Assembly (NCBI RefSeq): GCF_030028105.1
Contig: NC_092395.1
Coordinates: 43,242,459-43,306,458 of the forward strand
Direction: 5' to 3'
Length of the DNA stretch: 64,000 bases
DNA from: Mobula birostris
Taxonomy: Eukaryota
A program made the position numbers and the translations under genes. Below are positions 1 to 64,000 of the stretch, in pieces; position 1 is the stretch's first letter; each line of letters begins with the position of its first letter. A model generated the notes under the pieces. It worked only from the letters and a program-made list of their open reading frames with translations, searched no databases and was not told the origin of the DNA.

Positions 1-1978
1 ACTGGCTGGAGGGGCAGAGCATCCATTTTCGGTCTGACAGATCACACTGTTCAATTTTATCCTCACTTATCGGCCCGGCAGCAAGTATACAAAGGCCGAC
101 GCTCTCTCCCGGCAGTTTGACGGATCTGAGGACAATGCCGATCCAGAGCCCATTTGGTCCCCTAATCTGAGGAAAGACATCCTTGCCATAGAGGGAGTAC
201 AAAGAAGGTTCACCGGATTGATTCCTGGGATGGCAGGATTTTCATATGATGAAAGACTGGATCGGCTAGCCTTATACTCGTTGGAATTTAGAAGATTGAG
301 GGGGAATCTTATTGAAACGTACAAAATCCTAAAGGGATTGGACAGGCTAGATGCAGGAAGATTGCTCCCGATGTTGGGGATGTCCAGAACGAGGGGTCAC
401 AGTTTGAGGATAAAGGGGAAGCCTTTTAGGACCGAGATTAGGAAAAAACTTCTTCACACAGAGAGTGGTGAATCTGTGGAATTCTCTGCCACAGGAAACA
501 GTTGAGGCCAGTTCATTGGCTATATTCAAGAGGGAGTTAGATATGGCCCTTGTGGCTAAAGGGATCGGGGGTATGGAGGGAAGGCTGGTACAGAGTTCTG
601 AGTTGGATGATCAGCAATGATCAAACTGAATGGCGGTGCAGGCTCGAAGGGCCGAATGGCCTACTCCTGCACCTATTTTCTATATTTTCTATGTTTTCTA
701 CGTATCGCTGCTCCGGTGATCTGGGGAATAAAGGCAGGGTTGAGGGCCGCCCAACAATTAAATACAGGCCCAGATGGGTTTCCTCCCAACCGGCTGTTTA
801 TCCCCGGTGCGGTGCGTTCCAAAGTGTTAGAATGGGGTCACTCCTTCCATATCTGGCTTGACGTGCGGGAATTTAACGGACTCAGGAGTTTATCAAGAGG
901 TAATTTTGGTGGCCATCTATGTACCAGGATGTCCACGACTTTGTACCTGCCTGTCCCATCTGCGCTCGGAACTAACTATCACGCCAGCGTCCAGCAGGTC
1001 TGTTATGTCCATTGCCTGTGCCCCACCGCCTCTGGTCACACCTCTCTGTAGATTTCATCACTGGTCTGCCCCCGTCTAATGGAAACACCGCCATTTAGGT
1101 CGTTGTGGATCGATTTTCCAAGGCTGCCCACTTCATTGCCCTCCCCAAGCTCCCATCTGCTCGTGAGACTGCCACACTCCTGGTTCAACACGTGTTCAGG
1201 ATCCATGGCTTCCCTCAAGACATAGTGTCTGATCGTGGACCACGGTTCACTTCCCGCTTTTGGAGGCTTTCTGGTCTCTTTCAGCAGCCACGGTCAGCCT
1301 CTCGTCTGGCCCCTCCACCCCCAATCTAATGGCCAGACTGAGAGAGTGAACCAGGAGTTAGAGACAACCCTGCACTGTCTTGCCTCTTCCAACTCCACGT
1401 CCTGGAGCTTCCAATTGGTTTGAGCGGAGATCACCCACAATAACCTCCAGTCATCCTCCATCGGTATGTTTTCCTTTGAATGCCATGAGGGATTCCAGAC
1501 CCCGCTCTTCCCTGATCAGAAGATCGACTAAGGAGCTCCTGCTGCTGAACAGCTGATTCAGCGCTACCAGCGGACCTCGAGACGATCCAGGGCTTCTCTG
1601 CTGCGCGGCCAGGAACAACATTCCCGGCAGGCTGATCGCCTCCGTCGGCAGGTAAGGCCATTCACGCCTGGAGAGGAGGTCTGGCTGGCATCAACAGATC
1701 TTCCCCTGGAAGACGAGAACCGGAAATTGGCACAACGCTACGTGGGACCGTTTGTGGTGGAAAAGGCTGTCAACAAGATGTATCTGCCACCATCACTGAA
1801 GATCCACCCAGTATTCCATGTTTCCCAGCTCAAGCGGGTAACTACCTCCCCCCGACCCCAGTCACTCCACCTCCTTCCCGCCTGGTAGATGGTTCCCTTG
1901 TCTAAACTGTGTGGCACCTCCTAGCATCTCGCCGGGTACGTGGTAAGGTCCAGTAACTTGTGGACTGGGAAGGGTTTT
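1..1978 (+). mobile_element. Sushi-type Ty3/Gypsy pol fragment (RNase H end, integrase, chromodomain), interrupted by CR1
   Basis: Bases 1-145 encode [18 protein letters not shown]. Bases 701-1978 encode [53 protein letters not shown] and a chromodomain-like RRVRGKVQ*LVDWEG. Many frameshifts and stops. Confidence 0.9.
146..700 (+). mobile_element. CR1 LINE 3' fragment nested in the Gypsy pol
   Basis: [34 protein letters not shown] is a CR1 ORF2 C-terminus. The 3' UTR ends in (TTCTAT)-like repeats. Confidence 0.9.
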
Positions 1979-1984
1979 TTCCTG

Positions 1985-4395
1985 GTGAAAAATACAGTTT
2001 GAGTTTTTTCTACTGAAAATCTACATCCTCAAACATAACCCCACTCCACCACTTCATCAATTGTTCTTTGTTGTTTCCTGATTATATGCTCCATGTTCCT
2101 GCCTCTTTTCCACAAGGCCCCATTATCTGCAAACAGTGACCTACCTATATCTATATCCACTGGTATCTTTGTGAATACATCATTGATCATAATGATGAAA
2201 AGTAACGAGCTAATCACATTACCTTGAGGTGTGCCATTTCCCACTATGCACTATTTTGATAATTCTGATCCAATCCAAACTAGAATTTTTCCACCAAACA
2301 AAAAATCTTTCATCCAATTAAAAACTATCCCACCAACATCCATCTTGTGCAGTTTAATTAACAATCCTACCTTCCACATCATATCATAGGCTTTTTCAAT
2401 GTCAAAAAAACACTGTAACTACAGACTCTTATTTTGCCTAGGCCTTTCTTATTTCAGTTTCTAACCTTATCACTGAGTCCATGGAATTCCTTCCCTTCCT
2501 AAAACCACTCTTATAACTTGCCAGCATTGCCCTCTTCTCAAGCTCATACTATAACTTTTCTGTTATCATTCTTTCCATTATCTTACATATATTTGATGTT
2601 AGTGCTATTGGTCTGTAGCTAGTGGGTTTTGACGGATCCTTGCCTAGTTTCCTTATTGGAATTACTACCACTTCTTTCCATGCACTTGGTAATCTTTCCT
2701 CCTCCCACACTCTGTTATAAAAATGCAGCAACTTCAAGAACGCCCCTTCTCCTAGACTTTTTCATATAACATAGCATATCAGATCTTTCCCTGGCGAGGT
2801 TGGTCTCGATCTCTTTATTGCTCTCACCATTTCTGCCAACGTAAATGGATCATCAATTACATCATCTGTTCCTTCCCTCCTGTTTAACACACCTGGGTGT
2901 TGACTCATTGTTCTTTCCCTTCTCTTTCTCCCTTCTTCAGACAAATTTTCTGAACTGTGTATTTGTAGAAACAACTTGGCCATGATCTCCACCTTATCCC
3001 TACTGGAGACTGCTGTTTCCTCCTCAGATATCATTACTGGATATTCCCATTCCCTTCTATCTCTGCCCCCCCCATCCTCTTAATCATTCTCCATACCTCT
3101 CCCACAGGTGTTGTTCTTCCTATTTTGTTTCAAAAACTCCTCCAGCTTGCCCTTTGAGCTTGACATATAGTTCTCACCACTGCCTGTGCCTTCTTACATT
3201 GAATCAAATCCTGCATTTTATGGGTTCTTTTAACTAGCTTGAAAGCCCTATTTCTGTTTTTTACAGCCTGACAACATTCCCCTGCACACCATGGTACCAG
3301 TTTTCTATTCATCCTATATTTACTCCTGGGTATAGCTCCTTCTGCTGCCATAATAATTGCGGGAGTCACCTGACTGTTTAAGTCATCTATATTTCCAAAA
3401 ATGTCAATCTTTGTCAATGCTTCTTCACTCAACTTCTGGGACTTACCCCAATCTGCTTTTCCAAACACCCACTTTGGGATTCCACCACCTGGTCTTACTT
3501 CAACTCTTTCACCCACTGAACACAAAACAGGGTAGTGTTCACTTCCTACTGTTGAAGCAGTCCAAACTCCCTAGTTACTAATGCCAGCCAAGGTATTACA
3601 AACTAATATAATATCTAATACTGACTCAGTTCCTGTTGTTATATTTATCCTTGTTCCTCTACTACTATCATTCATACATACCAAATCCCTTTCTTCCATC
3701 AAATCTTCAATTACCTTTCCATTTAAATCTGTAATCGTATCCCCCATATTGTGCTTGAACATTGAAATCTGCACACCACACTGCTTTATGTCTGTGTTGT
3801 CCTTGTATCCTTAATAGGTTGTCCAAATCCAATCTTTTACATGGATTGTAGTAGTTAATTATAACCACTGCCTCCCCTCTCTCCCACACTTCCACTACTA
3901 TGTATTGTTGATCATCTCCTTTTTCCAGTACCCTATATGGTATACCTTGCTTGACTAACATAGCACAACCCCCTTCTTCCCCTAGATTTCTATCTTTCCT
4001 TATCATTGTATACCCATAATACCACAAAGTCTAAGGTTGGTTTCACCTAAGTTTCCTGAATACACACTACATCCGGTTTTACAACCATTTCTTTCAAAAG
4101 TGTTTGAATTTCTGGCTATTGGCCAGTAAGCTCCTTCCATTCCATTGCAAAATTAGTATTAACAACCCATGACACTTCCTGGCTTGACTGATTAGTGAAG
4201 TTCTCCCTCACTTCTTCCCAAGTTGGTTCTACTGACCCCAAATGGTTCACTGCTGTGTTGACCACCAGCTGAACTTTGTCCCTTCTTGACTTTACCTCAG
4301 CTGTATTATTAATCACTCCAGCAATGAATGTTACCAGAGCCTTTTTGTCTACATAAACCCTGTCATTTGTTCTTTGTTGCACCTCTTGCATCCCT
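1985..4395 (-). mobile_element. I-group (Nimb-like) LINE fragment: ORF1 end, APE endonuclease, RT
   Basis: Motifs GTPQGNVISSLLFIIMIND, SLFADNGALWKRGRN, PTSYRPIALTS, IRKDRNLGEEGGCAMLVK and IINYYNPCKRL. Confidence 0.8.
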
Positions 4396-4404
4396 ATTGC
4401 TCCC

Positions 4405-4915
4405 TGTGATGGAAGGGCAATATCCAGATTTCAGGATAAGTCCAGTGGTGTTCCACAGGGATCAGTGCGTGCACCTCTGTTGTTTGCAATGTACAGTAAA
4501 TGACTTGGATGAAAATACAAAGTGGCTGATTAGTAGGCTTGCAGATGGCAAAAGGAATACAAAAAGTGTTTGCAGTGCACTAGATGTGATCTCAGCAGAG
4601 CTTCTTTGAACAAAAAGACAGAATGCTGAATTGAGATAAGCTACTTGGTCCTGAAACATCAACTACCTGGATTGGATGGACTACATCCCAGGGTTCTGAA
4701 AAGGTTGATGTTAAGATTGTGTTGGAATTTGTAGTCATCTTTGAAGATTCATTAGATTCTGCAATGGCTTTGGTGGACTGAAAATTACAAATGCCAGTCC
4801 ACCCCCTAAGAAGAGAGTGGTGAAAAGAAAGGAAATTATATTATATTTTAGTGGTTGGCAAGATATTAGAGTCCATCCTTAAGGATGAGCTTTTCGGTAC
4901 TTGGAGACACTTGGT
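4405..4915 (+). mobile_element. Chimeric degenerate CR1 fragments (paralogous to 21770-22290)
   Basis: CR1 RT-like SGVPQGSV and NDLDE remnants joined to an upstream CR1 segment through the same unique linker seen at about 21.9 kb. Confidence 0.65.
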
Positions 4916-4964
4916 CTAGTGTACGTGACCCCTGCCATAACAGTAATACAATTTGTTTGGCCAG

Positions 4965-5125
4965 GCTGGTTTCTCACTCTTTTAGAAGTTTAACTGGTCA
5001 TTGTAAATTGTCCCATGATAACGTAAGGCATAAATCAGGGGTTGCTGGGCTACGTGGGTCAAAGAGCTGGAGGGGCCTTTTCCACTCTGTATCTCTAAAT
5101 AAATACAAATAAATAAACTAAGTAG
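4965..5125 (+). mobile_element. V-SINE (HE1-like) 3' part
   Basis: TTAACTGGTCATTGTAAATTGTCCC...GGGTTGCTGGGC...CTGTATCTCTAAATAAATA tail. Confidence 0.7.
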
Positions 5126-5149
5126 ACAGGTTTGTGTGTGTGTGCATGT

Positions 5150-7600
5150 GCGTGATGAACCCTTCGGACCAGCGAGGGTCGTCGGGTAGCGGCAGGTCTC
5201 GACGCATGTGAATGTCATTTATTTGAGTTTATTGGAGCTATTTTAATGACTAATTTTATTGATGAGCTGATTGTCATTTTCAGGATGGTTGTCATGTGAA
5301 ATTGGTTACCTGTGCTTCTTGTTCTTTGACAATCAGTTTTTGATTTTGACCGCATAGGTTTCTTGCGTTTTATGTTCCATTTAAGATTATTCTGGACCAG
5401 CGTTCATCGATCAGTCCTGGATTTTCATTCTGTGAGCTCTATTCCTGAGTAAGTAAGCTCTTATTATTCTTTATATTATTCTCCAAATAAATCTTCATCA
5501 TTAATTTCTTCTATCTGCTGAGTCCTGAGTTTACACTGTACCTTCTTCCACTCATCTGAATTTTATGACAGCAGGACACAACGGGGATTGACGGCATGAA
5601 CAGCATCTCCATGAAATATATGTGTCATTGCAGAAGGTCTCTGGTTTCACACACTCACCTGTGTGTCCTGCAATGTGTTCCCAGAACTACCATGGAGAGT
5701 CAATTAATCTGCTGCCCTGGAGCGATACAAGGGGGACGCTGAAACTTGCCATGAGTTCTTAAATCAGTGCTCCCTAGCCTTTCAGTTAGAATTTTTGGGG
5801 TTCTCTTTGGATACGTGTAAAGAGGCCTATATAATTTCCTTCCACTTGGGCAGAGCCCTTTCATGGGCAATGGCTTTATGGGAGAAGGATGCTGCTGTAT
5901 ATTCTGATATAAAGCTATTTCTAAGAATGATGAGGAGAATATTCTGTCATCCTGCTGGGGCCCCAGAGGGAGCCAGCAGACTCCTACAGCTACATCAGGG
6001 AGTGTTGTCCATGGCTGACCATTCCATTGATTTCTGTACCTTCATGGCAGACAGCAGGTGGGACAATGCTTATACAGGGATTAAATTACTATTTTAAAGA
6101 TGCTTTTGCCTCCAGGGACCAGGCAGAGTATTTGAACGAATTTATGGACATGACCATAAGAATTGCCTATCATATATCTGAAAGAAGGCTGGAGAGATGT
6201 GGTGAGTTCTCCCGGATCGTTGGTTCTCAGAAATACTCAATGCCTACTCCGGTTCCTCAACCCGATAGCCAAAGCAGTTCCTTGCAGTCATCTCTCGAAA
6301 ATCCTATGTAACCTGGAAAAACCCGGGTCTCCACAGCAGAGGGAGGGACATATGTAGCACAGGTGTTGCTGGTACTGTGGTAAAGCTGGCCACTTCCAAG
6401 TCACCTGCCCAAGGTTGTTGGGAAAACTCCAAGGACCGTCAAGTGAGTGGGAAACTTTTAAAGATAGTCTCAAGACTCTCTTCCATTTTGTCAAGTTCTG
6501 GATGGTTTTACCATACCTATTATCTTGGGGGAGACATCAACATTCTGTTAGAGCTGTGACGACAAACCAAGTTATCAGAAGATTGATGCTGATGAGAGAG
6601 ATAAGAGAGACAATGGAGAAACATACAAAATGCTAATAAGAGAGAAGAGAGAGATTAACGAGAAAGAAACACATTTCAGAACATTGACAGACCGGTTGCT
6701 TTGAACCTGAACTGTTTGAAGTTTGATGGACAGGTGATACCCCAGCAGGGGGATAAAAAGAACAGGTTCGCTAAGGCACGACACACACATGAGATCACGA
6801 GATGATGAAACCCTGGAAGAGCGGTGAGCCCCCACAAGTTGGAGCTCTGGTTCAAGGGAACCGACCATAGACTGACAGGGTGAAAAGGGACGATCAGCAG
6901 GAACCTGGTGTGTGTGTCCGCCCTTGCCTGGGTGCCGGGTTCACTGCGGAAGAGCGGTCGTATCTGGAACGAAGGGGTCACAGTCGGTGACCACAGAAGA
7001 CATAAAAGGGTTCGCCGGAAAGCTAACTGCGAAGAACATCAAAGGTCTGTTTGAATCAAAATTTCCATTCTCTCTCCCTCTCCAACGGCACAATAGCGAT
7101 TACTGCGAACTGTACTAAGCTGAACTGAACTCTGCGTCACTTGAGACTGATCATTTTACCTCTAGACTGCAATCGAGCTTGGTTGATTCCTATTACCCTA
7201 GTTCTGTGTACATGTGTGTTTTATTATTGCTAACCTGTTGCATTTATATCCTTACGATTAGAGTACTGTGTTACTTATTTCTTCAATAAAAAACTTTATT
7301 AGCTTCTGTTAAACCAGACTCCAACTAAGTGCTCCATTTCTGCTGGTTTGGCAACCCAGTTACGGGGTACGTAACAGAGCCTTGGAAAAATCTGGCTCAT
7401 CAGGGAATTTTTTGGACATCAGGATGGCTGAGAGAATTCAAATTCCTAAGGTTCACCTCTACAATTTTATCTGTGCTACGGCCCTGAATGGTAGACTTTT
7501 GGAATATGGACATATCCTTCATCTTTCTGTCCTCTCAAGTTGACCATTGGAAGTCATGAGGATCCAGTTCATTTCCATCTTATTCATTCACCAGACAATG
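5150..7600 (+). mobile_element. Sushi-type Gypsy 5' LTR plus degenerate gag-protease (copy A)
   Basis: LTR about 5150-5570 ends TATGACA. Gag motifs AYIISFHLGRALSWA and SRLLQLHQG. Protease-like ALEKSGSSGNFLDI lies after the solo-LTR insertion. Confidence 0.85.
6555..7376 (+). mobile_element. Solo LTR (822 bp) with 4-bp TSD GAGC
   Basis: TGTGAC...GTAACA termini, GAGC at 6551-6554 and 7377-7380, AATAAA near 7286. The empty site is visible in the paralog at about 16520. Confidence 0.92.
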
Positions 7601-9180
7601 CCTAATAAGACCATAAGATGTAGAAGCAGAATAAGGCCTTGGCCCATCAATTCTGCTCCACCATTTCATCATGATGAATCCATTTCCTTTCTCAGCTCCA
7701 ATCTCCTGTCAGCTCTTTGTATCTTTTCATGCTTCAACTGATCAAGAATCTAATCAACCTCTGCCTGAAATATACCCACTGATTTAGCCTCCACATTCAC
7801 CTGTGGCAATAAATTCCACAGATACACCACTCTCTGGCTGAAGAAATTCCTCCTCATCTCCATTCTAAAAGGGTGCCTCTATTTTGAGGTTGTGTCCTCT
7901 GGTCTTGTACTTCCCCCACCATAGGGAACATCTGCTCCACATCCACTCTATCAAGACCTTTCAACTTTCAATAGCTTTCAATGAAGTCACCCCTTATTCT
8001 TCTGAATTTCCAGTGAGTCGAGGCCCAGAGCCTAAAATGCTCCTCATATGATAAGCTTTTCAATCCTGGAATCTTTCATGTGAACCTCCTTTGAACCTTC
8101 TCCAATGCCAGCACATCCTTTCTCAGATAAGGGGCCCAAAACTGCTCACAAAACTCACCTGGGCTTTGTAAAACCTCAGCAGTGCATTTGCCTTCTTCAT
8201 CACTGACTCAATTTGCAAACTGACCTTTAGGGAATCCTGTAGAAAGACTCCCAAATCCTTTGGCACCTCAGCTTTTTTAAATTTCTCTGCATTTAGAAAA
8301 TAGTCTGCCTTTTTATTTCTTCAGCCAACGTGCATGACCAGACATTTCCTGACACTGTACTCCATCTGCCACTTTGCCCATTCCCCTAATGAGTCTAAGT
8401 CCATCTGTAGGCTCTCTATTTGTTCAAAACTACCTGCCCTCCACCTACCTTCATATTGTACACAAATCTGGTCACAAGACCATCAATTCCAGCATCCAAG
8501 TCATTGGCATAACAACGTAAAAAGAAGCGGTCCCAACACAAACCCCTGTGGAACAGCATGAGTTACAAGCAGCCAACCAGAAAAGGCTCCCTTTATTCCC
8601 CATCTTTGCTTCCTGCCAATCTGCCAATACTCCATCCATGCTAGTATCTTTCCTGGCATACTATAGCTCTTAACTTGTTAAGCAGTCTCATGTGTGGCAC
8701 CTTGTCAAAGGCCTTCTGTCATGGTTCGGTCCGTGAAGTCCGCAATCAGGTTCACGGTCCGGTCCATGGACTCAGGACTCCGGGTCTTCCAGCTGTCCTT
8801 TGTTTGACTAAATCGAAGGCACCTGATTCCCATCTTTGGGCTTGCAATATAAGTAGCCTTGGGATTGAGTGTGGATGGCTGGTTTGGCTTGTCAGTCCCC
8901 TTTGGAGCAGCCTGCTGATGGAAGGCTAGTGAATCCATTTGTGATCTCTAGGCCTGGTTGGAGGACCACTGCTTCATGGAGCCTTGTTGCCACTCATTGG
9001 AGTAGTCTTTGTGGTATGGATTTGGCTGTTTCCTGTGCCAGATGAGTGGCTGCCAGACACTCCAAGCTAGATAGGGAGCTGGCTCTTTCTGTCGCCAGCT
9101 GAGGTTGCTGGCTGAACTGAGACTTGGAGCTTCCCTGGAGCAGAGATGGAACTGTCTGTTGTTCTTTGGTGTTTGTCTCT

Positions 9181-9425
9181 TCTTGTCCTTGCCTCTATGG
9201 GGTAAACCAGGCTGTTTTGCCATTGCCTTCAGGAGGATCTGTCTTGTTTTGTCCTCGCCTCTGTGGGGTAAGCCAGGCTATTTTGCTGTTGCCCTACAGG
9301 GGATCTGTCTTGTCTTGTCCTTGCCTCTGTGGGGTAAGTCAGGCTGTTTTGCTGTTGCCCTGTGGGGGGATCTGTCTTGTCTTGTCCTTGCCTCTGTTGG
9401 GTAAGTCTGGCTGTTCTGCTGTTAC
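9181..9425. repeat. ~66-bp tandem repeat, about 3.7 copies
   Basis: The unit starts GTCC at 9185, 9251, 9317 and 9384. Confidence 0.9.
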
Positions 9426-9730
9426 CTGACAGAGAGACCTGTCCCACCTTGGTGTGGAGATGAAGTTGAGTCCCGGCTTATCGTAGGATAAGTCCTGGCA
9501 CTATGTCTATGTTCTGTCCTGTCTCATATGTGTGTTGTGTTAAAGATGAGTCCTGGCTTGTTGAAGGATAAGTCCTGGCTCTATGTTGATGTTCAGATCC
9601 CAGTCTGCCTCTCAGCTCCAGACCCTGAGTTATCAGCCTCTGCATTTCAAGATGAAGACCCCAAGCCTCGAGGATCTCAACCCAAGCCTCGAGGATCTCA
9701 AGCCGCTCCAAGAGCCCAAGCCGCTCGTCA

Positions 9731-9975
9731 TGTCATGTCCTTGCCTGGTTCTGGGGTCCGACCCCGAAGCAAGACCCAGGTTCTGGGTCCTTGTCCAATC
9801 TCGGGCTTGGAGTCTGAGCCTTGTCTTGTCTCCAAGCTCAGGCCTCTAGACCCCAGCCACGTCCTGTTCTGAAGCCATGTCATGTCCTTGCCTGGTTCCG
9901 GGGTCTGAGCCTGAGGCAAGACCCAGGTTCTGGGTCCTTGTCCAATCTCGGGCTCGGAGTCCAAGCCTTGTCTCC
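9731..9975. repeat. 147-bp direct repeat, about 1.7 copies
   Basis: TGTCATGTCCTTGCCTGGTTC at 9731 and 9878. Confidence 0.9.
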
Positions 9976-11994
9976 TAGTGCATGGTTCCTAGTCCTGGTC
10001 CTGCTTTCCCTAGCCCAACTCTGCATTCTTTTCCCTGCTCCTTGTCAGAATCCTGTCACGTCCCGACTCTAGTCACGTCCTGTTCCTTGTGCTTCAGTGT
10101 CTGTGTCTTGCATTTGGGTCTGTTTCCAGCACTCCATTGTGACACCACCTGAAAATCCAAGTGCACAACATCTTATTTTCTTTTGTCTTATCTGCTTGTT
10201 CTTTCTTCAAAGAATTCCAACAGTATTGTCAGGCAAGGTTTTCACTTAAGGAAGCCATGCTGATTAAGGCATATTTTTCACATGTCTCCAAGTACCCCAA
10301 AACCATTTATTTAACAATTGACTCCAATATCCTCCTAATCACTGAGGTCAGACTAACCAGCCAATATTTTTTTTTCTTTTGCTTCTCTCCCTTCTTGAAG
10401 AGTGCAATGACATTTGCAGTTTTCCATTCCTCTGGTATCATACCAGAATCAATTGATTCTTGAAATATCATTACTGATGCCTCTACAATCTCTTCAGCTA
10501 CCTCCTTCAGAACCCTGGAGTGTATACTATCTGGTCCAGGTGGCTTATCTATCTTCAGACCTTTCAGTTTCCCAAGAAACTTCTCCCTAGATATAGCAAC
10601 TTTACACACTTCTGCTGCATGACTCACATGAAGTTTCTGCATACTGCTGGTGTCTTCCACAGTGAAGACTGGTGCAAAATACTTATTCAGTTCATCTGCC
10701 ATTTCCTTGTCCCTCATAACTACCTCTCCAGCATCATTTTTCAGCAGTCCAATACCTTCTCTTGCCTTTCTCTTCCACTTTCTGTATCGAAAGAAAGTTT
10801 GGATATACTCTTTAACATTATTGGCTAGCTTGCTTTCGTATTCTACTTTTCTTTCTTTCTGACTGTTTAGTTGCCTTCTGTTGGTCTTAAAAAGCTCTGC
10901 AATCCTCTACCTTCCCACTGATGTTTGCTCTACTATATGCCCTCAGTTTGGCTGTTTTGTTGGCTTTGACTTCTTTTGTCAGCCACAGTTGTGTCATCCT
11001 GCCTTCCGAATACTTGTTCCTCTTTGGGATGTATTTTTCCTGCACCTTCCAAATTCCTCCCAGAAAGTCCAGCCATTGCTGCTCTGCCAGTGTTCTTCTC
11101 ATATCAGTATGGGCCAGCTCCTTTCTCATGCCTCTGTAATTCCCTTCACTCCACTGTAATAGTGGTAGATAAATAAGTGGATAGATAAGTAGGTAACTGA
11201 ATGAACAAATAAATAGATTGATAGACAGGTTATGGGTAACACTGCTGTTGGCCCGCCTCTGTATCACAAAGGTGATGGTGCATTTCTCAGGAGACAGAGC
11301 TCCAGGAAACAAACCCACACAACCAGATTTCTTTACTTTCAGCAACGAGGGAAGGGATGTCAGTACTAGCCACCCCAGTGGGGAATTCACATTTGAGTAT
11401 CATCATCCTTCCACTAAACTCTTAATGCTCCCACTCTACCACATCTGTACTGACCACATCACAATTCACACAAGTAGCAGTGGAAATATGGGTTTGGTAA
11501 TGTTAATAAATTGCTTATCTTAGACAGAAAATCTGCCAATTCAGTCTTGCTTTAGATTCTAGTGAACCAGGACAGGAAAGATTATACAAGTGAGGATCAA
11601 GCTCGATTTGAAATTAACAAACTCATGAATTGTGAGCATATTTCAATAACTACATATTTAATGAAGGAAGGTTTTACATATCCTGTGTAAGACCATGCTA
11701 AATATGGATCATCATACAGTTATCCTATTATCAGTTGTGTTTGTTACACATCAAGCAAATTTTTACTTCCTCAATGACCAGAATGGGTCAAACTTCTATA
11801 CTGTGAAATAGTTCACCCATTGTACAGTACTTCTTGGATGTTGATGAAACTTTAGATCAGAATCTCTCAAAGTAAAAATCCTATCTTTGTGGTTGGGAAC
11901 AGGAAGGGTGGCTACCCTTCACATGGTGACCTTGTTTGGTTCCCACATTTCACCTGTGGACATGGCCATGCTGTCATTTTCAGACCCGAGATCC

Positions 11995-13010
11995 AGGAAT
12001 GAAAACCTGGTCACATCTCTGTCATTTCTCGGACATGCCCAAGTTTAACGAATAAGGGTATACAGAAAGCAACTTCAGATAACAATTCTATATGGGTTGT
12101 CACTGGGGAATAACTGCATATCCACAATTTACAAATGTGTTTTTGTGGTTCAATTTTTCTCTTTCACTGAGGGCATATGTGCATCTAACCCTGTGACGAC
12201 TCTTCCCATGGGAATCCGAACAGTGAGTGTGGGCAGACAAGGGCAAGTGAATCCATCTCACCCAGTGTTGCCCTCTTCAAACAGCCAGCAATCAGGGTCA
12301 CTGATAGTGAGCAGGAGTGTGGACATCATGGCTGAGGTTTAACTTGTAATGCTGAGCTGGGACATTGGTTATAGTAACTGAATTCTCCTTGGAAGAACAA
12401 TTGATCAATTCTGGAATAGGCAGCATGACATGGACCTTGTTGTTCTCTACATCTCAAGAAATGATTATGTGAAGACACATTCTATTATATTAAATCTATC
12501 TACATATTTACACTGGGATCAATGACATACATCTCCCTTGGATCCATTGCTTCATTTATTGCATTGAGATCTGGTCATCCCATTATGGGAACAATGCTTT
12601 AGAGAGGGTGCAGAATAGGTTTATGAGGATGCTCTCCAAAGTTGAAGGCAGGTGCTATAGGGAGGGTTTGGATAAATCTGGTGTTTTATTTCCATTATAA
12701 AAGTATCTGACACTAGATGGCATGCATTTATGGTAAGAGGGGTAAGTTCAAAGGAGATTTGCAGGGTACATATTTACACAAAGAGTGGTGAGTGCCTAGA
12801 ATGCACTGTCAGAGTTGGTAGTGGATGTTAAGATGATAAAAGACATTTCTGACGCTCTTAAGTAGGCACCTGAATGTTCAGAGAAGGAAGACAGATGAAT
12901 ATTGCATAGCAGAAAGGAATTGTTTATTAAAGCATTAATTAACCTTGTGGCTCAAAAGGCCAGTTCCTGTTCTGTACTATTCCCTGTTCCTTTCTGATCA
13001 TCACAGGAAG
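11995..13010. repeat. Segmental duplication block (paralog of 17990-19010)
   Basis: Colinear similarity over about 1 kb, including a non-TE portion and CR1 remnants. Confidence 0.88.
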
Positions 13011-13014
13011 GTAA

Positions 13015-13690
13015 ATGCAACTTCAGCATTAGTTTTGAGGGGAGTATAATATAAAAACAAGGATGTAATGTTGAGGCTCTACAAGGTATTAGTCAGACTG
13101 CACAAGGAGTATTGTGAGTAGTTTTGGTCCCCTTATCTGGAAAAGGATGTACTGGCTTCATAGAGAAGGTTCACAAGGGTAATCGCTGGAATGAAAAGGT
13201 TAACGTTTGATGTGTGTTTGATATCTCTGGACCTGTACTCACGGGAGTTCAGAAGAATGAGGAGGGGATCTAATTGAATCCTATTGAATATTGAAAAACC
13301 AAGTGGAGTGGATGTGGAGAGGATGTTTCCAATATTTGGAGAATACAGGATGAGGGAGCACAGCCTCAGAATACGAGGATGTCCCTTTTGAAAAGAGATG
13401 GAAAGGAAGTTCATTAGCCAGAGGGTGATGAATCTGTTGAGGTTTTTGCCACAGGCAGTTGTGGAGGCCATCTCAATGGGTTTATTTAAAGCAGAGATTG
13501 ATAGGTTCTTGATCAGTAATAGTGACAAAGCATATGGGGAGAAAGCCAGAGAATGGGGTTCAGAAGGATAATGAATCAACCATGAATCAATGAGGTTGAA
13601 AAGGATAATAAATTCAACATGACAAAGCAGACTCGATGGGTCAAATGGCCTAATTCTGCTCCTATGTTTTATGGTCTTATGGAGATTTTA
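13015..13690 (+). mobile_element. CR1 3' end (paralog of 22890-23545)
   Basis: CR1 C-terminus and the same idiosyncratic 3' UTR (GAATCAACCATGAATCAATG...AAAGCAGACTCGATGGGTCAA). Confidence 0.8.
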
Positions 13691-14919
13691 CAGTGGAAGG
13701 AAGATTCCTGATGAAGCAGCAGAACATGCTTGGGTTGAATGTAGTCCATGAGCAACTGCTGCAGTGATATCATGGGACTGGGACGTTTGAAGTACAACAA
13801 CCACAAAATTTTACACAGGTGAGATATAATTCCAGTCACTGGTGTGCTTTACTCATGATACCCCATTGATTTCCGTGTTACCAGAAGTTGATGGCATGAT
13901 TGAGGATAACAGAACAGGTATCAATGGGGTTGCTCTGTTGGGAACTTGCATGGACCCAATGGACTGAATGGCCTCATTATGCATTTTAATAAATTGCACC
14001 ATAAGACCACAACACATAGGAGCAGAAACAGGTCATTCAGCTCATCTACTCCGCCATTGCATTATGGCTGATTTATTAGCAGCAGTAGTTCAATGCAATA
14101 CATAAACTAGAAGAGAAAACTAAATAAATAAAATAATAATAATAATAATAAATTAGCAAGTAAATCAATTACAGTATATATCTAACCCTCAGGCTTGGCC
14201 AGCATGTGTCTGTCTTGGGGGAAACAACTTCTGGCTCTGTCAAACTGAGAAATCTCGTTTGTGTGGATGCTACGTGATGTGTTGTCAGGTTACAAATCCG
14301 CACTGCAAAATATGAAACAGTACACAATATGTGATTAAGCAATTGACCTTTGTCATGCTTAATTTGACTCTATGGTTAGTAAAGAAACAAAAAAAACAAA
14401 ATAGGTCCATTCTCATGAAACAGTCTATTGTGCATTATTGGAGGTCACTATTCGTTCATTTGTTCCCATTGACCTCCAAGCATAGCCTGCCTTTGCACCC
14501 ACGCTCATCATTCCACTCTGACCAGCGGTCTTCCGACTGTCGCCATGCAGACCTCTATCTCTCCATCGATCCCCGATGAAAAGACTACGAGAAACCCGGC
14601 TCGCAGACACACAAGAAAGAACAACATTTCTCCCATTGGATTCCAAAGCCCCATTATCTCTTGTCATAACCCAAATATTGCTGTTACAGAGAAACCATTA
14701 CCTCAGCAGTGGAACATTGCATAGAAGCCATGACATTAGCCTTGACAGTGAAACCTTACAGCGCGTTACAAACGTATATTGAATAGATTAAAAAACATGC
14801 AAAAACAGAAATATTAAAAAAGTAAGGTAGTATCCAAGGGTTCAATGTCCATTTAGAAATCGGATGGCAGAGGGAAAAAAGCTGTTCCTGAATCGTTGAC
14901 TGTGTGCCTTCATGCTTCT

Positions 14920-16745
14920 TAGGTTAGTAGGTTAACTGGTCATTGTAAATTGTCCCATGATTAGGTTAGTGTTAAATCAGGGGTTGCTGGGCTACGTGGG
15001 TTGAAGAGCTGGAAGGCCCTTTTCCACACTGTAGCTCTAAATAAATACAAATAAATAAACTAGGTAGACAGGTTTGTGTGTGTGTGCATGTGCGTGATGA
15101 ACCCTTCGGACCAGCGAGGGGCGTCGGGTAGCGGCAGGTCTTGATGCATCTGAATGTCATTTATTTGAGGTTATTGGATTTATTTTAATGACTACTTTTA
15201 TCATTAAGCAGACACTTTTTTATGGGATGCCTGTCATGTGAATATGGTTTCCTGTGCTTCTTATTCTTGGTCCTTTTTTTGATTTTGATTTTGACCCTCA
15301 AGGGTTGCTTGCGTATTATATTCCATTTAAGTTTATTCTGGACCAGCACTCATCGCTGAGTCCTGAATTTTCATTCTGTGAGCTCTAGTCCTGAGTAAGT
15401 GAGCAGTTGGTTTGATTACTCTTTACATTATTCTCCAAATAAATCTTCATCATTAATTTCCTCTGTCTGCAGAGTCCTGAATTTACTCTGTGCCCGGATC
15501 CACTTGTGTGAGTATTATGACAGCAGGACTCAGCCAGTCATGGACACAGTGGAGTTTGATGTCATGAACAGCATCTCCAATAAATACTTGCATCATTGCA
15601 GAAGGACTCTGGTTTGAATCACTCGCCTGTGTGTCCTGCTAAATGTTCCCAGAACTACCATGGAGAGTCAATTAATCTGCTGCCCTGGAGCGATACAATA
15701 GGGACACTGAATCTTGCCGCGAGTTCTAAAATCAATTCTCCCTAGTCGTTGAGTTAGAACTTGCAGGGTTCCCTTCGGACAGGTATAAGGAGGCCTATAT
15801 AATTTCCCTCCTCTCGGGCAGAGCCCTTTCATGGGCAACAGCTTTAGAGGAGAAGGATGCTGCTGTGTATTCTGAGATAAATCTAATTGTAAGAATGATG
15901 AGGAGAATATTCTGTCATCCTGCTGGGGCCTCAGAGGGAGCCAGCAGACGTCTACAGCTACATCAGGGAGCGTGATACATGGCCGACTATTGCATTGATT
16001 TTTGTACCCACATGGCAGAACGCATGTGGAATAATGTTTAGACAGGGATTAAATGACCAGTTTAGAGGCGTTTTTGCGTCCAAGGATCAGGCAGTGCAAT
16101 TGGAGGAATTTAAGACGTGACCATAAGAATTGACAATCATATTCCTGAAAGAAGGCCGGAGAGATGTGGCAAGTTCACCCAGAAGGCTGTTTCTCAGAAA
16201 TGCCCAATGCCTACTCCGGTTCCTCAATCTAGTAGCCAAAGCAGACCCCACAGACTTTTCTGGAAAATCCCATGTAACCTGGAACAAGCCGGGTCTCCCC
16301 AGCAGAGTGAGAGGGACATAAGTGGCAGAAGCATTGCTAGTACTGTGGTACAACCGGCCACTTCCGAGTCACCTGCCCCAGGTTGTTGGGAAAACTCCAA
16401 GGACTGTCCAGTGAGTGGAAAACTCTTAAGGTTAGTCTCAAGACTCTCTCCCGTTTTGTCAAGTTCTGGAGTGGATATACTACTCCTAATATCTTGGGGG
16501 AGACATCAACATTCTGTGAGAGCCTTGGAAGAATCTGGATCATCAGAAAATTTTTTGGACATCAGACTGGCTGAGAGATTCCAAATTCATAAGGTAAGAC
16601 TCTGTCATCTTATCTGTGCTACGGCCTTGGATGGTAGACTGTTGGAATATGGACATATCCTTCATCTTTCTGTCCTCTCAAGTTGACGAATGGAAGTCCT
16701 AAGGATCCAATTCATTTCTACCTTATTCATTCTCCAGCCATTCCC
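14920..16745 (+). mobile_element. V-SINE plus sushi LTR and gag-protease (copy B)
   Basis: Colinear with 4965-7600 but lacks the solo LTR. ORF 16117-16686 contains the gag end and RALEESGSSENFLDI. LTR about 15092-15522. Confidence 0.88.
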
Positions 16746-16917
16746 CTAATAAGACCATGAGATACAGAATCAGAATAAGGCCATTTGGCTCAACTATTCT
16801 GCTCCACCATTTCATCATGATGGATCCATTTCCCTTCTCAGCTCCAATCCCGTCTTCTCTTTATATCCTTTCATGCCGTGAGTGATCAAGAATCTAATCA
16901 ACCTCTGCCTTAAATAT

Positions 16918-17564
16918 TAGATTAGATTAGATTATGAGGACACACAGTCCTCTTTTATTGTCATTTAGTAATGCATGCATTAAGAAATGATACAATGCCT
17001 TTCCAGAATGATATCATGGAAACACATGACAAACCGACTTAAAAACTAACAAAAACCACATCACTATAACATATAGTTACAACAGTGCAACGCAATACCG
17101 TAACTTGATAAGAACAGACCATGGCACAGTAAAAGTCTCAAAGTCTCTCGGAAGTCCCATCATCTCACGCAGACAGTAAACCTCCGGCGCCACCAACTTG
17201 CCGATGCAGCATACTGGAAGCATCTGACCACAGTCCGACTCCGAGTCCATCCAAAAACTCCGAGCCTCTGACCAGATCTCTGACACCGAGCGCTGAGCAC
17301 CATCTCTGCCGAGTGCTTCAACCCGGGCCCCATCAACAGACAATGAGGCAAAGCCGAGGATTTGGGGCCTTCGTCTCCAGAGATTCTCGATCATACAGCA
17401 GCAGTGGCAGTGAAGCAGGCATTTCAGAAGTTACTCCAGATGTTCCTCCCTGCTTCTCATGGCTGTCTCCATCAAATCCGGTTTGTGCACAGTCCCCTAG
17501 TTATACATACGATATTCATGCGGAACGGAAGCGTGCGCTGTGTCGCGCCACCACCTTCTCCTCC
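16918..17564 (-). mobile_element. ~650-bp non-autonomous retroelement, copy 1
   Basis: (AATCT)n tail after GACAATAAA and a GC-rich head. Homologous to 40171-40783 and 53382-54078. Absent from the paralogous site at about 7775. Confidence 0.8.
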
Positions 17565-17989
17565 CTCCACGGACTTGGCATCCACACTCACCTGTGGCAA
17601 TGAATTCCACAGATTCATCACTCACTGGCTGAAGAAATTCCTCCTCATCTCCATTCTAAAAGGGTGCCTGTATTTTGAGGCTATGTCCTCTGGTCTTGTC
17701 CTCCCCCACCATAGGGAGCATCCTCTCCACATCCACTTTGTTGAGGCCTTTCAACATTCAATAGCTTTCAATGAAGTCACCCCTCATTCTTCTGAATTCC
17801 AGTGAGTAGAGGCCTAGAGCATAAAATGCTCCTCATATGATAAGCTTTTCAATCCTGGAATCGTTTTTGTGAACCTCCTTTGTACCCTCTCCAATGTCAG
17901 CATATCCGTTCTCAGATAAGGGGCCCAAAACTGCTCATAATACTCCCCTGTGCTTTATGAAGCCTCAGCATAACATCAAAACATGAAAC

Positions 17990-19010
17990 ATGAAATCAAA
18001 ATCTGGTCGCATCTGTGTCCTTTCTCAGACATGCCCAGGTTTAATGAATAAGGGCATACAGAAAGTAGCTTCAGATAACAATTCTATATCAGTTGTCACT
18101 GAGAAGAATAACTGCATATACACAATTTACACATGTGTTTGGGTGGTTCAAATTTCCTCTTTCTCTGAGGGTATCAGGAGCATCTAACCCAGTGACAACT
18201 CTTCCCATGGGAATCCAGACAGTGAGTGTGGGCAGACAAGGGCAAGTGAATCCATCTCACCCAGTGCTGCCCTTTTCAAACAGCCAGCAATCAGGGTCAC
18301 TGATAGTGAGCAAGAGTGTGGACATCCTGGCTGAGGTTTAACTTGTAATCCTGAGCAGGGACATTGGTTGTAGCAACTGCATTCTCCTTGGAAGAACAAT
18401 TGATCAATTCTGGAATAGGCAGAATGATGTGGACCTTGTTGTTCTGTACATTTCAATAAATGATTATGTAAAGACACATTCTATTACATTAAATCTATCT
18501 ACATATTGATGCTGTGATCAATGACATATTTCTCCCTTGGATCCATTGCCTCATTTATTGCATTGAGATCTGGTCATCCCATTATCAGAACGATGGGGAG
18601 GCTTTAGAGAGGGTGCAGAAGAGGTCTACCAGGATGCTGTCCAAAGTTGAAGGCAGGTGTTATTGGGAGGGTTTGGTTCAGTCTGGTATATTTCTCCCAT
18701 GATAAAAGTGTCTGATATGAGATGGCATGAATTAATGGTGAGAGGGGGAATTTCAAAGGAGATTTGCAGTGTACATGTTTACACAAAGAGTGGTGAGTGC
18801 CTGGAATGCACTGAAAAATTGGTAGTGGATGTTAATATGATAAAAGGCATTTCAGACGCTCTGAGGTAGGCACCTGAATGTTCAGGAAAGGAAGACAAAT
18901 GAACATTGTGTAGGCAGAAAGGAGTTGATTATTAAGGCATTTATTAACCTTGTAGCTCAAAAGGCCAGTTCCTGTTCTGTACTATTCTCTGTTCCTTTCC
19001 TATCATCACA
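17990..19010. repeat. Segmental duplication block (paralog of 11995-13010)
   Basis: Colinear similarity. Confidence 0.88.
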
Positions 19011-20099
19011 GAAATCCAAATTTCTCCATTTCGGTTCTACTTGAGGCACTATGGGTTCATGGATTTATGACCTGGGTTTGTATTATCCGGTGGGTGATCA
19101 TTAATGAATATCAATGATACAGTGCGCTGGAGCTTCATTTTGGAGAATTGCCCCCATTGGAGTTAATTATTTCAATTGGTTCCACTCTTCCCCTTCTCCC
19201 AAATTTAACTCTACTGCTGAGTCAGCAGAGAGCACATGCCACTAGAAACAGGCAGTTTTTTAAGACACCCCAATCATCAATTCAGCCATTCCTGAAACTG
19301 GAACCAGCAACACACATGATGCATCATCGAATGCCACTGTCCTGGAGGGGCAAGTGCAAACAAAAGCGCCCTCACTGTGCATTAGCCTAACGTGCACCCG
19401 ATAAGCATAATGTCAGCACAGCCAGAAAGGGACAATGAGAATTTTGGGGCTACTGGTGGGGTTGGGCGTTTGAGGAAGTTACTTGTGTTAGACCAGTTCA
19501 GTCACAGCTGCCTTTCCAACCCTCCAGAATATGTATAATGTATACACTTGTACAGTGATATTGGGCTAGAATTTCCAGTATCTGTACCAGAGATGACAAA
19601 GAAACTGGTCAGGGTAATGAATAACATTGGAGTAAGTCGGGCTGGGGTGTGGGATGGGGACGTGGAATCCAGCTTGTCTTGTCCCCATGTGCTGGTCATT
19701 TGTTTTAATGATGCTCTGAAGGAGCCTTGCAGTGAAACGCGATCCCACTCATCCAGACTGATTCCAGCCAGGTTCAGACCACGAAACCATGAAGGATTTC
19801 ACTACCTGGGCAGTCCTCTGTGTAATAATCAGCTGTAAAATCTGCTCTTCAGCAGTTTACTGCAGAGTGGGGTGGAATAAATCTGCAGTCATTCCTCTCC
19901 CCTCACTGACTCTCCAATTGTTATCCCACAATTGATCAGCCCACTGGTTTAGTCTGCATCTGGTTTTGGCAAAACAGTGCAGAGTGTAACAGAACTCACC
20001 AGTCCCAGGGCTGCACAGGTTCCCCCTTATTCCCATCTACTTCCTACAGAAGCAGTGGGCTATGCATTGGGAAGATAGGTACAAGTATGCTAAGGTAGC

Positions 20100-20400
20100 A
20101 TGTGTGGGGTGTCATGCACTGCTGATATCTCACAGCTTCAGCGACCTGGATTTGATCCTGAGCTTATCCATGTAAATTTGTATGTTCTCTCTGTGACCAT
20201 TTGTGCTTCACAGTGATGCTCCATTTTCCTTGTATTGTGCAGATATGAGATTGGAAATTTCCCCTTAGTGCAATGAAGAAAGAATAGAATCAAACTGTAC
20301 TTGATGGTGTGAATGAGTAAAATGGAAATGGCATCAATGGGGTTACTCCATTGGGTGCTCCTAAGGACCCAATGGGCTGAATGGCCTCATTATGTGTTTT
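20100..20400 (+). mobile_element. Degenerate V-SINE
   Basis: tRNA-like head CTCACAGCTTCAGCGACCTGGATTTGATCC, central GTATGTTCTCTCTGTGACC, CR1-like tail GGGCTGAATGGCCT. Confidence 0.6.
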
Positions 20401-21479
20401 GCTAAAGGAACAATTGCACAGTTTCTGCTCTAGTATTTGGTATAACATTACAACAAATGAGATTTATCTTCCTCCTGTAGAAAGCACTGAGATATCACTA
20501 ACTGGGAACAGGTTGGTGTGAGATTTCTCAGGTGGGAGTGGTGGGTCTTGGCCATTGCATTGCCGATATTTGGTGAATGTGTTTTCTTTCCAAGAAACCT
20601 GGGCTACAGTGCCTGTGATATGGGAAATTGAACCTGGATCTGACTCAACACAATGAACGAGGGAGCACTCCGGAAGGAAAACACCTCTTGCAGACAAGGA
20701 CGCTGTTTAAATTGGAGTCAGTTTTGTGGGTATTCAAACACTTGGCCAGCTCCTGACAACTCCAGTAAGATGGAGTAATCTGAGTCCTTCCTTGTATTGA
20801 GCAGGAAGATTCCATGAACCCCTGCCAATCAGATCTGAGTGGGTATTTGGCTACCAACTGAACACTGGGTAGAATTGTGCAAGGAATGGCTGCGTGAAGC
20901 TATTTCAAAGTGAGGTCCAGTATTGCTCAGTCATGCACAATCTTCAGTGATGTGTCATGAATTCATTTAGGTAAATTTCTACATGAACATTCATTTCGAT
21001 GAAATAGATTGCACAGCCCCTTGAACCTGCTCTGATATTGAACCACATTATGGTTGACTTCTTGAAACCTTAAAGTTCCAATACTCTTTGTTCCAAGTAA
21101 CCTTTCACCCTCTTCTGAATTTGAAAGTATCAATTGGTTTTGCTTCCAAAGCCCCTTGAGAAATGATTCAAAGGTTTATGACCCTCTGAAAGAGAAACAA
21201 ACTTATCTTCACATCTGTCCTAAATGATCAGCCCCAGTCTTTCAAAAATTAGCATCTCGTTCTGGAGGCTTCTTCAAAAGGAGACATCCTGTCCATAGCC
21301 ACCCTGCCAAGATCGACCAGGAGATGATGATCCAATCAATTTCCCTCTCAGTCTTCAAAACTTCAGTGGACACAGGCCTCACCTTCCCTCACAAGATGAT
21401 CTACACATCAGAGTACAGAATCCAGTGAACGGGGAGATTAGAGAGAAAAAGCAGGGCTCCTCCTTCCAAGAGAGGAACC

Positions 21480-23545
21480 TTAGGCATTGGATTTAGCTGT
21501 ATTTGGAAAAATGTGGGCTTAGTAGTGATAGTCGGGATGGCTGTGTGCAAGGCAGATCATGCCTTACAGAACAGATTGAGGTGTTTGGGGAGGTGACGAA
21601 GATGATTGATGAGGGTAGAGCAGTAAAAGTTGTCTACGTAAATTTGAGGAAGTCTTTTGATAAGCTCCTTCAAGGTAGCCTGATGCAGAAGATCAATTCA
21701 CATTGGATCCATGATCACTTTGTGGACTGGATTTAAAATTAGTTTTCCATAAAAGATAGTGTGTAATCATGGAGGGGCAATATCTAGATTGGAAGGCTAT
21801 GGCTATTGGTGTTCTGCAGGTATCAGTGCTGGGACCTCTGTTTTTTTATGATGAACAGCAAATGACTTGGATGAAAGTACAGAGTAGCAGATTGGTAGGC
21901 TTGCCAGTGGCAAAAGGAATACAGAGAGTTTTTGTAGTATCCCATATGTGATCTCAGCAGTGCTCCTTTCAACAGAAACACAGAATGTTGAATTCAGATA
22001 AGCTACCTGGACAGATAGATAAGCAACTTGAGCCCAAAGGACTACACCCCATGTTTCTGAAAGAGGTGGCTTAAAGATTGTGGAAGTGTTAGCAGTCATT
22101 TTTCAAGAATCATTAGATTCTGGGATGGTTTTGGAGGACTGGAAAATTACAGATGTCACTCCACTCTTTAAGAAGAGAGGGATGAAAAAGACAAGAAATT
22201 ATAAGCCAGTTTGTCTGCCTTTGGTGGCTGGCAAAATATTAGATTCCATTCTTCAGGGTGAGGTTTTGGGGCACATGGAGACACATAAAAAACAGGCCAA
22301 AATCAGCATGGTTTCCTCAATAGGAAATCTTGCTTGAAAAATCAGTTGGAATTCTTTGAGGAAATAACAGCAGGATTGACAAAGAAGAGTCAGTTCCTGT
22401 TTTTACTTGGATTTTCAGAGCCTATGATAAGAGCACATGGATAGAAGGTTGGCTGACAGGCAAGAAGCAAAGTGTGAGAATAAAGAGGGCTTTCAGTCAT
22501 TGAATTCCATGACTGGTGTTGTTCTGCAGGGGTCAGTGTTGGGACGGCTTCTTTTCCATTTCTATATCAATGATTTAGATGAGGAAATTGATAGCTTTAT
22601 TGGGCAAGTTTGTGGACAATACAAAAATAGGTAGACAGGCAGCTTGTGTTGAGGATAAAGGGAGTATGGAGAAGAACATTGGCAAATTTGGAAAATGGAC
22701 AAAGAGGTGGGAGATGGAAGACATAGGGAGGTGTTTGGCCATGCACGTTGGGAGAAGAAATAAAGGTGTGGAATATTTTCTCAGCAGGAGAAAATGTTCA
22801 GAAATCAGAGGTGCAAAGCGAGTTGATAGTCCGGGTACAAAATTCCCTAACAATTAATTTGCAGGTTAAGTCAGGAGTAAGGAAGCTCAATGCAACTTCA
22901 GCATTAGTTTTGAGGGGACAATAATATAAAAATAAAGATGTAATGTTGAGGCTTTACAAGGTATTAGTCAGACCACACAAGGTGAGGACTGTGAGCAGTT
23001 TTGGTCCCCCTAACTGGAAAAGGATGTACTGGCAATGTAGAGGAGGTTCACAAGAGTGATTGCTGGAATGAAAAGGTTAACGTATGATGAGCGTTTGATG
23101 GCTCTGGATCTGTACTCACTGGAGTTCAGAAGAATGAGGAGGGGATCAAATTGAATGCTATTGGATATTGAAAAGCCAAGTGAAGTTGATGTGGAGAGGA
23201 TGTTTCCAATATTTGGGGAATATAGGACTAAGGAGCAGAGCCTCAGAATATGAGGATGTCCCTTTAGAACAGAGATGAAAAGAAAGTTCTTTAGCCAGAG
23301 GGTGATGAATCTGTTGAAGATTTTGTCACATTCAGCTGTGGAATCCATCTCAATAGGTTTATTTAAAGCAGAGGTTGATAGTTTCTTGATTAGTAATGGT
23401 GTCAAAGCATATGGGGAGAAAGCAGGAGAATGGAGTTCAGAAGGATAATGAATCAACCATGAATCAATGGGGTCGGAAAGGATAATAAACTAAACACGAC
23501 AAAGCAGACTCGATGGGTCAAGTGGCCTAATTCTTCTCCTATGTT
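21480..23545 (+). mobile_element. Stack of degenerate CR1 ORF2 fragments
   Basis: GRSCLTEQIEVFGEVTK, VTPLFKKRG...NYKPVCL, VLQGSVLGRLLF and KFVDNTKIG. Confidence 0.8.
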
Positions 23546-24559
23546 TTATGCTATTCCATCATGCCTGATTCATTATCCCTCTCATTCCCATTTTTCTGCC
23601 TTCTACACGTACAGGTTGACGCGTTTACTGAACAAGAAACTGTCAATCTCCATTTTAAGTGTACTTAATGACTTGGCCAGCACAGCCAACTGTCGCAATG
23701 AATTCCACAGACTCACCACCCTCTCGCTGAAGAAATTCCTCCTCATCAATGTTCGAAAGGGACGTCGTTGTTTTCTGAGACTGTTCCCTCTCGAGGAGTG
23801 CAGCTTGGGAACATGTCGGTGTGAGGATTCTTTGTGTGATGGGAATGGTGGGTTTTGCCCATTGCAGGGTGGTGTTTTAGTGAGTGTGCTTTCTTTATCA
23901 GGAACTCAGTGCCGCAGTGCCTGTGCTGTTGGGAATTGAACCTGGGAGTTCCCCTCCAATCTACCTTTCTATGCATGTGCAAATGGCACGGATCAAACTG
24001 GCAGCTGTACCAGGATTGCTGGGTCTCTCTTTACCTCTCCCTTTTTCACCCATCCCACACCACTCCTTTCCCGCCTTTCTGACTCCTGGGCGTTTTTCTC
24101 TCTCATCTCACCTTCGCTATCGGCTGTTTCTCTGTCACTCCCTCTTTCTCTATCCATCCCATCTCTCCTTCCCTCCCTCATGATTTCTCTTTCTCAGAAC
24201 AGACACACACTCTTCCTCCCTCTGCCACCACTCTCATGCTCCTCAGAATGAACAACAGCAGGGAAGCAGCCATTGTTTGAAACCCCGGACTGAATCGCCC
24301 AATGGTGACTACCCCGTCCATCGAAGTAACGGCAAGGGGGTGAGGGGGAGGTCAGCAGTGGAGGGCTCTGAGCGAGTTGCTGGGGAGGGAGAGGAAGGAC
24401 CAAAATCGGAACAGGTTTCGGGAAATGAATGCAGTGGCGCTGCAGATCGAGAGAGGGTGAGGGTTCAGCCTAGGAAGCATTGATCGGAGTGGGAAGGAGA
24501 AGGGAGAGAGGGCGAAAGTATGGCTGGGAGAGTAGTGGAAAGGGGACCAGCAGTTAACG

Positions 24560-24830
24560 TAAAGTAAATCCTGAACCACTCTGTCTCTGGACTCCTGTAG
24601 CTGCATACCATCACCCAAAAGATAGTTGAGGAACAGTATTTCAACTTATTACTGGGAAGTTTACATCCCTTGTGACCCAACCATTTCAGATACCCAGATT
24701 TTCTAGTTTGTGTCAGTATTGTTAATTTCTGGAGAAAACTTATTAGCCCAGAGCGTAAATACAATTTATTCCTCTCTCCACCAATGCTGCCACAGAACCT
24801 GAATATTAGCAGCCACGTTCATGTTCATTT
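24560..24830 (+). mobile_element. Penelope-like element 3' remnant
   Basis: QKIVEEQYFNLLLGSLHP resembles the PLE tail RKLEEQHLIFRLGTLQP, followed by CCACCAATGCTGCC, similar to the pLTR sequence. Confidence 0.55.
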
Positions 24831-25117
24831 CCTTTACTAACCTTCCCAAAACCAACTGCTTTGTTCTCATTTTACATCGTAGCCTAACAGTCAACCCATC
24901 ACCCTGACCCGATTCTTTCCAGTATCTCCGCAATGGAACTTCCCGTCATTCGTTGCTGATATTCGGTGTCCAAGGCTGCCGTCGAGATTTCCTGAACTTC
25001 ACAAACCAGAGATAGACGAGTCTCCCCTCTCTTCCCTCCTCCCACTCGGTATCAGAATAGGAAAAACACGAAAGATGTCGAAACGCACACACGGAAATCA
25101 TTCCTGCACTGATCATC

Positions 25118-25123
25118 TTTATT
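25118..25123 (-). terminator. Polyadenylation signal of IgL transcript
   Basis: AATAAA on the minus strand about 350 nt after the C stop codon, followed by a GT-rich tract (GTGTGTGCGTTT). Confidence 0.75.
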
Positions 25124-25469
25124 GGTAGTTCGTCACCGTTACTGTCTGTCAGTCTGCTCTTGACGACGAATCACTAAAACATTAATTAATAATTCTAATT
25201 AATCCATACCTAATTTCAGAGAAAACCATTCACCGCCTGAAATTTCCAGAAGACAAGTACCTGTCCGCTTTAACACCTTGTAGCCGTCTCAGTAGGAAAA
25301 AGAACATAATCAGCCTCAGGTACAAATATTCCAACATCGAAGTGGAAACTACAGAGAGCGGAACAGAAGGGAAGTACAGGGAAGAGCGAGTGAGAGTGGT
25401 AGAGGTGAAAGATACAAGGCCATGATCTCCCGTTAATCGGAAACAAACAAGGCCGAAGCCGCGCTCTGT

Positions 25470-25792
25470 TTAACAGCTGGATTGTGTGACTGTTGCGGAT
25501 ATTGTCGAGGCTGCTCCTTGTTGAACTGAGCAGGAGTAGCTCTTCCCACTGCTCCAGTCTGCGCCGGGCACCGTCGGGTAGCTGCTGAGACTGAAGGTTT
25601 TGTCCGCGTTCTGAGTCACCCTGCTGGTTTGCACCTCACTGCTCGTCGGACTGTCGTTCACTGTCCAGCTGACGACAGGGAAGCCCATCGACAATTTACT
25701 GACCAGGCAAACTAAGGTGCCCGATCCTTTAGCGGAGATATTCTCGGCTGATGGCCCAAGCAGTTTCACTGAAGGGTCCGGGAGCTGCTGAG
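25470..25792 (-). CDS. Immunoglobulin light chain C exon (sigma-type)
   Basis: Acceptor TGTTCCAG, then (A)QQLPDPSVKLLGPS...TLVCLVSKLSMGFPVVSWTVN...FSLSSYPTV...YSCSVQQG...TQSSC-stop. It has the C1-set Cys/Trp/Cys residues and the terminal inter-chain Cys. Confidence 0.95.
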
Positions 25793-26675
25793 CTGGAACA
25801 TAAACGAGAGAAAACGTGTTTCAAGTCGCGCCATAACTCTCGTCATTTCACAGTTTGGCAGAATCGCGAGTAGAAGGTTTCAGCTTCATTGAGAGGGGTC
25901 CAGAAATTCGCCGAGAGACAGTGCAGTGCCCATGGAGGACAGTACTTCTTGGTCAACCCGGAAAACTAGAAATCAACTCCAACCGGTGAGGTCGGTTGGC
26001 GAGGAGTCATTCATGGAATCGAGAGACACACTGGCATCAAAGCGCTCCCACCCCCAGAGAAGTTTAAAGTGTCCACTTTCTGGGCCATCAGTGACATGTT
26101 CCTCCTCTTGCCTCCGCCGCACTCACCCATCACTAAAGATCCCGCTGCTGTTGGGAGGTTAAACATCTCACAATCTGCTCTGCCCCAGTGGGCGAGGGCT
26201 CCGATTGCGGGGTCCTGAGCTCCATGTAGCGGGGCGGGGTAGGTCGCTCTCTGATCTGTGATGTCGAGTGATTCGGCTCCCACTCTCCGTGAGGGACGGG
26301 AGGTTGGATTCTCCCCAGAATCGGAGCTCTGGGTTCAGTCGGTGTAGAGACGGGGATCGCCGAACAGTGGTTCCCGGAATGGAGTATCGCTCAAGGGAAT
26401 AGGTGGCAGGAGAGAGGAGGCAAGGACTGGGCAGTGGGAGAGGGTCTGTTATCCGATGGTGAAGGACGAGAGTTCCACCTTCACTGGAAGTCCAGTGAAA
26501 GTCCAAGAGTTGTTTCTTTGGGGAGTTCTAAATAATAAATTGAAACGTGTCATTCTACTGTGTTGACAACCACAGTGGAATGTCCTGACCCCACTGACAC
26601 CTCACATCCCACTGTGTCCCTTCACTGGATCCCTTCACGTTCCTTCCTGTGAAACCACCATAAAAACTGACAAAC

Positions 26676-26867
26676 AACAGGAATTCTGCAGATGCTGGAA
26701 ATTCAAGCAACACACATCAAATTTGCTGGTGAACGCAGCAAGCCAGGCAGCATCTCTAGAAAGAGGTACAGTCGACGTCAGGGTCTCGGCCTGAAACGTC
26801 GACTGTACCTCTTCCTAGAGATGCTGCCTGGCCTGCTGCGTTCACCAGCAACTTTGATGCGTGTTGC
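26676..26867 (+). mobile_element. Fold-back PLE-derived element in J-C intron, 15-bp TSD
   Basis: TSD TAAAAACTGACAAAC at 26661-26675 and 26868-26882. Inverted arms of 73 bp at 26706-26778 and 26796-26868. Retains GAAACGTCGACTG. Confidence 0.9.
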
Positions 26868-27160
26868 TAAAAACTGACAAACTAACACGACAGCAGAAAT
26901 AACACCAATGAACAGAAAGTGTTAAATCATGGTTCGTCCGAAAACACACCGAAAAGAGAAATGTTTCATTAAAAGACGAAAACAATTCACCAAACACAAC
27001 TCCATCGAGTAAAATTGATGCTGGACACGAACGCGATTAGACTGTAAGTCAACATTTCCACTGTAAAGTTAGCTAGGATATTATAATGTAGAAGTTATGC
27101 ATTGCTGGGTGATCGTATTTATCCGGTGGTCATCGCAGGAGGTATTTATCGGACACTTAC

Positions 27161-27197
27161 CTGTAACAAAGAGCTTGGCCCCCGGGCCGAACACCCA
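27161..27197 (-). CDS. IgL J segment
   Basis: WVFGPGAKLFVT plus G, with an FGxG motif, followed by donor GTAAGT. It splices in phase 1 to C, giving ...FVT-A-QQLPDPSV. Confidence 0.95.
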
Positions 27198-27236
27198 CAC
27201 AGTGTGGGATTCCGGGCATCAGCAATTACCCAGGAC
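27198..27236 (-). promoter_or_regulatory. 23-bp-spacer RSS of J with degenerate nonamer
   Basis: The perfect heptamer (plus-strand CACAGTG 27198-27204) abuts J. After 23 nt the nonamer position reads ACCCAGGAC, 4/9 matches to ACAAAAACC. Confidence 0.75.
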
Positions 27237-27547
27237 ACTGCAATCAGGCAGAAAACACGGTCAGACGTTCCCGTTTCAGCATGAAACCAGACTTCACACA
27301 TTCCGACTGTCCCGGTCTGTGAGGGACTGGAGGGGGTGAACTCACAGCCGTATCGCCAGACTGACATTAAACGACATCAAACACTCGACAGTGGGTGACG
27401 GGATTCGGAAACATTCCAAATATGGCAAGAATGGCATTGCAAAAATAGCGTATAATGGGTAAAATTAAAGTAACCTTATGAAGAGTGAATGATGAGAGTG
27501 TTTTCATCCGTTGCAAAGATGTGAAGTGTATCATGTTTGCTGACCCC

Positions 27548-27575
27548 AGTTTTTGTTTTACCCTCTCTCACTGTG
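27548..27575 (-). promoter_or_regulatory. 12-bp-spacer recombination signal sequence of V
   Basis: CACAGTG (27575-27569), 12-nt spacer AGAGAGGGTAAA, nonamer ACAAAAACT (27556-27548). Confidence 0.97.
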
Positions 27576-27902
27576 ACAAGTAGCCACTGCCCGCTGAAAA
27601 CCACTTTCTGCAGTAATAGACGGCAGCGTCATTCATCTCCACGTTTTTTATGATCAACTGGTAAACGGTGCCGGCGCTGTTGGCTGCCGACGTGAAACGG
27701 TCGCTGCTAAACCCAGGCCCGTAGCTTGGACTACTCCAGGAATGATAGTAGTATAGGATCCACTGTGGACCTGTTCCCGGTATCTGTTTGTACCAGCCAA
27801 CACCATAGCTATCCTTTGTTCCGATGTCACAATTCAGCGTGGCCGTGGCTCCCGGTCTCACAGACACGGTCGGAGTCTGAGTCAGAGTTTGGGACTCTCC
27901 AG
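27576..27902 (-). CDS. Immunoglobulin light chain V segment, sigma isotype
   Basis: Open V-set exon GESQTLTQTPTVSVRPGATATLNC...GVGWYKQ...YYYHSWSSPSYGPGFSSDRFTS...DAAVYYCRKW. The canonical C, W and YYC residues are present. The long CDR2 YHSWSSPxYGxGFSS and a 12-RSS are typical of sigma V. Confidence 0.95.
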
Positions 27903-28003
27903 CTGTGAAAGACAGGAATTCAAATTTAACATCGACTTTTCAATCTGACCCTAAGACCCACCTTAGCAATCGTTAGCGGTGCAGACTTGCTGCCTGTACT
28001 TAC

Positions 28004-28057
28004 AGCCCAGCCACATTAACCCAGTTATAGAGCCAATCACACCGGAGAGGATTCCAT
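28004..28057 (-). CDS. IgL sigma leader exon (frameshifted as assembled)
   Basis: ATG at 28057-28055 and donor GTAAGT at 28003. The exon is 54 nt but phase 1 needs 3n+1. The spliced frame reads ...GILSGVIGSITGLMWLG (signal-peptide-like), whereas the ATG frame stops after MESSPV. The 101-nt intron ends at a TTTCACAG acceptor. Confidence 0.8.
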
Positions 28058-28088
28058 GCAAATAAGGGTGACTGACACTGACCAATCA
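28056..28088 (-). promoter_or_regulatory. V promoter: octamer ATTTGCAT plus CCAAT box
   Basis: Exact octamer at 28063-28056 overlapping the ATG, and ACCAATCA at 28081-28088. Confidence 0.75.
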
Positions 28089-28194
28089 GAGCGGGAATCT
28101 GAAACCCTCCCATTCGCCGCTGCACGTCGCCGGGTTAATGCAACGACACCAGCAGCAACTGACTGATCTGTTCAAAACAACTCGCGAATGAAAA

Positions 28195-28428
28195 CAAGAG
28201 GAATTCTGCAGATGCTGGAAATTCAAGCAACACACATCAAAGTTGCTGGTGAACGCAGCAGGCCAGGCAGCATCTCTAGGAAGAGGTACAGTCGACGTTT
28301 CAGGCCGAGACTCTTCGAAGGGTCTCGACGAAGTGTCCTGACGAAGGGTCTCGGCCTGAAACATCGACTATACCTCTTCCTAGAGATGCTGCCTGGCCTG
28401 CTGCATTCACCAGCAACTTTGACGTGTG
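28195..28428 (+). mobile_element. Fold-back PLE-derived element in V promoter region, ~13-bp TSD
   Basis: TSD TCGC(G/A)AATGAAAA at 28182-28194 and 28429-28441. Inverted arms of 91 bp at 28227-28317 and 28342-28432. Confidence 0.88.
28335..28368 (+). ncRNA. Minimal type I hammerhead ribozyme motif (PLE-type)
   Basis: GTC-CTGACGA-AGG-gtctcgg-CCT-GAAAC-ATC-GAC. The CUGANGA and GAAA cores are intact, stem II has 3 bp and stem I is GUC/GAC. Helix III ACAU deviates from the ACGU palindrome seen in sibling copies. Confidence 0.7.
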
Positions 28429-28644
28429 TCGCAAATGAAAAGGTCGTTCATTGTCGGACATTTTCCACTTCTGCCTTCATTTCCCTGATTCCTTCCTTTG
28501 GTCCAGAGATGTCCGTCACACCTCCAGTGACAACAGGGACAAGGACAACAGGACAGTGCAGACTTCCTGTTCCCACAACAGTCTTTCAGCCATGGAGTTC
28601 AAACCCACTCTGACAGTTTGAGGTTCGAAATGTGGGGATTTAGA

Positions 28645-28975
28645 TCAGAATCAGAATCAGGTTTATTATCACCGGCATGTGACCTGAAATTTGTTAACTT
28701 AGCAGCAGCAGCGCAATGCAATACATAATCTAGCAGAGAGAAAAACTAAAATTATAATAAACAAGTAAATCAATTACGTATGTTGAATACATTAAAACAC
28801 GTGCAAAAACAAAAATATTATATGTTAAAAAAGTGAGGTAGTGTCCAAAGATTCAATGTCCATTTAGGAATCGGATGGCAGAGGGGAAGAAACTGGTCCT
28901 GAATCGCTGAGTGTGAGCCTTCAGGCCTCTGTACCTCCTACCTGATGGTAACAGTGAGAAAAGTCCATTTACCGG
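28645..28975 (-). mobile_element. Rex1-like LINE 3' fragment
   Basis: LLPSGRRYRGLKAHTQRFRTSFFPSAIRFLN and a (GATTCT)n tail. A similar split fragment lies at about 14050-14915. Confidence 0.75.
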
Positions 28976-29109
28976 AAAGTATTTACCATGAATGTAAAAA
29001 TTAAAAGCAATTAAACGTGTATTCTTGTAAATATTTTTTTCATTATGAATAAAGTTTATGTTAATATAAAACAAACCTGTACCGCCACAGTATAGCGTTC
29101 TCCCGCTAC

Positions 29110-29111
<2 letters not shown>

Positions 29112-29140
<29 letters not shown>
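29112..29140. repeat. (GA)n microsatellite
   Basis: Direct reading of the sequence. Confidence 0.95.
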
Positions 29141-29143
<3 letters not shown>

Positions 29144-29582
29144 CCGGAATGGGTGAGGAATCTCCTCATTTATTGTTGGAGTGTTTCACTGAGGGGTCGG
29201 GACGTGGGGGCGGGGGAGCACATGAGCAGCAAAAGCCCTATTGGTTTGAGGAACGTAATTAACGGAACTGGCAATACCGGCTATTAAACAAATTGCTTTG
29301 CAGTTATTTTTGTAAATACTTTTTTCAATATTAATAAAGTTTATTTCGATATAAAATGACCTATATGACTGAATGTGCCACTATGGCCCAATTGACTTCA
29401 ATAGAAACTGTGCCGAAATAAAAATCAATAAATTAACGCTAGACCAGGAGGGCCATTAACTGCAACTGTCTAACTAAAGGTAATATCGATACATCGGCTT
29501 GGCCGCAGTAACTTAATACTAAATAAATACCGCTTCTGAGCAGCGTCAGGCTACTCGGTTATCTTTTTTTCCCGGAACCTGA

Positions 29583-30436
29583 TGTGACGAGAATACACAT
29601 AAATTAAGATGTTTGCTGGCCTGGGTTAGCATCAGTGGCATCAGCAGTTGTTCTGCCACCTGTCCTCAGGGGAAGGAGAGATAAGGAACAATGAAGCAGC
29701 ATCTGGAGATGTGTAATGAAGGGACGGGAGAGAGAGCTGTCTGGAGCGGCTCCCCCTTTGAACCCTGAACTGTTTGAAGTGATGGACAGGCGATACCCCA
29801 GCAGGGGGATAAAAAGGGACAGGTTCGCTAAGGCAGCGCACACACGACACCCGAGGTAACGAGACCCTGGAAGCGGTGCGCCTCTCACAAGTCGGTGGGA
29901 AGCCTTAAACGCACAGGGTGGAAAGGTACGATCAGCGGGAACCCGGTGTGTGTCCACCCTCGCTTGGGTGCCGGGTTCACTGCAGAGGATCGACAGCATC
30001 TGGAGGAGGGGTCACAGTCGGTGACCTCAGGTGACATCACAAAGGACCCGCCCGAAAGCTGCATATGAGCAATATCGCCGGTCTGTGAGTGGAAGCCGTT
30101 TTGAATGATCAGTCGTTCTCGTTTTCTCTCTCTCCCTCCCCCCACGTTGTCCATCGCCATGGCAACGATTACTGCGAACTGAACTAAATTGGATTGAACT
30201 TTGTGTCACTTTGAAATTGGTCATTTACCCCTAGACCACGATAGAGCTTGATTGATGCTGTTATCTTAATTCTGTGCACATGTGTGTTTATCATTGCTGA
30301 ACTGTTGCATTTATTATCCTTTCGATTACTGTGTTGCTTGTTTCTTTAATAAAACTTTCTTAGTTCTAGTAATCCAGACTCCAACTGAGTGATCCATTTC
30401 TGCTAGTTTGGCAACCGAGTTACGGAGTACGTAACA
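29583..30436 (+). mobile_element. Solo LTR (854 bp), same family as 6555-7376, TSD CTGA
   Basis: TGTGACGA...GTACGTAACA termini, CTGA at 29579-29582 and 30437-30440. Confidence 0.92.
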
Positions 30437-30834
30437 CTGAACATCTGTAAATTGGGGACTTGGTGTTGCTCTGCTGTTGGTCAAGTGTCGGAAGACTGGA
30501 ACGAGAGGAAGGGAGTAAAACACCACAAGGAAACACGAATTAGCTGGAACCTGCAATTTCGTTAGCATGATTGCCGAACCTGGTCCGGAGCCCGCCTGCG
30601 AGAACGCGCAGACCCCACCCCGCGGCAGAGTCCGTGGTTGTGACACTATGCGACAGAGAGGCCACAAGCACAACCTCCCAGAACGTGCCGTCCTCCATCA
30701 CGTGTGTGTAAGACAGCTGCAAGCGGGAGAGGCAGGACCATGCAATGACGCTGGAGGAGCTGACTGACTCCATCCATTCTTTCAAATCGAACATAATTCC
30801 CAGAACTGATGGGGCCTTCTCAAGTTAAATCAAA

Positions 30835-31592
30835 AGGAATCAAGTTTAATTACCAGTCAAACCATACACGGAGACAGTCCAACGAGACAGCGTTCATCTG
30901 GGGCCAAGGTGCATAGTATACAGTACATTCAAATTAGCGAGAGAGAGAGACACACACACACATCCTTACGTAAGAAAACACACGTACAGTCCATTGATGG
31001 TTTCCTCCCGGAAATACAGCCTGTCATTCCACCGATCGAACACTTGAGGGCAGCACCAACGGTAGCAGGCAGCTCTTAACAGAACACGGACTCCACGCTG
31101 CACCACCTTCAGCGTCGTCTCACCTGGACTGCAGCAGCATGCAAGCCCCCTGGCGGCCCTGTCCTTGCTACAACCGAGGCAAGGCTGCTGCCTCGTCGCC
31201 TGCAGCACTTTACATTCTCGATGGCCAACAGCGTCTTCGATCGTAGGAGAAAAGTTCCAGATAGTCACTCACGGTTACACTGCACGCTGGTTTCGCACAC
31301 CAACTCTGATGGCTTCAAGTAGCAGGCAACAACATAGTCTTGGCCCAGGTCAGCTCCTCGGAACATTCTCCAGCCCATCTGGCAGCTTCTCTTTCTCCCT
31401 TTTGAGCGTAGGCTCCTTTGACACCCTGGCCTGCGGGTCCTAACAATGAACTAATAAGGTAGACTGGCGGCAGCCATAGTTGTTGGAGAGCAGTATAGTT
31501 TAACGATCAGTAAAACAACACACATTTTAAAAAGAAAAGTGCACCTTTGGTTGGCTGCTGAGTTCGAACGTGTTGCCATCTTACCGGAAGTC
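30835..31592 (-). mobile_element. Non-autonomous LINE-like element with GC-rich head
   Basis: Head ACTTCCGGTAAGATGGC, tail AATTAAACTTGATTCC, no coding capacity. Confidence 0.5.
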
Positions 31593-32089
31593 ACAATGTT
31601 TGGAAATGCACAATTCCAAGCTTCCAGCTGCCGCATGTCAGACTCTATGAAGAAGGGCACCCAGAACACTACAGCCTAACTGCTAGAAGATTTTACTTTC
31701 AAACTCTTCACTTTTAAAGTATGCCCAGAGGCAAAATACCTCAGCAGCTGTAAAACTGAAATTAAAGTAGAGACACTCAAGAATTCTGATGGTATCCATT
31801 GGAGAGAGAAGCAGGATTTAAATATCTGACTTTCATCAGAGACAATAATATCTTGTTTTATATTTCATTGGTCAGTTGGGATTGTCAACTACCATATCAG
31901 ACTGACCATTTAAAATGTTGTAGTTCTGGTGGACATATCTGCGCAATGGGAACTGATTTTTAAACAGAGTATTCTGATGAGTGAATTCACAATATTTTGC
32001 AGTAAAGGCTGTTTTTTTCTGGGTGAGTCTTTTGAAGGATTGCTTCTTTTTCTTTCAGTCATTGCTCATTGATATATCTGGAAAGCCCC

Positions 32090-33290
32090 ATGCATTGGAG
32101 AATTGATTTTGCTGGCCATAAGGGAGATTCTAAGGACAGTTTTGCATACATCACCAGACCAAATGATTAAAGCGATGGCACTCAGTGACAAGTCTGTTTA
32201 AAGATGAATAGGTGAAATATCTGAGCATGTGGAAGGCACATTATACAATGGAACTTGTTCCCTTTTCTTGTTTGTGTGCTGTATAGGACCTTTGCCAAAG
32301 CCATCAGAAAGACAAGAGGATAAAATGTGTGACCTTGACAGACAATGGAGGGACCCTAGTGAAATGTTCCCTGTGCACGGATGGATTTACCCTCTTCCAC
32401 TCGGATGTGAAGTTGGTTCACAAATTGATTGGCATGGCTAAGCAGTCAAGCTGCCAACGCAAAATGCTCACAGAGCCAGTTGCCAAAGAGCGAGGCCATG
32501 CTGTATGGCAAGTGGCCCAACTGATCCAATGTGTCCTTCATCATTGGGTTGGCTTATGTGAGGGTGCTGGGGATCTCGTTCTGAGGGGCCAAAGGGTGCA
32601 ATAGGAATTGACTGGAGCAGATTGGGAGGGTAAAGCAGGACTGTGGGGAAGATGCTCCTATTATTAAGTGAGAAGAACTAGCCATCTGGTGTGAGGTGCT
32701 CTCAGGGCTGCTACACTTGCTGCAGATGTGGCTCATCCCCCCGCTCTGCTCCTCTAGTTTGGAAATGACCCAGATTGTCCTCCGGTTCATCTGGGAATCT
32801 AAGAAGGAGCAAATAAGACTGGTTACAATGCACAAGTCCTTGGACAACCAAGGCAAAAATGTTCAAAATATCCCCATGTGCTGTTGCTTCAGACTGTGCA
32901 TGGAGCCTAAGCCCATGGACCCCAAGTACCATTACTGAGGTTCTATCTGTCTTGGATGTTGAGACGGATTCGTCTGGCCTTATTGACATTGAATGTCATG
33001 TCCCAGTCAACTGAATGCTTGGCACAGCCACTTGTAAGTGCTTGGTGGGGAAGGACAACATGGAAGGTTCTTCTGCTACGGGACAGGGAGTGGCTGGGTT
33101 TGGTGACGAAGTTCCTGAGTTATTCCTGAGTGTAGCATCCATCAGAGACTATGTAAGAAACAACAGAGTTATTGGCTTTAAGGAATTTAAATGAACACTA
33201 CATAATGCTTAATTAAAGAATAAAAATGCATTGCACCATTTATTCTTGTAAATATTTTATTATAAATGAAGTTTATTTTGGAACAAAAAT
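32090..33290 (+). mobile_element. Tx1-clade LINE ORF2 remnant (a further piece at about 30740-30825)
   Basis: LRFIWESKKEQIRLVTMHKSLDNQGKNV...DPKYHY and MTLEELTDSIHSFKSN. The tail reads TTCTTGTAAATATTTT...AAGTTTATTTTGG. Confidence 0.7.
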
Positions 33291-33749
33291 GCTTTGGGTC
33301 CCATCTTCACTGACCATGCCCATCTCCACTCACAGACCATGTCCTTTGCAGTGGCCTGGCAGCATAGCCCATTGTTTAGGAGGCTTTTAATCATTCTCTT
33401 CACATGGTACCATGAGATGGGCAACAAATATCAGCTTTGCCAGTGACAGCCACATTCCAAGAATGTGGAATATCTGAGGTTGACCAGAGTCCCAGGATCT
33501 GGAACAATGCTCTTGGAGGAAAGTGAGCCCAGCTGACACTGTACCAGTGAGTTTATACATGCATTTATCATCTTTAAACAACCAGAAAATTAAATGTCTA
33601 TTGAGTAAGTCAGGTCAAAAGTCAGTCAGAATGTGTGTTGACAATGTCGGAACTCTAGTACGGAGGAAAGACAGAGTCCAAAGTCAAGATGACAACCAGG
33701 GTTTATTCTTAAGAATCCCAGCAGCAACATCGCGAGACATAACATTCTC

Positions 33750-36700
33750 TCTTTTTTCTTTTTCAATATTTTTATTGATTTCTATATAGAAGAATACAGA
33801 GTCCAAGGGAATACATATTATAAAACAAAAGAAAAAATATAATGATACCAGGTACAGTATATAGAATCACATTAATGAACTCCTTACCCTATATTCATAT
33901 AGATTAGAATAATTTGTACATTGGAATATAAACAGTTTTATATAAAAAAATCTATACCCACTACCAAAGTCGAAGCTGTTTTGGGAAAAAAAAAGAAAAA
34001 AAAAACCTTATCAGAGAATAAAATATGCTATGAACCAACTTCTGTACTTTAACGAGAAGTCAAAGATTATGAGAATAATTTAAAAATGGCCCCCACAAAT
34101 TTTGAAAATCTTGGTTAGATTCAGAAATTGAACAACGAATCTTTTCTAAATTTAGGCATGCCATAACATCCCGTAACCACTGAGCATGGTTGGACGGAAC
34201 AGCATCCTTCCACTTAAACAAAAGCGCCCTCCTAGCCATAAGAGAGATAAAAGCCAGAATGTGCAAATCAGATGTCTTCAAGATGATATCTTTCCTTCCA
34301 ACAATACCAAATAGGGCAGTCAAAGGATTAGGCTTAACACTTACTTTAAAAAGTACAGAAAAAGTTTGGAATAATTCCTTCCAATATTTTTCAAGTCTTG
34401 GGCATGTCCAAAGCATATGAATGAATGAAGCTTCTCCATTCTTACACCAATCACATAAGGGAGATGTATTCATATAAAAATAAGATAACATATCCTTGGT
34501 CATATAAGCCTTATGAACCACTTCAAATTGCAGGAGGGAATGACGAACACATAAAGATGAAGTATTAACCAATTTAAAAATTTCATTCCAAGTTTCTTCA
34601 GAAATTGAAGTCTGTAAATCTTGTTCCCAAAGATTTTTGATTTTGTCTAAAGAATTATTTCTCATTCCCAGCAACGTACCATAAATATTGGATATTGAAC
34701 CATTATAAAATGATTTCATTTAAAGAATTTCATCCAGTGCGTTCTTATCAGGATTATTAAGAAATGTATATAATTGAGATTGCAGAAAATCTCTAAATTG
34801 TAAGTACCGAAAAAATGGGTGTTTGGTCAACAATATTTAGTTGACAATTGTTCAAAAGAAAAAAGACTTCCTCCACAAGCAGATCTTGGAAGCGTGTAAT
34901 GCCCAATCCTTCCCATTGTTTAAAAACTACATCAGTCATAGAAGGCTTTAAAGATAATTTTAAAAAAAGGGACTAGAAAGGGAGAACCTCAATAAACCAA
35001 AGTGTTTTCTAAATTGTCTCCAAATCCTCAAAGTATGTTTGACTACCACATTTTCAGTTATCTTACTTAAGAATAAAGGAAGTGAAAATCCCAGAAGAGA
35101 TATAATAGAAAATTTACTAACTGGGTTAGCTTCTAAAGAAACTCATCCAGGACAGTCCTCATGATTAATATAGTGTAACCAAAATGTGAGATTCTGTATA
35201 TTAGCTGCCCAGTAATAAAACCTAAAATTTGGTAAAGCGAAATCTCCATTCTTTTTAACTTTCTGGAGATGGACTTTATTCAATTGAAGATGTTTACTTT
35301 TTCCATATATAGGAGGATAAAATAGAGTCCAGAGGGTCAAGAAAGGATTTAGGAATAAAAACAGGTAAAGCCTGAAAGAGGTATGTAAGTTTAGGTAAAA
35401 CATTCACTTTAATAGAATTAATTTGACCAATCAATGTTAATGAAAGGGGCAACCAATTTGATAATGTTCTTTTTATATAATTTAATAAAGTAAGAAAATT
35501 TTCTTTAAATTGGTATTTATAATTCTTAGTAAATGTTACACCCAAATAAGTGAATTGGTTTCTTAATATTTGAAAAGGAAATTTAATATCAGTTGATACC
35601 AAATTATTCAAAGGAAAAAGTTCACTCTTGTGTAGGTTCAATTTATATCCAGAAAACCAACTAAAATAAGAGAGTAAAGAAAGCACAGAAGGTAATGAAG
35701 TTTCAACATTAGAAATGTAAAGCAGTAAGTCATCCACATAAAGTGAAACTTTGTGGATAGTACCCTTCCGTAAATAACAGTGATATCATTAGGTTCTAAG
35801 GCCAGGTCAAAGAGCAAAGGACTCAAAGGGCAACCTTGTCTGGTTCCACGTTGAAGTTTAAATGGTTTAGTATTCTGAGAATTAGTAAGAACGCGAGCAA
35901 AAGGAGGTTTGTACAGTAATTTAATCCATTGATTAAAGTTGGACCAAAATTCAATAATACCATTCAACCCGATCAAAAGCCTTCTCAGAGTCTAAGGATA
36001 TCACACACTCCAATATCTCCTTAAAAGGAGAATAGATGACATTTAATAACTGAGGAAGTGAGAATATCGATTTTCAATAAAACCAGTCTGATCATCAGAA
36101 ATGATAGATGGTAAGATATTTTCCACCTTACGGGCCAGAACTTTAGAGAGGATTTCGTCATCAACATTAAGTATGGAAATTGGTCTATATGAAGAACATT
36201 CAGTTGGGTTCTTATTTTTTTTTAAGGATAAGCGAAATAGAAGCTTCGTGAAAAAGATTGTGGCAACCTACCTGGCTTACAAGAAACTGAAAAAACTGAA
36301 CATAAATGAAGTAGAAGCAAAGAAGAAAAAACCTTATAAAATTCTCCAGAAAATCAATCAGGACCAGGATCTTTTCCTGAATGCAGTGAGCGTACAGCCT
36401 CGGCTATTTCTTCATGAGAAATACATAGATCCAATTGTTTTCAGTTATCAGCAGTAAGTGTGGGGATATTTAATTGGTCTAAAAAATTATCCATTACAGT
36501 ATTATCTTTAAGAGGATCAGAACTATAAAGTTTAGAATAAAATTCTCTAAAAGTATCATTTATTTCTAAATGATCAGTTATCCTAATACCGTTAGCTTTA
36601 TAAATTTCTTTAATCTGTCATTTAGCACTAGAAGTTTTAATTTGGTTAGCCAATAATTTACCTGTTTTATCTCCATGAATATAAAATTGACTTTTATCCT

Positions 36701-37500
36701 TTAGGAGTTGAGTTTCAATAGGATATGTTAATAAAAATCAAATTTAGTTTTAATTTCAACCTGTCTTTTATACAAAACAGCATCTGAAGACAGAGCATAT
36801 TCTTCATCTAATTGTTTCAGCTGATTGGCTAAATTAATTCTCTCTTTATTAGCTTTTTTCTTAACACTTGCAATATAAAAAAATGATTTGTCCTCTAATA
36901 TATACTCTAAAGGAATCCCGTATGACAAGACTAGAACTCTCCTCCACCGTATTCTCTTCAAACAAGAGAATAATTTGCCTCTCCAAGAACTTTCAAAAAT
37001 CCTTCTCAGATAACAAAGTTAAATTACAATGCCAGAATCTGTTTGTCTCAGGAAAACCTGAAAGATTTACGGATAAAAGCACAGGAGCATGGTCAGAAAT
37101 TGCAATCTCTTTATATTCACAAGATCGAACTAATGGAATCATTTGGTTATTCATAAAAAATAGTCAATTCTGGAAAACGTATGATGAACATGAAAGAAAA
37201 AATGAGTATTCTCTATCTGCTTGGTTTAAGAAACACCATATATTCATAATACCACATTTAATTAGAAATCAATGAATAAATTTTCTCAAAACTCGGACCC
37301 TGCTGTTATAATTAATTGTGTCGCCACTTAAATATTACATGTAACATGGAATCCTCAAGATAAGTTTAACAAGTTTAAACATAAAACACCCAGAGTCTGC
37401 GTGATAAAGAGTGAGTCATTCAAAACAAAAGCAAGGAAAACAATTAACAAAAATTAACCAATTATGGTGCTCTTAAAAATCTCAGAGCCCAATTCTCTCC
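33750..37500 (-). mobile_element. L1-clade LINE ORF2 (degenerate)
   Basis: QRGTRQGCPLSPLLFDLALEP, MDDLLLYIS, KLNLHKSELFP, HMLWTCPRLEKYW, and a 3' AATAAA plus A-rich tail at about 33750-33780. Confidence 0.92.
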
Positions 37501-39417
37501 AGCTTGCCAGACATGACCAAACACCTCTTTACAAAGTCATATTATAGTGATGGTATTTCAAGTGTGGATTTTCCTTGTTAATAGAGGCAGTCTGATAGAG
37601 ACAGCTTTGGCAGGGAATCTTAGAGCAATGGGAATGGACACCCTGGACAATATGGAAACTCAGGAGTCTTCCTGTTTTCTGTACAATGATAGGTGCAGGA
37701 AGTATTTTCAGTTGAAGGAACACATCCTCTGGGTTTGGCACTTGGGCAGCAACAGTCCATCCACAAGGCTGATTGTTTCATGTGCAGTCAGCTTCAGGAG
37801 CTGGTCATCCTGCAGCTAAAGTGAGTGCATGTATCAGGGAGATGAGGAGATCACCAGGCAGACTGGTGCAGGGAGATAGGTCAGCAGAGCCGTGAGGACT
37901 CCCTGCTCTCTAACTGTATGATATTCAGAGTACTGATTAGGGATAGTCTTCCTCTAGGGACAGAGGCATGGCCAGACAAGTGGGTTAATTGTGCAGGCAG
38001 AGGAACAGGAAGAAGAATGGTTCTTAATTTGTGGAGCAGAATATCAAACCTTTCATCAAATGAATTGGTCACTTGACCTATGTGCCAATAATGAAGTCAA
38101 ATTAAAGTAAACCAATCTGATTCCACAAGGTCTGTATCCTTGCTATATTATTTTGGCTGCTGCAATTTCCTTCCACATCTCTTAGATGGAGAATTTTGAA
38201 ATTTATTTGCCATGGGTGAGATAGCAGATGACTGGAGAATAGCAAAGGTGGTCCCAGTATTCAAAAGGGCAGCAGATATAAACCAGACAATGTTGGGCCA
38301 TGAGTTTTAAATCAGTGGAAGGGAATTATAGTAAAATTCCCAAGGATAGGATATATTTATGCATGGAAAGGCTGAGATTAATCGGGGCATAGTCAGCATA
38401 GCTATATTTGTGGGAAAGCTTGTCTCAATAATTGATTGAATTTTCAGGTATAACCAGAGATTGGATTGACTGAGTTTGTATCTTGGGAACTTGGAGAAGT
38501 CAGTGTGTGAGATGATAGAGATATATGAGATAATGAGGAAGATAGAGAGTAGATATTAAAGATATTTTTCTGGTGGAGGGATTTGAAGGATATATCTCTG
38601 GTCGAGGGATGGCCTTAAACTGATAAGGTAGGACATTTAGAAGAATCCTGAGGGGAGACATTCCACTTAGAGAATGGTGTGACACTTGAACATCATTCGT
38701 GAGGAGTTGGTAGATGCAGGTAATGTCGAAAAACACTTGAATTGCAGAGAAGATTTCAGGCCAAACACCAGTTCATAACTACATCCAGCAAGACCTGGAT
38801 AACATTCAGGAATGGGCTCATAGGGGTTAAGTAGTATTCATATCATAGATATGCTGGACTGGTGTCATGTTCAAGAAGTGTGTGTCGAGCTACCTACCCC
38901 TGGCATTCAGTGCCATACCACCATGATACTTTGCCACTATTTATAACATCTAAGACAAGCACACAATGGAACACTCTCCACTTTTGAAGAAGAGTACAGC
39001 TCCAAAAATTTTTCAGAATTTCAAAACTATCCAGGAGAATGCAGCTCAATTTCCACTGCCATCGACATTCATTTACTCCACCATGGATGGTCCCAAACCC
39101 AGCTGAAAGAGGAGGAGTGTTCGACATGGGTCAAGTAATGCATCCTGTAGAAACCAAGAGCTACAGAAATGTTAACAGAAGCTTCAAAGAGCTCCTCCCT
39201 GAGAGAGGATGGGTCTTTGAAGATGGGCTACACCTGTGAACAACTTGAAAGAATGGGCCAGGACAGAGGACTCTGACCGGTGGCCAATGCTCCAGGAAGG
39301 TGATAGGCTTAAACAAACAAGCATCAACGTTTCATTCTATCCACCAGAGGTGTACAATGAATTCAGTGTGGTCCACTTATAAAATGTCCTGCTGTTACTT
39401 CCCCATGTTAATCTATC

Positions 39418-40015
39418 TTTCTATTCAAATTTTTTTATTGTTATATACAGGAAAAATAACATGAGTACATCGAAGTAATGACAGTTACAATGCCTCAAAA
39501 AAAACATTATCTTAAAGATTGAAAAAAAATTTTGAGACAACAAAAAAAAACCTACTAAGCAGAAAAGTGAGAAAAAAAGAGAACCCATTAGGTGTACAAC
39601 CCTGGAATCATGCGTCATACAAAAAGCTTCTAAAAATAAACATCAAACTGCCAGCAAGAAAAGAAAATATACTAAAATAATTTACAATTAGATCGTGGAA
39701 AAATTATATCAATTAACTCAAATGATAATAACGAGCAAATGAGTCCCATCTTGTCTCACTATTAAATAAAGGATCAAAGGTTCGACTTCTAATTTTCTCC
39801 AAACTAAGACATAGCATCACTTGAGAGAACCATTGTGACAAAGTGGGAGCTGATATATCTTTCCACTTCAGCAAAATGGCCCTCCTAGCTAACAATGTAA
39901 CAAATGCAATAACATGTTGGTCAGGCACAGAAATACCATGAATATTTTGAGGAACTATTCCAAAGAGCACAGTTAATTTATTAGGTTGTAAATTAATTTT
40001 AAGTGCTTTAGAAAT
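39418..40015 (-). mobile_element. 5'-truncated L1 3' end
   Basis: IAFVTLLARRAILLKWKDISAPTLSQWFSQVMLCLSLEKIR. The 5' junction is a 31-bp fold-back. Confidence 0.85.
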
Positions 40016-40170
40016 ATGTCTTTAATTTCTAAAGCACTTAAAATTAATCTACAACTCCATGTTACTCTAAGAACTCCTTCCAAATCTTTCAGCTCACCTG
40101 CAAGTACACAAGGTGAGAAAAAGCAGGAGGTGTCCCCTGCAAGTTCATTTCCAAGTTACAAGTTGGAAAT

Positions 40171-40783
40171 ATTAGATTATGAAGACACGTAGTCCCCTTT
40201 TATTGTCATTTAGTAATGCATGCATTAAGAAATAATGCATTGTTTCCTCCGGTGTGATATCACAAAGCACAGGACAAACCAAGACTGAAAATACTGACAA
40301 AACCACATAATTATACATATAGTTATAAACAGTGTAACAATACCATAACTTGATGAAGATAGTCCGTGAGCACAGTAAAGTTTAAAGTTTCTCAAATGTC
40401 CAACATCTCCTGCAGACGGGAGAAGGAAGAAAAACTCTCCCTTCCATGCTGACGACAATCCGACTCTGAGTCATCCGAAAACTTCGAGCTCTGATCAGCT
40501 CTCCGACACCGGGTACTGAGCGGCATCTCTGCCGAATGATTCGACCTCCTTCTTGGTTGCCAAAAGTAGGCAAGACCGGGGATTTTGAGGCCTACCCTCC
40601 AAAAGATTCCCGACCACACACTGTAACGACAGCAGCAGACGGACATTTCAGAAATTTCTCCAGATGTTCCTCTGTTCTTTCACGTCCATTCTCCATCAAA
40701 TCAGAATTGTCCACAGCCCCTATTTAACATTTTTCACCAGAGAGCTGCGCACGTGCAGCGCACTGCCATCTTCTCCTCCCGCC
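40171..40783 (-). mobile_element. ~620-bp non-autonomous retroelement, copy 2
   Basis: Head GGCGGGAGGAGAAGATGGC and tail GACAATAAA...ATAATCTAAT. Confidence 0.8.
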
Positions 40784-41431
40784 GATATCTCGCAAATAAG
40801 TAAGAATATCTAGTTTTGGACCTCAGAAAAATTTCTATAAATGTACTGTGATAAGGAGTTTCCTGAATGTTTAGCCTTTGGGAAAAAGTAACGGGTTTGA
40901 GTTCAAAAAATGTTGTGTGATGTGTGGCCACCTGTCAGTTCACTTGAGTTTTATCTATCTCCATCTCACAGCCAAGATATTAGTGCAGGGACATTCAACT
41001 GTTATCTTGAAACTGGAGCCAGTTACGTATCTGAAACTGCTGGACTGTAGGGAGAAAGGCTGGTGCATGTAATGTTTTTAATATCGAGCTGGTCTGAGGT
41101 GAACAGGCCAAATGGCCTCACTTTCTGAGGGAGTCATTCTGATTCACTGTTATTTACCCTCTTATGATGACCTGTGAGTCTGAGACGGTGAATTTAGTTC
41201 TGGCACCTCTCAGGTAAAACCTTCTTGTTTTAGGCAGTTCATAAAGTTGATAATTGACTGATGCCTTGTTTCTGCACTGTCTAGTCACTGGGATGAAATG
41301 ACAGCATCCATCTCCAATATAGTACAATTCCCTTTTGTAACTCTGGTTAGATCTGGAGGTGATATTGTCCAGAAAGTTCTTCAGGAGTCAAAAGGAGTTG
41401 CCACATTGATGGTTACAGCTGTTTTATCAGA

Positions 41432-42523
41432 CGTTCATCGTGCAAAGGTGCAAAAATAACAGGGTTGTTATCATTGGTGACTTGAACTTCCCTAATATTG
41501 ATTGGCACCTGATTAGTTCTAAGGGTTTAGATGGGGCAGAGTTTGTTAAGTGTGTCCAGGACGGATTTCTGTCACAGTATGTGGACAGGCCTACTAGGGA
41601 GAATGCCATACTAGATCTAGTACTAGGTAATGAATCGGGTCAGGTCACAGATCTCTCAGTGGGTGAGCATCTGGGGGACAGTGACCCCCGCTCCCTGGCC
41701 TTAAGCATTATCATGGAAAAGGATAGAATCAGAGAGGACAGGAACATTTTTAATTGGGGAAAGGCAAATTATGAGGCTATAAGGCTAGAACTTGCAGGTG
41801 TGAATTGGGATGATGTTTTTGCTGGGAAATGTACTATGGACATGTGGTCGATGTTTAGAGATCTCTTGCGGGATGTTAGGGATAAATTTGTCCCGGTGAG
41901 GAAGATAAAGAATGGTAGGGTGAAGGAACCATTGGTGACAAGTGAGGTGGAAAATCTAGTCAAGTGGAAGAAGGCAACATACATGAGGTTTAGGAAGCAA
42001 GGATCAGATGGGTCTATTGAGGAATATAGGGAAGCAAGAAAGGAGCTTAAGAAGGGGCTGAGAAGAGCAAGAAGGGGGCAGGAGAAGGCCTTGGCGAGTA
42101 GGGTAAAGGAAAACCCCAAGGCATTTTTCAATTATGTGAAGAAAAACAGGATGACAGGAGTGAAGGTAGGACCGATTAGAGATAAAGGTGGGAAGATGTG
42201 CCTGGAGGCTGTGGAAGTGAGCGAGGTCCTCAATGAATACTTCTCTTCAGTATTCACCAATGAGAGGGAACTTGATGATGGTGAGGACAATATGAATGAG
42301 GTTGATGTTCTGGAGCATGTTGATATTAAGGGAGAGGAGGTGTTGGAGTTGTTAAAATACATTAGGACAGATAAGTCCCCGGGGCCTGACGGAATATTCC
42401 CCAGGCTGCTCCACGAGGCGAGAGAAGAGATTGCTGAGCCTCTGGCTAGGATCTTTATGTCCTCGTTGTCCATGGGAATGGTACTGGAGGATTGGAGGGA
42501 GGCGAATGTTGTCCCCTTGTTCT
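41432..42523 (+). mobile_element. CR1 ORF2 internal fragment (endonuclease C-terminal half to pre-RT), open for 361 aa
   Basis: VIIGDLNFPNIDW, RENAILDLVL, HLGDSD, KSPGPDGIFPRLL and DWREANVVPLF. Confidence 0.93.
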
Positions 42524-42529
42524 GACAGG

Positions 42530-43960
42530 AAATGATCATGTTGAGGTGGTGGAGGTGTGCGTTCATGGGTGTAGGAGTTAGTCATCCTTCGTACTTGGGG
42601 AAATTAACTGTTTTTGAATCTAGTGGTCCTGGTGTGGATGCTACACAGCATCCTCTCAGCTGGGAGTGGGACAGTCAATGTGCAGGGTTGGTGGGATCCT
42701 TCATGACATTACTGACACCATTCTGCATATACGTCCTTGATGGTGGGTCAACTTGTGCCACTGATGCATTGGGCATACCCATGGTATTGAAGTTCCTGTC
42801 CACCACAGAGCAGTTTCCTTACCATGCAATGAGAAAGCTTGTTAGGATGCTCTGTATTGCACATCTGCAGAAGGACATGAGTAAAGCTGTGCACAGTCCA
42901 GCTCACTTCAGCCTCCTCGGAAGTAGAAGTGTAGGTGAGCTTTCCCAGTTGTGTAGGATGTCTTCTGGGATGATGAGAGGTGATGCATGATGTGTGGCCA
43001 ATCTGATGTGTGTGGTGTGAGTTCTCCTGACGTCAATAACAATCTTCCTTGTCTTGCTGATATTGAGGAACAAGTTAATTGCCTGGAACCAGCCATCAAA
43101 CTCTTGCACCTCCTCTCTGAATGCTGTATTATCATTGTTGGTGATGAGCCCCACCACTGTTGTGTCATTGGGAAACCTGACAATGTGATTACTTAATGTA
43201 TGGCTGTGCAGTGATGTGAGAGCAGAGTGTTTAACAATGGCGCCAGCGCAGAGCCCTGGGGGTGGGGGCACCTGTGTTAAGGATCATGGAGAGGGAGGAG
43301 CAGTTATGCATCCTGACTATCTGAGGTCTGTTTGTTCGGAAGTCCAACAACCAGTTGCACGGTGGTGCATTTAGACTGAGGAGTCGGAGTTTGTTCACCA
43401 AGCTCTGTGGGACAATCGTGTTGAATGCTGAACTGCAATCCAGAAACAGCATTCTAACAGTCCTGCTGGAGGGTCTTGGCCTGAAACATCGACTGTACTC
43501 TTTTCGATAGGTGCTGCCTGGCATGCTGAGTTGCTCCAGCATTTTATGTGTGTTGCCTGGATTTCCAGCACCTGCAGATTTTCTATTCTTCTGACACAAG
43601 TGCTCCTGTTTTCTTGGTGTACCAGGGCCAGTTGTATGACAGATGCTATTGCATTCGTCATTCGGTAAACATATTTGTGAGTGTCCAGTGTGGCAGGAAT
43701 GAGCTTTTAATGTGTGCCATTACCAGCTGTTCAAAGCACTTCATGATCATTGGTGTCAGTGACACCGGTCGACAGTCATTTAGTTCTGAGAGTGTAGAGT
43801 ACTTTCATACAGGAATGAAGGTGGCTGATCTGAAGCATATGGGACAGCAGCCTGGATGAGTGAGGTGTTGTAGATGTCCGTGAGGAGGTCAGTGAGCTGG
43901 TGTGCACATTTCCTGACTCCTCAGCCTGGGATGTTGTCTGGCCCAGCTGCGTTAAGGGGT
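42530..43960 (-). mobile_element. Rex1-like LINE RT fragment with PLE-derived insert
   Basis: [37 protein letters not shown] and LNISKTRKIVIDVRR. Confidence 0.85.
43457..43590 (+). mobile_element. Single-arm PLE pLTR-derived element with decayed hammerhead
   Basis: ACAGTC-CTGCTGG-AGG-gtcttgg-CCT-GAAAC-ATC-GACTGT, followed by the same arm as the fold-back elements. Confidence 0.75.
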
Positions 43961-44224
43961 TTGAATCTCTTCAGAATCCTTGTGATTATACAAACATGAA
44001 AGCAATTGTAAGCAAAACCAACACTAGAAAAAGACAATAAAAGCAATAATTTGGGCTCCAATTAACACAGCTCAGTCAGAATCAGAATCAGGTTTATTAT
44101 CACTGACAGATCCAATACACTTCCCTTGTGACTCTCTCTTTGGTAAAATAAAATCATTTAAAATCTAAGGACAATAACATGCAAGGTAGGACATTATTAG
44201 TAGTTTCTCATGAGATAAACTGTG

Positions 44225-44680
44225 GAAAACATTGATGGTAACAAAACAAATGATGGTGACGAGGAGGTGTACAGGAGTGAGATAGATCAGCTGGTTGAAT
44301 TGTATTGAAACAACAACCTTGCACTTAACATCAGTAGGAACAATGAACCGGTTGTGGACTTCAGGAAGGGGAAGTTGAAGGAACACACACCAGTCCTCAT
44401 TGACGGATCAGCATTGGGAAGTGTGTGCAGTTTCATTCAAAAGGCGATGACTCAAACAGACAGTATCCAACATTCAGGTCCCATCATTCAGGACATGCCC
44501 TCTACCTAATGCTGCCATCAAGGAGGAGGTACAGGAGCCTGAAGACACACACCCAATGTTTCAGGAACAGCTTCTTCCCCTCTGCCATCATATTTTTGAA
44601 TGGACAATGAATCCATGAATACTGTGGCAGTATTTTTCCTTCTCTTTTTCACTACTTGTTTAATTTAATCTTAATAATTC
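44225..44680 (+). mobile_element. Rex1-like LINE 3' fragment
   Basis: HSGHALYLMLPSRRRYRSLKTHTQCFRNSFFPSAI. Confidence 0.75.
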
Positions 44681-44754
44681 TTCCTGTCCCCTAATGGTTG
44701 GTGTACTTGTGTATATTTCCCTCAATCTTGAGGCCTGGGAGTTTGAGGATTCCA

Positions 44755-46285
44755 TGTAGATACGGGAACAGGTCGAAGAGTGGAGTGACCGTCAGCCTCC
44801 ACCTGTAGATGTATGACCTCAAGCAGTATGCCAGAAATGAAAGAGACATTGACTTACTAATCCACCTGACAAGGGTGTACGGCAGAGACATTGGGATGTC
44901 ATTTGAACTGGAAAAGTGCAGCTGGATGGTGGTGAAAAGAGATAAACTCATCAATACTGAAGGAATTGAGTTACCTGAAGGCAACAGATCAGATGTTCAG
45001 GACAGCTACAAATACCTGGATATCCTGCAGACACATGGAAGTCACAATGAGGACACAAGTAAGGCTGCAGCATCCAAGTCCCTCCAAAGAGTGAGACAGT
45101 TCCGAAAGAGCCAGCTGATTGGGAAGAACACGATCAGAGTCATCAACACATTCGCCCTGCCAGTTATCAGATACCCAGCAGCAATAATGTGCTGGCCAAG
45201 GAACAAGCTGGAAGCCGGTGACATCAAGACCCAGAAACAACTAACAATACATGGAGGCTTTCTCTCAATGTCTAACACTGAGCAACTGCACACCTACTGG
45301 AATAAAGGAGGATGAGATCTTAGAAGTGTCAAGGCATCAATCCTGGAAGAAATATGAAACATCAGTGAGTATTTCAGGAAAATGGCCCTTAAGGATGACT
45401 TGCTTAGAGAATACCTCAGGCAGCAGGCTGGGGACATGGGTGAAGAAGAACCAGAGCACCAGAGGCCATGGCAGGACAAGTCGCTGCACAGGACGTACCA
45501 TCCCCAGATATCAGTGGTAGCTGACAAAAGAAAGTCCTACCAATGGCTGGAAATGGCAGGGCTGAGGAACAGCACAGAGGTGCTGGTCATGGCTGCACAA
45601 GAACAGACTCTGAGCACAAGAGCAATAGAAGCAGGGTCTATTAAACCAAACAAGACTCACGATGCAGACAGTGGAAGAAATCCTCTGAAACAATCCAGCA
45701 CATAGTAGCAGAGTGTAAGATGCAGACAGGGACAGCATACACAGTCAAGTTGCAGGAATTGTGTACAGGAACATCTGCACTGAGAATAGATTGGACACCC
45801 GCAAGATCAAATGAGGAACACCTGAGAAGGTAGTGTAGAATGACAGAGCTAAGATCCTGTGGGACTTCCAAATATAGACTGATCAGCAGGAATTGGCCAA
45901 GCAACCAGACATAGTAATACAGGTAAAGAAACAGGAGAAAGCAATGCTAATAGATGTGGCACTCCTGAATGACGGTAACATCAGGAAGAAAGAATATGAG
46001 AAGCTGGAGAAATACCAGGGCTTGAAAGAGCAGATACAAAGAACATGGAAGATTAAAGCCAGAGTAATTCCTCTGGTGATAGGTGCACTTGGAGCTGTGA
46101 CACCTGGACTGGGAGAGTGGCTCCAACCAGTCCCAAGAACAACATCTGATATGTCTGTGCAGAAGAGTGCACGACTAGGGACGGCAAGGATACTGTGCGG
46201 AACCCTCAAGCCCCCAGGCCTCTGGTAAACGACCCAAGATTGAGAGAGAAATACACATCCACACCACCCATAGCAGGTGAGAAAA
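44755..46285 (+). mobile_element. R4-clade (Rex6/Dong-like) non-LTR retrotransposon: RT C-terminus, zinc knuckle, restriction-like endonuclease
   Basis: MYDLKQYARNERDIDLLIHLTRVY and YKYLDIL, then QPDIVIQVKKQEKAMLIDVA...EKLEKYQGLKE (PD..D/E-type RLE motif). Confidence 0.85.
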
Positions 46286-48640
46286 AATATGTGCCCCTTA
46301 TTGAAATTTATCATTTATTAAATTATTATGGAATGTAACATAGTGTTGCTGCAAGACGTATGCCAGTGATATTAAATATGATTCTGATTCTGAAACATTC
46401 CCCTTATAGAAAGTACTGCCACAAAATGTTTAACATGGAAACTTGCTGTAAATATAAGTAAACACTTCAGTTATTGTTTAGACAATATTACTGCTTGTTT
46501 CCAGTGTTTCATCCAGAAATGATCCTACTTCACTCTATAGAGTCTGATATTTCAGGAGTACAACAGCACTAATACAATCCGACAGTTTGTTATCAACGGA
46601 CTGTAGAATTTTCAGACCCGAGATTCTAGTCATTGATAAAACTTAACCAAGATTATCTGATCCTTGGAATGAAAATACTACTTTGAAAGCCAGCTGCACT
46701 CATTTCAATATAAAAAGTTTGACTGGGTGAGGCAAGGCTGCTGCGAGTTTGTCCTGTAGCAGTTTACACTATGAATGGAGGAGGCCTGGAATGTAACACA
46801 GTGAGAAAGTATTCCATGGGAAATTGGATATTATTGTTAATGTGGGAGAAACAATCTATTTTCAAGAACAATTCTATAAATAAAAATTGCTTCACAATAA
46901 AAAAAAACAGCTTTGGTGCAGTTTAGAGCAGCTGCTGCCTGGGTATGAAAACAACAAACATCTGTGGTCACAGCAGGATATGAGCTGTTATTTTAAGGAG
47001 AGGGACAGCCCAGAATGCTTACATTTGCCATTTCTACCAAATATCACAGTTTCTGTTCTACCTGATATTATTTTAAGTATCTGTGAAGCACTTGACCTTT
47101 AAAGAGACATTATCTCCGGTTCTCCCCTTGAGTAATGGCAGTGAAAACAAGAATTCCTTCAGAAATTGTGCCATGTTGGTTGTCAGATTAACTCCACTCA
47201 TCAGATTTATTCACTGAATTCCAGGGGAAGAAAATGTTAGCGAGGTCGATAGTTTAACTGTGCGACGGTCAGTTAACCCCCATTATAGAAATGAAGAGAG
47301 TTGTAGAATATGGCTTCCATTAACTGCTCTCCACTTTCCAACAACCTATTGATCACATCTACCAGAACGATCATTGACAGAAGAATCTTCCATATGTGGA
47401 TTGGTGAGGTTGAGGTCAAGTATGTTTCTCTCTGCTGTTGCTCATTCATTGCCTGCTGCAGGCTCTCACTCGAAGCTCTGTCCTTCAGGACTTGACCAAC
47501 TCAGTCTGCGTTCGTGGAACCCAACCACTCTTGGTGACCACCATAGAAGTCCCAGTAAATATTCTGTGTTCTTGCTTCTATTAGTACTTATTCTGTGTTG
47601 CTCAACATAGGGAACATCGATTCATCCATGGAGGGAGGCCAGGAGATAGTAATCAGGAGGAGGTCTCCGTGTCCATGTTTCTCTTGATGTTATGAGACTT
47701 CAGTGTGTCTTGATTCAATGCTCAAGGCACTGAGGGCTCCTCTGCCCTGCTGGTACACAACTGTGCCCCCACCTCTAAAGAGTAGTTTAGGACAAGACAC
47801 ACCCTGGATGGTGAGTTTGAAATTGCCATTTTGTCTCTCCTGCTCCTGTGTATTTCTGGAGCCACGCTTTGCACAATGTAATGTCAAGCAACCCAGAACC
47901 AGGACATCTCTGCAGGATGATGGACTTCCAGCATCTGCAGCATCTCTTGGGCTGATCATCATTGCAGAAGTTCCTCTGGGAAGTATACTCATCCCAACTG
48001 CTTCATCAGTGACCTTCCTCCCATCATAAAGTCAGCAGTGGGGTGTTGACAGACATTTGCAGAATGTTCAGTTCCACTTGTAAATCCTCAGCTAATGCTT
48101 CAGTCCCAGCCTGTATACCATCCAGACGTCGATAACATTCAGTCATGGGCTGATTAGTGACAACTGATATTTGCACCCATAGTGTCAGGCAATGACTATC
48201 TCCAAGAACAGAGAATCTAACTCCTTAGGATTGACATTCAATAACATTAACATTGATAGATCCTCTACCATAAATATCCCAAGAGTTCACGTTGACTGGA
48301 AAATTATGTGGACTATTGAAATAAATACCATTGTCCCAGGATTGGCTCAAAGGCTGGATATTCTGTAGTGGGTAACTCACCTCTTGCCATCACAAGATAT
48401 TTACATTTTTTTATATTCAGTAGGTAGAGGTTTGATGGAATATTTTCCACTTACTTGGATGAGTGCAATCCCAACGATTCTCAAGAAACTCTGCATCACC
48501 CTGTATGACTAGTGACTAGTACCTCCAAAATTAACTGAAGTATTCATTCCCTCCACCTCTTCCCAGAGTAGCAGAGTAGCAGTACAAGGTGTACCTCAGT
48601 TATTCACTCACCTCTCAAACACCAGCTAGACCACTGAGAG

Positions 48641-50853
48641 CAGTGTTTTGCAATCACTTTTAGCCCAACGCCCCCCTTTAAGCATCTTCATACTTGCCAA
48701 CACTGCTCTTAGGCACAATGTACTTTCTGGCACCCCCATGGTTTAAAAACATGTCTATCATATGCTGACATGGGAAAATCGATTCTGCTTTAAATTCTTA
48801 TTTTTCTTGAAACCTAGCTTACACAGTACCTGTACATTGTACAGCAGCTTTGATATCAATGAGATCCTTGAGCTTGATGGTTTTTAGCAAGAGTTGAAAT
48901 ATCTGTTTCAAGTTGTGACAGCAAAAGCTTCACATCCCCACATGTAACAACGTCCAAGCAGTTTCAGTTTTCTTTTTGTGAGTATGTGGTTCACTGCACT
49001 GAAACCACTTTCAACAAGGTAGAAGCATGGAGGTGCAATGAAGAGCAGTCCGGTTCTTTTCCAAAGACCAGGGAACTTCGTATGACAGTGTAGCCACATA
49101 TAACAAAAGCCAACATTTAAAAAAAAATATTTTTGCTTCTTCATCATTCTGAATTTTGTTCATTTCTTTTTGCAAGCTCTCTTCCTGTTCATCCACCTTG
49201 CAAAGAAATGGGTTAATGACCCAGTCGGGAATTTAAAGATTGTTCAAATCCTTGAATCGATTCTGAAAATCCTTCTTCAGTGACTGCAGGTATAAGCAGT
49301 ACTCTTTTGAATCATTGTCTGTGAAAGAGAGTGCCATACTATCCATGCAGGGAAATTGTGTAAATGTTCTTCTTCCAGTGTTTTGCTTACATGTATATTT
49401 CCAATTTTCTGATAAAAGTAGCTCAGTACTTTTTGCCTGGATTAAATTAACATTCTCGCTCTGCAGTTTGCAGTTTCATATTTGGAATGCTCATTTTGTC
49501 ATACAGATTGCCTAGGTATGCCACATCTCCATGTAGAAGTTTAATCTTGTTTCCTAAGTTCTTGTCAACTTTGAGCAAAAATTCGACCACAGTGTCAAAA
49601 AGGTTGAAGAAACATTTTAAGCAGCAGCCTTTTGACAGCCATCTGTCATATATGGTGCTCCATCTGTTGCACAAGAAATCATGGTCCTAATCAGAATACT
49701 TTTATCCTCAATATACATTTTGATCTCATCTTAGATTGATTTTCTGTTGTTTTTTGTTTTTATCTTTTCACAATAGAGAATCTCTTCATAAACCTTTCCA
49801 TTTTTGATAGACCATAAATATTCCATTAGCAATGCCTCCTTGTTTTGCGCAGTTGGCTCATCCAGTTGTATCCCAAATTCAGTTTCTTATAGCACTGTGC
49901 ATAGTCGATATCAATGTCTTCACTCATTTCGTCAACACAACTAGCTACAGAATTATTACTCAGAGGAACAGATTTTAAAATACTGCTGTCTGTTTTGAGA
50001 TCAGTGGTGAGCACTTCTGATACAGCAGGCATTATTAAATTTCCACTAATAGGATGAGATTTTTCACATTTTGCTATCATTTTAGAAATACTGGAAGAAG
50101 CCACGAGACCACTATCAAGGTCATCTTTAAATTTCCTAACAGGTGACTCCAGTCAAACACTTCTTTCACTTTGTGGAACTGGGTAATTCCATAATTAGCT
50201 TTTTCATGGCGTCGTTTATGGAAGTTTTCCTGCAAACTCGATAGTTTCATGGCTTCATTAGATACCACAGTATTACAAATAGACGCATGAAGCATTGCTG
50301 ATCTGATGGGAATGGAATTAAACCAGACTCCAGGTATGTAACATTGCATTGTTGCACTTTCTGTTGTTTCCGTTTCTTAGCAGGATTAGAATTGAAGGCT
50401 TCATTGCCTTCAGACTTGTAGAGATCATGTGGTACATATTTATCCATCATAAATGGGGCTAAATTAAAATAAAAAATTAACACAAGCTGGGAATGCCTCT
50501 CGCATGTTGATGATGGCAGTGAGTTGGCATGGGTAGAATGATGGTAGTCGCACACAAAGGAGTGAAGGGGTGAAGATGAAGATGATCGGAAAAGTGAAAA
50601 TTACATTAACAAGGAATCAGATTAGAATCTGAATGGTAGGCAGGATGGAGGTAGTGTTGGCAAGCAACTATACTATTCAAGTTAGCGCAATTGACCAATC
50701 ACATAAGGTCTCATAATTACAGTGCCATGAAAGGGTGCCACTTACCACTGCCCCCCTCTCCCGCCCCCCAAGGATCTTGAATGCATCCCAATATACTTCT
50801 TTTTCTCCCAATGCCCCCTTAGGACACATAACTGCCCTCATTGGGAGTCACTG
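48641..50853 (-). mobile_element. hAT DNA transposon (Buster/Charlie-like), decayed transposase
   Basis: Termini CAGTGTTTTGCAA and reverse-complement CAGTGACTCCCAA. Flanks ACTGAGAG and GTTTAGAG (5/8 identical). Motifs VPLSNNSVASCVDEMSED and YLVESGFSAVN. Confidence 0.82.
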
Positions 50854-51289
50854 GTTTAGAGGAACAAGTAGATGCAGACAAGCACCACCAGCTGCTATAG
50901 CTCCTCCAACTTGCAAACCATCAAGACCTGGAAACGCATCACTGGTCTACCACTGAAGTTCAGGTATATTCTCTCTGACATCACTGTCAGAATACCTTCC
51001 CCAGTTCAGCAGCAGTGTGACAGTACAGTTCACCACCATCGTTCACAGGATGAGCAGAGGATACTGGGCCTGCCAGTGATGCCCAGATTCTAGCAATGAA
51101 TTTTTAAAATTGAGAAATCAATGTCCCCCCTTCGTACATTTACTAAATCACAGTTTAATTCGGTTATAGATATTAGTCATAAGAGCCAGATTCTTGCAGA
51201 TTGGTTAGTATGCAAAAATGGAAGGAGGCAGATTTTAAGATCAGACGTCTTCTTTCCCCCAACTGATGAGATCAAAAGTTCAACCACTT

Positions 51290-52460
51290 CCTGAATTGGA
51301 TTTTGAACAGGAATTGGTTTACTATTGTCACATGCACTGAGGTACCATTGCACAGCACATTGAAGTAGTGCAAGGAGATACAATAATGGAATGCACAGTA
51401 AAGTGTAGCAACCATAGAGAAAATGCAGAATAGGTAGACAATAAGTGCAAGATCAGAATGAGGTGGATTGCAAGGTCAGGAATCTATCTTATCGTACTAG
51501 AAAATCATTCAATAGTCTTATAACAGCAAGTAGAAGATATTCTTGAGCCTGCTGACACATGCTTTCAAACTTTTTCTGATTAGCCTGATGAGAAAGGAGT
51601 TAAGAGGTAATGTCCAGGGTGGAAAGGGTCTTTTATTATCCTGGTTGCTTTAATGAGGCAGCAAGAAATATAGACAGAGTCTATGGAGCAGAGGATGGTT
51701 TTCTTGCTGTGCTGAGATGTATGCACAACTGTCTCAGTACCATTGATATGGACAGGATCATACGCCAATGATCTCGTCAATTCCTGAAGTAACTGACCAG
51801 ATCATTTGCTTGGTTGACATTGAGGGCAATGTTGTTGTCATGACACCATGTTACTGAGCTCTCTGTCTTCTTCCTGTATTCCGGATCATTGTTCTTTGAG
51901 TTATCGACCACGAATGTGTTGGAGCAAAGTTGGGCTGTGCAGAATTGCGTGCAGATGAAGATCATCTCCAGGTTGAATATGGCATATATATTTTGATAAA
52001 TAATTTACTTTGAACTTTGACTGTTCAGGGAGTAGAGTAGTGGCTGACTACAAAATCTTGTGGACACCAGTGTGGAAAATACTCTTGGCAGTGGTAGTGC
52101 TGCCTAGCTTTACTGATTGGGATCTCTTGGTCAGGAAGTCAAACTTCCTGTTGCAAAAGGAGGTCTTGGATCTTTGAGATGAACTTGCCTGGGATGACAA
52201 TATTGAAGCCGGGGCTGTAGCCAATAAACAATGGACTAACATAGGTGTCTTTACTGTCCAGATGCTGCAGAGAAGGCTGTAGAGTCAGGGAGATGAGTCC
52301 ACCACAGATGAATTGCAGTGGGCTGAGGTTGACTGGGATGATGAAGTCATTGAGTGCCATGACCAGCCACTCAAAATGTTGAAGTCTGGATGACTGCCAT
52401 GTTGGAGAAAGGATCAGTGTGTGATGTGTCAGCCGAGGGACTTTGACACAGACCACAAAG
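51290..52460 (-). mobile_element. Degenerate Rex1-like LINE fragments
   Basis: WCHDNNIALNVNQANDLV and ATRIIKDPFHPGHYL. Confidence 0.7.
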
Positions 52461-53309
52461 CTTAAAGTGAGGCAAAGGCACTTGTTGATCTAAAGAAGTG
52501 GTGGGGTATTTTTATTGTGTGGCTCATCTGTGTTATTGAATCCACCAGCATTGAATTAGAGTGAGTAAAATGATATCTATTTAGAAAGTATTCTCCAGTC
52601 TGAATTGAACAAGTCCACCTTTCAATCAATAGGAATCGTGGTCTACAGCCAACGTTTGACAATACTATAGTGAACGATTTTGATATCAGGTCTGGTGCAG
52701 ATTTCTGTATTAAATGCAGAGCAGAAGCTTTTGCAGTATCATGTCGGCAGACAAAGTCAAGCAAAGTCTTTCATTCATTTTGGTGGTATTTGTTCTAAAT
52801 GGAGGATTAAAGAATAGAGTTTGTCCTATTATACACGACCAAGACCAAGAACCCCCAGGTGGACAATGATACTCCACAGGATTATATAATAAGTGTGGAT
52901 GTGATGAAGTGGCTGGACCATATTTCACAGGATTGACTCAAACTAGATACAGGTTCCAAAGTGTTCGTAACAAATCTTGACCATTCATTCATTTCCTTAG
53001 ACACTGCCTGACCTGCCGAGTTCCTCCAGCAATTTGTGAGTGTTGCACTGTAGGTGAGCATGTTCTCCTCTGAGATACCTGCTCATTATATCTGGGTGGT
53101 TGATCGAGACCTGTGCCCATTGTCAAGCAAAGTGAGTGAAATGTTTGGCTGGATCCACTACAGAAAGATTTCTGGAGCTCTGGAAGGAAAAGTCTGTCCG
53201 ACACAAGTAAAGAAGTACAGTGCATTGGGACTGGATTGGCAAGCAAGGAGCAAGCTGGAATTAATTGCTGTGACGAGTGGGTTGCCTTGTCCTGAGCAGA
53301 AAAACAAAT

Positions 53310-54820
53310 TATAAAAAAAGCAAGATGTTGGGGGAGTTCAGCAGGTAAGGCAACATCTGTGGAGGGAAATGGACAGTAGACAGTAGTGTGAGGAGGAGCA
53401 GGAGAAGGTGGTGGCGCGACGCAGCTTGTGCGGCCACTCCGGTGAATGATATCTGTAATCTGTCAAATAGTGTGCCGTGCACAATTCTGATTTGATGGAG
53501 ACAGACGTGAGGGAATGGAGGAACATCTGGAGATACTTATGAAATGCCTTTTTCGCTGCCGCTGCTACTGTGTGATCCAGAATCTCAGGAGGGGAAGGCC
53601 CCGAGTCCTCGGCTTTGCTTGCTGCTCGGCGGCCGAGACGGGGTTGAAGCGCTCAGCAGAGATGGTGCTTGGTACTCAGTGTCGAAGGGCTGGTCGGAGG
53701 CTCGAAGTTTTCGGACAGAGTCAGGGTTGGCTGGGATCAGGTGATTCCAATGCATCGACAGTTGTCAGTACCTGGAGGTTTATGGCGGAGAGAGTTTCTT
53801 CCATCTGCCGCCTGCTATCAGGGAGTATCGGGAGTCGATCGGAACTTTGAGACTTTTTTTTACCGTTCCGATGTCCTGTTCTTTATCAAATTATGGTATT
53901 GCTTTGCACTGCTGTAACTATATGTTATAATTATGTAGTCTTATTAGTGTTAGTCTTTGGTTTGTCCTGTTTTTTCTGTGATATCACTCTGGAGGAGCAT
54001 TGTATCATTTCTTAATGCATGCATGCATTTCTAAATGACAATAAATGAGGACTGACAGTACTCATAATCTAAAAAAAAAGACGTATTGAGTTGGGTCCTA
54101 TCATCCAGACTGAATGACAAGAGGGCAGATATCCAGTATAAAATGTTGGAACTAGAGGTGGCAAGTGAGAAATGGATCAATGTGAAGGGTGGGGGGTGAC
54201 ATAGATGGAGAAAGGGAAGGTGGAAATGATGACAAAATTGGAGGTGATAGATGGAGAAAACAAGGGCTGAAGATGATTGAATCTAATAGGACAGGAAGTT
54301 GGGTGATGGAATCAAGTGAGGAAGATGGGGAGGGCAGATGGGAATGGTGAGGGAGGGGAAATGTAGTGGAACAAGTGTATGGGTCATGGGGAGATGTTGT
54401 AGGTAGAGTAAGGGACATAAATTGAGTTTTAGAAGATAGGGAGAGCTTAGAAATAATGGGTAGACCAGGAGAAGAAGAAAAAGGAAGAGAGGAGAAACAG
54501 TTGACTTGAAATTAGAGAATTCATTCTTCTCATGTCATTAGGCTGTAGTCTACCCAGGTGGCATAGAAGGTGATGATCCTCTAATTTGTGTTTAGCTTTG
54601 TCAGGGAAGAGGACAAGACTGAGTACAGACATGTCAGTGTAGGAACAGGCTTGAAAATTAAATGGATAACAACTGGGTGCTCTAGGTAGTCATGGCAGAC
54701 AGAACACAGATGCTCAGCGAAGTGGTCACCCAGTTTGTGCCTTGTCTCACCAATGCAGGAGTGGACGCGTTAGGAAAACCAGATGCAATAATCTAGGCTG
54801 GAGGCTTTGCATGTGATTTT
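53310..54820 (-). mobile_element. Penelope-like element 3' part (GIY-YIG endonuclease plus pLTR), interrupted
   Basis: CIGETRHKLGDHFAEHL and KHKLEDHHLLCHLGRLQPND, a pyrimidine-rich spacer, a decayed hammerhead at about 54080-54113, and the pLTR arm resuming at 53381-53320. Confidence 0.85.
53382..54078 (+). mobile_element. ~700-bp non-autonomous retroelement, copy 3
   Basis: Head GGAGAAGGTGGTGGCGCGACGCAGC, tail GACAATAAA...CTCATAATCT(A)n, apparent TSD AGAC. Confidence 0.8.
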
Positions 54821-55529
54821 GCATTTGCATCTCTCACCAGGAACCAGACATCTGACTTTGAAAGCTAACCCCATCAGCAAGTCTATCAATGCTCTCTTAG
54901 CTCCCCGCTTTCTCAATATTTATTTTCCAAGAAAAAAATCACCAAATTTTCCGTATGATAAGATCAAAGTTTTAGGACAGAAAATCTGTGAACAAATGAA
55001 AATATGATTCAGCAAATTATCAACTTAGGTCTATGCAGATTTCTTGAATATTTAAAATACATTCTTGGGATTTGGGCATCACTGTCAAGGTCAATATCAA
55101 TTACCCATCCCTCATGGAGTGGTGGTGAACCATGGACTGGACTCACTGCCAACCTTCTGAGAAGTTGCTCTCACAGTGACATTGGGGAGGGTGTTCCAGC
55201 AGGTCAGTTGAAAGACTGGCGATACATTCAGGCCAGGATGCCAGTTTGAGAGGGGGTCTGAGGAACTGGTAATCTTCTACATCGCCTGCACTTCTCCTTC
55301 CTGGTGACCTTGGCCACTGTTTGGGAGGTACAGTCAGAGATGCTGAATATATAACTTGAGATTTTCCGCCCTGCAGCCACTGTGGGCAGTGGTGGAATGA
55401 GTGAATGTCTTGAGGAGTTATTCCGGGAAGTATGATCAAGAGGGCTACTGTGTCGAGGATTACAATGAGCTTCTCTTGAGTTATTGGGACTGTTATCAAA
55501 CCAGTCAGTGGAGAGTACTTAAGGTTTAG

Positions 55530-56820
55530 ATATTATAAGACCATAGATATTGGAACTGATTTAGGCCATTCGGCCCATTAAGTCTGCTCCGCCATTTCAT
55601 CATGGCTGATCCGTTATCCCTCTCAGCCCCAATCTCCTGCCTTCTCTCATATCCCGTCATGTCCTGACTATACAAGAATCTATTAATCTCTGCCTCAAAA
55701 TATACCCAATGACTTGGCCTCTACAGCCACCTGTGGCAACGAATTCCACAGATTCACCACTCTGTAGCTACAAGTTCCTCCTCATGTGCATTCTAACAGA
55801 GTGCTCCTATATTCTGAGGATGTGTCCCCGGTCTTAGGCCCTCCATCATGGGAAACATCCTCTCCTCATCCACTCTATTAAACCCTTTCAACATCTGATA
55901 GGTTTCAAAGAGGTCAACCCACATTCTTTTGAATTCCTGTGAGTACAGGCCCAGAGCCATCAAACGCTCTTCATATCACACATTTTTCAATCCCAGAATC
56001 CTTCCTAGTTTCAGCACAGCCTTTCTTAGAAAAGGGGCACAAAACTGCTGACAATTCTCCAAGTGAGGCCTTACCAGTGCTTTATAAAGCCTCAACATTA
56101 CATCCTTGCTTTTATATTCTCATCCTCTTGAAATGAATGCTAACATCATATTAGCGTTCTTCACCATTAACTCAACCTGCAAATTAACCTTCAGGAAATC
56201 CTGCACAAGGCATCCCAAGTCCCTTTGCATCTCATATTTTTGCATTTTCTCTCCATTTATAAAAATAGTCTGTCCTTTTATTTCCTCTGACAAAGTGCAT
56301 GATCATACACTTCCCAAAACTGTATCCCATCTGCCACTTCTTTGCCCATCCTCCTAACCTGCCTAAGACTTTCTGTTGCCCCTCTACTTCCTCAAACCAA
56401 CCTGCCCCTCAACCTATCATTGTATTGTCCATAAACCCTGCCACAAAGCCAACAATTCTGTCATCCAAGTTATTGTTGTATAACAGAAAAGAAGCAGTGC
56501 CAACACACCCCCTGTAGAGCACACATCGTCACTGGCAGCCAACCAGAAATGGCCTTACTTTATTCCCACTTTTTGCCTGCTGCCAATCAGCCACTGCTTT
56601 ATCCATGCTGGTATCATTCCTGTAATACCATGGAGTCTGAACTTGTTAAGCAGCCTCACGCGCGCACCTTGTTGAATGCCTTCCAAAAATCCAAATACAC
56701 AACCTCCACTGATTCTCCGTTGTCTATCCTGATTGTTATTTCTTCAAAGAGTTCCAGCAGAATTGTCACACAAGATTTTCCTTTGAGGAAACCGTGCTCA
56801 CTATGGACCATTTGATCACA
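55530..56820 (-). mobile_element. CR1 3' fragment
   Basis: Antisense CR1 RT C-terminus and 3' UTR of the same type as 7600-8716. Confidence 0.8.
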
Positions 56821-58079
56821 TTATGTCTGGATGTGTTGTGTGGATTGTGGAAAGATTGAGAGTTATGAGAATGCAAGCCACCCACCACCATACAACAACC
56901 TTTGACCTAACATTGGGTCTAAGCTATTTATCTGGCTGGACCATTTGAGCTTTTGGACAATGTTAAACCTCAGGATATTGATGGTGGAGGATTCAGCAAT
57001 GTTACTGTCATTAAATGTCAAGGCTCTGTGGTGAGATTCTGTGTTCCTGGAGATTGTCATTGCCTGACACAATAGATTGCAAATATCTCTTGTCACTTAT
57101 CAGCATATTACTGAATGTTGTCAAGGACTAGGTGGCCTACAGGCTGGGTCTGCAGCATTAGCCGAGGGGTTAAAAGTGAAATTGGCCATTCTGCTGCTAA
57201 GTTGGCAGAGTCCTGAAGCACAGAGCTTGCAGACTGACCCTGTGGCAGGTAGAGAGTGAACAATAGCAGGGAGAAACATATTTGACATCAGTCTCACCAA
57301 TCCACCTACTCAGATGGCTCTGTCTATGATTGCATGGGTAGAAGTGGCCTTTGGAACATCCTCAAGGGGACCAATCCCATTTCTACAGCAAGGACTCCTT
57401 CTGTTGTATGATGTTGTCTGGCATAACAGACATGTTACAGAGAATAAATCCAGAACAGCTGACAGCTCAGTACTGGGCATCTCTGAGGCTCTCTGGACTA
57501 TCAGCATCAGCAGAATTGTCCACCACCATAAGCTGTAACCTCACAGTCCAGCATATCCCTGAACCTCCTTCACTGTCAAGCCAGGGCATCTACTCCAGTT
57601 GAATGATGAGCACAGCAGCGGTTCTGGGAGCAGCACCAGCCAAACCCAACACTGATGCGGTCTCGGCATGGAGAAAACACAGCACCACTTCATTTCTCTG
57701 TTCTTTTCATTGCAATAGAAAGGGAAACAGGCTCAGGAAATGTAATGGGAGTGAATTCACCATCACCCAATTAAACCCATCAGCTCTGATTAACATTTCC
57801 TTCCAAACTCAGTGAATAAACCTGAAAGGTAAAGTTACTCAGACAACCAACATGACAGAATTTCTGAAGTAATTCTTGTTCTGAATGTCACAATTCAAGG
57901 ATAGCATCAGAGATAATGTCCCTTTAAACAGCCAGTGCCTGATCGATTCTTAAAATAAAAAAGGGTAGAACAGAAACTATGATATTTGGGTATTGTCATA
58001 TAAAAGGCAGATAGTAACGTCTTGGCTATGTTCGGGCCAGCCCCTCACCTTAAAATAACAGCTCATTTCCTGCTGGGAC

Positions 58080-58930
58080 TGTAGATGATTTTTTTTATGG
58101 TTAATTCAGGTTAGGTTTAAATCAGTGGTTGCTAGGCGGTGCGATGTGAAGGTCTGAGAGGGCCAATTCCATGTGGTATGTCTAAATAAACAAAAATACA
58201 TAGACCTTGCAGACAGGTGTGTGAGATGAACCTAGCAGAGATTGATTAACTTCACACGACACTGGCCTGCCAGGGATCGACAGTTGGATGGCATGAGCAG
58301 CTTCTTCAGCAAATACGTGTGTCATCATTTTAGAAGGACTCTGGTTTTGTGCACACTGTTATATAACAGAAAATGTGTGTTCTGTGGGTCTTGCTACGTG
58401 TTTGCAGAAGTTCCATGGAGAGTCAATGAACCTGCCGGCTGAGGAGCAATACAATAGGGACCCTGATTCTTACTGTGGGCTCTTAAATCAATGCTCCCAT
58501 GTCTTTGAATTACAACCTGAAAGGTTCTTTCAGACAGGAGTAAAGAGGCCGAGATAATTTCCCTCCTCTCGGCCAGGCCCTTTCATGGGCAATAGCTTTA
58601 TGGCAGAAAGGTGCTCCTGTGTGTTATGATATAACTTTCTTTCTTAGAGTCGGTGGGGGGGCATTTTTTCAACCTGCCGGGGGCTCAGAGACACCCAATT
58701 GACTCCTCCAGCTGCATCAGGGTGTGTGATCCATGGCCGACTATTCCATTGATTTCTGTATCCTAGTGACAGAGAGTGGTTTGGACAATGAGAATTTGAT
58801 TGTTCTATTCAGACAGAGATTAAATGACCAGCATTAAGATGTCCTTGCAACCAGGGATCAGGTCGAGTATTTGGAGGAATTTATGGACATGACCATGAGG
58901 ATTGACAACCATATTTCTGGAAGAAGAAAG
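58080..58930 (+). mobile_element. V-SINE plus remnant LTR and gag (copy C of the 5.0/15.0 kb block)
   Basis: Same SINE-to-LTR junction (GTGTG..GATGAACC), with most of the LTR deleted. Gag GTTCCATGGAGAGTCAAT...GGAGCAATACAATAGGGA. Confidence 0.75.
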
Positions 58931-58934
58931 GTGT

Positions 58935-61900
58935 GACGTGGCACGAATGCGCCAGCGCGTGCACATCAGCCAGTGAGAACAGTGAGAAGAGTTTAAAAGG
59001 AGAAAGCTTTTTTGAGATGATGTTGGAGGAGAGGGAGACAGAGCAGGAAGGTTCTGGCTCAATGGGGCTTCAGTGATAATGGTTTGAGGCGAGGTAGTTT
59101 TCTGTGTAGATTACAGTCAGGAAGTATGTGTGTGAGGCCGGTGTTGTGTGCTCGGTGTCAGATGTGGGAAGTCCGGGAGACTCCCAGCCTCCCGGAAGAC
59201 CAAATCTGCACCGGGTGCATCGAGCTGTAGCTCCTTAGGGACCACGTTAGGGAACTGGAGATGCAGCTCGATGACCTTTGTCTGGTCAGGGAGAGTGAGG
59301 AGGTGATAGAGATAGCTGGTCACACCGGGGCCTGGGGAGACAGATAAGTGGGTAACAGTCAGGAGAGGGAAGGGCTGGAGTCAGAGGCTAGAGAGCACCC
59401 CTGTGGCTGTACCCCTCAACAATAAGTACTCCTGCTTGAGTACTGTTGGTGGGGACGACCCACCTGGGGGAAGCAACAGTGGCACAGAGTCTGGCCTGTG
59501 GCTCAGAAAGGTAGGGAAAGGAAGAGGATGGCATCTGTGATTGGGGACTCTATAGTTAGGGGTCAGACATGCGATTCTGTGGACGTAGGAAAGAAGCACA
59601 GATGGTAGTTTGCCTCCCAGGTGCCAGGGTCCAGGATGTTTCAGATCGCGTCCACGGTATCCTGAAGTGGGAAGGTGAACAGCGAGAGGTTGTGGTACAT
59701 ATTGGTACCAATGACATTGGCAGGAAAAGGGAGGAGGTCCTGAAAGCAGAGCACAGGGAGTTAGGAAGGAAGTTGAGAAGCAGGACCACAAAGGTAGTTA
59801 TCTCAGGATTACTGCCTGTGACATGTGACAGTAAGTATAGGAATAGCGTGAGGTGAAGGATAAATGCATGGCTGAAGGATTGGAGCAGGGGGCAGGGATT
59901 CAGATTTCTGCCTCATTGGGACCTCTTTGGTGGCAGGAGTGACCTGTACAAAAAGGATGGGTTGCACTTGAATCTGACGGGGACGGATATCCTGGCGGGG
60001 AGGTTTGCTAAGGCTATTGGGAAGAGTTTAAACTAGGTTTGCTGGAGGGTGTGAACCAGACTGAAGAGACGGAGGAAGGGGCTGTTGGCTCACAAATAGA
60101 GAAAGCTTGGAGACAGTGCGAGAGGGAGGATAGGCAGGTGATAGAGAAGTGACGTGCACAGGCCGATGGTTTGAGAGGTGTCTATTTTAATGCAAGGAGT
60201 ATTATGAGTAAAACAGGTGAACTTTGAGCGTGGATCGGTACTTGGAGCTATGATGTTGTAACCATTACAGAGACTTGGATGGCTCAGGGGCAGGAATGGT
60301 TACTCAAGTGCCAGGCTGTAGATGTTTCAGAAAGGGCAGGGAGGGAGGCAAAAGAGGTGGAGATGTGGCACTGTTGATCAGAGATGTTGTCACAACTGCA
60401 GAAAAGGAGGAAGTCATGGAGGGATTGTTTATGGAGTCTCTGTGTGTGGAAGTTAGGAACATGAAGGAGTCAATAACTCTACTGGTTGTTTTTTATAGAT
60501 TACCCAATAGTAACAAGAACATCGAGGGGCAGATAGGGAGATAGATTCTGAAAAGGTGTAATAATAACAGGGTTGTCGTGGTGGGAAACTAATTTCCTAA
60601 ATACCGATTGGCATGTCCCTAGAGCGAGGGGTATAGATGGGGTAGAGTTTGTTTGGTGTGTTCAAAAAGGTTTCTTGACACAATATGCAGATATGCCTCC
60701 AAGAGGACAGGCTGTACTCGTATTGGGAAATGTACCTGGTCGGGTGTCAGATCTCTCAGTGGGAGAGCAGTTTGGAGATAGTGATCACAATTCTATCTCC
60801 TTTACCATAGCATTGGAGAGGTATAAGAACAGACAAGTTAAGAAAGTGTTTAATTGGAGAAAGTGAAAATATGAGACTTTCAGGCAGGAACTTGGAAGCA
60901 TAAATTGGGAACAGATGTTCTCAGGGAAATGTACGGAAGAAATGTGGCAAATGTTCAGGGGATATTTGCGTGGAGGAGGTCTGCATAGGTATATTCCGAT
61001 GAGACAGGGAAAGGATGGTAGGGTACGGGAACTGTGCTGTACAAAAGCTGTAGTAAATCTAGTCAAGAAGAAAAGAAGAGCTTATGCAAGGTTTAAAAAA
61101 CTTGGTAATGAGAGAGAACTAGAATATTATAAGGCTAGCAGGAAGGAGCTTAAGAAAGAAATTCGGAGAGCCAGAAGGGGCCATGAGAAGGCCTTGGCGG
61201 ACAAGATTAAGGAAAACCCCAAGGCATTCTGCAAGTTTGTGAAAAGCAAGAAGATAAGACGTGGGAGAATAAGGCCGATGAAGTGTGACTGTGGAAAGTG
61301 TGCATGGAACTGTAGGAGATAGCAGAGGTACTTAATGAGTACTTTGCTTCAGAATTCACTATGGAAAAGGATCTTGGCGATGTAGGAATGACTTACAGCG
61401 GACTGAAAAGCTTGAGCATGCAGATATTAAGAAACAGGCTATGCTGGAGCTTTTGGAAAGCATCAAGTTGGATAAGTCACTGGGACCAGATGAGATGAAC
61501 TCCAGGCTACTTTGGAAGACCAGGGTGGAGATTGCTCAGCCTCTGGCAATGATCTTTGCATAATTAATGAGGATGGGAAAGGTTCCAGAGGATTGCAGGA
61601 TGTGGATGTTCTTCAATTGTTCAAGAAAGGGAGTGTAGATAGACCAGGAAATTATAGACCAGTAAGTCTTACTTCAGTGGTTGGTAAGTTGATGGAGAAG
61701 ATCCTGACAGGCAGGATGTATGAATATTTGGGGGGGTATAATATGATTAGGAATAGTCAGCATTGTTTTGTGAAAGGCAGGTCGCGCCTTACGAGCCTGA
61801 TTGAATTTTTTGAGGATGTGACCAAACACGTAGCAGTAGATGTAGTATGTATGGATTTCAGCAAGGCATTTGACAAAGTTAGATTTGATTAGATTCAAAT

Positions 61901-63850
61901 TTATTGTCATTGTGCTGAGTACAGATACAAAGCCAATGAAATACAGTTAGCATCTAACCAGAAAAGCATAGAATAGTGTTATTCACAAAATAACTGCGAA
62001 TAAAAAGTAAAGTGCTACAGCACACAGATACAAAAGCACTGAGACTGTACAATATGAGTGCAATACTGCTTAACGTTGTGATGTGAGGTTCAGCAGAATC
62101 AAAGCATCAGGGAAGAAGCCCTTCCTGTGCCTGCTGGTGCGGGAATGGAGGCTCCTGTAGTGCCTTCTGGATGGGAGAAGAGTAAAAAGTCCATGGTTAG
62201 GGTGAGATGCATCCTTGATAATGCTTTTCACCCTGCCCAGGCAGCGTTTATGGTAGAGGTTCTCAATGGTGGGCAATTGGGTTCCAATAATCCACGGGGC
62301 AGTTTTCACCACACATTGGTTTGCTTTGCGGTCTGATATGGGACAATTGCCATACCACACTGAGATGCAGTTGGTGAGTATGTTCTCAGTGGTACAGTGG
62401 TAAAAGTCCGTCAGTATACTGGGACAGAGGTGAGCTTTCTTGATACTCCACAGGAAATAAAGGCACTGTTGCGCCTTTTTGATCAAGGTAGAGGAATTCA
62501 AAAACCAGGTGATATCCTCAGAAATGTGGACCCCAAGGAATTTGAAGCTTGATATACGCTCCACTACATCTCTGTTGCTGTAGGTGGCGACGTGAGTGTG
62601 GCTCCTAGAATGCCTGAAGTGCACAATGATCTCCTTGGTCTTCTGGGTGTTAAGTTCCAGGTTGTTGTCGGCACACCACGCGACCAGGTGCTGGACCTCA
62701 TCCCTGTAGGCCAAGGTACCCCATGCAAGGCTTACTGAGAATGTAAGGATGCATGGTGTCCAAGGGGACATTGCTTTTTAAATCCAGAACTGGCTTGCCC
62801 ACAGAAGGCAAAGAGTGGTTGTAGACGGGTCATATCCTGCATGGGGGTTGGTGACCAGTGGTGTGCCTCAGGGATCTGTTCTGGGACCACTACTCTTTTG
62901 ATTTTTGTAAATGATCTGGATGAAGAAGTGGAGGGTTGGGTTAGTAAATTTGCTGATGACACAAAAGTTTGTGGTGCTGTGGATAGTGTGGTGGGCTGAC
63001 AGCGGTTACAGTGGGACATTGATATGATGCAAAACTGGGCTGAGAAGTGGCAGATGGAGTTCAACCAAGATAAGTGTGAGGTGGTTCATTTTGGTAGGTC
63101 AATTATGATGGCAGAATATAGTATTAATGGTAAGACTCTTGGCAGTGTGGAAGGTTAGAGGGAACTTGGGGTCCAAGTCCATAGGACATTCAAAGCTGCT
63201 GCGTAGGTTGACTCTGTGGTTAAGAAAGCATATATTGCATTGGCCTTAATCAAGCCTTCATCAATTGTGGGAATGTGTTTAGGAGCTGAGAGGAAATGTT
63301 GCAGCTGTATAGGACTCTAGTGAGACCCCACTTGGAGTACTGTGCTCAGTTCTGGTTGCCTCACTATAGGAAGGATGTGGAAATCATAGAAAGGGTGCAG
63401 AGGAGATTTACAAGGATGTTGCCTGGATTGGGGAGCATGCCTTATGAGAATAGGTTGAGTGAACTTGGCCTTTTTTCCTTGGTGCGACGGAAGATGAGAG
63501 GTAACCTGATGGAGGAATATAAGATGATGAGAGGCATTGATCGTGTGGATAGATGCTTTTTTGCAGGGCTGGAATGGCGAGCACGAGAAGGCAGAGTCTT
63601 AAGATGTTTGGAAGTAGGTATAGAGGAGATGCCAGGGGTAAGTTTTTTTACGCAGAGTGTGGTGAGTGCATGGAATGGGCTGTTGGCAACGATGGTGGAA
63701 GCGGATATGATAGGGTCTTTTAATAGACTCCTGGACAGGTAGATGTAGCTCATAAAAATTGAGGGCAATGAGCAACCGGAAGTAATTTCTAATGTAAGAA
63801 CATGTTCAGCACAGCTGTGTGGGCCAAAGGGCCTGTATTGTGCTGTAGGT
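58935..63850 (+). mobile_element. Near full-length CR1 (5' UTR, SGNH-esterase ORF1, APE-RT ORF2, 3' tail), split by Rex1
   Basis: ORF1 VCLPGARVQDVSDR...VVHIGTNDIG. ORF2 NYRPVSLTSVVGKLMEKI, DFSKAFDKV, KFADDTK and RPHLEYCAQFW. Frameshifted. Confidence 0.92.
61881..62711 (-). mobile_element. 5'-truncated Rex1-like LINE inserted into CR1 RT
   Basis: Open frame YRDEVQHLVAWCADNNLELNTQKTKEII...FKFLGVHI...LLPSRRHYRS. The tail reads GACAATAAATTTGAATCTAATC. Apparent TSD CAA(A/G)GT. Confidence 0.9.
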
Positions 63851-64000
63851 CTTCTGTGTTATGTGCTTCTGTGAGTTCACCAGGAAGGCTGGTTCTCAGA
63901 ATTACCCGATGCCTATCCCAGTACCTCAATCCAATAACCAACAGATTCCACAGTCATCTGTGGAAGATCCCGTGGAACTTGGAAGAGCCTGGGTCTGCTC

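What the first reader, a model, noticed from the sequence alone, without database searches (positions are those of the whole stretch)
26676..28428. Two hammerhead-bearing fold-back retroelements bracket the Ig L-V-J cassette
Seen: two nearly identical ~200-230 bp palindromic elements lie in the same orientation, one in the J-C intron and one about 140 bp upstream of the leader ATG. They have different long TSDs (15 bp and about 13 bp), so they are independent insertions. Established: Penelope-like elements carry minimal type I hammerheads in their pseudo-LTRs and often form inverted pLTR arrangements. Inference: this is a non-autonomous, TPRT-mobilised, ribozyme-derived fold-back family, distinct from cut-and-paste MITEs. 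Two copies within 1.8 kb around a V-J unit suggest a preference for open Ig chromatin. They also create direct repeats that could excise or duplicate L-V-J as a unit.
Basis: partly seen in the sequence, partly recalled or inferred. Interest (0 to 1): 0.75.

Follow-up and report, generated by a model that had tools for sequence, protein, structure and literature searches.

The report
Two Penelope retrotransposon stubs beside antibody gene
The two small palindromic insertions around this ray antibody light-chain gene are real, but they are ordinary by-products of a very abundant Penelope-like retrotransposon, only one still holds a full (decayed) hammerhead motif, and nothing links them specially to antibody genes.

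Summary
Both elements exist as described: copy A at 26676-26867 lies in the J-C intron with a perfect 15-bp target duplication. Copy B at 28196-28432 lies about 130 bp upstream of the promoter octamer with a 13-bp duplication carrying one mismatch. Each is two short copies of one ~100-130-nt unit laid head-to-head. One arm alone carries a 31-nt terminal "tail", and the two copies have different central junctions. This is the published signature of Penelope-like element (PLE) integration: inverted 5'-truncated copies, a tail at one end, a palindrome at the junction, and a minimal hammerhead in the terminal repeat. The fold-back is therefore made at each insertion, not copied from a fold-back master. 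Only copy B holds a complete hammerhead core, with a G.U closing pair and a broken helix III palindrome. Copy A lacks the CUGANGA box, and Rfam finds no hammerhead. Tens of thousands of contigs in each of three ray organisms match the unit. The window holds 3-5 insertions in 64 kb, so two within 1.5 kb is unremarkable (P 0.14-0.39). A second organism appears to share both insertions. There is no support for Ig targeting or repeat-mediated excision. The scan has noted this same family many times elsewhere in this genome.

The parts
26661..26675 (.). Copy A target-site duplication, left copy (15 bp)
   Evidence: Perfect repeat of 26868-26882 (D7).
26676..26706 (-). Copy A 31-nt PLE tail, the 3' end of the tail-bearing arm (sense on the minus strand)
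   Evidence: Present on one arm only. The same tail is seen in copy B and in the solo unit.
26707..26779 (-). Copy A tail-bearing arm body, 5'-truncated near the hammerhead cut site; it holds no hammerhead core
   Evidence: Alignment of arms in sense orientation; nhmmer hit 26779-26677.
26780..26867 (+). Copy A tail-less arm. It starts inside the hammerhead: helix II, GAAAC and GUC are present (26780-26800), but the CUGANGA box is absent
   Evidence: The descriptor scan finds no full motif here.
26868..26882 (.). Copy A target-site duplication, right copy
   Evidence: D7.
28182..28194 (.). Copy B target-site duplication, left copy (13 bp, one mismatch)
   Evidence: Compared with 28429-28441.
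28196..28226 (-). Copy B 31-nt PLE tail
28227..28314 (-). Copy B tail-bearing arm body; its CUGA box is destroyed
   Evidence: (I2).
28306..28334 (.). Copy B inverted junction: a 22-nt near-palindrome (28306-28327) followed by a short extra fragment that repeats part of the hammerhead
   Evidence: Read directly. Palindromes at inverted PLE junctions are published (PMC3846280).
28335..28432 (+). Copy B tail-less arm, starting at the family's recurrent 5' boundary. It holds the minimal hammerhead motif at 28335-28368, with the predicted cut after 28365
   Evidence: This is the only min-HHR descriptor hit in the 64-kb window. Hundreds of contigs per run have loose ends at 28335.
28429..28441 (.). 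Copy B target-site duplication, right copy; it overlaps the last 4 bases assigned to the arm
43455..43587 (+). Solo (single-arm) unit of the same family with its tail. It shows that the basic unit is hammerhead, then body, then tail
   Evidence: nhmmer E 1.8e-35.
25470..28063 (-). Ig light-chain cluster that the two insertions bracket: C exon 25470-25769, J about 27160-27197, V 27576-27867 with RSS, octamer 28056-28063
   Evidence: V-set Pfam hit E 9e-17; C-domain ORF; RSS and octamer read.

Best explanation
Each element is the product of one integration event by the machinery of a Penelope-like retrotransposon. The endonuclease makes staggered cuts about 13-15 bp apart in an A-rich target. 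Both freed DNA ends prime reverse transcription on the 3'-terminal region of PLE RNA. One priming starts at the outer start site, so that arm carries the 31-nt tail. The other starts at the inner site, so that arm has no tail. Both cDNAs stay very short, reaching at most the minimal hammerhead, and they are joined head-to-head. The result is a 190-240-bp fold-back flanked by a target duplication. The elements carry no coding capacity and are inert passengers near the Ig gene. Shown here: the anatomy, the target duplications, the one-sided tail, the differing junctions, and the abundance of the family. Inferred from published PLE work: priming on both strands and the two start sites. Unresolved: whether the template was full-length PLE RNA that was copied only briefly, or a short unit-length RNA copied in trans.
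For: Both copies and the solo unit carry the tail on one arm only. Aligned in sense orientation, the arms are the same unit (nhmmer E 1e-31 to 1e-42). The inner junctions differ: in A the arms stop at the cut site and inside the hammerhead, while B has a 22-nt palindromic junction plus a full-length second arm. No substitution is shared by same-side arms of A and B. Other genomic copies join variably truncated tail arms (28214-28272) to 28335 (table 5). The target duplications are 15 and 13 bp. A min-HHR motif occurs at the start of the unit and is the only such hit in the window, against 0.01-0.2 expected by chance. The published PLE signature matches. Craig 2021 describes an inverted 5'-truncated copy and a 30-40-bp tail at one end (PMC8557442). 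Arkhipova 2013 describes a 31-bp tail on one of the inverted pLTRs, palindromes at the inverted junction, and solo pLTRs (PMC3846280). The 2024 Mobile DNA paper on the anole PLE shows cleavage and extension of both strands, with the tail lying between two RT start sites (PMC11167929). Cervera and de la Pena 2014 describe min-HHRs in pLTRs and dual motifs on opposite strands (PMC4209133).
Against: No PLE reverse transcriptase or GIY-YIG ORF lies in the window, so I did not show the link to a coding PLE myself; it rests on anatomy plus unchecked scan notes. Rfam finds no hammerhead. The very sharp recurrent 5' boundary at 28335 is not what random 5' truncation predicts. It fits a short template RNA with a defined 5' end better.
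Confidence: 0.8

Rival explanations
1. This is a self-propagating, non-autonomous fold-back family. A palindromic master RNA carrying hammerheads is copied as a whole by TPRT.
For: The two copies are similar overall, both have long target duplications, and scan notes list many fold-backs elsewhere in this genome.
Against: The junctions differ between A and B. Contigs from other copies show many different truncation points joined to 28335. There are no arm-specific shared substitutions. Solo units exist. A transcript of the whole fold-back would form a hairpin of -141 to -194 kcal/mol that buries the hammerhead.
Confidence: 0.07
2. The ~128-nt unit (hammerhead, body, tail) is itself a true non-autonomous element. 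It would be transcribed from its own start at the upstream edge of the hammerhead, or processed there, and copied in trans by PLE enzymes. The fold-back would still arise at insertion.
For: A sharp boundary at 28335 appears in 208-387 contigs per DNA run in three organisms, with near-random sequence beyond it (agreement 0.40-0.44, table 7). Internal RT initiation makes the downstream sequence irrelevant (PMC11167929). pLTRs can hold promoter motifs, and solo pLTRs can move cargo in trans (PMC3846280). A 2026 preprint derives animal retrozymes from PLE pLTRs.
Against: Contigs cannot show RNA ends or copy numbers. No promoter has been shown. The boundary could equally be a strong stop for the reverse transcriptase at the structured hammerhead.
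Confidence: 0.3
3. The insertions reflect targeting of open Ig chromatin, or have a role at the Ig cluster, for example recombination between the direct repeats that removes or duplicates L-V-J.
For: Two copies lie 1.5 kb apart in the same orientation around V-J. The cluster type is transcribed and rearranged in an RNA-type run (joint 27196 to 27580).
Against: With 3-5 insertions in 64 kb, a gap of 1520 bp or less has probability 0.14-0.39. The family fills tens of thousands of contigs in each of three organisms, and scan notes place it in titin and receptor introns. The longest identical direct run between A and B is 43 bp, against 77 bp in inverted orientation, so inversion would be at least as likely. 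No in-register joint skipping 1520 or 1565 bp appears among those listed, although most joints were not shown.
Confidence: 0.04
4. The elements are MITEs moved by a DNA transposase.
For: They are small, palindromic and flanked by target duplications.
Against: The two ends are not inverted copies of each other, because of the one-sided 31-nt tail. The target duplications are long and of unequal length. Single-arm copies exist.
Confidence: 0.02

Closest known systems
Penelope-like element insertions with inverted pLTRs and a one-sided tail (Arkhipova 2013, PMC3846280; Craig 2021, PMC8557442; the 2024 Mobile DNA paper on the anole PLE, PMC11167929)
   Same: Head-to-head inverted copies, heavy 5' truncation, a 31-nt tail on one arm only, a palindrome at the inverted junction, a flanking target duplication, and a hammerhead motif in the terminal repeat.
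   Different: These copies are extreme stubs of about 90-125 nt per arm with no ORF. The target duplications (13-15 bp) are longer than the 8-10 bp reported for rotifer PLEs. The link to a coding PLE was not shown in this window.
Minimal hammerhead ribozymes of metazoan PLEs (Cervera and de la Pena 2014, PMC4209133)
   Same: A CUGANGA box, one unpaired base before helix II, GAAA, and no helix III loop, with the palindromic ACGU expected to pair in a dimer. The helix I is short. Dual motifs on opposite strands 100-700 bp apart are reported.
   Different: Helix II is only about 4 bp and closes with G.U instead of the conserved G10.1-C11.1. Copy B reads ACAU instead of ACGU. Copy A lacks the first core box. 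Cleavage was not tested.
Non-LTR retrozymes of animals (Cervera and de la Pena 2020, PMC7229834; 2026 preprint 10.64898/2026.07.22.740005)
   Same: Short non-coding units with a type I hammerhead that are related to PLE pLTRs, with dispersed monomers.
   Different: Retrozymes are head-to-tail tandem repeats that yield circular RNAs. These two are inverted pairs with their own target duplications and no tandem array at this locus.
L1 twin-priming inversions
   Same: Both DNA ends at a staggered break prime reverse transcription, giving an inverted 5' part within one target duplication.
   Different: In L1 the two parts copy different regions of the RNA. Here both arms copy the same 3' region, which gives a palindrome.

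Membership tests
Penelope-like element (insertion product) | Belongs to an element that encodes a PLE reverse transcriptase with a GIY-YIG endonuclease | not testable with these tools
   No such ORF lies in the window (Pfam on 16 ORFs of 130 aa or more). The rest of the genome is not readable, and two metagenome scans found nothing. Scan note s1-145165 reports GIY-YIG arms in the same genome but is unchecked.
Penelope-like element (insertion product) | A 30-40-bp tail extension at only one end of the insertion | tested here: met
   A 31-nt tail sits on one arm of A (26676-26706), on one arm of B (28196-28226) and on the solo unit. It is absent from the other arms.
Penelope-like element (insertion product) | An adjacent inverted 5'-truncated copy, head-to-head, often with a palindrome at the junction | tested here: met
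   (I2, I3). The 22-nt near-palindrome is at 28306-28327.
Penelope-like element (insertion product) | Target-site duplication flanking the whole composite insertion | tested here: met
   15 bp perfect for A; 13 bp with one mismatch for B.
Penelope-like element (insertion product) | Hammerhead motif in the terminal repeat | tested here: met
   A min-HHR descriptor hit at 28338-28365 (+) is the only one in 64 kb, against 0.01-0.2 expected by chance. Partial motifs lie at the same unit position in the other arms.
Active type I hammerhead ribozyme | All core boxes present: CUGANGA, GAAA and UH at the cut site | tested here: inconclusive
   Met in one of four arms (B right). Absent in both arms of A and broken in B left.
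Active type I hammerhead ribozyme | G10.1-C11.1 closing pair of helix II | tested here: not met
   All arms and the solo unit read GGG...CCU, which gives G.U.
Active type I hammerhead ribozyme | Helix III, or for min-HHRs a self-complementary 15.1-16.1 stretch for dimer pairing | tested here: not met
   B right, the only arm with all core boxes, reads ACAU, which is not self-complementary. ACGU survives only in arms that lack an intact CUGANGA box: A right and B left.
Active type I hammerhead ribozyme | Match to the Rfam hammerhead models | tested here: not met
   No hit at the gathering score in the window, and none at E up to 10 in 26500-28600. Only generic miRNA-hairpin matches below threshold appear. 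Rfam models expect a helix III, so this result is weak evidence.
Active type I hammerhead ribozyme | Self-cleavage | not testable with these tools
   All runs were held as contigs, which cannot show RNA ends.
MITE (DNA transposon derivative) | Terminal inverted repeats at both ends and a short target duplication of fixed length | tested here: not met
   The left end (tail) and the right end (arm body) are unrelated. The duplications are 15 and 13 bp.
Non-LTR retrozyme | Head-to-tail tandem repeats, each carrying a hammerhead | tested here: not met
   There is no tandem arrangement at either copy. Some contigs elsewhere show tail-to-unit tandem joints (table 5c).
tRNA-derived SINE | A tRNA-like head | tested here: not met
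   ARAGORN finds nothing in 26400-28700.

The most novel reading that the evidence does not exclude
The ~128-nt unit (minimal hammerhead, 67-nt body, 31-nt tail) may be a genuine SINE-like parasite of Penelope elements, with a defined RNA 5' end at the upstream edge of the hammerhead. It would be copied in trans from an internal start site, and it appears to have reached about 10^4 to 10^5 copies (a rough depth-based figure) in several ray species. The fold-backs would then be its usual double-primed insertion form.
Probability: 0.3. Interest if true: 0.45.

Novelty: new member of a known kind. Interest (0 to 1): 0.15.

Why it matters
Very little for Ig biology. The two insertions are old, inert passengers, and none places a hammerhead core on the Ig transcript strand. 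The value is in annotation. These short palindromes can be mistaken for MITEs, miRNA precursors (Rfam gives sub-threshold miRNA matches) or ribozyme genes, but they should be masked as Penelope stubs. The family as a whole is a large natural record of how PLE integration primes on both strands, uses two start sites and stops at the hammerhead. It could be mined genome-wide to study that mechanism.

Tried and rejected
Rfam at gathering score over the whole window, and at E up to 10 over 26500-28600, gave no hammerhead, only sub-threshold miRNA-hairpin matches caused by the palindrome. Two metagenome pattern scans for the hammerhead and body sequence, meant to fetch a full-length PLE, found nothing. 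Pfam on 16 of the 23 ORFs of 130 aa or more (plus the V segment) found LINE remnants but no GIY-YIG or PLE RT. All sequencing runs were held as Logan contigs, so three things could not be measured: copy number from depth, RNA ends at the predicted cut site, and rare deletion alleles. The depth ratio between element and flank (about 10^4 to 10^5) is only an order-of-magnitude hint. A tRNA-like head was sought and not found. The paper on Penelope endonuclease (PMC522041) is not held. No protein search, structure prediction or complex prediction was needed.

Full report
WHAT IS THERE. The region holds two related elements in the same orientation. Copy A is 26676-26867 (192 bp) and copy B is 28196-28432 (237 bp). 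Their left parts are 96% identical over 107 nt and their right parts 92% over 91 nt. Each folds on itself. The arms are 73 nt at 95% complementarity in A and 91 nt at 93% in B. Predicted RNA hairpins have energies of -141 to -194 kcal/mol on either strand. Copy A is flanked by a perfect 15-bp direct repeat, 26661-26675 and 26868-26882. Copy B is flanked by a 13-bp repeat with one mismatch, 28182-28194 and 28429-28441. In B the last four bases assigned to the arm overlap the repeat, so a 9-bp reading is also possible. In A the first T of the repeat could belong to the element, which would give 14 bp.

THE SURROUNDINGS. The minus strand carries an unrearranged Ig light-chain cluster. The C exon is 25470-25769. 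J lies at about 27160-27197, with its heptamer and a splice donor. V is 27576-27867 (Pfam V-set, E 9e-17), also with its heptamer. The octamer is at 28056-28063. No second V lies in the window.

ANATOMY OF THE UNIT. The elements are not symmetric palindromes. At the left end only, each has a 31-nt segment with no partner on the other arm. A third, single-arm relative at 43455-43587 shows the basic unit in sense orientation: hammerhead-like motif, then a 67-nt body, then the 31-nt tail. Aligned in that orientation, all four arms and the solo copy are the same unit (nhmmer E 1e-31 to 1e-42). In A and B the tail-bearing arm is sense on the minus strand, and the tail-less arm is sense on the plus strand, joined head-to-head.

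THE JUNCTIONS. The inner junctions differ between the copies. In A the tail-bearing arm stops at the predicted hammerhead cut site, and the other arm starts inside the hammerhead. In B the tail-bearing arm runs into the hammerhead. It is followed by a 22-nt near-palindrome (28306-28327) and a short extra fragment. Then comes a full tail-less arm starting at 28335. No substitution is shared by same-side arms of A and B.

THE HAMMERHEAD. I scanned both strands of the window with a descriptor for the minimal hammerhead of Cervera and de la Pena 2014 (PMC4209133). It found one hit in 64 kb, at 28338-28365 on the plus strand, against 0.01-0.2 expected in shuffles. The motif is therefore real and sits at the start of the unit. 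It is decayed or atypical in several ways:
- Helix II has about 4 bp and closes with G.U in every arm, instead of the conserved G10.1-C11.1.
- The arm with all core boxes reads ACAU where the dimer model needs the self-complementary ACGU.
- The other arm of B has lost CUGA.
- Copy A has no CUGANGA box on either strand.
Rfam reports no hammerhead, only sub-threshold miRNA-precursor matches produced by the hairpin. On the Ig transcript strand (minus), copy A has no hammerhead core, and copy B lies upstream of the promoter.

WHAT IT IS. The anatomy matches the published signature of Penelope-like element insertions point by point:
- Heavy 5' truncation, an inverted 5'-truncated copy adjacent to the main copy, and a 30-40-bp tail at only one end (PMC8557442).
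- A "characteristic 31-bp" tail on one of the inverted pLTRs, palindromes at the inverted junction, solo pLTRs, and target duplications (PMC3846280).
- Minimal hammerheads in pLTRs, sometimes as dual motifs on opposite strands (PMC4209133).
- In vitro, a PLE protein that cleaves and extends both DNA strands and starts reverse transcription at two adjacent internal sites, with the tail being the sequence between them (PMC11167929).
The simplest mechanism is one integration event per element, in which both ends of a staggered break prime on the 3' region of PLE RNA. One priming starts at the outer site and gives the arm with a tail. The other starts at the inner site and gives the arm without one. 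The two short cDNAs are then joined head-to-head. The steps shown here are the structures themselves; the priming model is inferred from those papers.

ABUNDANCE AND AGE. All runs that hold the region are kept as contigs, so neither depth-based copy number nor RNA ends can be measured. Even so, 71,366, 137,306 and 41,895 contigs from DNA-type runs of three organisms were laid on the 3.6-kb stretch. A large share fell on the two elements; the rest fell mainly on an unrelated, equally deep repeat at 28546-29000. Summed depth over the elements was 10^4 to 10^5 times that of the unique flanks. The tool warns that this ratio is not a copy number, so I use it only as an order of magnitude.

Hundreds of contigs per run end their match at 28335, with near-random sequence beyond it. 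Many contigs join variably truncated tail arms (28214-28272) to 28335 (tables 5 and 7). This shows two things: fold-backs elsewhere have many different junctions, and the unit has a recurrent 5' boundary at the upstream edge of the hammerhead.

Contigs of a second organism, about 97-99% identical in the flanks, run from the flank into the last 25 and 27 bases of copies A and B (records 30 and 32). This suggests that both insertions predate the split of the two organisms. These overlaps fall under the tool's 31-letter rule for bridging, so the point is suggestive, not proven. The arms within a copy differ by 5.5-6.6%, which fits insertions that are not recent.

IG-SPECIFIC CLAIMS. The window holds three clear insertions of the family, plus one or two older relatives at 52984-53046 and 53322-53379. 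With 3, 4 or 5 random insertions in 64 kb, the probability that some pair lies within 1520 bp is 0.14, 0.26 or 0.39. Same orientation is a coin toss. The longest identical run between A and B is 43 bp in direct orientation and 77 bp in inverted orientation. That is a poor substrate for homologous recombination, and inversion would be at least as likely as deletion. No in-register joint appears among the listed joints, though most joints were not shown. I therefore find no support for Ig targeting or for excision of L-V-J.

EARLIER SCAN NOTES. The scan has noted this family many times in other windows of the same genome, which the notes describe as a manta-like ray. Examples are in titin introns and receptor introns, and follow-up agents read them as Penelope stubs. 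These are unchecked AI notes. They agree with what I found here, but I do not count them as evidence.

WHAT STAYS OPEN. I could not show in this window that the unit is the 3' end of a coding PLE. The sharp 5' boundary at 28335 is not explained by random truncation. It could mean a short template RNA with a defined start, which would make the unit a true non-autonomous element. It could instead mean a strong stop for the reverse transcriptase at the hammerhead. I rate the first at about 0.3.

VERDICT. It is wrong about a separate fold-back family, and it has no support on Ig biology. This is a new member of a known kind, of low interest.

Noticed in passing
window 27196-27580 (minus-strand Ig gene): An RNA-type run of the source organism holds a contig that joins J at 27196 to V at 27580 with one extra C. 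V is trimmed by 4 bases and J by 1, so this is a V-J rearranged transcript. The C, J and V exon bins are covered and the J-C intron is not. The leader bin 27941-28061 has zero coverage, so the transcripts may come from a close paralogue.
   Followed up: partly
window 28004-28063: The octamer on the minus strand overlaps an ATG whose frame hits a stop after 6 codons. The open leader-like frame has no ATG. This agrees with scan note s1-146376 and suggests this cluster's leader may be defective.
   Followed up: partly
window 52984-53046 (+) and 53322-53379 (-): Two older, diverged fragments of a related PLE-unit subfamily lie in inverted orientation about 275 bp apart (nhmmer E 6.6e-7 and 0.007). 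They may be one old inverted insertion with a spacer.
   Followed up: partly
window 28546-29000: A different and very abundant repeat starts at about 28644, right after copy B. Its summed contig depth is 10^5 to 10^6 in three organisms. It has relatives at 14076-14919 and 44076-44613.
   Followed up: no
window 28369 onward, seen in contigs from elsewhere in the genome: About 190-240 contigs per run diverge after GAAAC into a shared different body sequence (agreement 0.62-0.64). This points to a second abundant subfamily that shares the hammerhead but has another helix I and body (table 7).
   Followed up: no
window 34060-35737 (-) and 41440-42990 (+): LINE remnants: Exo_endo_phos_2, RVT_1 and zf-RVT domains. 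An ORF at 62070-62771 (-) matches ALKBH8_N (E 2.4e-11).
   Followed up: no
window 25792-26592: The source organism's contigs include second versions of the J-C intron at about 90% identity with similar depth (records 3 and 5). These are either a paralogous cluster or a very divergent haplotype.
   Followed up: no
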